Source: Escherichia coli (lineage in GTDB: Bacteria; Pseudomonadota; Gammaproteobacteria; Enterobacterales; Enterobacteriaceae). Taken from it: a DNA stretch of 64,000 nt. Where the stretch lies: assembly GCF_045037415.1 (NCBI RefSeq), contig NZ_CP173438.1. One strand, written 5' to 3'. This document shows, piece after piece, positions 1-64,000 of this stretch. Positions within the stretch are counted from its first letter, which is position 1, and every line of letters begins with the position of its first letter. The notes below the pieces were generated by a model. It saw nothing but the letters and a program-made list of their open reading frames with translations. It did not search any database and was not told the DNA's origin. The translations under genes were made by a program, and so were the position numbers.

Positions 1-661
<661 letters not shown>

Positions 662-697
662 CTCTGTTCAGGTGGCCAAATTCAGTAAACCACTTCA

Positions 698-1576
698 CTG
701 TCAGACAGTCCCTTTTATGGTCTGGTACTGATTTGCATTCTGGTGGCGATCTCCTCACGCGGCGAGAAATTGTTATTCAAAATTTCGACCGGCATGGTGC
801 TGACCAAGCTGCTGGTGGTCGCGGCGCTGGGCGTGTCGATGGTGGGAATGTGGCATCTGTATAACGTCGGTTCGCTACCGCCGCTGGGGCTGCTGATGAA
901 AAACGCCATTATTACGCTGCCGTTTACCCTGACGTCGATTCTATTTATCCAGACGTTAAGCCCGATGGTGATCTCTTATCGCTCGCGGGAAAAATCAATT
1001 GAAGTGGCGCGGCATAAAGCATTGCGGGCAATGAATATCGCGTTTGGCATTTTGTTTGTCACCGTCTTTTTCTACGCCGTGTCGTTCACGCTGGCGATGG
1101 GACATGACGAAGCGGTAAAAGCCTACGAGCAGAATATTTCCGCGCTGGCGATTGCCGCACAGTTTATTAGCGGTGACGGCGCAGCGTGGGTGAAAGTGGT
1201 CAGCGTCATTCTCAATATCTTTGCTGTAATGACTGCATTCTTTGGCGTCTATTTAGGCTTTCGCGAAGCAACGCAAGGGATCGTAATGAACATCCTGCGT
1301 CGCAAGATACCTGCCGAGAAGATTAACGAAAATCTCGTTCAGCGCGGCATCATGATTTTCGCCATTTTGCTGGCCTGGAGCGCCATCGTACTGAACGCCC
1401 CGGTGTTGAGCTTCACCTCTATCTGTAGCCCGATTTTCGGCATGGTAGGGTGCCTGATCCCGGCGTGGCTGGTTTACAAAGTACCGGCATTGCACAAATA
1501 CAAAGGGATGTCTTTGTACCTGATTATCGTCACTGGTTTGTTGCTTTGTGTTTCTCCGTTCCTGGCATTTTCTTGA
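698..1576 (+). pseudogene. cyuP: cyuP (yhaO) L-cysteine/serine transporter, 3' fragment (about 293 codons); 5' part displaced by IS911
   Basis: ORF 743..1576 (HAAAP-family transporter C-terminus) stays open in frame upstream (LSDSPFYGLVLICILVAISS..) right up to the IS boundary at 697; no native start or promoter. Confidence 0.8.
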
Positions 1577-1603
1577 TTTACCTGAAATTTTAAGGTTTTT
1601 AAT

Positions 1604-2914
1604 ATGTTTGATTCGACTTTAAATCCGTTATGGCAGCGTTACATCCTCGCCGTTCAGGAGGAAGTAAAACCGGCGCTGGGGTGTACTGAACCGATTTCAC
1701 TGGCGCTGGCGGCGGCGGTTGCTGCGGCTGAACTGGAAGGTCCGGTTGAACGTGTAGAAGCCTGGGTTTCGCCAAATCTGATGAAGAACGGTCTGGGTGT
1801 CACCGTTCCCGGTACAGGAATGGTGGGGCTGCCAATTGCGGCGGCGCTGGGAGCGTTAGGTGGAAATGCTAACGCCGGGCTGGAAGTGCTGAAAGACGCA
1901 ACTGCGCAGGCAATTTCCGATGCCAAAGCACTGCTGGCGGCGGGGAAAGTCTCAGTTAAGATCCAGGAACCTTGCGATGAAATCCTCTTCTCACGCGCCA
2001 AAGTCTGGAACGGTGAGAAATGGGCGTGTGTCACCATCGTCGGCGGGCATACCAACATTGTGCATATTGAGACGCACAATGGTGTGGTGTTTACCCAGCA
2101 GGCGTGTGTGGCAGAGGGCGAGCAAGAGTCGCCGCTGACGGTGCTTTCCAGGACGACGCTGGCTGAGATCCTGAAGTTCGTCAATGAAGTCCCGTTTGCG
2201 GCGATCCGCTTTATTCTCGATTCTGCGAAGTTAAATTGTGCGTTATCGCAGGAAGGTTTGAGCGGTAACTGGGGGCTGCATATTGGTGCGACGCTGGAAA
2301 AACAGTGCGCGCGCGGTTTGCTGGCGAAAGATCTCTCTTCATCCATTGTGATTCGTACCAGCGCGGCATCCGATGCGCGTATGGGCGGCGCTACGCTTCC
2401 GGCAATGAGTAACTCCGGCTCGGGTAACCAGGGGATCACCGCAACAATGCCCGTGGTGGTGGTAGCTGAACACTTCGGAGCGGATGATGAACGGCTGGCG
2501 CGTGCGCTGATGCTTTCGCATTTGAGCGCGATTTACATCCATAACCAGTTACCGCGTTTGTCTGCGCTGTGTGCCGCAACGACCGCAGCAATGGGGGCCG
2601 CTGCCGGGATGGCATGGCTGGTGGATGGGCGTTATGAAACCATCTCGATGGCGATCAGCAGTATGATCGGCGATGTCAGCGGCATGATTTGCGATGGTGC
2701 ATCGAACAGCTGCGCGATGAAGGTTTCGACCAGTGCTTCGGCTGCGTGGAAAGCGGTGTTAATGGCGCTGGATGATACCGCCGTGACCGGCAATGAAGGG
2801 ATTGTGGCGCATGATGTTGAGCAGTCGATTGCCAACCTGTGTGCGTTAGCAAGCCATTCGATGCAGCAAACGGATCGGCAGATTATCGAGATTATGGCGA
2901 GCAAGGCCAGATAA
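1604..2914 (+). CDS. cyuA: L-cysteine desulfidase CyuA (YhaM, UPF0597)
   Basis: 436-aa [41 protein letters not shown]..., recognised as YhaM/CyuA; 27 bp after cyuP stop (operon). Confidence 0.92.
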
Positions 2915-2932
2915 ACGCCCGGTTTTGGGTAT

Positions 2933-2968
2933 TGTGCCGGATAAGGCGTTTGCGCCGCATCCGGCAAC
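2933..2968. repeat. REP element
   Basis: tgccggataaggcgtttgcgccgcatccggcaa, canonical REP palindrome. Confidence 0.8.
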
Positions 2969-2974
2969 CTGTCT

Positions 2975-3139
2975 TTACGCGGTAGCTTCATCCTCGGCTA
3001 AACGCGTTTCAGCATCCGCGACGATGGCTTCCAGTTCGCTCAACATCTCTTCATAGCCAAAATTTTTGGCGGTACGAGCAGGTTCTTTCGCCACCACGGG
3101 CTTCACTGGCTGGCGCTTTTTGGCCGATTTTTTACTCAT
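2975..3139 (-). CDS. yhaL: small protein YhaL (54 aa), not in ORF track
   Basis: Minus-strand ORF MSKKSAKKRQPVKPVVAKEPARTAKNFGYEEMLSELEAIVADAETRLAEDEATA*, read by hand; below the 60-aa track cutoff. Confidence 0.65.
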   Translation of the reverse strand: MSKKSAKKRQPVKPVVAKEPARTAKNFGYEEMLSELEAIVADAETRLAEDEATA

Positions 3140-3161
3140 CATCATCTCCCTGTAAAAACAA

Positions 3162-3863
3162 CTAGACAGGCAAATCTATCAGCAAAGCGCGCAGTGGGGA
3201 ATCGGCAACCAGCGTAATGTTAGCCTCGTCACGAATAAACGCCCCATCACCGCAGGTTAGCGCCGCTTTCTCTTCATGATGCGTAAGCGCATGAAATTTC
3301 CCGTGAATCGATTGCAAATACGCGCGTGGCCCATGCAACTGGAAATTCGCACTTTCGCCTTTGTCGAGCACGATATGGTGCAGCCACACTTGCTGGCGCA
3401 ATTGCAGGCTTCCCATCCCACCTTCTGGCGAGGCGATTAATTGCTGCTTGCTCATATTAAGCGCCAGCTTTTGAATCAGCGGATTCTCTCGCTGCGGGCA
3501 GGCATCCAGCCAAAGCTGCATTCGCGTTAACGGTTTGTCTTTGCTGAGATTGTGTTCGCTATAGCTGACACCCGGCTGGGTAGAGAGCAGCAACACCTCA
3601 CCAGTGCTGGCCTGAACATGATTGCCTTCGCTGTCGCGATACTCAGCTTCTCCATCCAGAATCACATTTAAAATATCGACTTTGGGATAGGTTCGTGGCT
3701 GAAAGGCGGCACCTGGGGCCAGCACTTCCTGGTTAAGCACGCGCAGAGAGGCATAGCCTAACAATTTCGGGTCGAAGTAGTGTCCAAAGGAAAAAGTATA
3801 CCGGGCCTGCAACCATCCGTAGTCTGCTTGTCCACACTGCCTGGCAGTTCGGGTAGTAATCAT
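3162..3863 (-). CDS. yhaK: pirin-like bicupin protein YhaK
   Basis: 233-aa ORF MITTRTARQCGQADYGWLQARYTFSFGHYFDP... Confidence 0.9.
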   Translation of the reverse strand: MITTRTARQCGQADYGWLQARYTFSFGHYFDPKLLGYASLRVLNQEVLAPGAAFQPRTYPKVDILNVILDGEAEYRDSEGNHVQASTGEVLLLSTQPGVSYSEHNLSKDKPLTRMQLWLDACPQRENPLIQKLALNMSKQQLIASPEGGMGSLQLRQQVWLHHIVLDKGESANFQLHGPRAYLQSIHGKFHALTHHEEKAALTCGDGAFIRDEANITLVADSPLRALLIDLPV

Positions 3864-3967
3864 AATTCTTGACCTCTCTTTACTTCCTTTTATGGTAAGG
3901 GGCTGGACGCTACATTGTTAGCCAGATATTCTGCCCGGTATGTTCAAATTTCCTGAATGAGAACGAA

Positions 3968-4864
3968 ATGGCCAAAGAAAGGGCATTAACGCTGGAAGCA
4001 CTACGGGTTATGGATGCGATCGATCGCCGGGGCAGTTTTGCGGCGGCGGCGGATGAGCTGGGACGCGTGCCTTCCGCACTTAGCTACACCATGCAAAAAC
4101 TGGAAGAAGAGCTGGATGTGGTGCTGTTTGACCGCTCGGGCCATCGCACCAAATTCACCAATGTCGGGAGGATGTTGCTGGAGCGAGGGCGCGTTTTGCT
4201 GGAAGCCGCAGATAAACTGACTACCGATGCGGAAGCCCTCGCGCGCGGTTGGGAAACGCATCTCACCATTGTGACCGAGGCGCTGGTACCGACACCTGCC
4301 TTTTTCCCGTTAATCGACAAACTGGCGGCAAAAGCCAATACCCAACTGGCAATTATCACCGAAGTGCTGGCGGGGGCGTGGGAACGGCTGGAGCAGGGGC
4401 GGGCGGATATCGTTATCGCGCCGGATATGCATTTTCGTTCCTCGTCGGAGATCAACTCGCGCAAACTCTATACCTTAATGAACGTCTATGTTGCCGCGCC
4501 GGATCACCCGATTCATCAGGAGCCGGAACCGTTATCTGAAGTGACGCGCGTGAAATATCGTGGAATTGCGGTGGCGGATACCGCTCGTGAGCGCCCGGTG
4601 TTGACCGTACAGTTGCTGGACAAACAGCCGCGCTTAACGGTGAGCACGATTGAAGATAAACGTCAGGCATTACTGGCGGGGCTTGGCGTGGCGACGATGC
4701 CGTATCCGATGGTCGAAAAAGATATTGCGGAAGGGCGGTTGCGTGTCGTCAGCCCGGAATCGACCAGCGAGATCGATATTATTATGGCCTGGCGTCGTGA
4801 CAGTATGGGGGAGGCGAAATCCTGGTGTCTGCGGGAAATTCCCAAACTTTTTAGCGGAAAATAA
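3968..4864 (+). CDS. yhaJ: LysR-family transcriptional regulator YhaJ
   Basis: 298-aa ORF with N-terminal HTH (LEALRVMDAIDRRGSFAAAADELGRVPSALSYTMQKLE), divergent from yhaK. Confidence 0.9.
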   Translation: MAKERALTLEALRVMDAIDRRGSFAAAADELGRVPSALSYTMQKLEEELDVVLFDRSGHRTKFTNVGRMLLERGRVLLEAADKLTTDAEALARGWETHLTIVTEALVPTPAFFPLIDKLAAKANTQLAIITEVLAGAWERLEQGRADIVIAPDMHFRSSSEINSRKLYTLMNVYVAAPDHPIHQEPEPLSEVTRVKYRGIAVADTARERPVLTVQLLDKQPRLTVSTIEDKRQALLAGLGVATMPYPMVEKDIAEGRLRVVSPESTSEIDIIMAWRRDSMGEAKSWCLREIPKLFSGK

Positions 4865-4897
4865 TCGATTAAGCACCTTTTACAAGGTGCTTAATTA

Positions 4898-5263
4898 TTA
4901 TTCTTGTTCCAGTTTCGGATCTGGTCCAAAGCGGTTTTCGCCTGGCGTACCCGCCTGGCAGTTAAAGACGATGATAATAAGCCAGCCGATAAACGGGATT
5001 AAGAATAGCAGTGCCCACCACGCCGAGCGGTCGGTGTCGTGCAGGCGGCGGAACTGAACTGCCCACCATGGTAAAAACACCAGAATACCGTAGATTGTCG
5101 TCAGGATGCCTTCGCCACCGGCACGTTGCCAGCCTAACATTTTATCCAGTAGCCCCAGCACGAACGTAAAGATGATGTTGACCAGAATAAACATCCAGTA
5201 CTCTTTGCGCCGCGCACGACCCCGGAAACCGACATAATTTTTTAGTACTTTCAGATACCAGTC
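4898..5263 (-). CDS. yhaH: DUF805 inner-membrane protein (YhaH-like, 121 aa)
   Basis: ORF ...MDWYLKVLKNYVGFRGRARRKEYWMFILVN...; start taken at MDWYL; length fits YhaH; this is the only DUF805 gene here. Confidence 0.7.
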   Translation of the reverse strand, partial: DWYLKVLKNYVGFRGRARRKEYWMFILVNIIFTFVLGLLDKMLGWQRAGGEGILTTIYGILVFLPWWAVQFRRLHDTDRSAWWALLFLIPFIGWLIIIVFNCQAGTPGENRFGPDPKLEQE

Positions 5264-5397
5264 CATTTTTGCCTCAATTTTGCTCAATCACTTGTTTTTA
5301 AAGCAGCAAATTAAGAATAGACGTGAATGAAATGGCAGTAAATATTATCGCGATGAATTAATAAGGCGCTGTGAAGGATAAGGGCAAACGCAAAATT

Positions 5398-5497
5398 GCC
5401 AGATGCGCTACGCTTATCTGGCCTGCGCGGTCATTGCAACATATTGAATATAAATGTTTTGTAGGTTTGATAAGGCGTTTACGCCGCATCCGACATG
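5398..5497. repeat. BIME: two REP elements
   Basis: gccagatgcgctacgcttatctggcc and gtaggtttgataaggcgtttacgccgcatccgaca. Confidence 0.75.
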
Positions 5498-5523
5498 AAC
5501 AACACGTACTTAGCTAATTATCA

Positions 5524-5550
5524 GAGGCACCTCGTAAGGTGCCTTTTTTT
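5524..5550 (+). terminator. hairpin plus T7 tract (intrinsic-terminator shape in plus orientation), abutting yqjG stop
   Basis: gaggcacc-tcgtaa-ggtgcc followed by ttttttt. Confidence 0.4.
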
Positions 5551-6535
5551 AACCGAAGCGAACATCTCGTCCATGCGGTTCATCGAGATCCTGCCACGGA
5601 CCAATTGAAATAATCCCCGTAGGGTTGATGGTCTTATGGCTGCGGAAGTAATGATTACGGATGTGATCGAAATTGACTGTTTCGGCAATTCCCGGCATCT
5701 GGTAGATATCGCGCAGGAAGCCATACAGATTCAGGTAATCGCTGATGCGGTGCTTATCACACTTGAAGTGGGTCACATACACTGGATCAAAACGCACCAG
5801 CGTGGTCCACAGGCGAATATCGGCTTCGGTTAGCTGGTTGCCGGTCAGGTAACGGTGCTGACCTAAAATCTGTTCCAGTCGCGCCAGCGATTCAAACACT
5901 TTCGCCACCGCCTCGTCGTAGGCTTGCTGGCTGGTGGCAAAACCGGCTTTATACACGCCATTGTTAATGGTGTCGTAAATCCAGCCGTTAAGTTCGTCAA
6001 TTTTCGGTTGCAGGGCTGGTGGGTAGTAATCTCCAGCTTTCGCACCCAGCGCATCAAACGCGGTATTGAACATGCGTATGATTTCTGCTGATTCGTTGCT
6101 GACGATGGTGTGGTTTTTTTTGTCCCACAGCACGGGAACAGTAACTCGTCCGCTGTAGTGTGGATCGGCGTGGAGATAAAGCTGATACAGAAATTCATGT
6201 TGATAGAGCGTGTCGCCGCTTGCTCCCGGAAAACTGTCATCAAAGGTCCAGCCGTTTTCCAGCATCAGCGGGTTCACTACGGAAACGGAAATAAACGGTT
6301 CCAGTCCTTTGAGCTTACGCATGATCAGCGTGCGGTGTGCCCACGGGCAGGCGAGTGAAACATAGAGATGATAACGATCTTTCTCTGCGGCAAAACCGCC
6401 TTTGCCAGTGGGGCCTGGCGCGCCATCGGCAGTGAGCCAGTTACGAAATGCGGAAGCTGAACGTTGAAATTTACCGCCGGTGGATTTGGTATCGTACCAG
6501 GTGTCATGCCAGACGCCGTCAATCAGTTGACCCAT
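5549..6535 (-). CDS. yqjG: glutathionyl-hydroquinone reductase YqjG (Xi-class GST)
   Basis: ORF ...MGQLIDGVWHDTWYDTKSTGGKFQRSASAFRNW...; start taken at MGQLIDG. Confidence 0.9.
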   Translation of the reverse strand: MGQLIDGVWHDTWYDTKSTGGKFQRSASAFRNWLTADGAPGPTGKGGFAAEKDRYHLYVSLACPWAHRTLIMRKLKGLEPFISVSVVNPLMLENGWTFDDSFPGASGDTLYQHEFLYQLYLHADPHYSGRVTVPVLWDKKNHTIVSNESAEIIRMFNTAFDALGAKAGDYYPPALQPKIDELNGWIYDTINNGVYKAGFATSQQAYDEAVAKVFESLARLEQILGQHRYLTGNQLTEADIRLWTTLVRFDPVYVTHFKCDKHRISDYLNLYGFLRDIYQMPGIAETVNFDHIRNHYFRSHKTINPTGIISIGPWQDLDEPHGRDVRFG

Positions 6536-6604
6536 TTTTCTATCCTCCAATAGCAAAAACGAGGAGCTTCCCCCTCGTTTTTTATCGTTAAGTATAGCGC
6601 GTGC

Positions 6605-6997
6605 TTACCACTTTTTATTCAGCAGGCGGTCGATGCTGAATGCGCCTGGACCGGTAATTGCCAGCAGCAGGAATCCGCCAGAAATAGTCAGGTTTTTCAT
6701 AAACATCAGCGAGTTCATGCCTTCTGCAAAATTGCTGTGAAATAAAAATGCCGTCAGCAGCGTAAAGCCCGCAGTAAACAGGGCTGTGGTACGTGTCAGG
6801 AAACCGAACAGGATTGCCAGACCACCACCAAACTCAAGCAGAATCACCAGCGGCAGCATAAAGCCGGGGACGCCCATTGCTTCCATATATTGTTGGGTAC
6901 CCGCGTAGCCAGTAATTTTTCCCCAGCCTGCGGTAATAAACAGAATCGGCATTAAAATACGCGCTACCAGTACACCAACATCTTCTAATTTTTTCAT
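6605..6997 (-). CDS. yqjF: DoxX-family inner-membrane protein YqjF
   Basis: ORF ...MKKLEDVGVLVARILMPILFITAGWGK...; start at MKKLEDV gives 130 aa. Confidence 0.85.
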   Translation of the reverse strand: MKKLEDVGVLVARILMPILFITAGWGKITGYAGTQQYMEAMGVPGFMLPLVILLEFGGGLAILFGFLTRTTALFTAGFTLLTAFLFHSNFAEGMNSLMFMKNLTISGGFLLLAITGPGAFSIDRLLNKKW

Positions 6998-7183
6998 CAT
7001 ACTCTCCACTGCGCCGCTCAGGCTGCTGATTGTTTTTTTGTGCAAGGGCGCGCTATTAGCGTCGTTGCTGTCGATGGAGAGAATCATAAACGTGGCGAAG
7101 CGTGATTGTTAGCAAGGAAAACTGTCAAATATTTTCAAAAAATTTGAGGAATAAGGCCGGAATTTCTCCGGCCAGAGAGGAAG

Positions 7184-7483
7184 TTAACCGCGAAGCTGTT
7201 GTTGCTTGAGGGTTGTTTTCACCAGACGCCAGGCGCTCCATACACCAAAACCGCGTCTGGCCCAGCGGACCAGCATATTAGGATGGCGAATCGTCCAGAT
7301 AGCCATCACGCTACTGCCAACCAGCGCCCAGGAGCGCAGACTCAACAGCATATTCCAGCGACGATCGTAAGCGCCTGTTGCCTCCAGCCATTCACGACGA
7401 GTGGCGGAAAGATCCAGCCGTTGTTGCTGGATCTGGCTAAGCAGTTGCGCCTTACGTCGTTCACGTTCGACTTTACTGCTCAC
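7184..7483 (-). CDS. yqjK: small protein YqjK (99 aa), GTG start
   Basis: ..VSSKVERERRKAQLLSQIQQQRLDLSATRREWLEA...; GTG start at 7483 gives the expected 99 aa. Confidence 0.8.
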   Translation of the reverse strand: MSSKVERERRKAQLLSQIQQQRLDLSATRREWLEATGAYDRRWNMLLSLRSWALVGSSVMAIWTIRHPNMLVRWARRGFGVWSAWRLVKTTLKQQQLRG

Positions 7484-7877
7484 GGGACTCCTCCTCGAGC
7501 AGCTGCCGATCGTTTGCCAGCTCATGGCACGTGTGGCGCAGCAACGTAGACTTACGCGATTTACGTAACGTCCAGATGCCGCCAATCAGTGCCAGTAGCA
7601 GCAACACCACGGTGGTGGCAATCATCGCATTCAGGCGATATTGCGGATCAACCGCCCAGATAATTAGCACCATCAGGCTCATAAGACCAAATGCAGCGAA
7701 AAGCATCGTCAGGCCCAGCATCAGTAAAAGTTGAAAGAGATTCGCTTTTTCCTCTTCCAGCTCCACCACCGCCAGCCGCAGACGTGTCTCCACCATTTCA
7801 ACCATGATGGAAACAATTCGCTGCCCGATGCCCAGAACGCTTTTACCGGGCCCTTGCGCGTGATGAGTGTCCGCCAT
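7473..7877 (-). CDS. yqjE: DUF1469 inner-membrane protein YqjE
   Basis: MADTHHAQGPGKSVLGIGQRIVSIMVEMVETRLRLAVVELEEEK...; overlaps yqjK start by 11 nt. Confidence 0.85.
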   Translation of the reverse strand: MADTHHAQGPGKSVLGIGQRIVSIMVEMVETRLRLAVVELEEEKANLFQLLLMLGLTMLFAAFGLMSLMVLIIWAVDPQYRLNAMIATTVVLLLLALIGGIWTLRKSRKSTLLRHTCHELANDRQLLEEESREQ

Positions 7878-7879
7878 AA

Positions 7880-8185
7880 TTAACGACGCGACAGCAGAAC
7901 GCCGAGCACTACACCGATTGCTGCGCCAATGCCCACGCCCGTCCACGGATTTTCACGCACATACTCATCGGCACGCGCCGCCGCGACACGGGTTTGTTTG
8001 GCAATGGCATCACCGGTTTCACCCAGGCGATAACGGCTCTGTTTCAGTGCCTGCTCCGCTTTGCTACGAATCTTACTCAACTCTTCTTTTGACTTCTCGC
8101 CAGATGAGCTAAGCACCTCTTCCAGCGTATCGGAAAGGGATTTCAACTCAGCACGCAGATGTTCCGTAGTGTGTTCTTTCGACAT
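7880..8185 (-). CDS. yqjD: ElaB-family ribosome/membrane-associated protein YqjD (DUF883)
   Basis: 101-aa ORF MSKEHTTEHLRAELKSLSDTLEEVLSSSGEKSKEE... with C-terminal TM anchor. Confidence 0.9.
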   Translation of the reverse strand: MSKEHTTEHLRAELKSLSDTLEEVLSSSGEKSKEELSKIRSKAEQALKQSRYRLGETGDAIAKQTRVAAARADEYVRENPWTGVGIGAAIGVVLGVLLSRR

Positions 8186-8222
8186 AGTTTTCTCCAGGTG
8201 AGTAAGTAGTGACTATTGTGAG

Positions 8223-8591
8223 TTAGTAGTCGCGCGCTTCCAGCTTTTTCAGCTCTTCCTGCGCTTCTGCCAGTTTCCGTTCGCGTTTGGCAATCTTATC
8301 TGCATCGCCTTTTTGCTTCGCCTCGGCTAAATCTTGCTGGCGTTCCGCCACCTCATCTTTCTGCTTTGCGATTTTCTTCTGATGATCGGCACGCAGTTGG
8401 CTATCTGAACAGTTGGCCCGGACTTCACTCAGGGCTTTATTCAGACCGTCAATACGATTCTGGTTTTGGTGTTTTTCGGCATAGCTGATCTCCTTAAGGA
8501 TATTTTGCTCCTTTTCCTGACACAGGGTAGTGGCATAACTACCGGCACTAAGAGCAAAGAGAGAAACAGCTAAAGCGATGCGGTATTTCAT
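8223..8591 (-). CDS. yqjC: periplasmic DUF1090 protein YqjC
   Basis: MKYRIALAVSLFALSAGSYA signal peptide then coiled-coil KKIAKQKDEVAERQQDLAEAKQK. Confidence 0.85.
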   Translation of the reverse strand: MKYRIALAVSLFALSAGSYATTLCQEKEQNILKEISYAEKHQNQNRIDGLNKALSEVRANCSDSQLRADHQKKIAKQKDEVAERQQDLAEAKQKGDADKIAKRERKLAEAQEELKKLEARDY

Positions 8592-8737
8592 TCTTGAACC
8601 TTCCATTGTGATTCGGACCTATTACAAAGGAACGATTGTCCAGACAACGAAGCGGTCGTGTTAACCACCGCCTCATTAATCATAGACAGTTACGGTGAAA
8701 TCACCAAAGTGAGTGATCTGTTTCGGATAACAGGAAG

Positions 8738-9121
8738 TTATCCGAAGCGATGAGAGTTATCCCGCAACCGGGTCAGCCACTGCATAGCCTGACTGTTATT
8801 GTCCTGCTGCGCAATGATGTAGCCATGGGGCAATGTTCTGTCGAGGACCGCTTTTGCGGCGGCGCTCTGGTCGCTGGAGTCAAAGGTAATTAACAGAGTG
8901 TCGTTTTTGGGGGTGATACTTTTGAAAGGAATGCCGTGAGCGTCAAGGTGATGCCAGATTGAAAAACCGTCTGGCATCGTTGTCCCTTGATGAACGGCAC
9001 GAATCGCCAGCGTAGACTCTTGCTGGCGAACCGCGGACCAGGCCAGCAATAGTGTGCTGACCAGAAGTAAAACAGCGCCGGACCAGGCTAGCTGGCGAAG
9101 TGACATGCGAGGTATTTGCAT
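8738..9121 (-). CDS. mzrA: MzrA (YqjB), modulator of EnvZ/OmpR
   Basis: 127-aa [37 protein letters not shown]...; 3 bp downstream of yqjA (operon). Confidence 0.88.
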
Positions 9122-9124
9122 CCC

Positions 9125-9787
9125 TTACCCCCGATTTCCATATTTCTTTTTCCATAACACGACCAGAGAACCTGCCAGGCCAAACACCAGCAGCACCACC
9201 GGGAGCAGCATCAGGCATGACATCAGCTGGTCCTCGAACTTTAAAAATACCGGTGTTTTGCCGAGCATGTAACCCAGAGTTGTCAGGATCAACACCCACA
9301 GCAGACCACTCATCCAGTTGAAGAACTGAAAGCGCGCGTTATTCAGCCCTGATAACCCGGCAATCGTCGGCAGCAGTGTTCTGACAAACGCAATAAAGCG
9401 ACCAATTAACAGCGCCGATAAACCGTGTTTATGAAAAAGATGGTGTGCGCGTTGATGATAATGCGCGGGTAAATGAGATAGCCAGTTTTGTACGGTGCGG
9501 GTATTGCCCAGCCATCGCCCCTGAATATAGCTGACCCAGCAACCGAGGCTGGCGGCAACGGTCAGCAGCAGAATCGTTTGCGGATAGCCCATCGCGCCTT
9601 TCGCAATCAATACGCCGACCAGTACCAGTAAACTGTCGCCCGGTAAAAAGGCCGCCGGAAGCAAGCCGTTTTCAAGGAACAAAATGACAAACAAGACAAA
9701 ATACAACATGCCAATCATCGACGGATTGGCCAGGGTTTCAAAATCCTGCGCCCACAGGGCTTGCAGCAATTGGGTCAAAAGTTCCAT
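9125..9787 (-). CDS. yqjA: DedA-family inner-membrane protein YqjA
   Basis: 220-aa [44 protein letters not shown]... Confidence 0.9.
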
Positions 9788-10095
9788 TCATTATTCCTGG
9801 TGAATCGGTTAACGCCACGCTGGTTTTAAATGATGCACTACCGCAATGTTATTGCTGTCTTGGTATGTTCTGCGGGTTTGATACATCAACACAGCCTGAA
9901 CTATTCCCTGTTAAATCGTGAGATAAGAAAGCATTCAAAAGCATAAATTCAAATTGAATCTAATTGTAACAAAGGTCAACGTTGTTCGTTATCAAAATTA
10001 CATGTCCATGGAGTCTGATTTTGCTGAATGCAGGGGAGGGAGGCGAGAGGATTTACACAGGCTGACACTTTATACTTTTCGCTTACCGACGAGAC

Positions 10096-10125
10096 AAACA
10101 GGCGCACTGTAGCGCCTGTCGGACA
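10096..10125 (-). terminator. putative intrinsic terminator after exuR
   Basis: minus-strand acaggcgc-tacagt-gcgcctgt followed by TTGTCTCG. Confidence 0.45.
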
Positions 10126-10131
10126 GGAATT

Positions 10132-10908
10132 TCATTTACTGCCGCTGGTGGCTGTATCGAGATGCACCACCGGGTTTTCGGCGAACAGATAGCGGTCGGC
10201 ATTGAACTCGAAATCGTCGCTGGTTTCGTTAAATAACATGATCTTGGTGTTTTCCAGGTGCTGCCACATTGCCAGCTTAGCAGCATGAGGATCTTTGCGA
10301 ATCAGCGCCTTGAGGATTTGATCGTGGTCATCACACCAGTTATCGACGGTACGGGCATCAATGTGTTCGTGCAGTTTTTTCCAGTACGGGTTATGACTAC
10401 GCTGGGTCCACATTTTTTCAACGATAGCCGCCAGGGCGGAGTTCTGCGTCGCCAGGGCTACCTGAATATGGAACTGCAAATCCCACTCGGAATCACGGAA
10501 GCATTGTTCGCCGCGTGCCTGCTCCTGAATGGCCATCAATTTCATGATGTCCTGTTTTGTGACCTGAGTTGCCGCGAACTCGGCAATATTACTTTCGATG
10601 AGCTGGCGAGCCTGGAGCAACTCAAACGGACCGTAATTGGCGAATTCCATATTATTGTCAGCCGCCTGCTGATGGCGCGGCTGGTTGGAAACCACATGAA
10701 TACCTGAACCTTTACGCACTTCGACATAGCCTTCAACTTCCAGCATGATGATGGCTTCACGAACCACGGTGCGGCTGACGTTTTTTTCATCGGCAATAAA
10801 GCGTTCGGCAGGCAGTTTATCACCCACCAGATAGACGCCCTGTTCGATGCGCTCTTTCAGATCAGCGGCAAGTTGTTGATACAAACGGCGTGGTTCAGTG
10901 ATTTCCAT
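10132..10908 (-). CDS. exuR: hexuronate regulon repressor ExuR (GntR/FadR family)
   Basis: ORF ..[53 protein letters not shown]..; start at MEITEP gives 258 aa. Confidence 0.92.
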
Positions 10909-11037
10909 ATGCGCTCCAGGCATGATACGGCAGACTATATTTGTTATACCACTTTTGCGAGTTTAGCTCTACTCGCAGTGATGAAAAAGCCGCCTGAGAA
11001 GGCGGCTTTGAAGGGAAACTAAAACTTACACGAAGCC

Positions 11038-12336
11038 TTAATGTTGCGGTGCGGGATCGTTATGTGATTCCTGCGCCACCTCAATCGCTGGTTTGTTCTG
11101 CAACACGGTCCAGATAACCAGCGCACCTAACAGGTCGAACACTGCCAGAACTGCGAACAGCGGGCTGAAGCCGATGGTGTCAGCCAGTGCACCGACTACC
11201 AGTGCAAACAGCGTACTTGCCAGCCATGCGGACATCCCGGTTAAACCGTTCGCCGTCGCCACTTCGTTACGACCGAACACGTCAGACGAGAGCGTAATCA
11301 GTGCGCCAGACAGTGCCTGGTGAGCAAAACCACCGATACACAGCAGCATAATCGCGACATACGGGTTGGTGAACAGACCGATCATACCCGGGCCAATCAT
11401 CAGCACCGCACCCAGCGTTACGACCATCTTACGGGAAACGATCAGGTTCACACCAAACCAACGCTGGAACAGTGGTGGCAGGTAACCACCGAGGATACAA
11501 CCGAGGTCAGCAAACAGCATCGGCATCCAGGCAAACATCGCGATCTCTTTCAGGTTAAAGCCGTAAACTTTAAACATGAACAGCGGGATCCACGCGTTAA
11601 AAGTACCCCATGCCGGTTCTGCCAGGAAGCGCGGCAGCGCGATACCCCAGAACTGACGGTTACGCAGGATCTGACCAACGGACATTTTCTTCGCTGTGTC
11701 AACCTGGTGCTGGGCTTCCTGACCATTAATAATGTAGTCGCGTTCTTCATCGGTCAGATGTTTCTGGTCGCGCGGATGCTTGTAGAAAATCAGCCATGCC
11801 ATCGCCCAGATAAAGCTCAACGCACCGGAGATGATAAATGCCATCTGCCAGCTGTGCATCACGATTGCCCATACCACCAGCGGCGGCGCAATCATCGCAC
11901 CAATCGAAGAACCTACGTTAAAGTAACCTACCGCGATGGAACGCTCTTTTGCCGGGAACCATTCGGAGCTGGCTTTCAGACCCGCCGGAATCATCGCGGC
12001 TTCCGCGGCACCGACCGCACCACGAGCAACCGCCAGGCCACCCCAACTACCTGCCAGCGCGGTTGCACCACAGAACACGGCCCACAGTACAGCAAACATT
12101 GCATAACCGATTTTCGTACCCAGCACATCCAGTACATAACCCGCTACCGGTTGCATGACCGTATAAGCAGCAGAATACGCTGCGATGATATAGGAATACT
12201 GTTGGGTGGAGATGTTTAACTCTTCCATCAGAGTTGGCGCAGCTGCCGCCACAGTGTTACGCGTCAGGTAACCAAGCACGGTGCCGAGCGTCACCAGTGC
12301 GATCATATACCAACGTAACCCTTTAATTTTACGCAT
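11038..12336 (-). CDS. exuT: hexuronate:H+ symporter ExuT (MFS)
   Basis: ORF ..MRKIKGLRWYMIALVTLGTVLGYLTRNTVAAAAPTLMEE..; start at MRKIK gives 432 aa. Confidence 0.92.
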   Translation of the reverse strand: MRKIKGLRWYMIALVTLGTVLGYLTRNTVAAAAPTLMEELNISTQQYSYIIAAYSAAYTVMQPVAGYVLDVLGTKIGYAMFAVLWAVFCGATALAGSWGGLAVARGAVGAAEAAMIPAGLKASSEWFPAKERSIAVGYFNVGSSIGAMIAPPLVVWAIVMHSWQMAFIISGALSFIWAMAWLIFYKHPRDQKHLTDEERDYIINGQEAQHQVDTAKKMSVGQILRNRQFWGIALPRFLAEPAWGTFNAWIPLFMFKVYGFNLKEIAMFAWMPMLFADLGCILGGYLPPLFQRWFGVNLIVSRKMVVTLGAVLMIGPGMIGLFTNPYVAIMLLCIGGFAHQALSGALITLSSDVFGRNEVATANGLTGMSAWLASTLFALVVGALADTIGFSPLFAVLAVFDLLGALVIWTVLQNKPAIEVAQESHNDPAPQH

Positions 12337-12559
12337 GTAAAACCTCATCGTTTTGTTATATCCGCAGGAAGCGCGGCCATCATCCCGCCAGAGGCTGAAG
12401 ATGTTAGTTACGACCGGGTAACCGAAAAAAAACCGGCACGCCCCGAACGTTGCCATGAAAGTTTCGTGCTAATTCGGCTTCCGTACCGGTTAACCCGATT
12501 CATCTAACAAATGAATGAATCGGCAATTTGCATTCCGTCGACTTATGATTTGCGACGGC

Positions 12560-14231
<1,672 letters not shown>

Positions 14232-14245
14232 GGTCTGGGGTTGAT

Positions 14246-15733
14246 ATGCAATACATCAAGATCCATGCGCTGGATAACGTCGCGGTTGCTTTAGCGGATT
14301 TGGCTGAAGGCACAGAAGTCAGTGTCGATAACCAGACTGTTACGCTGCGCCAGGATGTTGCTCGTGGACATAAATTTGCGTTAACGGATATCGCAAAAGG
14401 GGCCAACGTCATTAAATATGGCCTGCCGATTGGTTATGCATTGGCGGATATTGCGGCGGGGGAACACGTTCACGCCCACAATACGCGCACGAATCTGAGC
14501 GATCTGGATCAGTATCGCTATCAACCTGATTTTCAGGATCTGCCTGCGCAAGCGGCAGATCGTGAAGTGCAGATCTATCGTCGCGCTAACGGTGATGTCG
14601 GGGTGCGTAATGAGCTGTGGATCCTGCCAACCGTGGGCTGTGTCAACGGCATCGCGCGGCAGATCCAAAATCGTTTCCTGAAAGAGACCAACAACGCTGA
14701 AGGTACCGACGGCGTGTTCCTCTTCAGCCACACCTACGGCTGCTCACAACTGGGCGACGATCACATCAATACCCGCACCATGCTGCAAAACATGGTGCGC
14801 CACCCGAACGCGGGCGCAGTGCTGGTGATTGGTCTGGGTTGCGAAAATAACCAGGTTGCCGCATTCCGTGAAACGTTGGGCGATATCGATCCTGAACGCG
14901 TTCATTTCATGATCTGCCAACAGCAGGATGATGAAATCGAGGCCGGGATCGCGCATTTGCATCAGCTGTATAGCGTGATGCGCAACGATAAACGCGAGCC
15001 GGGCAAACTCAGCGAACTGAAGTTTGGTCTGGAGTGCGGTGGTTCTGACGGTCTTTCTGGTATTACTGCTAACCCGATGCTGGGGCGTTTCTCTGACTAC
15101 GTGATTGCTAACGGCGGTACTACCGTACTGACCGAAGTGCCGGAGATGTTTGGCGCAGAGCAGTTGCTGATGGACCATTGCCGCGACGAAGCAACGTTTG
15201 AAAAACTGGTCACCATGGTCAATGACTTCAAGCAGTACTTTATTGCCCATGACCAGCCGATCTACGAAAACCCATCACCGGGGAACAAAGCAGGCGGTAT
15301 CACCACGCTGGAAGATAAATCGCTTGGCTGTACCCAGAAAGCGGGTTCCAGTGTCGTGGTTGACGTGCTGCGTTACGGCGAGCGTCTGAAAACGCCGGGG
15401 CTGAACTTGTTAAGTGCGCCGGGTAACGATGCCGTAGCGACCAGCGCCCTGGCGGGTGCGGGCTGCCATATGGTGCTGTTCAGTACTGGTCGTGGCACGC
15501 CGTATGGTGGATTTGTGCCGACGGTGAAAATCGCCACCAACAGTGAACTGGCGGCGAAGAAAAAACACTGGATCGACTTTGACGCGGGTCAGCTGATCCA
15601 CGGTAAAGCGATGCCGCAGTTGCTGGAAGAATTTATCGACACCATCGTTGAGTTTGCCAACGGTAAGCAAACCTGTAACGAGCGTAACGACTTCCGCGAA
15701 CTGGCGATCTTTAAAAGCGGCGTAACGCTATAA
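14246..15733 (+). CDS. uxaA: altronate dehydratase UxaA
   Basis: 495-aa ORF MQYIKIHALDNVAVALADLAEGTEV...; 14 bp after uxaC. Confidence 0.93.
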   Translation: MQYIKIHALDNVAVALADLAEGTEVSVDNQTVTLRQDVARGHKFALTDIAKGANVIKYGLPIGYALADIAAGEHVHAHNTRTNLSDLDQYRYQPDFQDLPAQAADREVQIYRRANGDVGVRNELWILPTVGCVNGIARQIQNRFLKETNNAEGTDGVFLFSHTYGCSQLGDDHINTRTMLQNMVRHPNAGAVLVIGLGCENNQVAAFRETLGDIDPERVHFMICQQQDDEIEAGIAHLHQLYSVMRNDKREPGKLSELKFGLECGGSDGLSGITANPMLGRFSDYVIANGGTTVLTEVPEMFGAEQLLMDHCRDEATFEKLVTMVNDFKQYFIAHDQPIYENPSPGNKAGGITTLEDKSLGCTQKAGSSVVVDVLRYGERLKTPGLNLLSAPGNDAVATSALAGAGCHMVLFSTGRGTPYGGFVPTVKIATNSELAAKKKHWIDFDAGQLIHGKAMPQLLEEFIDTIVEFANGKQTCNERNDFRELAIFKSGVTL

Positions 15734-15745
15734 AGTCGAAATGAG

Positions 15746-15790
15746 TTGTTAATAAAAAACGGCGTTTCATAATGTGAAGCGCCGTTTGCT
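15746..15790 (+). terminator. intrinsic terminator after uxaCA
   Basis: aacggcg-N-cgccgtt inverted repeat followed by tgctttt. Confidence 0.55.
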
Positions 15791-15815
15791 TTTCCATACC
15801 TGCTAAGGATTTATC

Positions 15816-16367
15816 ATGACCGCGTATTGGCTGGCCCAGGGCGTGGGTGTCATCGCCTTTCTGATTGGTATCACAACATTTTTCAATCGTGACGAACGTC
15901 GCTTCAAAAAGCAACTTTCGGTCTATAGCGCCGTTATTGGCGTACATTTTTTTCTTCTGGGCACCTATCCTGCCGGTGCCAGTGCCATCCTTAATGCCAT
16001 TCGTACATTGATTACCTTACGCACGCGCAGCTTATGGGTAATGGCGATTTTTATTGTGCTGACTGGCGGAATTGGCCTCGCGAAGTTCCATCATCCTGTT
16101 GAACTATTGCCGGTAATCGGCACGATTGTCAGTACCTGGGCGCTGTTCCGCTGTAAAGGGCTGACCATGCGCTGCGTAATGTGGTTTTCAACGTGTTGCT
16201 GGGTGATTCACAACTTCTGGGCGGGGTCGATAGGCGGCACGATGATTGAAGGCAGTTTTCTGCTGATGAATGGCCTGAATATCATTCGTTTCTGGCGTAT
16301 GCAGAGAAGGGGAATTGATCCGTTTAAAGTGGAGAAAACCCCTTCCGCCGTAGACGAAAGGGGCTAA
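15816..16367 (+). CDS. ygjV: inner-membrane protein YgjV
   Basis: 183-aa polytopic membrane ORF MTAYWLAQGVGVIAFLIGITTFFNRDERRFKK... Confidence 0.85.
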   Translation: MTAYWLAQGVGVIAFLIGITTFFNRDERRFKKQLSVYSAVIGVHFFLLGTYPAGASAILNAIRTLITLRTRSLWVMAIFIVLTGGIGLAKFHHPVELLPVIGTIVSTWALFRCKGLTMRCVMWFSTCCWVIHNFWAGSIGGTMIEGSFLLMNGLNIIRFWRMQRRGIDPFKVEKTPSAVDERG

Positions 16368-16370
16368 GTA

Positions 16371-17615
16371 TTAGTTACGCAGGGCGCTATTTGCCAGACG
16401 ATCGTCTTCCGCCTGGCAAGCTGCCGCAGTGAACAGCACGTCAGTTGACGAGTTCAGCGCGGTTTCACAGGAGTCCTGCAATACGCCGATAATAAAGCCG
16501 ACAGCAACCACCTGCATGGCGATATCGTTCGAAATACCGAACATATTACAGGCCAGTGGGATCAGCAACAGAGATCCCCCCGCCACGCCGGATGCGCCAC
16601 AGGCACACAGAGAAGCCACTACGCTCAACAGCAGCGCTGTGGGCAGATCAACCGGAATACCCAGCGTATTAACTGCAGCCAGCGTCAACACGGTAATGGT
16701 GATTGCTGCGCCCGCCATATTGATGGTGGCTCCCAGCGGAATAGAAACGGAATAGGTATCGCGATCCAGATTCAGCTTTTCACACAGCGCCATATTCACC
16801 GGAATGTTCGCCGCAGAGCTGCGGGTGAAGAAGGCATACACGCCGCTTTCGCGCAGGCACAGCAGCACCAGCGGGAACGGGTTACGACGAATTTTCCACC
16901 ACACCAGCAAGGGGTTAACCACCAGCGCCACCAGTAACATACAGCCAACCAACACGACCAGCAGTTGCGCGTAGCCCCACAGCGTGGAGAAACCGGTGGT
17001 TGCCAGGGTAGAAGAAACCAGACCAAAAATACCGATCGGTGCGAAGCGAATCACCAGTTTCACCATAAAGGTGACGGCATTCGACATATCGTTGACCAGG
17101 TTTTTGGTGGTTTCGTTACCGTGACGCAGTGCGAAACCGAGGCCAATTGCCCACACCAGGATCCCGATGTAGTTACCTTTCAGCAGCGCATCAATGGGGT
17201 TGGAAACCATGCTCATAACCAGCCCGCGCATCACTTCTACAATGCCTGACGGCGGCGAAATATCACCCGCGCTACTGGACAAGTGCAGGGTAGAAGGGAA
17301 GGCAAAACTGAAGATTACTGCGGCCAGAGCAGCAGAGAAGGTGCCCAGCAGATAGAGGAACAAAATAGGGCGGATATTGGTTTTCTGCCCGTGCTGGTGG
17401 TTAGCAATAGATGCCATTACCAGCATCAACACCAGGATGGGGGCAACGGCTTTCAGTGCGCCGACGAACAAAGTACCTAACAGACCAACAGCTTCCGCCG
17501 CGGGTTTTGAGATCCATGCCAGAAGAATCCCCAGTATAAGGCCGACCAGGATTTGTTTTACCAGGCTGCCATGAGTCAGACGCCGGAATAGCCCCGGTGA
17601 ATGTTGCGTAGTCAT
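16371..17615 (-). CDS. sstT: Na+/serine-threonine symporter SstT
   Basis: 414-aa [37 protein letters not shown]...; convergent with ygjV, 3-bp gap. Confidence 0.92.
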
Positions 17616-17938
17616 TTTTCGATCCTTTCATTGTGTTGTCGCACATCCCTGGTGCGTTCTGTCGACGCATCTTTCAGGATGTAACAAAGTGTTTGCAAGG
17701 TCGAGTATAAGGAAAGTTACAGCTTCGGGAAGCGAAATATGCTGGATTTTAAGGAGAAGTCATATTTCGCAACTTAATGGTTACATTTGTTTGACATGAA
17801 AATAAAGCCCAACGTGCGGCTTCCAGACTGATGACAACGTCAAAAAAGTACTCGGTCAGTCCCCTCGCCCCTTTTGGGGAGAGGGAGAAAACGGTGCTCA
17901 TGTGGATGACAGGGTACACGGCTTAGGCAGATTAAAAA

Positions 17939-18904
17939 TCATCCAACCCGCTGCTTATCATGCCGATAATTCACCCAGGCGTTGATAATAAACGTCATCA
18001 CCAGAATGCCAAACACCACGCCCAGCGAGACGGCGATCGGAATATGGTAGAAGTCGACAATCAGCATCTTGATACCGATAAACACCAGAATCACCGCCAG
18101 ACCATATTTGAGCATCGAGAAACGCTCTGCCACACCTGCCAGCAGGAAATACATCGCACGCAGGCCGAGGATCGCAAACAGGTTTGAGGTCAGCACAATA
18201 AACGGATCGGTGGTCACGGCGAAGATAGCCGGAATACTATCCACGGCGAAAATCACGTCGCTCAACTCCACCAGAATCAGCACCAGCATCAGCGGCGTGG
18301 CATACAACAAACCATTCTTACGCACAAAGAAATGCTCGTTGTCGATGGTGTCGGTCATGCGCAAATGACCGCGCAGCCAGCGCACCAGCGGCTTGTCGCC
18401 AATGCCTGATTCATCTTCATGGGCGAGCGCCATCTTCACGCCGGTAAACAGCAGGAAGGCACCGAAGATATACAAGATCCAGTCGAACTGTGAAATCAGC
18501 CAGCTACCAGTGAAGATCATGATGGTACGCAGAACAATCGCCCCGAGTACGCCATACACCAGCACGCGGCGTTGTAATGCCGCCGGAACAGAGAAATAGC
18601 TGAACAACATCAGCCAGACAAAGACGTTATCGACCGCCAGCGATTTCTCAATCAGATAACCCGTGAGAAAGGCCAGTGCCTGTGGATCGGCAACGGCGCG
18701 ACCTTCGGTTTGCACCAGATACCACCAGAAAGCGGCGTTAAACAGTAACGACAGCGTCACCCAGACCAGCGACCAGGCCGCAGCCTGTTTCATGGTCATG
18801 GCATGTGCCCCACGACGCCCCTGCAACAACAGGTCGATAGCCAGCATAATGGTGACAACAACAGCGAATCCGCCCCATAGCAACGGCGTGCCGACAGTAT
18901 TCAT
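17939..18904 (-). CDS. alx: TerC-family membrane protein Alx (YgjT)
   Basis: 321-aa [32 protein letters not shown]... Confidence 0.9.
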
Positions 18905-19170
18905 AGAAGTTCCTTACACATAAAAAAACGGCCAACGTCGGAAGACGTCAGCCGCTGCTTTTTATGCATAGACCTCGCCTTCCGGCAAGGTCTCACTTAC
19001 AACAAAAAAGGAATACGTCTGCGTATTCCTTTCGGGTTGCCCGGTGACCGGATGTGGTTTTTCACACACCGTAATGACGATCGACCGACAATGAAGTTAC
19101 TCCCCTTTGCAGGTAACAAAGTATGACAGACCATTCAGTCAGTCAATGGTCTGTTACATACCTTTTACAC
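18905..19170 (-). promoter_or_regulatory. alx 5' leader (pH-responsive RNA element, sRNA SraF region); extent approximate
   Basis: About 280-nt untranslated gap between ygjR stop and alx start with GC-rich paired segments; perfect TATAAT on minus strand at 19177-19182; identity from established knowledge of the alx leader. Confidence 0.5.
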
Positions 19171-19186
19171 TGTTTTACTTTGGCAA

Positions 19187-20173
19187 TTATAGTTTTACGT
19201 TATCTGCCGGAAAAATCACCCCAGTCTGGCGGCGGATCTCAGTCAGCAGTTTGGCGGTGATACGACTGACCGCCAGCCCTGGATGATTCACCAGATGCTC
19301 ATCCACCAGGGTAGCGAACAGCTCTGCTTCGTAGAGCATGGTATTAATATGCTGTGGCTGGGTGAGATCCTGCATCTGGCTGCCACGCGGTACAAAGCAG
19401 ACTTTCTGGCATTCAGAGAGTTTTTCAATCACCAGCGATCCCGCTTCGCCCTGAATCTCGCTTGCCAGGACAGAATCGCTCACTTTTGAGTGCTGCAACG
19501 TAACGCTGAAATCACCGTAATCCATCACCACCACGCCGTGGGCATCCACACCGCTTGCCAGCAAACTGGCGGTTGCCTGCACGCTTTTCGGTTCACCGAA
19601 TAATGCCACCGCCGACGCCAGGCAGTAAAAGCCGATATCCATAATCGAACCGTTGGAGAATGCCGGATTGAAGGTGTTGGGATTCTCTCCGTCCAGGTAA
19701 CGCTGATACCGCGAGGAATACTGGCAATAGTTGAAAAAGACTTTACGCAGTTTGCCGACTTTCGGCAGCGCCTGGCGTAACAGATGAAAGTTCGGCAGGT
19801 AGGCCGTTTTAAATGCCTCAAACAGCACCACCTGATTTTCCCGCGCACAGGCAATGGCGGCATCCACTTCCGCCTGATTCGACGCCAGTGGCTTCTCGCA
19901 AATCACATGAATTTTGTGACTAAGGAAAAGTTGTGTCTGGGAAAAGTGCAGGGAATTTGGGCTGGCAATATACACCGCGTCAATGGCATCGCTTTCTGCC
20001 ATCGCTTCCAGCGACGTAAACAGATGCTCGACAGAAAAATCATTGGCGAAGTGCTGGGCCTGTTCAAGGCTGCGGGAATAGACGGCGGTTAACTTGTATT
20101 TACCGCTCTCATGGGCGGCCTCGACGAACTGGCGAGTGATCCAGTTCGTACCAATCACAGCGAAACGTATCAT
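19187..20173 (-). CDS. ygjR: Gfo/Idh/MocA-family NAD(P)-dependent oxidoreductase YgjR
   Basis: ORF ..MIRFAVIGTNWITRQFVEAAHESGKYKLTAVYSRS..; start at MIRFAV gives 328 aa. Confidence 0.88.
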   Translation of the reverse strand: MIRFAVIGTNWITRQFVEAAHESGKYKLTAVYSRSLEQAQHFANDFSVEHLFTSLEAMAESDAIDAVYIASPNSLHFSQTQLFLSHKIHVICEKPLASNQAEVDAAIACARENQVVLFEAFKTAYLPNFHLLRQALPKVGKLRKVFFNYCQYSSRYQRYLDGENPNTFNPAFSNGSIMDIGFYCLASAVALFGEPKSVQATASLLASGVDAHGVVVMDYGDFSVTLQHSKVSDSVLASEIQGEAGSLVIEKLSECQKVCFVPRGSQMQDLTQPQHINTMLYEAELFATLVDEHLVNHPGLAVSRITAKLLTEIRRQTGVIFPADNVKL

Positions 20174-20251
20174 AACGCGTGGATACTCCATAAAGGGATT
20201 CTGTCGTCACTGTAGCACGCCTTTTTTATCTTCGACGTGCGCAGATACGCA

Positions 20252-20944
20252 TTATTCTTTTGCCGGACAGCCATGCTCACTAAACGGCCCAATCATAACC
20301 AACGGCCCGAGATATTTCGGCTGGCGATGGAGGATTTTCGCATCAATCACCGCGCTGACTCTGGCAAGTTTTTCCCGCAGTTGAGTATATAAACCGTGCT
20401 TCATATTCAGGTCTGGCGCGTTAAAACCGATAGCATCGATACCATACTGTTTTGCCAGCCAGATGGCGCGTTGGTTATGAAATTCTTGCGAGATAATGGT
20501 GATATGGTTTTCACTAAACACCTTGTTGGCACGCACCACCGAATCAAGCGTTGAGAATCCGGCATAGTCGCAGAAGATGGCTTTTGCCGGTACGCCTTTA
20601 GCGATCAAGGCTTGCTGCATTCCTGACGCTTCATCGTAATTTTTACGTCCATTATCGCCGCTCACCAATAGCCATTTCACTTTTCCGGCGTGGTACAACT
20701 CTGCGGCGCTATCAATACGTCGGGTAAAGTAGCGATTACCCGGCCTCGCCCCCAGCAATAAACCCACGTTCCGCGCCGGAACGGCGTTGACATCACTCCA
20801 GGTCAGCTGCTTGCTGGCGTTGACCATAACGCGATCGGCAATAAAAATGGTCGCTCCTGCTATAAGCAACAATAAACAGCCAATTTTAAGAGTCCGGCGA
20901 GAAAAACAAATACGAAGAAGAAGGCGGGCAAATGCGCGCAGCAT
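20252..20944 (-). CDS. ygjQ: DUF218 (SanA/YdcF-like) membrane-anchored protein YgjQ
   Basis: 230-aa [41 protein letters not shown]... Confidence 0.85.
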
Positions 20945-21020
20945 GGTCGTTATCCTTAACGAAAGGGAGGAGATCGATTTTAGGCGCTAAAGGAGGAAAA
21001 AATAACGCCTGACATCATTT

Positions 21021-21524
21021 TCAGATTTTGTCCTGCCCAAGCGACAACTGCGTTAGCCACAGCCGGGTGTCGAACTCAAGCTGGTGGTACTGCGGTTCCA
21101 TATGACAGCACAACTGGTAAAACGCTTTGTTATGCTCTTTCTCCTTCAGGTGCGCCAGCTCGTGCACCACGATCATGCGCAAAAACGGTTCCGGCGCGTT
21201 GCGAAACACGGTAGCGACGCGGATCTCTGCTTTTGCTTTCAGCTTGCCGCCCTGCACACGCGAAACGGCAGTATGTAACCCGAGCGCGTTTTTCAGCACG
21301 TGGATCTTATTGTCATACATCACTTTATTGATCGGCGGGGCATTGCGCAGAAACTGATTTTTAAGATCCTGAGTATATTGCCAGAGGGCTTTATCGGTGG
21401 CGTAGTCGTGTGTTCCCGGATAACGTTTTGCCAGCACATCGCCCAGACGCTGTTCGTTAATCAGCGTTCGCACCTGGGAAAGTAGCTGCTCGGGATAACC
21501 CTGAAGATAAGTAAGATTGCTCAT
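21021..21524 (-). CDS. ygjP: metal-dependent hydrolase YgjP (HExxH, DUF45/WLM-like)
   Basis: ..[27 protein letters not shown].. with [11 protein letters not shown] motif; start at MSNLTYL gives 167 aa. Confidence 0.85.
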
Positions 21525-21608
21525 AACCGCCCACGAAAAAGAGAAAAAGGGTATACTCACGCACCCTTTTCAGGGGCAACGTCGAAATTTTATCATTCAG
21601 GAGGGCCG

Positions 21609-22745
21609 ATGAGCCACTTAGACAACGGTTTCCGTTCACTGACACTACAACGTTTTCCGGCGACGGATGACGTTAACCCGCTACAGGCGTGGGAAGCGGC
21701 GGATGAGTATTTGCTGCAACAGTTGGACGACACAGAAATCCGCGGCCCGGTGTTGATCCTGAATGATGCTTTTGGTGCGTTAAGCTGTGTGCTGGCGGAA
21801 CATAAGCCGTACAGCATTGGCGACTCATACATCAGTGAACTGGCCACGCGCGAGAATTTACGCCTCAACGGGATTGATGAGTCGAGCGTGAAGTTTCTCG
21901 ACAGCACCGCCGACTACCCGCAACAGCCGGGTGTGGTGCTGATCAAAGTGCCGAAAACACTGGCATTGCTGGAACAACAACTGCGCGCGCTGCGCAAAGT
22001 GGTCACGCCAGATACGCGCATTATTGCTGGTGCCAAAGCCCGTGACATTCACACTTCCACGCTGGAATTGTTCGAAAAAGTGCTCGGCCCGACCACCACC
22101 ACGCTGGCATGGAAGAAAGCGCGCCTGATTAACTGCACCTTCAACGAACCGCCGTTGGCCGATGCGCCGCAGACCGTTAGCTGGAAGCTGGAAGGTACTG
22201 ACTGGACTATCCACAACCATGCGAATGTCTTCTCCCGCACCGGGCTGGATATTGGCGCGCGCTTCTTTATGCAACATCTGCCAGAGAATCTCGAAGGTGA
22301 GATTGTCGATCTCGGTTGCGGTAATGGCGTTATTGGCCTGACATTGCTCGATAAAAACCCGCAGGCGAAAGTGGTGTTTGTCGATGAATCACCGATGGCG
22401 GTTGCTTCCAGCCGTTTGAACGTTGAAACCAACATGCCCGAGGCACTGGATCGCTGCGAGTTTATGATCAACAACGCGCTTTCCGGCGTGGAGCCTTTCC
22501 GTTTTAATGCTGTGCTCTGCAACCCGCCGTTTCATCAGCAACATGCGCTGACCGATAACGTCGCCTGGGAGATGTTCCACCACGCCCGCCGCTGCCTGAA
22601 AATCAACGGCGAGCTGTATATCGTTGCCAACCGTCACTTGGATTACTTCCATAAACTGAAGAAAATTTTCGGCAACTGCACCACCATCGCCACGAATAAT
22701 AAATTTGTGGTGCTGAAAGCAGTGAAGCTGGGGCGTCGTCGGTAA
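21609..22745 (+). CDS. rlmG: 23S rRNA m2G1835 methyltransferase RlmG (YgjO)
   Basis: 378-aa [40 protein letters not shown]... with [14 protein letters not shown] motif. Confidence 0.92.
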
Positions 22746-22754
22746 GATTGAGGG

Positions 22755-22850
22755 TTACCTGCCGGATGCGGCGTAAACGCCTTATCCGGCATACGTTCAG
22801 CACATTACCCCCAGGTCGGATAAGACGCGGCAAGCGTCGCATCCGGCAAT
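22755..22850. repeat. BIME: two REP elements
   Basis: gccggatgcggcgtaaacgccttatccggc and gtcggataagacgcggcaagcgtcgcatccggc. Confidence 0.8.
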
Positions 22851-22968
22851 GTCTGCCCAGTTCTGGAATCGCGCTTCCATAAAACAAAAAATTCCTGTCA
22901 CCATCCTCTACATTCTCTTGTTTAGCGTTTTTCTACGTTTATTCTTCCGTCACACAGATAAATTCATT

Positions 22969-23017
22969 CGTTGCCAATCTGTCAACGGATGTTATCATAT
23001 TGCCAATTTGTCAACGG
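22969..23017 (+). promoter_or_regulatory. higBA promoter with two palindromic operator repeats
   Basis: CGTTGCCAATCTGTCAACGG (22969-22988) and ATTGCCAATTTGTCAACGG (22998-23017), each an inverted repeat, flanking gttatcat; directly upstream of higB ATG. Confidence 0.6.
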
Positions 23018-23029
23018 ACGTGATGAAGA

Positions 23030-23344
23030 ATGCACCTGATAACTCAAAAAGCATTGAAAGATGCTGCGGAAAAATACCCGCAACATAAAACGGAGTTGGT
23101 GGCTCTGGGGAACACGATTGCTAAGGGATATTTCAAAAAACCTGAGTCATTAAAAGCAGTATTCCCTTCTCTGGATAACTTCAAATATCTGGATAAGCAT
23201 TATGTTTTCAATGTCGGGGGCAATGAATTACGTGTTGTAGCAATGGTCTTTTTTGAATCGCAAAAGTGCTACATACGTGAAGTTATGACGCATAAAGAAT
23301 ACGATTTCTTTACCGCCGTTCATCGTACTAAGGGGAAAAAATGA
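23030..23344 (+). CDS. higB: HigB toxin (YgjN), ribosome-dependent mRNA interferase, RelE/ParE superfamily
   Basis: 104-aa ORF MHLITQKALKDAAEKYPQHKTELVALGNTIAKGYF...; toxin-first arrangement. Confidence 0.9.
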   Translation: MHLITQKALKDAAEKYPQHKTELVALGNTIAKGYFKKPESLKAVFPSLDNFKYLDKHYVFNVGGNELRVVAMVFFESQKCYIREVMTHKEYDFFTAVHRTKGKK

Positions 23345-23757
23345 TTGCGATTGCCGACATCTTGCAAGCAGGAGAAAAGCTAACTGCTGTGGCACCTTTT
23401 CTGGCGGGTATTCAGAACGAGGAACAATACACCCAGGCGCTGGAACTGGTAGATCATCTGCTGCTCAACGATCCTGAAAACCCCTTACTGGATCTGGTGT
23501 GTGCCAAAATAACCGCGTGGGAAGAATCAGCGCCCGAATTTGTGGAATTTAATGCCATGGCTCAAGCCATGCCTGGCGGTATAGCCGTGATTCGTACCCT
23601 TATGGATCAATATGGTTTAACCCTTTCCGATCTTCCGGAAATAGGCAGTAAATCGATGGTGTCACGCGTTTTGAGCGGGAAAAGGAAATTAACGCTGGAA
23701 CACGCTAAAAAACTGGCAACGCGATTCGGTATTTCTCCCGCCTTGTTTATTGATTAA
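23341..23757 (+). CDS. higA: HigA antitoxin (YgjM), HTH-XRE
   Basis: 138-aa ORF MIAIADILQAGEKLTAVAPFLAGIQNEEQYTQ...; 4-bp overlap with higB stop (ATGA). Confidence 0.9.
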   Translation: MIAIADILQAGEKLTAVAPFLAGIQNEEQYTQALELVDHLLLNDPENPLLDLVCAKITAWEESAPEFVEFNAMAQAMPGGIAVIRTLMDQYGLTLSDLPEIGSKSMVSRVLSGKRKLTLEHAKKLATRFGISPALFID

Positions 23758-23762
23758 CGCGA

Positions 23763-23787
23763 CGTGCCGGATGCGTCGCATCCGGCG
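23763..23787. repeat. REP element
   Basis: gtgccggatgcgtcgcatccggcgc. Confidence 0.75.
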
Positions 23788-23801
23788 CTTCAAACAACGA
23801 T

Positions 23802-47749: not shown

Positions 47750-49213
47750 TTAAAGCAACACCACGGGCATCCACAGTAAGCCGGTAATCACCAGCAATAC
47801 GAGGAATATCAGCCCAAAAATCGCCCCCAGTCGCCAGTAATCCGCCGTTGGCAGATAACCACTGCCGTAGTAAATCGGACTGGGTCCGGTGGCGTATGGT
47901 GTAAGAATGCTCCCCAGACCAATTGCCGCACCAACCATCAGGCAGAACACCGGCAGCGGGATTTCCGGCATCGCCAGCGCGGCGGCAATCATCATCGGTG
48001 CGAGAGCGGAGGTATACGCTGTGGCGCTGGCAAAAAAGTAGCGCAGCAGATAAAAGACCACAATCAACGCCACCATCACTATCGTTGGCGAATAACCGCT
48101 TAAGCTGCCTGCTAACAGTTTGCCAAACCAGCTAATAAAACCGGTGTTGTTGAGTCCGGTAGCGAGGGTGATAAGCGAGGCCAGCCAGAAGAAAACGTTC
48201 CACGCCGCTTTATTACTGACAATGTCGTCCCAACTGATAATGCGCAGAAGCAGCATCAGCGCCACCACGCTGTAACCGACCATCGCGGCATCGATATAAT
48301 CACCGCCAAAAATCCACAACACCAGTGCGCCTACCATCAGCCCCAGCATCCGTTTTTCACGCGAACAGAGCGGGCCCATTGCCTGCAGTTCCGTCTCTGC
48401 CCAGCGCGGCACCTGATCGCCAGACTTCAGTACCGGCGGGTACAGCACGTAAGCCAGCCAGGGAACCAGCAAAACCAGTAAAATGCTGAGCGGCAACATC
48501 CCGAGGAACCAGTCGCCCCAGCTTAGCATGGCGTGAGATGCGCTTTTCATCAGTCCAATTAACAGCAAATTTGGAGCCATCGCCGTCAGGAAAATGGCGC
48601 TGGTCACGCAGTCGGCAACAATCCCCATCCACATGATGTACGAGCCAATGCTGCGCGAACTGCTGTCGTTTGGTTGTGATTGATAGAGCGGTGGCAGGTT
48701 ACGGATGATGGGATAGATAATCCCCGCACCACGCGCCGAGTTGGACGGTGTTACAGGCGCGAGTATCAGCTCGGAGAACATCACTGCATAGCCGAGAAAC
48801 AGCGTGCGATGCCCCATTTTTTTCACCAGAATCAGCGCGATGCGACGTCCAAGCCCGGTTTTTTCATAGCCCGTACCAAACATAAAGGCGGCGAAAATAA
48901 GCCAGATAACTGAATTAGAAAAACCAGAAACCGCCCAGGAGAGGGATTTGGCGGTGAACTTAAAACCTGGCTGGGCGAGCTGCTCCGGGCTAAACAGCAG
49001 CCACGGCGAAAGAATGGCGATGATGGATATACCCACCATCGCCACCACGGCACCCGGCACGGGTTCGAGGATCAGTCCAACGATCACGCCAGTAAAAACG
49101 GCAAAGTAGAGCCAGGTATGACTCTCCAGCCCTGCGGGAAGCGGAAGTAGAGCAATAATGGCGATGACCGCCAGCGGCGCAAGGTATCGCCACCATTCAG
49201 TGGAAGGTTTCAT
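47750..49213 (-). CDS. ttdT: L-tartrate/succinate antiporter TtdT (YgjE, DASS family)
   Basis: 487-aa ORF MKPSTEWWRYLAPLAVIAIIALLPLPAGLESHTW... Confidence 0.9.
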   Translation of the reverse strand: MKPSTEWWRYLAPLAVIAIIALLPLPAGLESHTWLYFAVFTGVIVGLILEPVPGAVVAMVGISIIAILSPWLLFSPEQLAQPGFKFTAKSLSWAVSGFSNSVIWLIFAAFMFGTGYEKTGLGRRIALILVKKMGHRTLFLGYAVMFSELILAPVTPSNSARGAGIIYPIIRNLPPLYQSQPNDSSSRSIGSYIMWMGIVADCVTSAIFLTAMAPNLLLIGLMKSASHAMLSWGDWFLGMLPLSILLVLLVPWLAYVLYPPVLKSGDQVPRWAETELQAMGPLCSREKRMLGLMVGALVLWIFGGDYIDAAMVGYSVVALMLLLRIISWDDIVSNKAAWNVFFWLASLITLATGLNNTGFISWFGKLLAGSLSGYSPTIVMVALIVVFYLLRYFFASATAYTSALAPMMIAAALAMPEIPLPVFCLMVGAAIGLGSILTPYATGPSPIYYGSGYLPTADYWRLGAIFGLIFLVLLVITGLLWMPVVLL

Positions 49214-49260
49214 CGTGTTATGCCTGCGAAAAAGGAGAGGGGCGAGCCTCTCCGTGAGGG

Positions 49261-49866
49261 TTATTTGATGTAGTGGACGTGCTCGCAGATCTCTTCCACG
49301 ATGGGATCGCGGCGTTCGGCGAACAGCTTTTTATTTTCGGCTATCAGGTTGTTGCCGTGGGTATCTATAGAGACAATCAGCGGGCCAAACTCTTTGACCC
49401 GGCAGACCCACAGCGACTCTGGCATCCCGAGTTCTGTCCAGTGCACTTCTTCAATCTCTTCCACTTGAGTTGCCGCCAGTACCGCACAGCCAGCCGGGAA
49501 AATCACATGCAGCGCCTTGAATTTCTGGCAGCCTTCTTCGGTCAGCGGCCCCATTCCGCCTTTGCCGACCACCAGTTTCACGCCGGTCTGCTCGATAAAT
49601 TCACGTTCAAAACTTTCCATACGCATACTGGTTGTCGGGCCGACGGATACCATCTCCCATTTGTCGCCGTTTTTGCGCACGATGGGGCCAGCGTGGAAAA
49701 TCGCTTTGCCGTTGAGATCGTAAGGGATCGGACGTTTCAGTTCGATCAAGCGACGGTGACAAACGTCACGGCAGGTCACCAGCGTACCGGTCAGGTAGAT
49801 CACATCGCCGACGCGAATATCTTGCAGATCTTCAGCTTTGATCGGGGTTGTCAGGATCTTTTTCAT
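49261..49866 (-). CDS. ttdB: L(+)-tartrate dehydratase beta subunit TtdB
   Basis: 201-aa [42 protein letters not shown]... Confidence 0.93.
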
Positions 49867-50774
49867 AACGCGCTCCGGGTGTGAGACAGATTTTCAAAGG
49901 TGAGATCGGCATGAACCAGCAGTGTGCCGCGACGATGCGCCCAGCAGCCGGTAGAAACAGCAACGCCGATGGTTGACGGATGGCGAGCGGCAGATTCGAT
50001 ATGCACGCCCATCACTGAACTGTTGCCAGTCAGCCCTTGTGGACCAATCCCCAAACGGTTGAGTCCTTCTTCCAGGCGTAGCTCCAGCTCTGCCGCTTTC
50101 GGATTGGGGTGGCGGCTGCCAATCGGGCGCAAAATGGCTTTTCGCGAGAGCACTGCGGCGGTTTCCACCGAGGTAGCGATGCCAACGCCCACCAGTACCG
50201 GCGGACAGGCGTTTACGGCGAGGGTGGAGATATTTTCGAAGACGAATTTCACTACGCCTTCGTAGCCTTCTGACGGCATTAACACTTTCGATCGGCCAGG
50301 TAGCGTGCAGCCGCCGCCTGCCATGTAAACTTCGATTTCCGCATCGTCACCGTCGGGGACGATATCCCAGGTGACCCACGGTACGCCGCTGCCGGTATTT
50401 TTGCCGGTGTTTACTTCGTCAAAAATTTCTACCGCATTGTGACGCAGTGGCGCTTTGACGGTTGCCTCTTCCACGGCTTGTTTGAGTATGCTTTGCAGCT
50501 CGCCAAGCAGTGGGAAACGGGAACCGACCTTAACAAAAAACATGATTTCGCCGGTGTCCTGACAGGCAGGACGATTCAGGTCGATCGCTTTTTGCATGTT
50601 ATCGAACATCGTGTGGTAGATGATTTTTCCCATCGACGATGTTTCGGCATCCTTTAGCTGTTTTAGTTTATCCACCACGTCATCAGGCATTCGGGTAGAA
50701 ATCATGGCGGTAAAGTTAGCGACAATCTCCGTCAACTTATTCACTGCCTGTTGCTTATTACTTTCGCTCATCAT
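49863..50774 (-). CDS. ttdA: L(+)-tartrate dehydratase alpha subunit TtdA
   Basis: 303-aa [42 protein letters not shown]...; 4-bp overlap with ttdB. Confidence 0.93.
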
Positions 50775-50980
50775 GGCAACTCCAGTTTATGTATTTGTCT
50801 GGAAAAATTCACCGCCACAAACTACCACTAAAAATGTGGTTTTATATTTTTTGCCACCGTGAATATGTAATTAACAGTTCGTGAATCAACGCGAAAATAA
50901 GAACGAATATTGCGCCAGAGCAGGGAATGGTAATGTTTTGCGAAATACACTGCGTTTATCAAAACTGCGGATATTTAACA

Positions 50981-51913
50981 ATGCTAAATAGCTGGCCTTT
51001 AGCCAAAGACTTGCAGGTACTGGTGGAAATCGTCCATAGCGGGAGTTTTAGTGCTGCAGCGGCGACGCTTGGGCAAACGCCTGCATTTGTCACCAAGCGG
51101 ATCCAAATCCTTGAAAATACGCTGGCAACAACGCTGCTGAACCGCTCCGCTCGCGGCGTGGCGCTGACTGAAAGTGGCCAACGTTGTTACGAACATGCGC
51201 TGGAAATCCTCACCCAATATCAGCGACTGGTCGATGACGTCACGCAAATCAAAACGCGCCCGGAGGGGATGATCCGCATTGGTTGCAGTTTTGGTTTTGG
51301 GCGCAGCCATATTGCGCCAGCTATTACCGAACTGATGCGCAATTATCCTGAGTTACAGGTGCATTTTGAATTGTTCGATCGACAAATTGATTTAGTGCAG
51401 GATAATATTGATCTGGATATTCGTATTAATGACGCAATTCCTGATTATTATATTGCGCATCTTTTGACAAAAAATAAAAGAATATTATGCGCAGCACCTG
51501 AGTATCTGCAAAAATATCCGCAGCCACAATCCTTACAGGAATTAAGTCGTCATGACTGCCTGGTGACCAAAGAGCGCGATATGACCCACGGAATATGGGA
51601 GTTGGGGAACGGTCAGGAGAAAAAATCGGTGAAGGTAAGCGGACATCTTTCCTCCAATAGCGGCGAGATTGTGTTGCAATGGGCGCTGGAGGGCAAAGGG
51701 ATTATGCTGCGTTCCGAGTGGGATGTGTTGCCGTTTCTGGAGAGTGGCAAACTGGTGCGAGTATTGCCGGAGTATGCACAAAGCGCCAATATCTGGGCTG
51801 TTTACCGGGAGCCGCTCTATCGCAGCATGAAATTACGTGTCTGTGTGGAATTTCTGGCGGCATGGTGCCAGCAACGGCTGGGCAAGCCCGACGAAGGCTA
51901 TCAGGTCATGTAG
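50981..51913 (+). CDS. ttdR: LysR-family activator of ttdABT, TtdR (YgiP)
   Basis: ..[45 protein letters not shown]..; start at MLNSW gives 310 aa; divergent from ttdA. Confidence 0.88.
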
Positions 51914-51925
51914 ATCCACCAGAAA

Positions 51926-52543
51926 TCACTCGGGATCCTTTTCGCGCTTTCTTTTGAATTTCGTCCAGATTTTTGTCTCCTGGCGACGCCACAGACGCTG
52001 GATGTTGTCATGATGACGCAGCAGGATCAGGCAAGAGAGCATCGAAACCGGGAAGGTGAATTGTGGCTTAAACCACCAGACATAAAACGGAGCAATCAGT
52101 GCACTGACAATCGCTCCCAGCGACGAGTAACCACTCAATAGCACGGTCAGTAACCAGGTTCCCGCCATTACTCCAGTGAGATCCCAGCCAATTGGTGCGA
52201 TGGCACCAAAAGCGGTAGCAACGCCTTTTCCTCCTTTAAAACCGAAGAAAACGGGCCAGATGTGTCCAAGACAGGCGGCGATGGCAATTAAGCCTAGCCA
52301 GAAGGGGCTGACACCTAATTCATACGCGCCCCAGACGGGCAACATTCCTTTCAGAACGTCGAAAATCAGTACTGCTACGGCTGCTCCCTTGCCACCGATA
52401 CGTAACACATTGGTTGCGCCTGGATTGCCGGAGCCGCTGGTTCGCGGATCGGGTAACCCACACAAGCGGCAAACCAGAATGGCACTGGAAATGGAGCCGC
52501 AGAGGTACGCGATGAGGATCATTCCAGGCGCGATTGCACTCAT
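51926..52543 (-). CDS. plsY: glycerol-3-phosphate acyltransferase PlsY (YgiH)
   Basis: 205-aa [55 protein letters not shown]... Confidence 0.93.
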
Positions 52544-52647
52544 AAGCTGTTCCGTTTTGAAAATTCGTGTTCAACGATGAATCTGTGGATAATACGCACA
52601 TTTCGCCGGAAGTGGTATCCGGTTAGCCAAAAAGCAGGCAGGACGTG

Positions 52648-53016
52648 ATGGATATTGTATTTATAGAGCAACTTTCGGTAATCACCACTATTGGTGTTTA
52701 CGACTGGGAACAGACCATCGAACAGAAGTTAGTGTTCGATATCGAAATGGCGTGGGATAACCGTAAAGCGGCGAAAAGTGATGATGTGGCGGATTGCCTC
52801 AGTTACGCTGACATTGCAGAAACGGTGGTCAGCCACGTCGAGGGGGCGCGTTTTGCGCTGGTGGAACGCGTGGCTGAAGAGGTGGCGGAACTGCTGTTAG
52901 CACGCTTCAACTCGCCGTGGGTGCGTATCAAACTCAGCAAGCCAGGCGCAGTGGCGCGGGCGGCGAATGTTGGCGTAATCATTGAGCGTGGCAATAATCT
53001 GAAAGAAAATAATTAA
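52648..53016 (+). CDS. folB: dihydroneopterin aldolase FolB
   Basis: MDIVFIEQLSVITTIGVYDWEQTIEQKLVFDIEMAWDNRKAAKSDDV... (122 aa from second ATG). Confidence 0.93.
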   Translation: MDIVFIEQLSVITTIGVYDWEQTIEQKLVFDIEMAWDNRKAAKSDDVADCLSYADIAETVVSHVEGARFALVERVAEEVAELLLARFNSPWVRIKLSKPGAVARAANVGVIIERGNNLKENN

Positions 53017-53106
53017 TTTTACAGCTGTTAAACCAAACGATTATAACCTGGTCATACTGCAGTAGTTCGGACAAGCGTTACATTTTTATAATTTAGGGGT
53101 TTATTG

Positions 53107-53928
53107 ATGAGCGATATGCACTCGCTGCTGATAGCGGCAATATTGGGTGTGGTCGAAGGATTGACAGAATTTCTGCCGGTATCCAGCACGGGCCATATGA
53201 TTATTGTCGGTCACTTGTTGGGGTTTGAGGGCGACACGGCGAAAACCTTTGAAGTCGTGATCCAGTTAGGATCAATTCTGGCGGTAGTAGTGATGTTCTG
53301 GCGGCGTCTGTTTGGCCTGATTGGCATCCACTTTGGCCGCCCGTTGCAGCACGAAGGAGAAAACAAAGGTCGTTTAACGCTGATCCACATTTTGCTGGGG
53401 ATGATTCCGGCGGTGGTACTGGGGCTGTTGTTCCACGACACGATTAAATCATTGTTTAACCCGATAAATGTCATGTATGCACTGGTCGTTGGCGGTCTGT
53501 TGCTGATTGCTGCCGAATGCCTGAAGCCGAAAGAGCCGCGTGCGCCGGGTCTTGATGATATGACCTATCGTCAGGCGTTTATGATTGGCTGTTTCCAGTG
53601 TCTGGCGCTGTGGCCGGGTTTCTCCCGTTCCGGGGCGACCATTTCAGGTGGGATGCTGATGGGGGTGAGCCGTTACGCTGCTTCCGAGTTCTCGTTCCTG
53701 CTGGCGGTGCCGATGATGATGGGCGCAACGGCGCTCGATCTCTACAAAAGCTGGGGCTTCCTGACTACCGGCGATATCCCGATGTTTGCCGTTGGGTTTA
53801 TCACCGCTTTTGTGGTGGCGCTGATAGCGATTAAAACCTTCCTGCAATTGATTAAGCGCATTTCGTTTATCCCGTTCGCCATTTATCGCTTTATTGTGGC
53901 GGCTGCGGTGTACGTCGTGTTCTTTTGA
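53107..53928 (+). CDS. uppP: undecaprenyl-diphosphate phosphatase UppP (BacA)
   Basis: [40 protein letters not shown]... (273 aa from ATG at 53107; track starts at an upstream TTG). Confidence 0.93.
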
Positions 53929-53939
53929 TTGAGAGATAG

Positions 53940-53975
53940 TGTCGGATATGACGCTTGTGCGTCTTATCCGACCTA
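53940..53975. terminator. hairpin between convergent uppP and cca
   Basis: gtcggatatgacgc-ttgt-gcgtcttatccgac 14-bp stem. Confidence 0.5.
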
Positions 53976-54007
53976 AGGGATTTCTGCAATATACTGAATT
54001 TAAAAAG

Positions 54008-55246
54008 TTAATCAGGCTTTGGGCAACGTTGTTCCTTCCAGCTGGCTACCGCCGCAATCCGCCGTCGGGTCAGCTCCTCACGAATCTCCACACCTTTAAA
54101 TCCTGCTTCAACGACGGCTTTTGTCGGCACTGACTGCGCCACTTCCCAGGCTTCGCGCAACCAGCGGCCTTGCGGGTAGTCCGCTGATTCAAAACCGGTT
54201 CTGCCGCGCACGTCAGCCTCGCTGGTCAGCGCCAGTTGCTCGACACGCTGCGGTTTACGCCAGGCGTCAATGGAATCAAACAATTTAACAATGGTTTTCG
54301 GGTTCAGCATTGGAAAGGTGTGGATGAGATCGTGAAACTCAGCTACCAGTCTGGCTAAATCGCGAATTTCATTTGGCACGCGCAGACGCTGGCATAGTTG
54401 TTCCACTAACTTCACACCCGCCGGGCCATGACCATGATGACGTGGCCAAAGTTCTGGCGGCGTCAGTCCTTTACCGAGATCGTGGCATAACGTTGCGAAA
54501 CGAACATCGACCTGCGGACTCAGCATCGCCGCCATTGAGAGCGTCATTAAGGTATGAATACCCGTGTCGATTTCCGGGTGCCACCTGGCAGGGGCCGGAA
54601 CGCCAAACAGGGAGTCAATTTCCGGGAATAAAACGCGCAGTGCGCCGCAATCGCGCAGTACCTGGAAGAACACCTGGGGATTGCGGGTGGTGAGGGCGCT
54701 TTCCGTCTCTTTCCATACCCGTTCAGGCGTCAGGTGTTCCAGTTCACCCGCATGGGTCATCTCGCGCATCAGCGCCAGAGTTTCATCGGCAATACGGAAA
54801 CTGAGGTGGGCATAACGCGCAGCAAAACGCGCTACGCGCAACACGCGTAACGGATCTTCGCCAAAAGCGGGGGAAACATGGCGCAACAGACGATTTTGCA
54901 GATCGCCCAGACCGTTGTACGGGTCGATAATCTCGCCGTTATCGTCCTGGGCCAGCGCATTAATGGTCAGATCGCGACGCTTAAGATCATCTTCCAGCGA
55001 GACATCCGGTGCGGCATAGCAGGTAAAACCGGTGTAACCGGAACCAGATTTCCGTTCGGTACGTGCCAGTGCATACTCTTCATGCGTTTGCGGATGCAGA
55101 AACACAGGAAAATCGCGGCCTACCTGCTGGTAGCCCGCGTCGAGCATCTCCTGTGGCGTACTGCCGACCACCACCCAATCTCTGTCTTTGACCGGTAGCC
55201 CTAACAATGCATCCCGAACAGCACCACCGACCAGATAAATCTTCAC
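54008..55246 (-). CDS. cca: CCA-adding tRNA nucleotidyltransferase / HD phosphohydrolase Cca
   Basis: 412-aa [55 protein letters not shown]... Confidence 0.95.
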
Positions 55247-55309
55247 GCCATCATCCCTTCGTCAAATACACAATTCCTAATAATAAGACAGTGCAACGAA
55301 GAAGGCGAT

Positions 55310-55930
55310 TTAGTTCATCCAGCGATCTTTGCGTTTGCGGCTTGGGATCAGGTGCGGCAGTACCAGACCAAGCAGCAAGCCAAGCCCCAGCACGCCACCG
55401 CCATACATAAACCACTGCATGATGATGGTGCGCTGTTTGTCATCCAACTGTACGCTGGCGGCATCGACCTTTTTCTGCGCGACAATCAGCTCGTTTTTCA
55501 GTTTCTGATTTTCTTCTTTTAACCTGTTGATCACGCTGTCACTCTGCGCCACTTTTTGCTGCATTTCTGCGGTGCGCTGATTCCAGGTGTTATCGATATT
55601 GGTGAGTTTATCGGTCAGAGTTTTGACCTGATTTTCCAGATCTGGCACACGGGAGCGCAGGCTTGGTTCAGTGCTAAGTTGTTTCAACGGGATCCAGGCA
55701 GTACGGCCAGAGCTGTCTTTCACCTGGGCATAATTGGTGTTGGCGTCAGTTTGTAATAAGGTCACTTCCTCGCCGGCGTTAACCGTGCCCACGAGGCGAT
55801 AATGATCTCCCGGACCGCTACGGACCCAGGTATTCAGTTCGTCGGAAACATAGCGCGTTTCTTCAGCGTGTGAGACGGCAGTCGCGCTAAGTGCGAGTAA
55901 AGTTAATCCGATCAGGCGTAATTTTGGCAT
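55310..55930 (-). CDS. ygiM: SH3-domain membrane protein YgiM (signal peptide, coiled coil, C-terminal TM)
   Basis: 206-aa ORF MPKLRLIGLTLLALSATAVSHAEETRYVSDELNTWVRSGPGDHYRLVGTV... Confidence 0.88.
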   Translation of the reverse strand: MPKLRLIGLTLLALSATAVSHAEETRYVSDELNTWVRSGPGDHYRLVGTVNAGEEVTLLQTDANTNYAQVKDSSGRTAWIPLKQLSTEPSLRSRVPDLENQVKTLTDKLTNIDNTWNQRTAEMQQKVAQSDSVINRLKEENQKLKNELIVAQKKVDAASVQLDDKQRTIIMQWFMYGGGVLGLGLLLGLVLPHLIPSRKRKDRWMN

Positions 55931-56171
55931 CAGGCTGTCGTTATTGTCATGGAAAGTGGAACGATAGTAGTGGCATCAGTGTCGCTACGCAAAGCATTCG
56001 ACATCAATCGGAATCCTCTGTGTCAGGTCTTGCCACTGCTTCAAACTTTTACGCCCGTCAAATTGCCCGTTGCATGGCAATTTGGCGCAAAATACTATCT
56101 ACTGACAAAAAAGATCGCATTAAGTTCGCCGTTCATCGTCACTTATGTGACATAACCAGTAAGTAAAGGCC

Positions 56172-57473
56172 ATGGCTCAGGAAATCGAATTAAAGTTTAT
56201 TGTTAATCACAGTGCCGTTGAGGCGCTGCGTGACCATCTCAATACGCTGGGCGGCGAGCACCATGACCCCGTGCAGTTGCTGAATATTTACTACGAAACG
56301 CCGGATAATTGGCTGCGTGGGCACGACATGGGCTTGCGTATTCGTGGCGAAAACGGTCGCTATGAGATGACCATGAAAGTTGCAGGAAGAGTGACAGGCG
56401 GCTTACACCAGCGCCCGGAATATAACGTGGCGTTGAGCGAACCGACGCTCGACCTGGCGCAGTTACCGACGGAAGTCTGGCCGAACGGCGAATTGCCTAC
56501 CGATCTCGCTTCCCGCGTGCAGCCGCTGTTTAGCACCGATTTTTATCGCGAAAAATGGCTAGTAGAGGTCGATGGCAGCCGAATTGAAATCGCTCTCGAT
56601 CAGGGTGAGGTGAAAGCGGGTGAATTTGCTGAACCTATCTGTGAGCTGGAACTGGAACTGCTTAGCGGCGACATGCGTGCGGTGCTGAAACTGGCGAACC
56701 AACTGGTATCGCAAACCGGATTACGCCAGGGCAGCCTGAGCAAAGCAGCGCGTGGCTATCATCTGGCGCAGGGCAATCCGGCGCGTGAAATCAAACCGAC
56801 CACCATTTTGCATGTTGCGGCAAAAGCTGATGTGGAACAGGGGCTGGAAGCGGCGCTCGAGCTGGCGTTAGCGCAATGGCAGTATCATGAAGAACTGTGG
56901 GTACGCGGCAACGATGCGGCGAAAGAGCAGGTGCTGGCAGCCATTGGCCTGGTTCGTCATACACTGATGCTGTTCGGTGGCATTGTGCCGCGTAAAGCGA
57001 GCACTCACTTACGTGATCTGCTGACTCAATGCGAGGCGACCATTGCTTCTGCGGTTTCTGCCGTAACGGCGGTCTACTCTACCGAAACGGCAATGGCGAA
57101 GCTGGCGTTGACCGAATGGCTGGTAAGCAAAGCCTGGCAGCCGTTTTTAGATGCCAAAGCGCAGAGTAAAATGAGCGATTCCTTCAAACGCTTTGCCGAT
57201 ATCCATCTTTCCCGCCATGCCGCTGAACTGAAAAGCGTTTTCTGCCAGCCGTTAGGCGATCGCTACCGTGACCAATTGCCACGCCTGACGCGTGATATTG
57301 ACTCAATACTGTTGCTGGCGGGTTACTACGATCCTGTCGTCGCGCAAGACTGGCTGGAGAACTGGCAGGGGCTGCGTCACGCTATTGCGACCGGGCAACG
57401 CATTGAAATTGAACATTTCCGTAATGAGGCAAACAATCAGGAACCGTTCTGGTTGCACAGCGGAAAACGTTAA
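56172..57473 (+). CDS. ygiF: inorganic triphosphatase YgiF (CYTH + CHAD)
   Basis: 433-aa [53 protein letters not shown]... Confidence 0.92.
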
Positions 57474-57495
57474 TCAGGCAAGGATAAAATCGCTT

Positions 57496-60336
57496 ATGAA
57501 GCCGCTCTCTTCACCGTTACAGCAGTACTGGCAGACCGTTGTTGAGCGGCTGCCAGAGCCTTTAGCCGAGGAATCACTTAGCGCACAGGCGAAGTCAGTA
57601 CTTACTTTCAGTGATTTTGTGCAGGACAGCGTGATTGCGCATCCAGAGTGGCTGACGGAACTGGAAAGCCAACCGCCGCAGGCCGACGAATGGCAGCATT
57701 ACGCTGCATGGTTGCAGGAGGCGCTCAGTAATGTGAGTGACGAGGCTGGGTTAATGCGCGAGCTGCGGCTATTCCGGCGGCGCATTATGGTGCGCATCGC
57801 CTGGGCGCAAACGCTGGCACTGGTTACTGAAGAGAGCATATTGCAGCAGCTCAGCCATCTGGCGGAGACGCTGATTGTTGCGGCGCGTGACTGGCTGTAT
57901 GACGCCTGCTGCCGCGAATGGGGAACGCCGTGCAATGCGCAGGGCGAAGCGCAACCGCTGCTGATTTTAGGCATGGGTAAGCTGGGCGGCGGGGAATTGA
58001 ATTTCTCCTCAGATATCGATCTGATTTTTGCCTGGCCGGAACATGGTTGTACCCAGGGCGGACGCCGGGAACTGGATAACGCGCAGTTTTTTACCCGCAT
58101 GGGGCAGCGGCTGATTAAAGTACTGGATCAACCAACGCAGGATGGCTTCGTCTATCGCGTGGATATGCGGCTGCGTCCGTTTGGGGAAAGTGGCCCGCTG
58201 GTGCTGAGCTTTGCGGCGCTGGAAGATTATTACCAGGAGCAGGGGCGCGACTGGGAGCGTTACGCGATGGTCAAGGCGCGGATTATGGGGGATAGCGACG
58301 GCGTCTATGCTAACGAGTTGCGTGCGTTGCTGCGCCCGTTTGTTTTCCGTCGTTACATCGATTTCAGCGTGATTCAGTCGCTGCGCAACATGAAAGGAAT
58401 GATTGCCCGTGAAGTGCGTCGACGCGGTTTGACCGACAACATCAAACTTGGCGCAGGCGGCATTCGCGAAATTGAATTTATCGTCCAGGTGTTCCAGCTC
58501 ATTCGCGGCGGGCGCGAACCGTCGCTGCAATCGCGCTCTTTACTGCCAACGCTCAGCGCCATTGCCGCGCTGCATCTGCTTTCTGAAAACGATGCTGAAC
58601 AATTGCGAGTGGCGTATCTGTTCCTGCGGCGTCTGGAAAACCTGCTGCAAAGCATTAACGACGAACAAACCCAGACGCTTCCTTCTGATGAGCTTAACCG
58701 TGCGCGGCTGGCGTGGGCGATGGACTTTGCTGACTGGCCGCAATTGACCGGGGTGCTGACCGCACATATGGCCAATGTGCGCCGGGTGTTTAATGAATTG
58801 ATTGGCGACGACGAAAGTGAAACTCAGGAAGAGTCGCTGTCGGAACAGTGGCGTGAGCTGTGGCAGGATGCGTTGCAGGAAGATGACACCACGCCAGTGC
58901 TGGCGCATCTTAGCGAGGATGATCGCAAACAGGTGCTAATGCTGATTGCTGATTTCCGCAAAGAGCTGGATAAGCGCACCATCGGGCCGCGAGGACGTCA
59001 GGTGCTCGACCATCTGATGCCACATCTGCTAAGTGATGTCTGTGCGCGTGAAGACGCTGCTGTCACGCTGTCGCGCATTACCGCCTTGCTGGTGGGGATT
59101 GTTACTCGCACCACTTATCTTGAGCTGCTTAGTGAATTCCCTGCGGCGCTTAAGCATTTGATTTCTCTGTGTGCTGCATCGCCGATGATTGCCAGCCAGC
59201 TAGCGCGTTATCCATTATTGCTGGATGAATTGCTCGATCCAAATACCCTCTACCAACCAACGGCGACGGATGCCTACCGTGATGAACTGCGCCAGTATTT
59301 GCTGCGCGTGCCGGAAGATGACGAAGAACAACAGCTTGAGGCGCTGCGTCAGTTCAAACAGGCGCAGCTGTTACGCATTGCGGCAGCGGATATCGCCGGT
59401 ACGCTACCGGTAATGAAAGTGAGCGATCACTTAACCTGGCTGGCAGAAGCCATGATTGATGCCGTCGTTCAGCAGGCGTGGGTTCAAATGGTTGCCCGCT
59501 ACGGTAAGCCAAATCACCTGAACGAACGCGAAGGGCGTGGTTTTGCGGTGGTCGGCTACGGCAAGCTGGGTGGCTGGGAGTTAGGCTACAGTTCCGATCT
59601 TGACCTGATCTTCCTCCATGATTGCCCAATGGATGCGATGACTGACGGCGAGCGGGAAATCGACGGGCGACAGTTTTATCTGCGTCTGGCGCAACGCATT
59701 ATGCATCTGTTCAGTACGCGAACCTCTTCCGGCATTTTGTATGAAGTGGATGCACGACTGCGTCCGTCCGGGGCGGCGGGAATGCTGGTGACATCCGCAG
59801 AAGCATTTGCTGATTATCAGAAAAACGAGGCCTGGACGTGGGAGCATCAGGCGCTGGTGCGTGCGCGTGTAGTGTACGGCGATCCGCAGCTCACCGCGCA
59901 CTTTGACGCAGTACGCCGGGAGATTATGACGCTGCCGCGCGAAGGCAAAACCCTGCAAACAGAAGTGCGGGAAATGCGCGAGAAAATGCGTGCCCATCTC
60001 GGCAATAAACATCGCGATCGCTTTGATATCAAAGCCGATGAAGGCGGAATTACCGATATCGAATTTATTACTCAATATCTGGTGTTGCGCTACGCTCACG
60101 AAAAACCGAAGTTAACGCGCTGGTCAGACAACGTGCGCATTCTGGAACTACTGGCGCAAAACGACATTATGGAAGAGCAGGAAGCGATGGCGCTGACCCG
60201 TGCTTACACGACGCTGCGCGATGAACTTCATCATCTGGCATTACAGGAATTGCCGGGCCATGTGTCGGAGGATTGCTTCACCGCAGAGCGTGAACTGGTG
60301 CGGGCAAGCTGGCAGAAGTGGCTGGTGGAAGAATGA
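57496..60336 (+). CDS. glnE: glutamine synthetase adenylyltransferase/adenylyl-removing enzyme GlnE
   Basis: ..[45 protein letters not shown]..; ATG at 57496 gives 946 aa. Confidence 0.95.
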
Positions 60337-60383
60337 AGTATGGTATTATCGCGCGCAAATTTTGAATCTCTCAGGAGACAGGA

Positions 60384-61817
60384 ATGAAAGTAACGCTGCC
60401 AGAGTTTGAACGTGCAGGAGTGATGGTGGTTGGTGATGTGATGCTGGATCGTTACTGGTACGGTCCCACCAGCCGTATCTCGCCGGAAGCGCCGGTACCC
60501 GTGGTTAAAGTGAATACCATCGAAGAACGTCCGGGCGGCGCGGCTAACGTGGCGATGAATATCGCTTCTCTCGGTGCTAATGCACGCCTGGTCGGGTTGA
60601 CGGGCATTGACGATGCGGCGCGCGCGCTCAGTAAATCTCTGGCCGACGTCAACGTTAAATGCGACTTTGTTTCTGTACCGACGCATCCGACTATCACCAA
60701 ATTACGGGTACTTTCCCGTAACCAACAGCTGATCCGTCTGGATTTCGAAGAAGGTTTCGAAGGGGTTGATCCGCAGCCGCTGCACGAGCGGATTAATCAG
60801 GCACTGAGTTCGATTGGCGCGCTGGTGCTTTCTGACTACGCCAAAGGTGCGCTGGCAAGCGTACAGCAGATGATCCAACTGGCGCGTAAAGCGGGTGTTC
60901 CGGTGCTGATTGATCCAAAAGGTACCGATTTTGAGCGCTACCGCGGCGCTACGCTGTTAACGCCGAATCTCTCGGAATTTGAAGCTGTTGTCGGTAAATG
61001 TAAGACCGAAGAAGAGATTGTTGAGCGCGGCATGAAACTGATTGCCGATTACGAACTCTCGGCTCTGTTAGTGACCCGTTCCGAACAGGGTATGTCGCTG
61101 CTGCAACCGGGTAAAGCGCCGCTGCATATGCCAACCCAGGCGCAGGAAGTGTATGACGTTACCGGTGCGGGCGACACGGTGATTGGCGTCCTGGCGGCAA
61201 CGCTGGCAGCGGGTAATTCGCTGGAAGAAGCCTGCTTCTTTGCCAATGCGGCGGCTGGTGTGGTGGTCGGCAAACTGGGGACATCCACGGTTTCGCCGAT
61301 CGAGCTGGAAAACGCAGTACGTGGACGTGCAGATACCGGCTTTGGTGTGATGACCGAAGAGGAACTGAAGCTTGCTGTAGCGGCAGCGCGTAAACGCGGT
61401 GAAAAAGTGGTGATGACCAACGGTGTCTTTGACATCCTGCACGCCGGGCACGTCTCTTATCTGGCAAATGCCCGTAAACTGGGTGACCGTTTGATTGTCG
61501 CTGTGAACAGCGATGCCTCCACCAAACGGCTGAAAGGGGATTCCCGCCCCGTTAACCCGCTCGAACAGCGTATGATTGTGCTGGGCGCACTGGAAGCGGT
61601 CGACTGGGTGGTGTCGTTTGAAGAGGACACACCGCAGCGCTTGATCGCCGGGATCTTGCCAGATCTGCTGGTGAAAGGCGGCGACTATAAACCAGAAGAG
61701 ATTGCCGGGAGTAAAGAAGTCTGGGCCAACGGTGGCGAAGTGCTGGTGCTCAACTTTGAAGACGGTTGCTCGACGACCAACATCATCAAGAAGATCCAAC
61801 TGGATAAAAAAGGCTAA
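60384..61817 (+). CDS. hldE: bifunctional D-beta-D-heptose 7-phosphate kinase / heptose 1-phosphate adenylyltransferase HldE (RfaE)
   Basis: 477-aa [60 protein letters not shown]... Confidence 0.95.
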
Positions 61818-61896
61818 CTGGAAAGCGGTTCACAGATCTCGCTTCGTAGCAGGCAGGTCTATTGACGCTGTTGTTTTTTCAACCTAAAGTAAAGGA

Positions 61897-62046
61897 ACAA
61901 GGGTAAGGGAGGATTTCTCCCCCCTCTGATGAGTTGTTAGTAAGTCGGGAAACTTAACAGTAACAACACAACCAGTATGATGACGAACTTCATCATAACC
62001 CTTTCCTTCTATAAGGCCCCTTCCTCGGGAGGGGCTTTCCCGTTTC
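61897..62046 (+). ncRNA. Sib antisense sRNA (type I antitoxin of Ibs), SibD/SibE-type; ends approximate
   Basis: Plus-strand promoter TTGACG(61862-61867)-N17-TAAAGT(61885-61890); transcript would fully cover the minus-strand ibs ORF; GC-rich hairpin ggcccc..ggggc plus U-rich tail at about 62015-62046. Confidence 0.6.
61937..61996 (-). CDS. Ibs type I toxin (19-aa hydrophobic peptide), IbsD/IbsE-type; not in ORF track
   Basis: Minus-strand atgatgaagttcgtcatcatactggttgtgttgttactgttaagtttcccgacttactaa = MMKFVIILVVLLLLSFPTY*, the Ibs family pattern (MM start, hydrophobic core, ..SFPxY end). Confidence 0.75.
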   Translation of the reverse strand: MMKFVIILVVLLLLSFPTY

Positions 62047-62185
62047 AGCCCCTTGCTGACTCCCCGATTGTTGATGAGCGCCGGACCCCGCGCAACGCTT
62101 TCCCAGAGGCAGTTTTGCCTTCCCCGAGCAGTCACGCAAAATGCTGCAACAGCCTGATCATTTGCACCTTTTAGCGGAACGCAGA

Positions 62186-62220
62186 TATAAAAAATCCCCG
62201 GCTTTTTGGGCCAGGGATTA
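62186..62220 (-). terminator. intrinsic terminator of yqiK
   Basis: minus-strand UCCCUGGC-CCAAAAA-GCCGGGGA hairpin followed by UUUUUUAUAU. Confidence 0.65.
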
Positions 62221-62235
62221 TTCATAGAAGAGGGT

Positions 62236-63897
62236 TTACTCTGCTTTTTCTTCGACGGGAGTTGTTGAGCTTAAGGATGAAGTCAATGCCGCCAGTGAGC
62301 CGCCTGAAACGCCAATTTCATTGAGCAAGGAGTCAATCAGCGGTGCCTGTGTGCGGTAAGAGAGTGCGGCTGATAACGCTTGTTCTGCCAGGTTTCCGCC
62401 CCCCACATTACCCGTGTTTGCATCACCCGTAGCGCCGCCACGATTCAGACCATCGACCTGAATAATTTTGATGCCGTCGATAGACTTCATAGGCTCAACG
62501 GATTTCTCAATTACCGCAGGCAGCGCCTGCAATAATGCCAGTTTGAATTTAAGGCTGGTTTGTTCATCAGAAAGTACGTTGATAGCATCGTTCAGCGCAC
62601 GTTGTGCTTCTGCTTCCGCCAGACCCTTTTTACGTGTAGCTTCGGCTAACTCAACGATAGCCGCCGCCTGCATTTCTGCGGCTTCTTTTTCTGCTTTCGC
62701 CCGCACGGTCAGTTCAACCGCTTTGGTTTCTGCATCCTGCGCTGCGGCGATCAACGCCACTTGTTTAGCACGATCGGCTTCGGCAGTCTGGCGAGTGGTT
62801 TCTACGTTTTGTTGGGCGCTTACTGCTTCTGCGAGTGCAAGGTTAGCACGCGCTTCTGCCTGGGACTGTTGTTCCGATTTGGCGGCAATAGCGATCGATT
62901 TCGTCTGGTTAGCGATTTCGGTGACCTGCTGCTGTTCGATCTCTTTAATGCGAACTTCACGTTCGGCCTCAACCTTTCTTGAGCGGACGGCCTGTTCGCG
63001 GTCGATTTCCGTTTCCTGAATCTGTCGTTCAGCCAGAATTCGCGTCTGCTCTGCTTCACGACGACGTTCAGCTTCAAAAGCCGCAATTTTCGCATTCTGC
63101 TCAGCGGTACGGGTTTTAACCTGCTGCTCCTGCTCAAGCGTCATAAACGCTTCTTGTTGTTCAATCTCCAACTTGCGCGAAAGTGCATCACGGTTTTTCT
63201 CACGCACTGCGACTTCCACATCCTGTTCAACTTCGTTACGTTCGCGACGACGGCGCTCCGTCTCCTGAGTCAGTTTGGTTAAACCTTCGGCGTCAAAGGC
63301 ATTGTTCGGATTGAAATGTTCTTTCGAGGTCTGGTTAAAGTTGGTAAGTGAAACGCTTTCCAGTTCCAGGCCATTTTTCGACAGATCTTCAGCTACGGTA
63401 TTTTGTACTCCCTGCACGAAGTTCTCGCGGGTATCCTGTAACTCATGCATGGTCATTTGTGCCGCTGTTGCACGGAGGGCATCGACAAATTTATCTTCCA
63501 CCAGCATACGTAAGTCTTCAGGCGACAGGGTGCGTTGCCCCAGCGTCTGGGCGGCGGTGGCAATCCCTTCTACTGAAGGTTTTACCCGCACAAAGAAAGC
63601 AACCACGACATCGACGCGCATACGATCTTTCGTAATCAGGCTATCAATGGTTGAGCGGCTGACTTCCAGCTTCAGGGTATTCATATTGATGGGAATTATT
63701 TCATGAAAGATCGGCATCACGATTGCGCCACCGCTCATCACCACTTTTTGCCCACTTAAACCAGTACGAACAAATGCTTGCTCTGCCGAAGCGCGACGAT
63801 AGAGCCTGGCGAAAATAATTCCAATAATAAACAGAATGCATACGGCGATAATCGCGGTAAACATCCAGGAGGGCACAGAATTAACGATATCATCCAT
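62236..63897 (-). CDS. yqiK: flotillin-like SPFH/band-7 protein YqiK
   Basis: 553-aa ORF MDDIVNSVPSWMFTAIIAVCILFIIGIIFARLYRRASAEQAFVRTGLSGQKVVMSGG... with long Ala/Glu-rich coiled coil. Confidence 0.9.
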   Translation of the reverse strand: MDDIVNSVPSWMFTAIIAVCILFIIGIIFARLYRRASAEQAFVRTGLSGQKVVMSGGAIVMPIFHEIIPINMNTLKLEVSRSTIDSLITKDRMRVDVVVAFFVRVKPSVEGIATAAQTLGQRTLSPEDLRMLVEDKFVDALRATAAQMTMHELQDTRENFVQGVQNTVAEDLSKNGLELESVSLTNFNQTSKEHFNPNNAFDAEGLTKLTQETERRRRERNEVEQDVEVAVREKNRDALSRKLEIEQQEAFMTLEQEQQVKTRTAEQNAKIAAFEAERRREAEQTRILAERQIQETEIDREQAVRSRKVEAEREVRIKEIEQQQVTEIANQTKSIAIAAKSEQQSQAEARANLALAEAVSAQQNVETTRQTAEADRAKQVALIAAAQDAETKAVELTVRAKAEKEAAEMQAAAIVELAEATRKKGLAEAEAQRALNDAINVLSDEQTSLKFKLALLQALPAVIEKSVEPMKSIDGIKIIQVDGLNRGGATGDANTGNVGGGNLAEQALSAALSYRTQAPLIDSLLNEIGVSGGSLAALTSSLSSTTPVEEKAE

Positions 63898-63923
63898 TAT
63901 TAAATTTCCTTTTGATTAATAAA

Positions 63924-64000
63924 TCACAATATCTGGGGCCAGGGATTATTTTCCGCCAAATATCGCGTTGCAGAAAGTCGGCAAATAATTAACACTTTGT
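63924..64000 (-). CDS. yqiJ: 3' end of upstream operon partner (probably NfeD-like membrane protein YqiJ); partial, cut by window edge
   Basis: Only open minus-strand frame in the last 100 bp (..KVLIICRLSATRYLAENNPWPQIL*), stop 25 bp before yqiK ATG with RBS AAGGAAA between; gene order recalled for K-12. Confidence 0.4.
   Translation of the reverse strand, partial: KVLIICRLSATRYLAENNPWPQIL

What the first reader, a model, noticed from the sequence alone, without database searches (positions are those of the whole stretch)
5288..5551. Plus-oriented terminator-like hairpin with no plus-strand gene upstream
gaggcacc-tcgtaa-ggtgcc followed by TTTTTTT is a well-formed intrinsic terminator only when read on the plus strand, yet both neighbouring genes (yhaH, yqjG) are on the minus strand and two REP elements lie just upstream. 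It may simply be the yqjG 3'-end stabiliser acting bidirectionally, or it could mark the end of a short unannotated plus-strand transcript.
Basis: seen in the sequence. Interest (0 to 1): 0.2.

Follow-up and report, generated by a model that had tools for sequence, protein, structure and literature searches.

The report
yqjG terminator hairpin, tail displaced
The hairpin is the ordinary, evolutionarily conserved end-of-gene hairpin of yqjG; it looks like a terminator only on the opposite strand because a repeat-element insertion removed its own U-rich tail and a run of A's sits between the stop codon and the stem.

Summary
An 8-bp G+C-rich hairpin (5525-5532/5537-5544) is followed on the + strand by T7 (5544-5550). 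Both flanking genes (yhaH, yqjG) are on the minus strand, and two REP elements lie upstream.

The hairpin is not an orphan. A hairpin 7-10 nt after the yqjG stop codon is present in about 60 of 80 Enterobacteriaceae species, with nine different compensating arm pairs. In Enterobacter, Citrobacter and Salmonella it carries a T-rich tail in the yqjG sense, so it is the yqjG intrinsic terminator.

In Escherichia, about 165 nt holding two REPs lie between the hairpin and its old tail TTATTAATTC. That tail now sits upstream of the yhaH promoter. The sense-strand tail is therefore degenerate (UCUGAUAAUU).

The + strand T7 is the yqjG stop codon plus five A's. It differs from a sister Escherichia species by one C-to-A change.

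I found no usable + strand promoter, no conserved + strand ORF, no Rfam family and no annotated gene. The 3'-end and TSS tables I could read show no RNA end here.

The hairpin could still stop stray antisense transcription, for example yhaJ read-through, but nothing requires that. Verdict: an ordinary feature of low interest.

The parts
5525..5544 (-). yqjG 3'-end hairpin. The arms are AGGCACCT/AGGTGCCT. The loop is UACG in the yqjG sense and CGUA on the + strand. It is assigned to the minus strand because it is orthologous to the yqjG-sense terminators of other genera.
   Evidence: Searches show the hairpin. In some searches, 50 of 61 species have perfect 6/6 Watson-Crick pairing at the homologous register, with 9 distinct arm pairs; the cross-species control gives 50 of 3028. 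In one search, 5421 of 5426 E. coli genomes hold the 70-nt segment, 4330 of them at 99% identity or more.
5544..5550 (.). T7 on the + strand, which is A7 on the yqjG-sense strand: the AA of the UAA stop codon plus a five-A spacer, whose last A (5544) also forms the outermost pair of the stem. This run is what makes the hairpin look like a + strand terminator.
   Evidence: In some searches, E. coli has TAAAAAAAGG, while other Escherichia have TAAACAAAGG (L005), TAGACAAAGG (L004) and TAACCACAGG (E. albertii, L006). No other correctly called hairpin among the 80 loci has 6 or more A in the 8 nt upstream of the stem.
5515..5524 (-). Degenerate tail after the hairpin in the yqjG sense (UCUGAUAAUU). 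It is the start of the Escherichia-specific inserted segment.
   Evidence: In one search the tail score is 1.65, against 4.5-4.7 for true T-tracts. One search shows this stretch is absent from the non-Escherichia intergenic regions.
5462..5497 (.). REP palindromic unit GTAGGTTTGATAAGGCGTTTACGCCGCATCCGACA.
   Evidence: a sub-threshold naRNA4 (REP325-derived) match, 27.6 bits; five copies of its core in the 64-kb window, with 0 expected.
5398..5426 (.). Second REP-type palindromic unit (GCCAGATGCGCTACGCTTATCTGGCCTGC), inverted relative to the first. Together the two form a BIME-like pair.
   Evidence: a weak naRNA4 match on the minus strand; a median of 7 places per E. coli genome, and up to 23.
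5355..5377 (-). Displaced tail of the ancestral yqjG terminator (TTATTAATTC, 5355-5364) with a decayed copy of the loop and 3' arm next to it (CCTTCACAGCGCC, 5365-5377). The tail lies at -47 to -56 of the yhaH start site, the position of an UP element.
   Evidence: in Citrobacter and Salmonella, GGTGCC-TTATTAATTC directly follows the hairpin, and MAFFT aligns it to this stretch. The E. albertii relic reads ACGCACC-TTCAC-AGCACC. That this is a homologous decayed copy is my inference.
5308..5342 (-). yhaH promoter: -35 TTTACT (5337-5342), 17-nt spacer, -10 TATTCT (5314-5319), start site at about 5308.
   Evidence: Searches show the hexamers and their conservation across genera. (PMC10667835, Table S7, transcription units taken from SEnd-seq) gives the K-12 yhaH-yhaI unit starting at 3252262, 42 nt before the ATG. 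(PMC5137417): the Salmonella yhaH reporter fusion starts at -43.
5549..6535 (-). yqjG (glutathionyl-hydroquinone reductase), the gene whose 3' end the hairpin marks.
4898..5266 (-). yhaH (DUF805 inner-membrane protein), the downstream co-oriented gene, with its own promoter.

Best explanation
The hairpin is the 3'-end hairpin of yqjG, an ancestral Rho-independent terminator that in the genus Escherichia has been separated from its U-rich tail.

Shown:
- A G+C-rich hairpin sits 7-10 nt after the yqjG stop codon across Enterobacteriaceae, and its pairing is kept through compensatory changes.
- In most genera it is followed in the yqjG sense by TTTTTTAATT or TTATTAATTC, and then directly by the yhaH promoter.
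- In Escherichia the yqjG-yhaH spacer is about 165 nt longer. The extra DNA is two inverted REPs. The old tail now lies beyond them, next to a decayed second copy of the hairpin.

Inferred:
- The intact copy is kept because it still serves yqjG mRNA. It would block 3'-to-5' exonucleases and act at best as a weak terminator. The REPs behind it would provide the known REP-type attenuation and stabilisation.
- The T7 on the opposite strand is the stop codon plus an A-rich spacer. A-rich stretches are common upstream of terminator stems, and this one became a perfect run through one C-to-A change in the E. coli lineage.
- The T7 makes the element physically able to stop + strand RNA polymerase. 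No dedicated + strand gene or RNA uses it.
For: 1. Orthology and covariation. In 80 yqjG loci from different species, a hairpin directly follows the stop codon in about 60. At the homologous register, 50 of 61 have perfect 6/6 Watson-Crick pairing. There are 9 distinct arm pairs, including GGCATC/GATGCC (22), GGCACC/GGTGCC (10), GGCGCG/CGCGCC (7) and GGCGCC (5). Arms paired against other species' sequences match in only 50 of 3028 cases.

2. Polarity. The terminator score is +27 for the Enterobacter hairpin in the yqjG sense and -8 in antisense, +8 for Citrobacter in the sense, and -28 (sense) versus +27 (antisense) for E. coli.

3. Insertion. The intergenic length is 109-130 nt in other genera and 285-296 nt in Escherichia. 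The alignment places the two REPs between the hairpin and TTATTAATTC.

4. Selection on the stem without the T7. The arms GGCACC/GGTGCC are unchanged in E. coli, L004, L005 and E. albertii, although those relatives lack the A7/T7 run and the relic copy has decayed. The segment is nearly invariant in 5421 of 5426 E. coli genomes.

5. yhaH has its own start site 42 nt before its ATG. yqjG is not joined to yhaH in the list of 588 polycistronic operons derived from SEnd-seq.

6. A local precedent. The yqjF terminator 1 kb away (6560-6577) also has an A-run upstream and therefore T6 on the + strand, although no + strand gene is there. A mapped transcription-unit end (3251006, about window 6553) falls on its minus-strand U-tract.

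7. REPs as combined partial terminators and mRNA stabilisers: the abstract of bioRxiv 10.64898/2026.03.23.713779.
Against: - There is no direct RNA evidence for a yqjG 3' end at the hairpin. The curated Term-seq lists of Adams et al. 2021 have no entry for yqjG, yhaH or the coordinates starting 32520-32522 on either strand. yqjG is probably poorly expressed in those conditions.
- Without a U-tract the hairpin cannot be a good intrinsic terminator in the yqjG sense. Its present sense-strand role as stabiliser or weak terminator is therefore inferred, not shown.
- Stem-weakening polymorphisms exist: a 1-nt deletion in O157:H7, G-to-A in EC052 and T-to-C in CFSAN061763.
- That the T7 is fixed across E. 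coli could reflect selection for antisense termination rather than shared ancestry alone.
Confidence: 0.8

Rival explanations
1. The element is a functional bidirectional or antisense-insulating terminator. Under this reading the T7 is selected because the hairpin stops + strand transcription before it runs antisense into yqjG. That transcription would come from read-through of yhaJ (3968-4864) past its weak shared hairpin, or from spurious initiation in the AT-rich yhaH promoter and REP region.
For: - The + strand version has every sequence feature of a strong intrinsic terminator: -15.1 kcal/mol, T7, score +27.
- The yhaJ terminator hairpin (4867-4896) scores weakly (-8.7), so some read-through is plausible.
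- The T7 was present in all seven E. coli sequences inspected besides the window, from varied backgrounds including K-12 and O157:H7, and the 70-nt segment around it is nearly invariant species-wide.
Against: - A yhaJ 3' end was mapped 45 nt after its stop codon in K-12 (3253273, minus strand), so yhaJ does terminate there.
- Untranslated antisense RNA running 660 nt (1.3 kb in K-12) would normally be stopped by Rho (general knowledge).
- The hairpin arms are equally conserved in Escherichia relatives that lack the T-run, so the stem's conservation does not depend on + strand termination.
- The genes are in tandem, not convergent.
- No minus-strand (K-12) 3' end near 3252010 appears in the Term-seq tables I could read.
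Confidence: 0.12
2. The hairpin ends an unannotated short + strand RNA of about 200 nt. The RNA would start from a weak promoter divergent from and overlapping the yhaH promoter (TAGACG-17-AATATT, -10 at 5341-5346), contain both REPs, and end in a hairpin plus U7 of the kind Hfq binds.
For: - The 3' end would look like that of a typical Hfq-dependent sRNA (hairpin plus U7).
- A candidate promoter matching 8 of 12 positions exists about 200 nt upstream.
Against: - The tool's scan found no promoter-like site in 4000-7000, against 3.4 expected from shuffles. The best relaxed candidate has only 3 of 6 and 4 of 6 matches in its two hexamers.
- The body of the putative RNA is an Escherichia-specific REP insertion. 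It is only about 89.5% identical between K-12 and this strain and has a 10-nt indel.
- Rfam gives only sub-threshold REP-like hits.
- Nothing is annotated in the current K-12 RefSeq record, which does include recently added small proteins.
- The two + strand ORFs (5371-5517 and 5495-5608) are implausible. One spans the REPs and the indel site, so it is frameshifted in K-12. The other has no Shine-Dalgarno sequence and runs through the hairpin.
- There is no entry in the Term-seq or Cappable-seq tables I could read.
Confidence: 0.05
3. The element is a chance palindrome with no function on either strand.
For: None beyond the lack of direct RNA data for this locus.
Against: - The fold z-score is -4.6.
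- The hairpin keeps its position in about 60 species, with 9 compensating arm types.
- The arms are unchanged across Escherichia species while the flanks and the relic copy diverge.
Confidence: 0.03

Closest known systems
Rho-independent (intrinsic) terminator at the 3' end of a gene
   Same: It is a G+C-rich 7-8 bp stem with a tetraloop placed a few nucleotides after a stop codon. It is orthologous to canonical hairpin-plus-U-tract terminators of yqjG in Enterobacter, Lelliottia, Kluyvera, Citrobacter and Salmonella.
   Different: In E. coli the U-tract on the gene's own strand is missing (UCUGAUAAUU), having been displaced by a REP insertion. The only good T-run lies on the opposite strand.
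Bidirectional intrinsic terminators (A-tract, hairpin, U-tract), as described genome-wide with SEnd-seq for E. coli
   Same: The hairpin is flanked by an A-run on one side, so it reads as hairpin plus U-tract on the complementary strand. The neighbouring yqjF terminator (6560-6577) is a full example with both flanks.
   Different: Only one flank is present here. From my recollection of the SEnd-seq literature, bidirectional terminators lie mainly between convergent genes; these genes are in tandem. No converging transcript is known.
REP/BIME elements in 3' untranslated regions, acting as mRNA stabilisers and partial Rho-dependent attenuators
   Same: Two inverted REPs lie immediately downstream of the hairpin in the yqjG 3' region. 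Their proposed role matches what is reported for REP325 in yjdMN.
   Different: The hairpin itself is not a REP. It is single-copy in the window and in E. coli genomes, and it predates the REP insertion.
Hfq-dependent small RNAs ending in a terminator hairpin plus U-tail
   Same: The + strand 3' end would look like one (hairpin plus U7).
   Different: There is no promoter, no conservation of the RNA body, no Rfam match, and no annotated or detected transcript.

Membership tests
Intrinsic terminator, read on the + strand | Stable G+C-rich hairpin immediately followed by a U-tract of about 7-8 nt | tested here: met
   An 8-10 bp stem at -15.1 kcal/mol (z = -4.6), followed by T7 at 5544-5550. The terminator score is +27.
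Intrinsic terminator, read on the + strand | Lies at the end of a transcription unit on the same strand (an upstream promoter or gene) | tested here: not met
   No + strand gene lies between yhaJ (which ends at 4864) and the hairpin. No promoter matches better than 8 of 12. Nothing is annotated there in K-12 or in PGAP records.
Intrinsic terminator, read on the + strand | RNA 3' end mapped in the U-tract in vivo or in vitro | tested here: inconclusive
   No entry near the K-12 equivalent (about 3252009-3252012, minus strand) in the Adams 2021 Term-seq tables, the TERMITe supplements or the PMC10667835 tables (files cut when stored). These lists are thresholded.
Intrinsic terminator of yqjG, read on the minus strand | Hairpin a few nucleotides after the stop codon of a co-oriented gene, conserved with covariation | tested here: met
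   The stem starts 4-5 nt after the UAA. About 60 of 80 species have it, and 50 of 61 pair perfectly with 9 arm types.
Intrinsic terminator of yqjG, read on the minus strand | U-tract immediately 3' of the stem | tested here: not met
   The E. coli tail is UCUGAUAAUU, with tail score 1.65 and terminator score -28. The feature is met in Enterobacter (TTTTTTAATT, +27) and weakly in Citrobacter and Salmonella.
Bidirectional intrinsic terminator | A-tract 5' and U-tract 3' of one hairpin, between convergent transcription units | tested here: not met
   Only the A-tract side is present, and yqjG and yhaH are in tandem.
REP/BIME | Member of the dispersed 35-40 nt imperfect-palindrome family present in many copies per genome | tested here: not met
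   The hairpin is single-copy: GGCACCN6GGTGCC occurs once in the window, and the 70-nt segment has a median of 1 place per genome. The two adjacent palindromes do meet this feature.
Hfq-type small RNA gene | Own promoter, conserved RNA body, and a described family or detected transcript | tested here: not met
   promoter; the body is a variable REP insertion; Rfam; annotation and Term-seq.

The most novel reading that the evidence does not exclude
The REP insertion effectively reversed the polarity of a terminator. Under this reading, yqjG transcripts in E. coli pass the hairpin and end in the REPs. The hairpin, with the T7 acquired in the E. coli lineage, now works mainly as a selected insulator. 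It would stop antisense (+ strand) polymerases coming from yhaJ read-through or from divergent initiation at the yhaH promoter. It might also define the 3' end of a REP-containing + strand RNA of about 200 nt.
Probability: 0.1. Interest if true: 0.3.

Novelty: new member of a known kind. Interest (0 to 1): 0.1.

Why it matters
It matters little beyond annotation hygiene. It shows that a terminator-like hairpin pointing the 'wrong' way next to a stop codon can be the gene's own terminator hairpin, seen through its upstream A-run. The yqjF terminator 1 kb away shows the same effect, so such sites should not be read as evidence for hidden antisense genes.

There is one modest evolutionary point. 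A REP/BIME insertion, with a duplicated and decayed copy of the hairpin, separated a terminator stem from its U-tract. The U-tract probably doubles as the UP element of the next promoter. This gives a concrete example of how REPs can rewire 3'-end formation between tandem genes.

Tried and rejected
- RNAalifold on a MAFFT alignment of 61 post-stop segments gave no consensus structure. Loops of different length put the 3' arms out of register. I replaced it with a register-anchored pairing count and a cross-species control.
- The tool's promoter and terminator scan did not list the hairpin on the + strand, probably because its stem extension consumes T's. I scored both strands by hand instead.
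- Rfam at a permissive E-value gave only sub-threshold REP-like naRNA4 hits and noise such as isrD, Ms_IGR-7 and csRNA.
- Literature search: no paper holds both yqjG and yhaH. The papers listed for yqjG or yhaH alone, of which only some were shown, gave nothing on an RNA or terminator here.
- Supplements had no entry for the locus in Adams 2021, TERMITe and Cappable-seq. I did not check how complete the held Cappable-seq files are.
- No supplement text was held for Choe 2022, Dar & Sorek 2018, Conway 2014, Grünberger 2022 or the 3'-seq comparison preprint. Ju 2019 and Thomason 2015 are not held at all.
- I rejected the + strand ORFs 5371-5517 and 5495-5608 as genes. They overlap the REPs or the hairpin, one spans an indel between strains, and neither has a Shine-Dalgarno sequence.
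- I considered that L004, labelled 'E. coli E69', might represent an E. coli variant lacking the A-run. None of 5426 complete E. coli genomes carries its version.

Full report
**Setting.** The window is E. coli, 100% identical to strain SK1144 over 5250-5600. It is in reverse orientation relative to the K-12 map.
- The genes around the finding are yhaK (-), yhaJ (+, 3968-4864), yhaH (-, 4898-5266), yqjG (-, 5549-6535) and yqjF (-).
- In K-12 NC_000913.3, yqjG is 3251024-3252010 and yhaH starts at 3252304, with nothing annotated between them.
- The hairpin, the T-run and about 40 nt on either side are identical between K-12 and this strain. The middle of the intergenic region differs, at about 89.5% identity over 351 nt with a 10-nt indel.

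**The observation.** The + strand reads aGAGGCACCT-cgta-AGGTGCCTTTTTTTaa.
- The perfect 8-bp stem is 5525-5532/5537-5544 and T7 is 5544-5550.
- The + strand fold is -15.1 kcal/mol, z = -4.6.
- The last two T's belong to the yqjG stop codon.
- In the yqjG sense the same stem, with a UACG loop, is preceded by UAA-AAAAA and followed by UCUGAUAAUU.
- A d'Aubenton-Carafa-type score gives +27 on the + strand and -28 on the yqjG strand. I recalled the formula from memory and used modern energy parameters, so it is only a relative measure.
- Two REP-type palindromes lie at 5398-5426 and 5462-5497.
- The description is therefore correct. The tool's own terminator scan did not list the site, apparently because its stem extension absorbs two T's.

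**What the hairpin is.** I fetched yqjG loci from 80 species of Enterobacteriaceae and read the sequence after each stop codon.
- A G+C-rich hairpin starts 7-10 nt after the stop in about 60 of them.
- At the register homologous to E. coli GGCACC, 50 of 61 non-redundant sequences have a perfectly complementary 6-mer 3-13 nt downstream, and 8 more pair with G-U.
- Nine different arm pairs occur, including GGCATC/GATGCC, GGCACC/GGTGCC, GGCGCG/CGCGCC, GGCGCC, GACATC/GATGTC, GGCCCC/GGGGCC and GGCGTC/GACGCC.
- An arm tested against other species' downstream sequence pairs in only 50 of 3028 cases. This is covariation: the structure is conserved, not the sequence.
- In Enterobacter, Lelliottia and relatives the stem is followed in the yqjG sense by TTTTTTAATT (score +27, against -8 on the opposite strand). 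In Citrobacter and Salmonella it is followed by TTATTAATTC (scores +8 and +1).
- The element is therefore the intrinsic terminator of yqjG.

**Why it points the wrong way in E. coli.**
- The yqjG-yhaH spacer is 109-130 nt in other genera and 285-296 nt in E. coli, E. albertii and two other Escherichia species.
- In the alignment, the non-Escherichia hairpin abuts TTATTAATTC, which runs straight into the conserved yhaH promoter: TTTACY, then 17 nt, then TATTCT.
- In Escherichia the intact hairpin is followed by about 165 nt carrying the two inverted REPs. TTATTAATTC appears only after them (window 5355-5364).
- Immediately before that tail lies CCTTCACAGCGCC (5365-5377). It matches the loop and 3' arm of the ancestral hairpin except for a gap and four transitions. 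In E. albertii the relic still reads ACGCACC-TTCAC-AGCACC.
- I infer that the terminator was duplicated around an inserted BIME. The upstream copy kept its pairing but gained a non-U tail. The downstream copy lost its pairing but kept the tail.
- The tail sits at -47 to -56 of the yhaH start site, where an UP element would be. That would explain why it has been retained.
- The yhaH start site comes from two sources. The K-12 yhaH-yhaI unit starts at 3252262, 42 nt before the ATG (PMC10667835 Table S7). The Salmonella reporter fusion starts at -43 (PMC5137417).

**The T7.**
- In the yqjG sense E. coli has TAAAAAAAGG. Sister Escherichia species have TAAACAAAGG, TAGACAAAGG, TAACCACAGG and TAGTAAAAGG.
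- One C-to-A change therefore makes the run, and no other correctly called hairpin among the 80 loci has 6 or more A upstream of the stem.
- The stem arms are identical in the Escherichia relatives that lack the run, so conservation of the hairpin does not depend on + strand termination.
- Within E. coli the 70-nt segment is present in 5421 of 5426 complete genomes, 4330 of them at 99% identity or more.
- A few lineages carry stem-weakening changes (O157:H7, EC052, CFSAN061763).
- A-runs upstream of terminator stems are common. The yqjF terminator 1 kb away (6560-6577) has A5-6 upstream and U5 downstream, so it also reads as hairpin plus T6 on the + strand with no + strand gene nearby. A mapped transcription-unit end falls on its minus-strand U-tract.

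**Is there a + strand transcript?**
- The tool found no promoter-like site in 4000-7000.
- A relaxed scan of 4860-5560 gives at best 8 of 12 matches on the + strand: TAGACG, 17 nt, AATATT, overlapping the yhaH -35.
- The body of any such RNA would be the variable, Escherichia-specific REP insertion.
- Rfam gives nothing above threshold.
- The + strand ORFs are not credible.
- The nearest + strand gene is yhaJ. Its shared hairpin (4867-4896) scores weakly, but a yhaJ 3' end is mapped 45 nt after its stop codon in K-12.
- The Term-seq (Adams 2021) and Cappable-seq (Ettwiller 2016) tables I could read have no entry in the region on either strand. This is weak negative evidence.
- Several other datasets could not be read.

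**Mechanism, as best supported.**
- yqjG transcripts reach a stable hairpin 4-5 nt after the stop codon.
- Without a U-tract, most polymerases probably continue into the REPs. There, attenuation (partly Rho-dependent) and 3'-exonuclease blocking are the reported behaviour of REPs (preprint abstract).
- Decay back to the hairpin, or weak termination at it, would then define the stable 3' end.
- yhaH starts from its own promoter beyond the REPs.
- The + strand T7 gives the element the capacity to stop antisense polymerases. Whether that capacity is ever used is unknown.

**Probabilities.**
- yqjG 3'-end hairpin with an incidental T7: 0.8
- Selected antisense insulator: about 0.12
- Independent + strand RNA: about 0.05
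- Chance palindrome: about 0.03

**Novelty and verdict.** This is an ordinary terminator-type hairpin beside ordinary REPs. I did not find this particular instance annotated or described anywhere. The small point of interest is the evolutionary one: a REP insertion uncoupled a terminator stem from its U-tract. Interest is 0.1.

Noticed in passing
window 4864-5266, compared with L001 2054-3017: This strain has no yhaI. K-12 has yhaH followed by yhaI; here yhaH ends ...KLEQE instead of ...KLEP and runs straight into the hairpin 4867-4896, which it shares with the convergent yhaJ. This looks like a deletion whose junction lies at the last codons of yhaH.
   Followed up: partly
L086 1519-2270 (E. 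coli strain MEW), equivalent to window about 5550: An IS200C copy is inserted exactly between the T7 run and the AACCG of the yqjG stop region. The insertion recreates a TAA stop for yqjG.
   Followed up: partly
window 6553-6583: The yqjF-yqjG terminator hairpin (6560-6577) has an A-run upstream and a T-run downstream, so it looks like a terminator on both strands. A transcription-unit end mapped in K-12 at 3251006 corresponds to about window 6553, at the end of its minus-strand U-tract.
   Followed up: partly
window 5355-5377: This stretch holds a decayed second copy of the yqjG hairpin next to the displaced tail TTATTAATTC. The tail lies at -47 to -56 of the yhaH start site, which suggests the ancestral terminator U-tract doubles as an UP element for yhaH. 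A 10-nt indel next to it is polymorphic among Escherichia.
   Followed up: partly
L084 (O157:H7 strain 7409), equivalent to window 5540-5560: This O157:H7 sequence has a 1-nt deletion in the 3' arm (GGTGC-TTTTTTT) and a G-to-T change that turns the penultimate YqjG residue from F to L. The stem then pairs better on the + strand, through G-U pairs, than on the yqjG strand.
   Followed up: no
window 4000-7000 (tool behaviour): The terminator scan did not report the hairpin-plus-T7 at 5525-5550 on the + strand. The likely cause is that its maximal stem extension pairs two T's with the upstream AG, leaving fewer than 5 T in the tail window (one search compared).
   Followed up: no
L004 (CP089930.1, labelled E. 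coli strain E69) and L007 (Escherichia sp. MOD1-EC7003): L004's version of the hairpin flank is found in none of 5426 complete E. coli genomes, so the record probably belongs to a cryptic Escherichia lineage. L007 has a weaker hairpin, and no yhaH-like start was found within 700 nt downstream.
   Followed up: no
window 5266-5308: The yhaH 5' untranslated region is about 42 nt long. In Salmonella, yhaH is a validated target of the small RNA SdsR, shown with a reporter spanning -43 to +45 (PMC5137417). The region is highly conserved across genera.
   Followed up: no

What the first reader, a model, noticed from the sequence alone, without database searches (positions are those of the whole stretch)
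16365..16373. Convergent gene pairs with almost no spacer (ygjV/sstT 3 bp; ttdR/plsY 12 bp)
The stop codons of ygjV and sstT are 3 bp apart, and those of ttdR and plsY (51914-51925) are 12 bp apart, with no room for terminators on either strand. Transcripts must read into the opposite gene, giving scope for antisense interference between a transporter pair and between the tartrate regulator and an essential lipid-synthesis gene.
Basis: seen in the sequence. Interest (0 to 1): 0.2.

Follow-up and report, generated by a model that had tools for sequence, protein, structure and literature searches.

The report
Tight convergent gene ends in E. coli
Two pairs of E. coli genes that face each other do end only 3 and 12 bases apart, but this is common in E. 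coli and already catalogued, and the stop signals for transcription have not vanished: they sit inside the neighbouring gene.

Summary
The ygjV and sstT stop codons are 3 bp apart (16368-16370). The ttdR and plsY stop codons are 12 bp apart (51914-51925). Both junctions occur in essentially all complete E. coli genomes.

It is not unusual. In 200 kb sampled from K-12, 8 of 28 convergent gene pairs have 12 bp or less, or overlap.

"No room for terminators" is wrong as a mechanism. Directly after the sstT stop lies an 11-13 bp hairpin followed by UUUUCUCC, written over the last codons of ygjV. Enterobacteriaceae conserve it with compensatory changes, and it is stable only on the sstT strand. Relatives with 44-117 bp spacers carry an ordinary terminator at that place, so the ygjV reading frame has grown over it.

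plsY has no intrinsic terminator. The ttd gene cluster lies between plsY and tsaD in E. coli, where most relatives examined have plsY directly facing tsaD. Published bicyclomycin data place Rho-dependent termination about 240 nt into ttdR (plsY transcript) and about 210 nt into ygjV (sstT transcript).

A 2025 catalogue already lists both pairs among E. coli overlapping-transcript pairs ("excludons"). Regulatory interference is untested. plsY is not essential in E. coli. Ordinary; low interest.

The parts
15816..16367 (+). ygjV coding sequence (183 aa). The Pfam Imp-YgjV domain covers residues 5-163; the last 20 residues are a non-domain tail.
16368..16370 (.). 3-bp spacer (GTA) between the ygjV and sstT stop codons. 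K-12 has ACAA (4 bp) and another E. coli has ACA.
16371..17615 (-). sstT coding sequence (414 aa, serine/threonine:Na+ symporter, Pfam SDF family).
16339..16363 (-). sstT 3' hairpin CCCCUUUCGUCUACGGCGGAAGGGG: 11-bp stem, 3-nt loop, -16.7 kcal/mol (13 bp if the flanking A-U and G-U pairs are counted). It is written over the last 9 codons of ygjV (TPSAVDERG). On the ygjV strand the same bases fold to only -9.2 kcal/mol.
   Evidence: conservation and covariation
16331..16338 (-). U-rich tract UUUUCUCC directly after the hairpin. On the other strand these bases are Glu/Lys codons of the YgjV tail.
16161..16318 (-). C-rich, G-poor stretch of the sstT read-through RNA (antisense to ygjV). C/G reaches 2.40 at +53..130, above the 99th percentile of the window. 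The published Rho termination coordinate, K-12 3241399 (+), maps to about window 16161.
   Evidence: PMC7815308 supplementary file 2
15757..15787 (.). Hairpin with a T run on both strands between uxaA and ygjV. It ends uxaCA transcripts on the + strand and is a likely backstop for sstT read-through on the - strand.
50981..51913 (+). ttdR coding sequence (310 aa, LysR-type tartrate regulator).
51914..51925 (.). 12-bp spacer ATCCACCAGAAA between the ttdR and plsY stop codons.
51926..52543 (-). plsY coding sequence (205 aa). The Pfam domain covers residues 11-184; the C-terminal tail is Lys/Arg-rich.
51666..51769 (-). C-rich, G-poor stretch of the plsY read-through RNA (antisense to ttdR). C/G is 2.3-2.8 at +157..260, above the 99th percentile. 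The published Rho termination coordinate, K-12 3205553 (+), maps to about window 51684.
   Evidence: PMC7815308 supplementary file 2
51850..51926 (-). Long-range stem AUUUCUGGUGG/CCGCCAGAAAU enclosing about 55 nt on the plsY transcript (-29.7 kcal/mol; the 99-nt region has z = -2.5). No U tract follows it. It may be a structure that protects the 3' end; this was not tested.
51913..51955 (+). After the ttdR stop: a weak hairpin GAUCC...GGAUC (-6.3 kcal/mol, 51913-51937), then the U-rich run CUUUUCGCGCUUUCUUUU (antisense of the Lys/Arg codons of PlsY). At best a marginal intrinsic terminator.

Best explanation
These are two ordinary, compact convergent gene ends. The signals that end transcription lie inside the partner's reading frame instead of between the genes.

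At sstT/ygjV, the segment that carries the sstT 3' hairpin and U-rich tract is still present. It spans about 48-70 nt between the last conserved YgjV motif (GIDPF) and the sstT stop in Escherichia and its close relatives. In the Citrobacter/Klebsiella group the ygjV frame stays open through the hairpin's 3' arm. In Escherichia it stays open through the whole hairpin, which leaves 3-4 bp between the stops. The hairpin serves the sstT transcript as an intrinsic terminator and/or as the stable 3' end left after trimming. Polymerases that pass it meet a C-rich, untranslated stretch and are released by Rho about 200 nt into ygjV. A hairpin upstream of ygjV acts as a backstop.

At plsY/ttdR, the ttdR-ttdABT cluster lies between plsY and tsaD, where most relatives examined have plsY directly facing tsaD. 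I infer that an insertion replaced the terminator-bearing spacer that plsY shares with tsaD in those relatives. plsY transcripts therefore run about 240 nt into ttdR antisense and are ended by Rho.

The weakly expressed partners, ygjV and ttdR, have no convincing terminator. I infer that their transcripts end by Rho action or collision inside sstT and plsY.

Shown here or in the cited data: the anatomy, the conservation and covariation of the hairpin, the gene orders, and the BCM sensitivity. Inferred: that the hairpin actually terminates transcription in vivo, the fate of ygjV and ttdR transcripts, and that any interference is incidental rather than regulatory.
For: Hairpin anatomy: 11-13 bp, -16.7 kcal/mol, followed by UUUUCUCC, starting 8 nt after the sstT stop. 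The 84-nt region folds with z = -3.1.

My stringent hairpin-plus-U scan of both strands of the window gave 23 hits. Eleven lie within 70 nt downstream of a same-strand stop, a zone that makes up 3.3% of positions. Of the six hits that lie inside a gene, the sstT hit is the only one in that zone; the other five are in gene bodies.

Each of 19 Enterobacteriaceae relatives has a hairpin of about -20 kcal/mol at the same place, with different stem sequences. On the covariance-model alignment, 94.7% of cells pair, against 52-68% when partners are slid. Six of 10 pairs change on both sides, and 0 of 500 shuffles reach the covariation score.

Strand specificity: G-U pairs are frequent, and the fold is -16.7 kcal/mol on the sstT strand against -9.2 on the ygjV strand.

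Outgroups (Yersinia, Edwardsiella, Pectobacterium, Shimwellia) have 44-82 bp spacers that hold a canonical hairpin plus U run. The GIDPF-to-sstT-stop distance stays at 48-69 nt while the annotated spacer runs from -4 to 43 bp.

Between K-12 and the window, substitutions cluster at the stops and spacer, and none falls in the hairpin.

Rho: BCM-sensitive regions at K-12 3241399(+), antisense to ygjV (Rho score 3.2, p = 7e-7), and at 3205553(+), antisense to ttdR (Rho score 8.4, p = 2e-29) (PMC7815308 supplementary file 2). C/G peaks above the 99th percentile lie just upstream of both coordinates.

Island: relatives have plsY facing tsaD with 22-141 bp between them, and one holds a clean terminator (AAGGCCGGAUAAACGUAUCCGGCCUUUGUAUUU). 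Klebsiella has urease genes at that site. ttdR faces plsY with 86 bp (REP-like palindromes) in Salmonella bongori and with 23 bp in Entomohabitans. The ttd cluster lies elsewhere in Trabulsiella and Leminorella.
Against: The curated Term-seq lists of PMC7815308 (three growth conditions) hold no 3' end at the sstT hairpin, nor any within about 400 nt of either junction. In vivo termination or processing at the hairpin is therefore not demonstrated; expression may simply be too low.

With BCM, coverage downstream of sstT recovers almost fully (124 reads downstream against 139 upstream). That suggests the hairpin alone is leaky.

The U tract is only 5 of 8 U in E. coli and 3-4 of 8 in several relatives.

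The covariation alignment was fitted to the model, which biases the counts towards the structure.

The Rho coordinates come from 800-nt comparison windows and are approximate.
Confidence: 0.7

Rival explanations
1. One reading: there are no terminators, so the overlap works as a regulatory antisense switch (an excludon). Expression of one gene would repress its convergent partner, by polymerase collision or by RNase III cutting the 3' duplex.
For: Both pairs are in the published MG1655 excludome, with overlapping transcripts in at least 50% of 58 RNA-seq sets. Read-through of about 200-250 nt into the partner is supported by the BCM data.
Against: A conserved terminator-like element exists for sstT. 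Rho limits the read-through. About a quarter of sampled convergent pairs are just as tight, and 75% of convergent operons overlap, so overlap alone does not indicate regulation. The junction spacing changes freely between species and strains (-4 to 117 bp). The searchable part of the p19 dsRNA supplement listed no dsRNA at either junction; the only sstT hit is 1.06 kb away, and the file was cut when stored. No functional link is known between the partners.
Confidence: 0.12
2. The conserved sstT hairpin is not a terminator. It is a 3'-end protection structure: Rho ends transcription further downstream, and exonucleases trim the RNA back to the hairpin.
For: BCM restores almost all downstream coverage. 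The U tract is weak in several relatives while the stem is kept. Trimming of Rho-dependent transcripts back to a stem-loop is, from my own recollection of PMC6061677, a described mechanism; the abstract start seen does not reach that conclusion.
Against: Outgroups have a full hairpin plus U run at the same position. In E. coli the hairpin is directly followed by UUUUCUCC. No 3' end at the hairpin is listed in the Term-seq tables either, so the data do not separate this reading from the terminator reading. The two roles can coexist.
Confidence: 0.25
3. Collision-driven bidirectional termination: converging polymerases pause at the shared hairpin, collide and release each other, as proposed for many E. 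coli convergent pairs.
For: A hairpin sits exactly at the sstT/ygjV boundary. The mechanism is described for E. coli convergent pairs (bioRxiv 10.1101/2022.10.23.513370).
Against: That model needs frequent transcription from both sides. ygjV and ttdR appear weakly expressed: no 3' ends or Rho regions are listed on their strand. The hairpin is strand-asymmetric (-16.7 against -9.2 kcal/mol). plsY/ttdR has no boundary hairpin. The authors state that such terminators do not depend on Rho, whereas both junctions here show BCM sensitivity.
Confidence: 0.08
4. Annotation artefact: the true gene ends lie further apart than annotated.
For: The tails lie outside the Pfam domains: YgjV residues 164-183, PlsY 185-205, TtdR 297-310.
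Against: The position of a stop codon does not depend on gene prediction. Each ORF is open up to the stated stop, and independent annotations agree.
Confidence: 0.02

Closest known systems
Convergent excludons / overlapping 3' ends of convergent operons in E. coli (ExcludonFinder 2025, PMC12288877; Conway et al. 2014, PMC4161252)
   Same: Adjacent genes on opposite strands whose transcripts overlap at their 3' ends. Both pairs are named in the published list. Short intergenic distance is the typical feature of that list.
   Different: The defining functional feature, mutually exclusive expression, has not been shown for these two pairs. The catalogue does not describe where or how the transcripts end.
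Intrinsic (Rho-independent) terminators, including those shared by convergent genes
   Same: A GC-rich hairpin directly followed by a U-rich tract, a few nucleotides after the stop codon, conserved through compensatory changes. Relatives with longer spacers have a canonical one at the same place.
   Different: Here the whole element is also coding sequence on the other strand (the last 9 codons of ygjV plus Glu/Lys codons for the U tract). The U tract is imperfect, the element is effective on one strand only, and no in vivo 3' end has been mapped to it.
Rho-dependent termination of untranslated read-through and antisense RNA (genome-wide BCM studies, e.g. Adams et al. 2021, PMC7815308)
   Same: Termination zones lie in untranslated RNA antisense to a gene, preceded by C-rich, G-poor sequence and sensitive to BCM. 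Many entries in that table are likewise 'antisense' to a convergent neighbour.
   Different: Nothing of note. These are two ordinary entries in that table.
Overlapping bidirectional terminators driven by polymerase collision (Ju et al. 2019, cited within bioRxiv 10.1101/2022.10.23.513370)
   Same: A hairpin at the boundary of a convergent pair.
   Different: Those terminators are described as Rho-independent and as working in both directions. Here the structure is strand-asymmetric and both junctions are Rho-sensitive.

Membership tests
Convergent excludon | Neighbouring genes on opposite strands, tail to tail | tested here: met
Convergent excludon | Transcripts of the two genes overlap (strand-specific RNA data) | not testable with these tools
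   No RNA data can be analysed here. The literature lists both pairs in at least 50% of 58 transcriptomes (PMC12288877 Table 1). BCM-sensitive read-through lies antisense to ygjV and ttdR (PMC7815308).
Convergent excludon | Expression of one gene lowers expression of the other (mutually exclusive expression) | not testable with these tools
   I found no published test for these pairs. It needs promoter perturbation or single-cell expression data.
Intrinsic terminator (sstT 3' element, 16331-16363, - strand) | Stable GC-rich hairpin shortly after the stop codon | tested here: met
   11-13 bp, -16.7 kcal/mol, starts 8 nt after the stop; z = -3.1
Intrinsic terminator (sstT 3' element, 16331-16363, - strand) | U-rich tract directly 3' of the stem | tested here: met
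   UUUUCUCC, 5 of 8 U. Weaker in several relatives, 3-4 of 8.
Intrinsic terminator (sstT 3' element, 16331-16363, - strand) | Structure conserved by compensatory substitutions | tested here: met
   94.7% of cells paired, 6 of 10 pairs changed on both sides, 0 of 500 shuffles reach the score, slid controls 52-68%. Caveat: the alignment was fitted to the model.
Intrinsic terminator (sstT 3' element, 16331-16363, - strand) | Transcript 3' ends map to the U tract; termination without Rho | tested here: inconclusive
   No 3' end is listed there in the curated Term-seq tables. BCM restores most downstream coverage. Expression may be too low; no in vitro data exist.
Rho-dependent terminator (downstream of plsY and of sstT) | C-rich, G-poor, untranslated RNA upstream of the termination zone | tested here: met
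   C/G is 2.3-2.8 (plsY, +157..260) and 2.4 (sstT, +53..130), against a window 99th percentile of 2.21
Rho-dependent terminator (downstream of plsY and of sstT) | Read-through rises when Rho is inhibited | not testable with these tools
   Literature: Rho scores 8.4 (p = 2e-29) and 3.2 (p = 7e-7) in PMC7815308 supplementary file 2
Bidirectional terminator of a convergent pair | One palindromic hairpin flanked by an A tract and a U tract, effective on both strands | tested here: not met
   On the ygjV strand the fold is -9.2 kcal/mol and the tail CUAAGUAUUAG is not a U tract. plsY/ttdR has no boundary hairpin stronger than -6.3 kcal/mol.
Overlapping genes | Coding sequences share nucleotides | tested here: not met
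   The spacers are +3 and +12 bp. Real overlaps do occur at other E. coli convergent pairs, e.g. cho/ves -41 and bioP/metR -113.

The most novel reading that the evidence does not exclude
The sstT terminator and the YgjV C-terminal tail are one dual-use sequence, and its evolution can be followed step by step. First there is an intergenic terminator. Then the ygjV frame reaches the apex of the hairpin. Then, in Escherichia, it reads through the whole hairpin. On this reading, stop-codon drift routinely turns terminators into protein tails. The resulting 200-nt-plus 3' duplexes at sstT/ygjV and plsY/ttdR would make real reciprocal switches, for example induction of tartrate growth lowering plsY, or serine/threonine uptake lowering ygjV.
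Probability: 0.1. Interest if true: 0.35.

Novelty: already known. Interest (0 to 1): 0.12.

Why it matters
It matters little for biology at large. The layout is common, both pairs are already in a published catalogue of overlapping convergent transcripts, and their Rho-dependent read-through is in published tables.

The useful lesson is methodological. A very short annotated spacer between convergent genes does not mean the terminator is missing. It can be overprinted by the neighbour's non-conserved C-terminal tail, as for sstT/ygjV, or replaced by Rho-dependent termination after an island insertion, as for plsY/ttdR. Terminator finders and genome scans that look only in intergenic DNA will miss such elements.

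If someone wished to test excludon-type regulation, these two pairs are clean and universally conserved E. coli cases. Nothing here suggests they are special.

Tried and rejected
The built-in terminator scan found nothing at either junction. It missed the sstT hairpin, apparently because it extends the stem into the U tract. My own scans recovered it.

A first, lenient scan of my own was too noisy to be useful, so I tightened it.

MAFFT alignments of the hairpin were out of register between species with different loop sizes. I used a covariance model to align them instead.

My first computation of ygjV stops gave false large overlaps (-62 to -261) for some Citrobacter loci, because of how the frame was extended. 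This was corrected.

I looked for mapped 3' ends in other data sets. There was no text supplement, or no mention of these genes, for PMC12288877, PMC9023263, PMC6131387, PMC6061677, PMC12207403 and PMC4161252. The SEnd-seq paper of Ju et al. 2019 is not held.

The p19 dsRNA data list one site in sstT, but it is 1.06 kb from the junction.

Rfam finds nothing at either junction.

Rejected ideas: that the tight spacing is rare, that the gene ends are mis-annotated, and that the hairpin is a bidirectional terminator.
Full report
**What the window is.** The window is E. coli chromosome, 100% identical over the tested stretch to strain SK1144 and others. It runs in the reverse orientation relative to K-12 MG1655. 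RefSeq annotation of SK1144 matches the ORFs seen here coordinate for coordinate.

**The observation.**
- ygjV (+, 15816-16367) ends with TAA at 16365-16367.
- sstT (-, 16371-17615) ends with TAA read from 16373 to 16371. Three bases (GTA) lie between the two stops.
- ttdR (+, 50981-51913) ends with TAG, and plsY (-, 51926-52543) ends with TGA. Twelve bases (ATCCACCAGAAA) lie between them.
- K-12 has 4 bp at the first junction and 12 bp at the second.
- The junctions are present in 5417 and 5425 of 5426 complete E. coli genomes.

**Is it unusual?** No.
- The window holds 12 convergent pairs, with spacers of 3, 12, 33, 41, 42, 44, 53, 60, 77, 79, 106 and 119 bp.
- In four other 50-kb stretches of K-12, 8 of 28 convergent CDS pairs have 12 bp or less, or overlap. 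Examples are cueR/ybbJ 0, tcyP/ydjO 3, ynjE/ynjF 8, xseA/yfgJ -4, tatD/rfaH -4, nudG/ynjH -35, cho/ves -41 and bioP/metR -113.
- About a quarter of the roughly 704 convergent pairs of the genome (count) are thus equally tight.

**Junction 1: a terminator-like element inside ygjV.**
- On the sstT strand, 8 nt after the stop, lies the hairpin CCCCUUUCGUCUACGGCGGAAGGGG. It has an 11-bp stem (13 bp with flanking A-U and G-U pairs) and folds at -16.7 kcal/mol. UUUUCUCC follows it directly (window 16363-16331, - strand).
- A stringent scan of both strands of the window gave 23 hairpin-plus-U hits. Eleven lie within 70 nt downstream of a same-strand stop, a zone that makes up 3.3% of positions. Of the six hits that lie inside a gene, the sstT hit is the only one in that zone. 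A chance hit in that position has a probability of about 0.003.
- On the ygjV strand the same bases fold to only -9.2 kcal/mol, because G-U pairs become C-A mismatches, and no U tract follows. The element is therefore specific to the sstT strand.
- These bases are also the last nine codons of ygjV (TPSAVDERG). The U tract is the antisense of Glu/Lys codons. This tail lies outside the Pfam Imp-YgjV domain, which covers residues 5-163 of 183.

**Conservation of the hairpin.**
- I fetched 80 sstT loci from other species.
- Every relative of the Escherichia/Citrobacter/Klebsiella/Kosakonia/Pluralibacter/Cedecea group with ygjV downstream has a hairpin of about -20 kcal/mol at the same place. The stem sequences differ: CCCCUUUCG, CCUCUCCAC, CUCCCCGUCG, GCUCUUCCGC and others.
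- On a covariance-model alignment of 20 sequences, 94.7% of cells pair, against 52-68% when partners are slid. Six of 10 pairs show changes on both sides, and 0 of 500 shuffles reach the covariation score. The caveat is that the alignment was fitted to the model.
- Between K-12 and the window, differences cluster at the stop codons and spacer, and none falls in the hairpin.

**How the 3-bp spacer arose.**
- Yersinia, Edwardsiella, Pectobacterium and Shimwellia have sstT and ygjV convergent with 44-82 bp between them. That spacer holds a canonical hairpin plus U run, and YgjV ends soon after the conserved GIDPF motif.
- In the Citrobacter/Klebsiella group the spacer is 14-19 bp. The ygjV frame reads through the 3' arm of the hairpin (tail ...PSAR) and stops at its apex.
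- In E. coli and E. albertii the frame reads through the whole hairpin.
- Tight spacing also appears in Enterobacter sp. R1 (-4) and, in the Serratia outgroup, in Serratia plymuthica (+4).
- The distance from GIDPF to the sstT stop stays at 48-69 nt in this family, while the annotated spacer varies from -4 to 43 bp.
- The terminator-bearing segment was therefore not lost. The ygjV frame absorbed it.

**Junction 2: no intrinsic terminator.**
- After the plsY stop there is only a long-range stem without a U tract (-29.7 kcal/mol). After the ttdR stop there is a -6.3 kcal/mol hairpin followed by a U-rich run.
- Relatives have plsY facing tsaD directly, with 22-141 bp between them. One holds a clean terminator. 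Klebsiella has urease genes at that site.
- In E. coli the ttdR-ttdABT cluster lies between plsY and tsaD. The same position is used in Salmonella bongori (86 bp spacer with REP-like palindromes) and in Entomohabitans (23 bp). The cluster sits elsewhere in Trabulsiella and Leminorella.
- I infer that the 12-bp junction is the edge of an inserted gene cluster, which replaced the terminator-bearing spacer that plsY has in the relatives lacking the cluster.

**Where transcripts end, from published data.**
- Adams et al. 2021 (PMC7815308, supplementary file 2) list Rho termination regions at K-12 3205553(+), antisense to ttdR. Coverage falls from 144 to 35 reads without bicyclomycin, and reads 179 then 364 with it. 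The Rho score is 8.4 and p = 2e-29.
- They also list 3241399(+), antisense to ygjV: 105 to 29 reads without the drug, 139 then 124 with it, score 3.2, p = 7e-7.
- These coordinates lie about 240 nt past the plsY stop and about 210 nt past the sstT stop (window about 51684 and 16161).
- Just upstream of each I find C-rich, G-poor windows above the 99th percentile of the window (C/G 2.3-2.8 and 2.4).
- The curated Term-seq lists hold no discrete 3' end near either junction. Termination at the sstT hairpin in vivo is therefore not shown. The near-complete recovery of downstream coverage with the drug suggests the hairpin is leaky, or acts mainly as a stable 3' end after trimming.
- A hairpin with T runs on both strands between uxaA and ygjV (15757-15787) would stop whatever escapes.

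**What is already known.**
- ExcludonFinder (PMC12288877, Table 1) names both plsY-ttdR and sstT-ygjV among 165 convergent excludons of MG1655.
- Conway et al. 2014 found that 276 of 370 convergent operons overlap, by 286 nt on average.
- The regulatory reading is untested for these pairs. The free variation of spacing between species, and the commonness of the layout, argue against it.
- plsY is not essential in E. coli. plsB is essential, and plsX and ygiH cannot both be inactivated (PMC1950310).

**Verdict.** This is a real but ordinary feature, and it is explained by known mechanisms. The one small addition from this work is that the sstT 3' hairpin is conserved while being overprinted by the YgjV tail. 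Interest is low.

Noticed in passing
window 15757-15787: Hairpin between uxaA and ygjV with a T run on both strands (-18.1 kcal/mol on the + strand, -13.6 on the - strand). It looks like a bidirectional terminator. A promoter-like site for ygjV overlaps it (15746-15773).
   Followed up: partly
window 47750-51913 (ttdT-ttdB-ttdA, ttdR): The tartrate gene cluster lies between plsY and tsaD, which face each other directly in many Enterobacterales. Klebsiella has urease genes at the same site, and the ttd cluster is elsewhere in Trabulsiella and Leminorella. The 3' flank of plsY looks like a recurrent insertion point. A hairpin at about 47716-47741 separates tsaD from ttdT.
   Followed up: partly
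window 17432-17452 (inside sstT, - strand sense); also 16464-16493 on the + strand: A 21-nt dsRNA captured by p19 after RNase III cleavage maps to the 5' part of sstT (PMC7373196, supplementary file 7). Some antisense RNA therefore covers sstT far from the junction. A sigma-70-like site (10 of 12 matches) on the + strand inside the 3' end of sstT could be its promoter.
   Followed up: no
window about 17636 (21 nt upstream of the sstT start; K-12 3239923): A very abundant Term-seq 3' end (about 21,000 reads) lies in the sstT leader, just before the start codon, and is listed with an upstream ORF (PMC7815308, supplementary file 3). sstT seems to be controlled by premature termination in its 5' UTR.
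   Followed up: no
window 16290-16450: Two E. coli haplotypes exist at junction 1: 1040 genomes are at least 99% identical to the window, and 4259 are only 90-95% identical (K-12 type). Spacer length also differs (3 against 4 bp). This is more divergence than is usual within E. coli, and it is concentrated at the stops and spacer.
   Followed up: partly
window 61862-62011: SibE antitoxin RNA (Rfam RF00113, 142 bits) opposite the ibsE toxin gene. The only other Rfam hit in the window is the tRNA at 41568-41640. The alx leader did not reach any family's threshold.
   Followed up: no
window 50927-50980: The ttdR ORF is open from an ATG at 50927 (328 aa), 54 nt upstream of the annotated start at 50981 (310 aa).
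   Followed up: no
L096:2934-3019 (Salmonella bongori): The ttdR/plsY spacer is 86 bp there and consists of REP-like palindromes (GCCGGATAAG...CTTATCCGGC). The E. coli junction lacks them entirely.
   Followed up: partly

Follow-up and report, generated by a model that had tools for sequence, protein, structure and literature searches.

The ygjR-alx spacer of Escherichia coli very probably holds the complete control region of alx, with a pH-tuned Mn2+ riboswitch as its leader

Between ygjR and alx of Escherichia coli lies an untranslated stretch which annotation leaves empty, and the question that it raises is which signals it carries for the expression of alx. We examined it within a window of 64,000 nucleotides, the whole stretch of DNA that was analysed. 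According to the list of open reading frames and the sequence, a 334-codon open reading frame on the minus strand (ygjR) ends with the TAA stop codon at 19189-19187, and a 321-codon open reading frame (alx) starts on the same strand with the ATG at 18904. The spacer between this TAA and this ATG measures 282 nt (19186-18905, minus strand), just as an earlier note on this DNA had reported. Gene names were taken from the RefSeq annotation of identical E. coli records, which describes ygjR as a member of the Gfo/Idh/MocA family and alx as a TerC-family membrane protein or Mn(2+) exporter. A 701-nt stretch around the spacer was 100% identical to several E. coli chromosomes, and 5419 of 5426 complete E. 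coli genomes contain the alx control region. The two RefSeq records examined list neither an RNA nor a regulatory feature between ygjR and alx; that the alx leader lies there, on the alx strand, follows from the open reading frames and the annotation of the identical records.

The earlier note took the spacer to be the alx leader (PRE or SraF), expected rather than novel. That identity stands, and so does the expectation: the alx leader is an already known, well-studied and strongly supported regulatory RNA, and our results do not change the current understanding of it. The length of 282 nt, the promoter at TATAAT and the description in terms of pH only had to be given up. We are highly confident that alx, the gene for a TerC-family Mn2+ exporter, has its complete control region in the spacer 19186-18905. 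The leader itself is very probably a Mn2+-sensing riboswitch of the yybP-ykoY family, with a Mn response tuned by pH. What was computed here is the anatomy of the element and how far it is conserved, the covariation in both of its conformers and its near-identity to the studied K-12 sequence; the literature is the source for the binding of Mn, the effect of pH, the activation of translation and the activation by CpxR.

The 5' end of the leader could be placed by means of published residue numbers, since the element is numbered in the literature from its transcription start site (PMC3874183). Comparison of these residues with the sequence showed that A11 (L1), C19, C36, A37 (L3), C58, C73/A74, A114 and C127, as well as A131/A132 (loop C), C135, A137, G138, A149-A153 and C155/A156, fit a start at 19111. 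More than 15 published residue identities map onto the leader in the window, and the numbering fits only if +1 is the U at 19111. Terminated products of ~108 and ~190 nt have been obtained in vitro (PMC9472077). With +1 at 19111, the two products end in the U-tracts of both terminator hairpins. The ~190-nt product is close to the 189 nt reported for SraF. As the AUG occupies nt 208-210, the leader RNA is 207 nt long (19111 to 18905, minus strand) and not 282 nt; its 5' end and its promoter had been set about 70 bases too far upstream. The features upstream of the start site are as follows.

19191-19186, minus strand: TATAAT, overlapping the ygjR stop, 75-80 nt upstream of the implied start site
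19178-19164, minus strand: predicted CpxR box GTAAA-ACAGT-GTAAA, spanning -67 to -53 relative to +1 of alx
19154-19126, minus strand: hairpin from a perfect inverted repeat of 10 bp, ACAGACCATT-(9 nt)-AATGGTCTGT, with CAUACUUUGUU after it
19146-19141, minus strand: -35 hexamer TTGACT of the alx promoter, 17 bp from the -10 hexamer; its position follows from +1 = 19111
19123-19118, minus strand: conserved -10 hexamer TACTTT of the alx promoter, at -12 to -7

For comparison, we collected 80 alx loci from a set of one genome per species in the Enterobacterales, ranging from Escherichia to Serratia, Yersinia and Pantoea, and aligned 71 distinct leaders; 63 Enterobacteriaceae sequences were aligned for the promoter and the upstream hairpin. 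In these 63 sequences, the T, T and G of the -35 hexamer never change, conservation of its A and C reaches at least 90%, and the -10 hexamer is kept as TA(C/T)TTT. A consensus promoter scan, which needs four of six matches, missed the -10 hexamer TACTTT. Transcription would start at U 19111 from a sigma-70 promoter of the form TTGACT-17-TACTTT.

The TATAAT to which the earlier note had drawn attention is indeed present on the minus strand at the ygjR end, but it lies just outside the interval then assigned to the leader, and five of its six bases are inside ygjR. As a perfect -10 hexamer, it could belong to a second promoter, which would give a leader of ~275 nt that includes the CpxR box and the upstream hairpin. 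We consider this improbable. The best -35 candidate at a spacing of 16-18 bp has only three of six matches, the site is absent from the results of the consensus scan, and the resulting transcript would run into the terminator-like upstream hairpin, while the published product sizes fit a start at 19111. Moreover, the hexamer is a product of the last ygjR codons, CTA TAA. Among the alx loci of the Enterobacterales it is confined to E. coli and its closest relatives and is absent from E. albertii, another Escherichia genome and all other genera, in which ygjR ends 13 nt further downstream. TATAAT at 19191-19186 is thus probably not the alx promoter, and we retain TTGACT-17-TACTTT. A promoter-like arrangement on the plus strand (TTTACA-18-TATAGT, 19164-19193, 10 of 12 matches) was rejected as being at chance level, with one found and 0.8 expected from shuffles; it points into ygjR in the antisense direction and comes from the same AT-rich stretch as TATAAT. 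Two differences from K-12 were seen in this part of the minus strand. Position 19139 is A here and G in K-12; this base, at -28, belongs both to the promoter spacer and to the upstream hairpin's loop. Position 19200, within ygjR, gives AAC in place of the K-12 codon AGC (Asn versus Ser).

The upstream hairpin encloses the -35 hexamer and sits inside the alx promoter. Its cells pair at a rate of 72.7% in the 63 Enterobacteriaceae sequences, compared with 32-42% for slid partners; compensatory changes occur in 8 of 10 pairs, with a covariation score of 0.308 as against 0.09-0.135. The hairpin is probably the intrinsic terminator of ygjR, with a U-rich tail that doubles as the -10 region of alx.

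Further upstream, the CpxR box is the one place in the 64 kb of the window where GTAAANNNNNGTAAA occurs exactly, against a chance expectation of 0.06. Of 79 related loci, 46 have a perfect box and a further 21 a box with a single mismatch. In 70 of the 79 it lies at -67 to -65, and the 5-nt spacer varies freely; among these loci, the Serratia and Yersinia orthologues have no such box. PMC9600279, citing De Wulf 2002, lists alx as activated by CpxR. The GTAAA-N5-GTAAA at 19178-19164 is a perfect consensus, and we predict from its sequence and position that it is the CpxR site of alx.

Downstream of the start site, the complementary segments described by the earlier note could readily be found, and the RNA from 19111 to 18890 folds well below its shuffled controls. 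Its folding energy was -91.6 kcal/mol as compared to -61.3 +/- 4.6 kcal/mol for 200 dinucleotide shuffles (z = -6.55), none of which was as stable. The minimum-free-energy fold contains the four hairpins A-D of the inactive form, and a terminator scan detected two intrinsic-terminator-like hairpins on the minus strand, at 19033-19006 and 18956-18927. The leader can be divided as follows, in the numbering from U 19111.

19111-18984, minus strand: Mn2+ aptamer, nt 1-128, comprising P1.1, L1 (GGGGAGUA, with A11), P1.2, the L2 capping loop (C19-G23), P3/L3, P4 and the returning strands
19040-18999, minus strand: P4 or hairpin B with its U-tract (U103-U108 = 19009-19004), internal intrinsic terminator B, from the terminator scan
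18993-18970, minus strand: hairpin C or P5, nt 119-142, which in the OFF state captures the 3' strand of P1.1, from the minimum-free-energy fold
18983-18940, minus strand: ON helix C/D, nt 129-136 with 165-172 and nt 138-141 with 159-162, A137 bulged, from covariation
18955-18922, minus strand: hairpin D or P6, nt 157-184 plus U-tract, intrinsic terminator D, from the terminator scan
18916-18902, minus strand: alx ribosome-binding site UAAGGA (nt 196-201) and AUG (nt 208-210), read from the sequence

The earlier note had proposed to judge the leader by a covariance-model search and by conserved alternative pairing. Rfam 15 gave nothing at the alx leader at gathering scores, and a search of a 901-nt slice at E <= 10 gave no match of the manganese family RF00080 to it; the weak matches at the locus (STnc370, STnc450, tmRNA and others, E of 2-9) are attributable to chance. 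RF00080 likewise matched neither the K-12 copy of alx nor 17 orthologous loci at E <= 1. As a control, the E. coli mntP aptamer scored 41.6 bits against RF00080 (E = 9e-9), and the family is therefore present in the library. This score of the K-12 mntP leader (record L003, 962-1058) is itself below the RF00080 gathering score of 45, so that a scan at gathering scores would miss mntP too; the K-12 record has no RNA feature annotated at the mntP leader either. We built a covariance model, R1, only from 66 alx aptamer orthologues from outside Escherichia. R1 matched 19111-18984 with 112 bits (E = 3e-24), as its single match in the 64-kb window, and did not find mntP. The alx type is a distinct subclass that the public Rfam model overlooks. 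The model search thus failed with Rfam and succeeded with a model built from orthologues, and only half of the proposed test is usable: the absence of an Rfam match does not refute an alx leader, while the pairing part is informative.

In the Enterobacterales loci, the leader is always directly upstream of alx. Three blocks are invariant in all 71 leaders, namely nt 2-18 (GCAAAGGGGAGUAACUU), C33-A37 of L3 (A37 = 19075) and nt 112-128 (GUAAGUGAGACCUUGCC); nt 7-14 of L1, unchanged in 71 of 71, agree with the RF00080 consensus GGGGAGUAG. A37 of L3 is the metal-coordinating adenosine (PMC12153347, PMC12934788). The aptamer helices pair in 98% of the alignment cells, as against 27-40% for slid controls, and compensatory changes occur in 14 of 31 pairs; none of 500 shuffles reached such values. 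All of this covariation is in P3.1, P3.2 and P4. P1.1 and P1.2 are invariant, and covariation therefore neither supports nor contradicts these two helices. The wobble pairs G72.U113 (71 of 71 leaders) and U32.G64 (69 of 71) are conserved and can work only in RNA of the minus strand, which makes this the functional strand and rules out the plus strand. Only 5 nt (C19-G23) separate P1.2 from P3, which leaves no room for P2, and the canonical four-way junction of P1-P4 is not found here. This agrees with the published description of the alx aptamer as a three-way junction with a 3-nt L2 capping loop in place of P2, an altered L3 and a terminator in P4 (PMC12153347), that is, as a three-way-junction variant of the yybP-ykoY family (PMC12153347, PMC12934788). 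A crystal structure (9JGM) and smFRET document Mn2+ binding by the alx riboswitch (PMC12934788), the Alx protein exports Mn2+ (PMC10197570), and induction of alx translation by alkaline pH and Mn2+ has been published for K-12 and MC4100 (PMC10197570, PMC12153347). The pH tuning has been assigned to the L2 loop (C19, A114) and L3 in a 2026 preprint (PMC12934788).

Peripheral parts of the leader carry large insertions in other species, and the invariant core is kept (record L006, about 1230-1400; records L015, L017, L025, L035, L047 and L055). E. albertii has a REP-like element in P4 that matches the REP-derived Rfam families naRNA4 and ES036, Phytobacter has an insert of ~40 nt in the apical loop of hairpin A, and Siccibacter, Franconibacter, Erwinia and others have longer repeat-like inserts. 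Since the core is kept despite these inserts, the peripheral loops appear to tolerate cargo. Two loci depart from the pattern. In Atlantibacter sp. RC6 (L026), most of the aptamer is deleted and L1 is fused to hairpin C; the promoter, the CpxR box and terminator D remain. Rouxiella aceris (L078) has no aptamer upstream of alx and keeps a hairpin-D-like terminator. Both look like natural loss-of-sensor variants.

We then turned to the expression platform, in which two mutually exclusive sets of helices could be compared across the 71 leaders. In the OFF state, hairpin C pairs in 92% of cells, and shows no covariation because its 5' strand is invariant. Hairpin D, whose extended stem reaches just short of the ribosome-binding site, pairs in 95.5% of cells with three compensatory pairs; the two hairpins together pair in 94%. 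In each of the 71 leaders, six or more of the 8 nt that follow the stem of hairpin D are T. Helix C/D, which excludes hairpins C and D and agrees with the published active structure, was derived by hand and then tested by covariation. It pairs in 96.8% of cells, as against 37-65% for slid partners, and has three compensatory pairs, among them 130:171, which changes from G-C to A-U in 10 sequences, and 132:169, which changes from A-U to U-A in two. As the residues of these two pairs are loop residues in the OFF state, the compensatory changes are specific evidence for the ON helix. Conserved alternative pairing is thus clearly present, with both hairpins C and D and helix C/D maintained. When the active state was folded under constraints, hairpin D persisted and the published ON structure was not obtained.

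The signals around the ribosome-binding site and within P4 were less uniform. The minimum-free-energy fold pairs nt 8-13 with nt 202-207 and nt 16-18 with nt 197-199. Judged by duplex energies between nt 1-20 and the last 25 nt, the leaders do not in general keep a 5' strand that pairs with the ribosome-binding site (mean z of -0.25; 18 of 71 leaders below -1). The accessibility of the Shine-Dalgarno sequence in equilibrium folding rose on average from 0.51 without constraints to 0.60 with the aptamer and helix C/D enforced; this gain is small even in E. coli, in which regulation is proven, and equilibrium folding cannot judge a kinetically controlled switch. Terminator B has a T-rich tail (at least 7 T in an 11-nt window) in only 21 of 71 leaders, and is therefore lineage-restricted; in vitro, ~45% of transcripts terminate at site B (PMC9472077). 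The conservation of terminator D and helix C/D in the 71 leaders, and the lack of it for the 5' strand pairing and terminator B, would fit a riboswitch that works mainly by transcription attenuation in most Enterobacterales, with the large translational effect in E. coli as a lineage-specific addition. We offer this as a tentative reading that may well prove wrong. For E. coli alx, control at the levels of both transcription and translation has been suggested before (PMC10197570). An upstream open reading frame of 22 codons from AUG143 (18969-18901, minus strand), whose UGA overlaps the alx AUG (AUGA), was rejected as a leader peptide: its AUG is absent in 41 of 71 leaders, and in the remainder the frame stops at scattered positions. 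It is probably meaningless.

Taken together with the published work, these features point with high confidence to the following mode of operation. Nucleotides 1-128 would form a three-way-junction aptamer for Mn2+, in which L1 contributes A11, L3 contributes A37 and the L2 capping loop replaces P2. Without Mn2+, the 3' strand of P1.1 would be captured in hairpin C, and hairpin D would then form with its U-tract. Part of the transcripts would terminate at D, and in the remaining ones the freed 5' strand (L1/P1.1) and the extended stem of D would occlude the ribosome-binding site. With Mn2+ bound, P1.1 would be held and the loops of hairpins C and D would pair as helix C/D, so that no terminator would form and the ribosome-binding site would be free. 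Alkaline pH would favour Mn2+ binding, as cytosolic Mn would rise and pH would tune the aptamer.

Two other accounts of the leader have to be weighed against this mechanism. The original PRE model, summarised in PMC3874183, is that of a pH sensor without a ligand, in which alkaline pH lengthens the pausing of RNA polymerase at two sites and leads to a translatable fold without metal. The two alternative structures that it needs are both conserved, and expression is raised by mutations that move pause C or make it longer. However, A37U, which removes the Mn-coordinating adenosine, abolishes the responses to Mn and to pH, including the 68-fold alkaline induction (PMC12153347), and escape from the pause is faster, not slower, at alkaline pH (PMC9472077). 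The metal-binding core of L1 and L3 is invariant in 71 leaders as well, which a pure pausing device would not need. We therefore regard a ligand-free sensor as very unlikely, and the description of the element as responsive to pH only, which the earlier note had adopted, has given way to that of a Mn2+ riboswitch tuned by pH (PMC12153347, PMC12934788). The other account starts from the detection of the element as a small RNA (PMC9472077) and holds that SraF is mainly a free RNA, with transcripts of ~108 and ~190 nt acting in trans and the control of alx being secondary. The two intrinsic terminators inside the leader and the extent of termination at site B in vitro would be in keeping with such a role. 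We find it extremely unlikely, since it has no known target, the T-rich tail of terminator B is kept in so few leaders, the element always lies directly upstream of alx, and the aptamer and the two conformers of the platform between them account for every conserved block. A Mn2+ riboswitch acting in cis on alx remains the reading that we favour.

Several other features were observed in the course of the searches. The plus-strand segment 61862-62011 matches SIB_RNA over its full length (RF00113, 142 bits), which makes it a Sib RNA, the antitoxin in a type I toxin-antitoxin locus of the ibs/sib kind. A tRNA gene whose anticodon is CAU lies at 41568-41640 on the minus strand and scores 73 bits with RF00005. 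Downstream of alx, between alx and sstT, the K-12 sequence contains a long, G-rich palindromic repeat (record L002, 2091-2209) that produces spurious microRNA matches. The alx-sstT spacer is 398 nt in K-12 and 323 nt in the window (17616-17938), and no inverted repeat of at least 14 nt was found in the latter; the strain of the window seems to be without this element.

For genome scanning, the value of this locus lies in correct annotation. Standard pipelines leave the spacer blank, as two RefSeq records and Rfam 15 show, though it holds one of the best-studied riboswitches of E. coli, a leader that joins Mn2+ and pH signals to control a Mn2+ exporter. The manganese model of Rfam misses the whole alx-type three-way-junction subclass in the Enterobacterales, and a dedicated model finds this subclass easily.

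Comparison with known systems was made at three levels. Like other promoters activated by CpxR, such as those of cpxP and degP, alx has a perfect box upstream of the -35 hexamer at a fixed, conserved distance; unlike these, its site is predicted from the sequence, and the orthologues of Serratia and Yersinia are without the box. With the canonical yybP-ykoY riboswitches (RF00080; E. coli mntP, Lactococcus lactis yoaB, Xanthomonas oryzae), the alx leader shares the L1 motif GGGGAGUA, the GUCA...AC core of L3 with its metal-binding adenosine, a location upstream of a Mn2+ exporter, and two coaxial legs closed by P1.1, the 3' strand of which is also used by the expression platform (PMC12153347). 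It differs from them in the absence of P2, in its three-way junction with a 3-nt capping loop, in an L3 that reads GUCAUUAC and not GUCAACAUAC, in the intrinsic terminator carried by P4 and in the tuning of its response by pH; RF00080 misses alx, and R1 misses mntP. Closest of all is the K-12 alx leader (PRE, SraF), which occupies the same locus, is identical at 204 of 207 leader positions and has hairpins A-D, the two terminators, helix C/D, L1, L2, L3 and the ribosome-binding site in common with the leader in the window. The three substitutions are C24U, A43G and A55C. C24U turns a C:G pair into U:G and A43G an A:U pair into G:U, so that both pairs are kept as wobbles, and A55C opens only the loop-closing pair of hairpin A; C55 is the common state in Escherichia and Citrobacter. 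Every residue named in the alx studies is unchanged, and we infer that this three-base variant would behave like the leader of K-12.

Follow-up and report, generated by a model that had tools for sequence, protein, structure and literature searches.

The chromosomal higBA (ygjNM) operon of Escherichia coli K-12 was characterized by Christensen-Dalsgaard, Jorgensen and Gerdes, who found that HigB arrests growth, that HigA counteracts this arrest and that HigB causes translation-dependent mRNA cleavage in vivo (PMC2814082). Primer extension located a single promoter, for which a putative −35 box, a −10 box and inverted repeats were drawn; the promoter is repressed by HigA in vivo, and its induction requires Lon (PMC2814082). 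Toxins of the PF09907 family have since been classed as ribosome-dependent mRNA-degrading enzymes (PMC11980606). Structural work has described a HigB–(HigA)2–HigB tetramer, in which the N-terminal domain of HigA binds the toxin (PMC7160566, PMC6987408 and PMC8138530). HigA dimerizes through its N-terminal part and binds DNA through its C-terminal part, and both HigA and HigBA bind the operator (PMC7160566), with similar nanomolar affinity (PMC8138530); HigA leaves the active site of HigB uncovered (PMC8138530). The sources disagree on how the toxin affects this binding, with HigB raising the affinity for DNA according to one (PMC7160566) and leaving it unchanged according to another (PMC8138530).

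We found a locus of this kind in the window, the whole 64,000-nucleotide stretch of E. coli DNA analysed here (Table 1). We put the probability at about 0.95 that it is the chromosomal higBA (ygjNM) type II toxin–antitoxin operon of E. coli, present as an ST131-like allele and working as known. The first-pass annotation had described a toxin-first pair of 104 and 138 amino acids with an ATGA overlap, and the sequence bears this out: the toxin gene comes first, and ATGA at 23341–23344 joins the higB stop codon to the higA start codon. Two alternative higB starts, a GTG at 23020 and an ATG at 23023, were rejected because neither shares the reading frame of the 104-aa ORF. The gene order is rlmG (ygjO)–higB–higA–fadH (ygjL), the site by which the chromosomal HigB/HigA of E. 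coli is recognized. The genes rlmG and fadH are outside the higBA module, and both mark a conserved chromosomal site.

Table 1. Positions of the genes, promoter elements and repeats at the higBA locus, numbered along the window
Feature	Position	Strand	Details
rlmG, 23S rRNA m2G1835 methyltransferase, upstream neighbour	21609-22745	+	378 aa ORF; Pfam MTS 1.3e-60; RefSeq rlmG
Upstream REP pair	~22760-22791 and ~22817-22848	.	inverted repeats; REP core at 22761, 22778 and 22835; sub-threshold naRNA4 matches
14-bp direct repeat GCGTCGCATCCGGC	left copy 22834-22847; right copy 23773-23786	+	right copy inside downstream REP; spacing 939
325-bp segment lost in the deletion allele	22942-23266	.	promoter, both operators and higB codons 1-79; alignment with strain GABEEC132
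Operator palindrome 1	22969-22987 (CGTTGCCAATCTGTCAACG)		overlaps -35 box; repeat 1 of the first-pass annotation, CGTTGCCAATCTGTCAACGG, 22969-22988
Sigma-70-type promoter	22971-22998	+	-35 TTGCCA 22971-22976; 16-nt spacer; TG-extended -10 TATCAT 22993-22998
Operator palindrome 2	22998-23016		core TTGCCAATTTGTCAAC 23000-23015; repeat 2 of the first-pass annotation, ATTGCCAATTTGTCAACGG, 22999-23017
higB (ygjN), RelE-superfamily toxin	23030-23344	+	104 aa ORF; PF09907; PDB 5IFG_A
higA (ygjM), antitoxin and repressor	23341-23757	+	138 aa ORF; C-terminal XRE-type helix-turn-helix; PDB 5IFG_B
Downstream single REP hairpin	23761-23791	.	inverted repeat; REP core matches at 23766 and 23774
fadH, 2,4-dienoyl-CoA reductase, convergent downstream neighbour	23802-25820	-	672 aa ORF; Oxidored_FMN 4.4e-114; RefSeq

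Profile searches, which had been proposed as a check on the assignment of the pair to the HigB and HigA families, bore it out, with both proteins above the gathering thresholds. HigB scored 78.9 bits with the Pfam family HigB_toxin (PF09907; cut-off 27; 3.6e-22; profile positions 2–72 of 74), and residues 84–135 of HigA scored 31.7 bits with HTH_3 (PF01381; cut-off 23; 1.5e-07). PF09907 was the sole Pfam match of the toxin at E ≤0.01, and PF05015, the Rts1-type HigB-like family, was not matched. Against the canonical HigA equivalog (NCBIfam TIGR02607, antidote_HigA), HigA scored 18.7 bits, below the cut-off of 47.7, and it is therefore HigA by name and gene order, not by membership of that family. 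The higBA module here is of the second class, with a C-terminal helix-turn-helix and a PF09907 toxin.

The two proteins are also near-identical to the K-12 pair of known structure. The solved structures 5IFG, 6KML, 6KMQ, 6IRP, 6JQ4 and 5YCL matched HigB and HigA at 1e-64 to 1e-86 (for 5IFG, 5.9e-68 for HigB with chain A and 4.4e-86 for HigA with chain B), and the matched entries are named mRNA interferase HigB and antitoxin HigA. Relative to a K-12-type laboratory strain, HigB is identical at 104 of 104 residues and HigA at 137 of 138, the sole change being A68V. At the nucleotide level, the 2.2-kb region is 96.5% identical to strains of the K-12 lineage, and the DNA of the locus is 100% identical to ST131-type strains. 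The exact promoter allele of the window occurs in 813 complete genomes, including that of an O25b:H4-ST131 strain, and RefSeq labels 100%-identical DNA (1.1-kb and 2.2-kb stretches) as rlmG, higB, higA and fadH in many clinical E. coli chromosomes.

We then counted the states of the locus in 5426 complete E. coli genomes. The promoter and the 5′ part of higB were present in 2847 of them (~52%), the intact state. A 325-bp deletion that leaves the higA ORF as an orphan was found in ~1520 (~28%), and ~1057 (~19%) had no higBA; in GABEEC132, the one deletion strain checked, the orphan HigA matches the K-12 protein at every residue. The 11 deletion alleles that we sampled all spanned 1876 bp and the 7 empty ones all spanned 1262 bp, and one common span for each non-intact allele suggests that each arose in one event. 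Alignment with the empty site of strain GN06758 showed that it lacks exactly 939 bp and keeps one copy of the 14-bp repeat, with the junction within the REP repeat. Because 939 bp is the distance between the copies of GCGTCGCATCCGGC, one of which is retained, this pattern carries the signature of a deletion between short direct repeats. The first-pass annotation had suggested comparing the REP junctions with strains that lack higBA; in that comparison a REP repeat did bound the absent 939 bp, but the pattern indicates a deletion. Two single deletions, one of which ran between REP repeats, account better than acquisition for the presence or absence of higBA in E. coli.

One alternative gives these states more weight. 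It holds that they are three old haplotypes of which the non-intact ones may matter, through a role for the orphan HigA, and that the change in palindrome 1 described below shifts the set-point in ST131-type strains. We consider this reading unlikely. If strains with the deletion still produce the orphan HigA, perhaps through transcripts that run on from rlmG, the protein could serve as a stand-alone regulator and could neutralize incoming toxins of the HigB family.

The polymorphism of the locus, only about half of the genomes being intact and about a fifth empty, would also suit a second alternative, that higBA is a recently acquired mobile cassette lodged at the rlmG–fadH site and bounded by the REP elements; the 14-bp direct repeat that flanks the absent segment could in principle be a target duplication. 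The first-pass annotation had likewise seen the REP flanks as fitting an acquired cassette. However, the empty sites share one span (7 of 7 sampled) and the junction in GN06758 lies inside a REP repeat, which fits a single deletion by direct-repeat recombination, and the comparison with other genera described below also counts against acquisition.

A scan of 100,044 species, each represented by one genome, for paired copies of TTGCCAANNTGNCAAC spaced 10–16 nt apart yielded nine loci. Four of these come from Escherichia sp. E1V33 (a cryptic species), E. whittamii, Pseudocitrobacter faecalis and Kluyvera georgiana. The order rlmG–higB–higA–fadH was conserved in E1V33, Pseudocitrobacter and Kluyvera, and in E. 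whittamii the operator pair lies directly 3′ of rlmG, at the end of the available stretch. Four further loci (one from Paenibacillus, two from Bacteroidales and one from Bacteroidota) were set aside, as they are without relatives of RlmG, HigB, HigA or FadH; the three of them that we inspected are tandem-repeat artefacts, for instance (TTGCCAAC)n or a coding repeat of 30 nt. The remaining locus, in a Pseudomonas assembly, was also rejected: it lies on a 474-bp contig at 0.70 coverage with a K-12-type operator and a HigB fragment identical to that of E. coli at 101 of 101 residues, and this contig is probably E. coli contamination.

The occupation of the same rlmG–fadH site in K. georgiana and P. 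faecalis argues that higBA is an old resident and not a recent REP-bounded insertion. Protein identity to the window was 88–89% for RlmG, 87.5–88% for FadH, 82.6% for HigA and 69–81% for HigB, and the divergence of HigA and HigB is of the same order as that of the flanking RlmG and FadH. In Kluyvera, the gap between higA and fadH is 12 bp, too short for a REP element, which points to the REPs as later additions in Escherichia. In this comparison, which covered Kluyvera, Pseudocitrobacter and E1V33 but not Salmonella, Citrobacter, E. albertii and E. fergusonii, the module does not qualify as a mobile cassette or genomic islet, since all three carry it at the rlmG–fadH site; an ancient acquisition followed by spread through flanking homology would be a less likely history.

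HigB-family toxins do occur on more than 1000 plasmids and on a few phages, which would suit a mobile origin, but the plasmid homologues are almost all ~29–40% identical, with 1045 of 1056 records below 60%. We rejected a recent plasmid origin because nearly all of the plasmid relatives are this distant, and one of the two matches of at least 99% is in fact a 4.9-Mb E. coli chromosome mislabelled as a plasmid. With the same site occupied in other genera, divergence like that of the flanks and a deletion junction within a REP repeat, the interpretation of the REP flanks as the edges of an acquired cassette did not hold, and we regard recent acquisition as quite improbable. We read higBA as an old chromosomal resident of the rlmG–fadH site that some members of the species have lost and others keep only in crippled form.

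The REP elements themselves are well supported. The REP core (GCCGGATGCGGCG) has 21 matches in the window, where 3.5 would be expected, and the elements beside higBA are imperfect GC-rich palindromes with many intergenic copies, as is characteristic of REP/BIME sequences; the 1.1-kb query had matches at a median of 12 sites in each E. coli genome. The module had been placed between two REP clusters, and there are indeed two REP units upstream, but downstream there is one hairpin and not a cluster. An Rfam search of positions 22400–24100 returned no RNA gene, only sub-threshold matches to the REP-derived naRNA4 and a meaningless match to a CRISPR repeat (E 0.89).

Read as the known operon, the locus would work as follows. 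Transcription from one sigma-70 promoter would yield a bicistronic, toxin-first mRNA. HigB, to judge from the K-12 literature, would act as a ribosome-dependent mRNA endonuclease of the RelE superfamily, and HigA as a fully folded antitoxin, with an N-terminal region that would dimerize and bind HigB to give HigB–(HigA)2–HigB and a C-terminal XRE helix-turn-helix that would contact DNA. HigA dimers, with or without HigB, would occupy both palindromes, block RNA polymerase and so autorepress the operon. The geometry suggests that HigA on palindrome 1 would occlude the −35 box and that HigA on palindrome 2 would occlude the start site. On derepression of the promoter, free HigB would be expected to cleave translated mRNAs, with a dependence on Lon known from K-12. 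For the allele of the window, toxicity, neutralization, mRNA cleavage, autorepression, Lon dependence and operator binding are all predicted from work on K-12.

The step at which the toxin acts has a competing account, in which HigB is not an mRNA interferase but behaves like SehA of Salmonella, binding RNase III, blocking rRNA maturation and thereby slowing growth. The HigBA pair of E. coli and Shigella served as the model for SehA and is homologous to it (SehB is 46% identical to HigA), and SehA is reported to have no endoribonuclease activity and to act as an inhibitor of RNase III (PMC12817084), so the mechanism is not uniform among HigB-like toxins. The K-12 HigB, however, is identical to the HigB of the window and has been found to cleave mRNA in a translation-dependent manner in vivo (PMC2814082), and PF09907 as a class comprises ribosome-dependent mRNA-degrading toxins (PMC11980606). 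It would be very surprising if the SehA-like mechanism applied here, and we retain the assignment of HigB as an mRNA interferase.

Upstream of higB, a consensus promoter scan gave 10 of 12 matches. The −35 box lies within the left arm of palindrome 1 and the −10 box (within gttatcat) lies between the two repeats; because repeat 2 begins one base past the −10 box, it should cover the transcription start. Both the coordinates and the promoter scan agree with the earlier description of two inverted repeats of 19–20 bp, ~29 bp apart, around a −10-like gttatcat, although the palindromes are imperfect (7 of 9 complementary pairs in repeat 1 and 6 of 9 in repeat 2). The same description had the higB start codon 12 bp beyond the second repeat, as the sequence confirms. 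A repeat finder reported the region as a 25-nt direct repeat (22971–22995 and 23000–23024; 88% identical) with a start-to-start distance of 29 bp. Two palindromes in the higBA operator, bound by HigA and by HigBA, were reportedly described by Yang et al. in 2016.

A single palindrome of this quality means nothing, since 19-mers with at least 7 of 9 pairs number 105 in the window against ~86 in shuffled sequences. The pair is another matter: nowhere else in the window do two similar palindromic 19-mers lie side by side (16 of 19 identical here), and the 18-nt core pattern with up to 3 mismatches occurs at just these two places in 64 kb, with 0.24 expected.

Over the 110 bp that precede higB, the aligned Pseudocitrobacter and Kluyvera sequences are unrelated to that of E. 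coli save for four islands. The first is the core of palindrome 1, TTGCCAA..TG.CAAC, which is invariant across the three genera, and the second is the −10 box, which reads TATCAT or TATGAT across genera. The third is all of palindrome 2 (ATTGCCAATTTGTCAAC), including its asymmetric T, and it is invariant in E. coli, E1V33, Pseudocitrobacter and Kluyvera; the fourth is TGATGAAGAATG, which ends in the higB start codon. This four-island footprint supports both the promoter assignment and the view that both operators are functional. We would give almost no credence to the idea that the two repeats are a tandem promoter duplication or chance palindromes and not protein-binding sites: lone imperfect 19-mer palindromes are as common as by chance and the repeat similarity in E. 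coli runs past the palindromic core in a duplication-like manner, but both cores have been kept across three genera while the surrounding and intervening DNA diverged save for the −10 box, the pair is unique in the window, and HigA represses this promoter in vivo (PMC2814082) and binds the operator in vitro (PMC7160566, PMC8138530). The two repeats are most probably HigA operator sites, with HigA repression and binding coming from the K-12 literature and cross-genus conservation from the present comparison. Taken together, the promoter–operator geometry and the conservation of both palindromes fit autorepression by the antitoxin.

Palindrome 1 differs between the window and K-12. The K-12 version is a perfect 8+3+8 palindrome (TGGCAACG), whereas the window allele carries T in place of G at 22982, the 14th position of the 19-mer, and reads TGTCAACG, so that the perfect symmetry is lost; one more base difference from K-12 lies just 5′ of palindrome 1. 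The perfect form (TGGCAAC) is found in K-12, Kluyvera and Pseudocitrobacter, and TGTCAAC in the window, E1V33 and E. whittamii. The occurrence of TGTCAAC in E1V33 and E. whittamii also indicates that the G/T difference is an old polymorphism, and we infer that the change is tolerated. On the unlikely reading given above, the asymmetry of the ST131-type palindrome 1 could shift the set-point of higBA repression in that pandemic lineage.

Because the K-12 promoter, autorepression by HigA and Lon-dependent induction were published in 2009–2010, the first-pass annotation had correctly re-discovered a known system. As a discovery the locus has little weight: the operon, its toxicity, its autoregulation and the structures have been in the literature since those years, and RefSeq annotates the genes routinely. 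Three points are mildly new: the three haplotypes with a widespread orphan higA, the symmetry-breaking base of the ST131-type allele, and the footprint of both operators across three enterobacterial genera, which is itself new but minor. That the allele of the window and the laboratory K-12 operator are one symmetry-breaking base apart is a small usable point, beside the status of the module as an old resident at rlmG–fadH.

Of the described systems, K-12 HigB–HigA (YgjN–YgjM, b3083/b3082) shares the site, the promoter, palindrome 2 and the spacing with the window. HigBA of Shigella flexneri (PDB 5YCL) is near-identical (1.6e-64 and 2.7e-84) and has the same layout of N-terminal dimerization and C-terminal helix-turn-helix; its chains are slightly shorter constructs, and nothing of substance differs from the pair in the window. 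SehAB of Salmonella Typhimurium resembles the window in being a toxin-first HigBA-like pair with two palindromes on the −35 and −10 boxes, but it lies at a different locus and its toxin is the one reported as an RNase III inhibitor. HigBA of Proteus vulgaris Rts1 and HigBA/GraTA of Pseudomonas are likewise toxin-first with two operators overlapping the promoter, and they share with the window a folded helix-turn-helix antitoxin that leaves the toxin active site uncovered in a HigB–(HigA)2–HigB tetramer. By contrast, their toxins belong to PF05015 and their HigA to TIGR02607, and the helix-turn-helix of the antitoxin is N-terminal, whereas that of the window is C-terminal.

The higBA module was absent from approximately 1,057 complete E. 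coli genomes. The empty site lacks 939 bp, the same length as the spacing between the copies of a 14-bp direct repeat, GCGTCGCATCCGGC, carried in the REPs that flank the module, and we found that a single copy of this repeat remained at the empty site of E. coli GN06758. All seven of the empty sites that we sampled were of equal span. Because the length of the loss matches the direct-repeat spacing and one copy is kept, these results indicate that the empty site is the product of a REP–REP deletion. The upstream REP pair also produced matches to naRNA4, an Rfam family of REP325-derived nucleoid-associated RNA, at scores below threshold (26–38 bits versus a gathering score of 59.5), which only reflects the REP nature of the pair.

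A second, shorter deletion was found at the same locus, with an identical loss of 325 bp in approximately 1,520 of 5,426 complete E. coli genomes. This deletion removed the higBA promoter, both operators and codons 1–79 of higB, of which only 25 codons persist; higA is left intact. In E. coli GABEEC132, the one strain compared, the HigA protein of the deletion allele was identical to that of K-12. The higA of this allele encodes a widespread, predicted orphan antitoxin.

In the assembly of 'Pseudomonas khazarica' TBZ2, a low-coverage contig of only 474 bp (NZ_SBHZ01000041.1; coverage 0.70) bears a higB operator sequence of the K-12 type, and the HigB fragment that it encodes shows full identity to E. 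coli HigB (101/101 residues); this contig almost certainly derives from E. coli DNA that contaminated the Pseudomonas assembly. Additionally, an E. coli chromosome of 4.94 Mb (NZ_CP141089.1) is catalogued as a plasmid in PLSDB. Two seemingly plasmid-borne matches were at least 99% identical to HigB, and this record explains one of them or both. The two-operator DNA pattern was also matched by (TTGCCAAC)n simple tandem repeats in Bacteroidota MAGs and, within Paenibacillus coding sequence, by a 30-nt repeat, all of which are unrelated to higBA.

Coordinates of the features discussed (window positions unless a strain or scan locus is named)
Feature	Coordinates	Strand	Remark
179-aa ORF	21021-21560	-	divergent from rlmG
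Upstream REP pair	22754-22898
14-bp direct repeat	22834-22847 and 23773-23786		both inside flanking REPs
325-bp deletion	22942-23266
Palindrome 1 variant	22982 (and 22968)
HigA codon 68	23542-23544
Empty site, GN06758 (L001)	around 846-964
325-bp deletion allele, GABEEC132 (L002)	1037-1533
Tandem-repeat matches to two-operator pattern	L009 6120-6175; L011 4385-4480; L005 790-900

Beside rlmG, the 179-aa ORF is also conserved at this position in Pseudocitrobacter and Kluyvera. In palindrome 1, position 22982 is T in the window, whereas K-12, Kluyvera and Pseudocitrobacter have G, the base with which the palindrome is perfect. Escherichia sp. E1V33 and E. whittamii also have T here, as do 813 complete E. 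coli genomes, ST131 among them. At the protein level, the module differs from that of K-12 only by A68V in HigA (alanine in K-12, valine here), a residue within the N-terminal toxin-binding/dimerisation half.

Follow-up and report, generated by a model that had tools for sequence, protein, structure and literature searches.

One sibE/ibsE-type copy of the Sib/Ibs toxin-antitoxin system in the hldE-yqiK gap of an Escherichia coli chromosome

The gap between hldE and yqiK in this Escherichia coli chromosome raises two questions: does it hold a Sib/Ibs type I toxin-antitoxin locus, as proposed in an earlier note, and does it hold a single copy where K-12 carries two? We analysed a window of 64,000 nt from E. 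coli (NZ_CP173438.1, assembly GCF_045037415.1), in which the gap occupies positions 61818-62235. It is 418 bp long and runs from the end of hldE at 61817 to the end of the minus-strand yqiK at 62236. The features that frame it are the following.

60384..61817, plus strand: hldE, the left flank; a 477-aa ORF, 100% identical to the annotated HldE of SK1144
62236..63897, minus strand: yqiK, the right flank; a 553-aa ORF, named "flotillin family protein" in matching records
62189..62218, minus strand: intrinsic terminator hairpin of yqiK; terminator scan, 10 pairs, then TTTTATATCT

We hold with great confidence that the gap contains one intact sibE/ibsE-type copy of the chromosomal enterobacterial Sib/Ibs type I toxin-antitoxin system. 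The proposal of such a locus is upheld by an Rfam match, by translation of the toxin ORF and by the RefSeq annotation of ibsE on the identical sequence in SK1144 and CFT073. The genes hldE and yqiK flank Sib/Ibs here, in K-12, in CFT073 and in four other genera; this is the usual site, and the locus is real but ordinary. It is already known, is already annotated in public records and implies no new biology. The yqiK terminator hairpin, which is kept across genera, marks the right boundary of a 375-bp Escherichia repeat unit. As it belongs to this repeat, two-copy strains such as K-12 carry an extra hairpin, and indeed it is present again in K-12 between sibE and sibD.

The toxin gene is encoded on the minus strand, where the following features can be placed.

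61937..61996, minus strand: ibs toxin ORF, IbsE type, MMKFVIILVVLLLLSFPTY, stop included; from translation
61999..62006, minus strand: ibs Shine-Dalgarno region GGAAAGGG, 2 nt before ATGATG; read from the sequence
61899..62060, minus strand: predicted ibs mRNA of about 162 nt; ends placed by homology with the Han 2010 primers for ibsD +1 and ibsD+163
62067..62072, minus strand: putative -10 box of the ibs promoter, AACAAT; 7 nt upstream of the homologous +1
62090..62095, minus strand: putative -35 box of the ibs promoter, TTGCGC, with a 17-nt spacer; placed by conservation of TTG

Reading from 61996 to 61937 yields a peptide of 19 aa and, since the ORF lister has a minimum of 20 aa, the Ibs toxin was indeed absent from the ORF track, as the earlier note had claimed. 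The peptide shares 18 of its 19 residues with K-12 IbsE, the sole change being L4F, and conforms to the pattern of the hydrophobic Ibs peptides, which are 18-19 residues long, MM[KRH]xVIILxxLLxxS[FL]xxY. Both the length of 19 aa and the pattern MMx.VIIL..LL..S...Y are kept in approximately 55 homologous ORFs. In SK1144 and CFT073, RefSeq gives the identical peptide the name ibsE (WP_001387082.1, "type I toxin-antitoxin system Ibs family toxin"). The L4F change is unremarkable, since residue 4 is the most variable position of the family (L, F, H, Y, R, Q, S, V, M, W and P all occur) and F4 is also found in E. albertii and in further Escherichia copies. Toxicity of Salmonella IbsA needs a basic residue at position 3 and Leu11 (preprint, bioRxiv 10.1101/2025.05.26.656083); with K3 and L11, the window peptide has both of the residues required there.

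The ibs Shine-Dalgarno sequence is invariant in 23 of 23 aligned homologues (columns 101-116). To place the start of the mRNA we relied on the ibsD +1 primer, GTCAGCAGGGGGCTG (PMC2943612), the window equivalent of which is GTCAGCAAGGGGCTG, read on the minus strand from 62060. Upstream of this position, GATTGTT is found in all hldE-yqiK units, from four genera, except one with GATTGCT, and the flanks diverge; the TTG of the -35 box (CAA on the plus strand) is kept in all full-length units except one, that of C. amalonaticus. The AACAAT/TTGCGC pair drew no call from a consensus promoter scan, for which it is too weak, and we infer from its position and conservation that it is the ibs promoter.

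Opposite the toxin gene, the plus strand carries the elements of the antitoxin RNA.

61862..61867, plus strand: -35 box of the Sib promoter, TTGACG; promoter scan, first bases of the Rfam model
61885..61890, plus strand: -10 box of the Sib promoter, TAAAGT; promoter scan, ends 7 nt before the predicted +1
61897..62040, plus strand: Sib antitoxin RNA, SibE type, about 144 nt, +1 = A; predicted transcript, from homology with NC_000913 sibE and the SibD primers of Han 2010
61942..61964, plus strand: TRD1 equivalent (P5 loop; pairs inside the ibs ORF), approximate; SibC +46..+68 mapped by position, PMC2943612
61995..62011, plus strand: TRD2 equivalent (pairs with the ibs translation-initiation region), approximate; SibC +99..+115 mapped by position, PMC2943612
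62013..62038, plus strand: intrinsic terminator hairpin of Sib, then UUUCCCGUUU; 11-bp GC-rich stem in both the MFE and the centroid fold

A covariance-model search of the whole 64-kb window with Rfam matched RF00113 (SIB_RNA) at 61862-62011 on the plus strand, over the full model (1-147), with 142.2 bits and E = 2e-29. This score is far above chance, the gathering score of the family being 56 bits, and the match was reproduced when the gap alone served as the query. SIB_RNA was the sole non-tRNA Rfam match within the window; a tRNA gene with anticodon CAU, found at 41568-41640 on the minus strand (73 bits), bears no relation to the Sib/Ibs finding. The SIB_RNA model reaches from the Sib -35 box to a point short of the terminator, so 61862-62011 are not the ends of the RNA, which by homology lie at 61897 and 62040. 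In NC_000913.3 the annotated sibE is 144 nt long, with one end 40 nt past the stop codon of ibsE and the other 44 nt ahead of its start codon, and the same geometry carried over to the window gives 61897-62040. The 5' primer for SibD starts with ACAAGGGT (Han et al. 2010, PMC2943612), and its equivalent in the window lies at 61897; homology with K-12 sibE and the SibD +1 primer thus lead to the same plus-strand start, which is also that of the earlier note. The primer for the SibD 3' end finishes with ...GGGAGGGGCTTT (PMC2943612), and here the window equivalent ends at 62038. As had been proposed, the antisense RNA would cover the whole ibs ORF, although its length is 142-144 nt rather than about 150 nt; it would also span the ribosome-binding site. 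The ibs ORF lies wholly inside, and antisense to, Sib at 61897-62040, and with the transcript ends placed through K-12 homology and the primers, the Sib and ibs RNAs would be complementary over about 140 nt.

The promoter scan returned 2 promoter-like sites against 0.3 expected. One is TTGACG-17-TAAAGT at 61862-61890, the sigma-70 promoter previously proposed for the plus strand. It is conserved across four genera: GACG of the -35 box is kept in every hldE-yqiK unit of Escherichia, Citrobacter, Kluyvera and Phytobacter, and the -10 box, TAGAGT in K-12 sibE, is TAAAGT in the window, in K-12 sibD and in most other genera. The other site, TTAACA-16-TATGAT at 61954-61981 on the plus strand, lies inside Sib and matches at 10/12 positions. 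We set it aside as a promoter: its -35 falls in the variable, non-conserved TRD1 loop, its -10 is the complement of the ibs start-codon region, and it is probably incidental. The hairpin expected downstream of the Sib promoter is present at 62013-62038, followed by UUUCCCGUUU, and is kept in 23 homologues.

The plus strand folds into a multi-hairpin structure with an MFE of -51.8 kcal/mol (z = -3.4). The consensus fold of 23 Sib homologues comprises a closing stem P1, a 5' hairpin, the TRD1 stem-loop, a hairpin over the ibs start and the terminator, all of which the MFE fold of the window shows as well. Of its 35 pairs the majority are invariant, and compensatory changes occur in 3. The TRD1 of the window, GTTGTTAGTAAGTCGGGAAACTTAACAG, is that of K-12 SibE and of the proximal copy in E. 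albertii, whereas that of SibD differs; the TRD2 equivalent lies opposite the ibs start codon and Shine-Dalgarno sequence. SibC, SibD and SibE start with +1 A and are largely NAD-capped in stationary phase, and their promoters are stimulated by ppGpp and DksA (PMC12956327); the window Sib retains the +1A and its immediate context. Judged by sequence, the locus is intact: the Sib promoter, +1A and terminator, the ibs Shine-Dalgarno sequence, start and stop, and the putative ibs promoter are all present and conserved across genera. Each element described in the earlier note lies where it had been placed, and the observation is confirmed in every detail, the length of the RNA being refined as described.

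How many copies does the gap contain? In K-12 the gap measures 794 bp and holds the tandem copies that the earlier note had named, ibsE (MMKLVIILVVLLLLSFPTY) beside hldE and ibsD (MMKLVIILIVLLLVSFAAY) beside yqiK, spaced 375 bp apart. The 418 bp of the window amount to one 375-bp unit versus two in K-12, so the single copy and the difference in number both stand. Alignment of the gap to K-12 and other strains showed it to be homologous to sib/ibs units, with a core 97% identical to that of K-12 sibE. We looked for a second copy in all 64 kb with the 359-bp unit (blastn) and with the IbsE and IbsD peptides (tblastn), and the matches were at chance level only. Similarly, a permissive Rfam scan of the gap brought up no second copy; it gave a sub-threshold match of 29.9 bits on the opposite strand of the same element, and a chance NsiR1 match over the yqiK terminator.

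The single-copy state is common and already on record. We searched 5426 complete E. coli genomes with a 651-bp query across the gap, and 5425 of them gave a match. In approximately 1325 of the 5426 (about 24%) a single place covers the whole query, which is the single-copy form; in the remaining genomes a second unit comes next, so that the alignment breaks off at query base 519 (window 62218). Matches of at least 99% identity to the query were found in 887 records. CFT073 is among the one-copy genomes, and adherent-invasive (AIEC) strain NRG857c, with four Ibs loci, has an ibsE homologue alone at the hldE-yqiK position (PMC7232551).

To place this copy number in the history of the locus, we scanned one genome per species with an exact pattern and obtained 47 loci, from Escherichia, Citrobacter, Salmonella, Kluyvera, Pseudocitrobacter, Phytobacter and some further enterobacteria. 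Among the loci that included hldE and yqiK, those of Citrobacter, Kluyvera, Phytobacter and one further enterobacterial genome had one Sib in a gap of 465-550 bp, and those of E. albertii and Escherichia sp. E1V33 had two. Salmonella Typhimurium has one copy at the same site (preprint, bioRxiv 10.1101/2025.05.26.656083). We then aligned 18 hldE-yqiK units from Escherichia, Citrobacter, Kluyvera and Phytobacter. The TRD1 loop of the proximal E. albertii copy equals that of K-12 SibE and the loop of its distal copy that of K-12 SibD; the TRD1 of the window is of the E type. Since E. albertii has two copies with E and D loops identical to those of K-12, and other genera have one, it is probable that the E-type core survives in the window and that the D copy has been lost. 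On this reconstruction, an enterobacterial ancestor would have had one Sib/Ibs copy between hldE and yqiK, which was duplicated in tandem and diverged into E and D before the split of E. coli and E. albertii. Later, the D-type core would have disappeared from the CFT073-like lineage of the window, probably when one 375-bp unit recombined with the other, and this lineage would have retained the E-type Sib/ibs core with the E flank on the hldE side and the D flank on the yqiK side. The flanks of the window unit are indeed of these types, its hldE-side flank matching the E unit and its yqiK-side flank the D unit.

A less probable but serious alternative is that the single copy is the ancestral state, shared with the ancestor of Citrobacter and Salmonella, and that the two-copy form arose later and spread among other Escherichia by recombination; the system would be Sib/Ibs in either case. 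Every non-Escherichia genus examined has one copy, single-copy genomes are numerous, with alleles 4-8% apart from one another (H8 96.3%, H10 92.3%), and the GTDB representative of E. coli, which is single-copy as well, speaks against a deletion. To the right of the Sib terminator, the window is a mosaic in which sites like K-12 E and sites like K-12 D alternate. We sought an E-to-D crossover point at these informative sites, and their alternation rules out calling any breakpoint, so that the right half of the unit shows no clean crossover. Such a mosaic fits gene conversion between the repeats, and it fits a retained older single-copy state too. Set against the ancestral single copy are the outgroup E. 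albertii, which has two copies with loops identical to those of K-12 SibE and SibD, and Escherichia sp. E1V33, which also has two. The core of the window, moreover, bears the derived E-type loop, unlike the loop common to the other genera, and tandem 375-bp repeats are readily collapsed by recombination. We therefore favour retention of the E-type core with loss of the D copy.

Two further observations were made in the course of these comparisons. In Escherichia whittamii NZ_JACSQI010000008.1 (locus L031, approximately 5960-6036), homology is lost past the Sib terminator, where the contig continues as Nextera mosaic-end adapter sequence (CTGTCTCTTATACACA), apparently an artefact of the assembly. 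Three ibs-like ORFs at Sib loci elsewhere in Citrobacter, Kluyvera and their relatives extend to at least 30 codons, the stop after Tyr19 being missing or the frame changed, and these may be decayed copies.

The alignment of units also drew attention to ACGCAAAA at 62134-62141 (TTTTGCGT on the ibs strand), -74 to -81 from the predicted ibs +1. This sequence is invariant in 16 of 16 full-length hldE-yqiK units from Escherichia, Citrobacter, Kluyvera and Phytobacter, amid scrambled surroundings. It is conceivable, if rather doubtful, that it is a regulator site that times the ibs promoter, and that the collapse of E and D put partly D-type upstream sequence on an E-type core and thereby altered control.

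How the pair would work in this strain can be sketched from its relatives. Each Sib RNA uses TRD1 and TRD2 to repress its cognate ibs mRNA and no other, whereupon pairing spreads and RNase III cleaves; in these K-12 pairs the expressed peptide is toxic, and only the cognate Sib relieves the toxicity (PMC2943612). In Salmonella, the peptide encoded at this intergenic site depletes ATP, reduces the membrane potential and binds ATP synthase at subunits a and b of Fo, a target described in one preprint for a peptide that differs at several positions (bioRxiv 10.1101/2025.05.26.656083). In the window, a weak minus-strand promoter would produce the ibs mRNA of about 162 nt for a hydrophobic inner-membrane peptide of 19 residues, and a stronger sigma-70 promoter on the plus strand would produce the Sib RNA of about 144 nt, which would pair without a mismatch with about 140 nt of the ibs mRNA. 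First contact between the two would be made through two exposed regions, TRD1 in the ORF and TRD2 over the ribosome-binding site; as pairing extends, translation would be blocked and RNase III would cut the duplex, so that the toxin is normally not made. The peptide, if made, may collapse membrane potential and ATP, as the peptide of the Salmonella orthologue does through the Fo a and b subunits. For the window allele we infer this mechanism from the K-12 and Salmonella relatives, and the transcript ends and both promoters are placed by homology only.

Could the locus instead be a silent remnant, with one or both transcripts no longer made in this strain or the peptide no longer toxic? The -10 box TAAAGT and F4, which both differ from K-12 sibE/ibsE, might be read in this way. 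However, TAAAGT is also found as the -10 box in K-12 sibD and in the majority of other genera, no position of the family varies more than residue 4, which is F in E. albertii and other Escherichia copies, the ORF, Shine-Dalgarno sequence, terminators, K3 and L11 are intact, and the allele is nearly fixed in many genomes, as the 887 near-identical records attest. We consider decay of this kind very improbable and retain the reading of an intact locus. That one of the two long ORFs of the gap (113 aa, 61884-62225, minus strand; 65 aa, 61977-62174, plus strand) is a real protein gene is scarcely credible: both are open in the window, but in each of the two K-12 units both frames are shifted or cut short by 1-nt indels that fall between the Sib terminator and the ibs start, other genera show little conservation and irregularly sized gaps past the terminator, RefSeq annotates neither ORF in SK1144, CFT073 or K-12, and neither matched any NCBIfam family at E <= 1. 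With their frames broken in K-12 and no family match, we rejected both as genes; by their sequence they are artefacts, as the earlier note had held. In Salmonella, a comparable 65-aa call was proved experimentally to be a mis-annotation of the 19-aa toxin (bioRxiv 10.1101/2025.05.26.656083).

The significance of the locus beyond annotation is small. About a quarter of complete E. coli genomes have one unit in the hldE-yqiK gap and most of the others have two, a difference that could serve as a lineage marker, and in one-copy strains the SibD/IbsD pair is wholly missing. ORF cut-offs of at least 20 aa hide genuine 19-aa toxins and put spurious long ORFs in the same gap, and in most strains RefSeq annotates the toxin and leaves the Sib RNA without annotation.

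One of the known systems with which the locus can be compared is ibsA/sibA of Salmonella Typhimurium, in the yqiK-rfaE gap (bioRxiv 10.1101/2025.05.26.656083). As in the window, a single copy occupies the orthologous intergenic site and the toxin has 19 aa, with Leu11 and a basic third residue; Sib is antisense to it and has a promoter of its own, as predicted for the window. The two peptides differ in sequence, that of Salmonella reading MMHQVIILIVLLLISF..Y in the construct list, and the virulence role and ATP synthase target have been demonstrated in Salmonella only. K-12 sibD/ibsD (b4447/b4664) shares with the window its family, the yqiK-proximal flank, the terminator hairpin and the -10 box TAAAGT; in contrast, its core is 89.5% identical to that of the window over 142 nt, TRD1 and TRD2 are unlike, and IbsD (MMKLVIILIVLLLVSFAAY) differs from the window peptide at 5 positions. 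TRD differences of the SibD/SibE kind prevent cross-repression (Han 2010, PMC2943612).

A closer match is K-12 sibE/ibsE, which likewise lies beside hldE, with a Sib 97% identical over 142 nt, an identical TRD1 loop, a peptide alike at 18/19 residues and equal transcript geometry. This pair is b4611/b4666 of K-12 MG1655 (Fozo et al. 2008, Mol Microbiol 70:1076). The window differs from it by L4F, by a -10 box TAAAGT instead of TAGAGT and by three base changes around TRD2 and the terminator; furthermore, unlike K-12 sibE, the window unit directly abuts yqiK, since no sibD/ibsD unit comes after it. From ibsE of CFT073 and SK1144 there is essentially no difference, and RefSeq there has the toxin CDS only, with no Sib RNA. 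Both strains have one copy encoding the identical Ibs peptide; in CFT073 (C_RS29495, WP_001387082.1) the gap differs at 2 of 418 bases, and in SK1144 the 651-bp region is 100% identical to that of the window.
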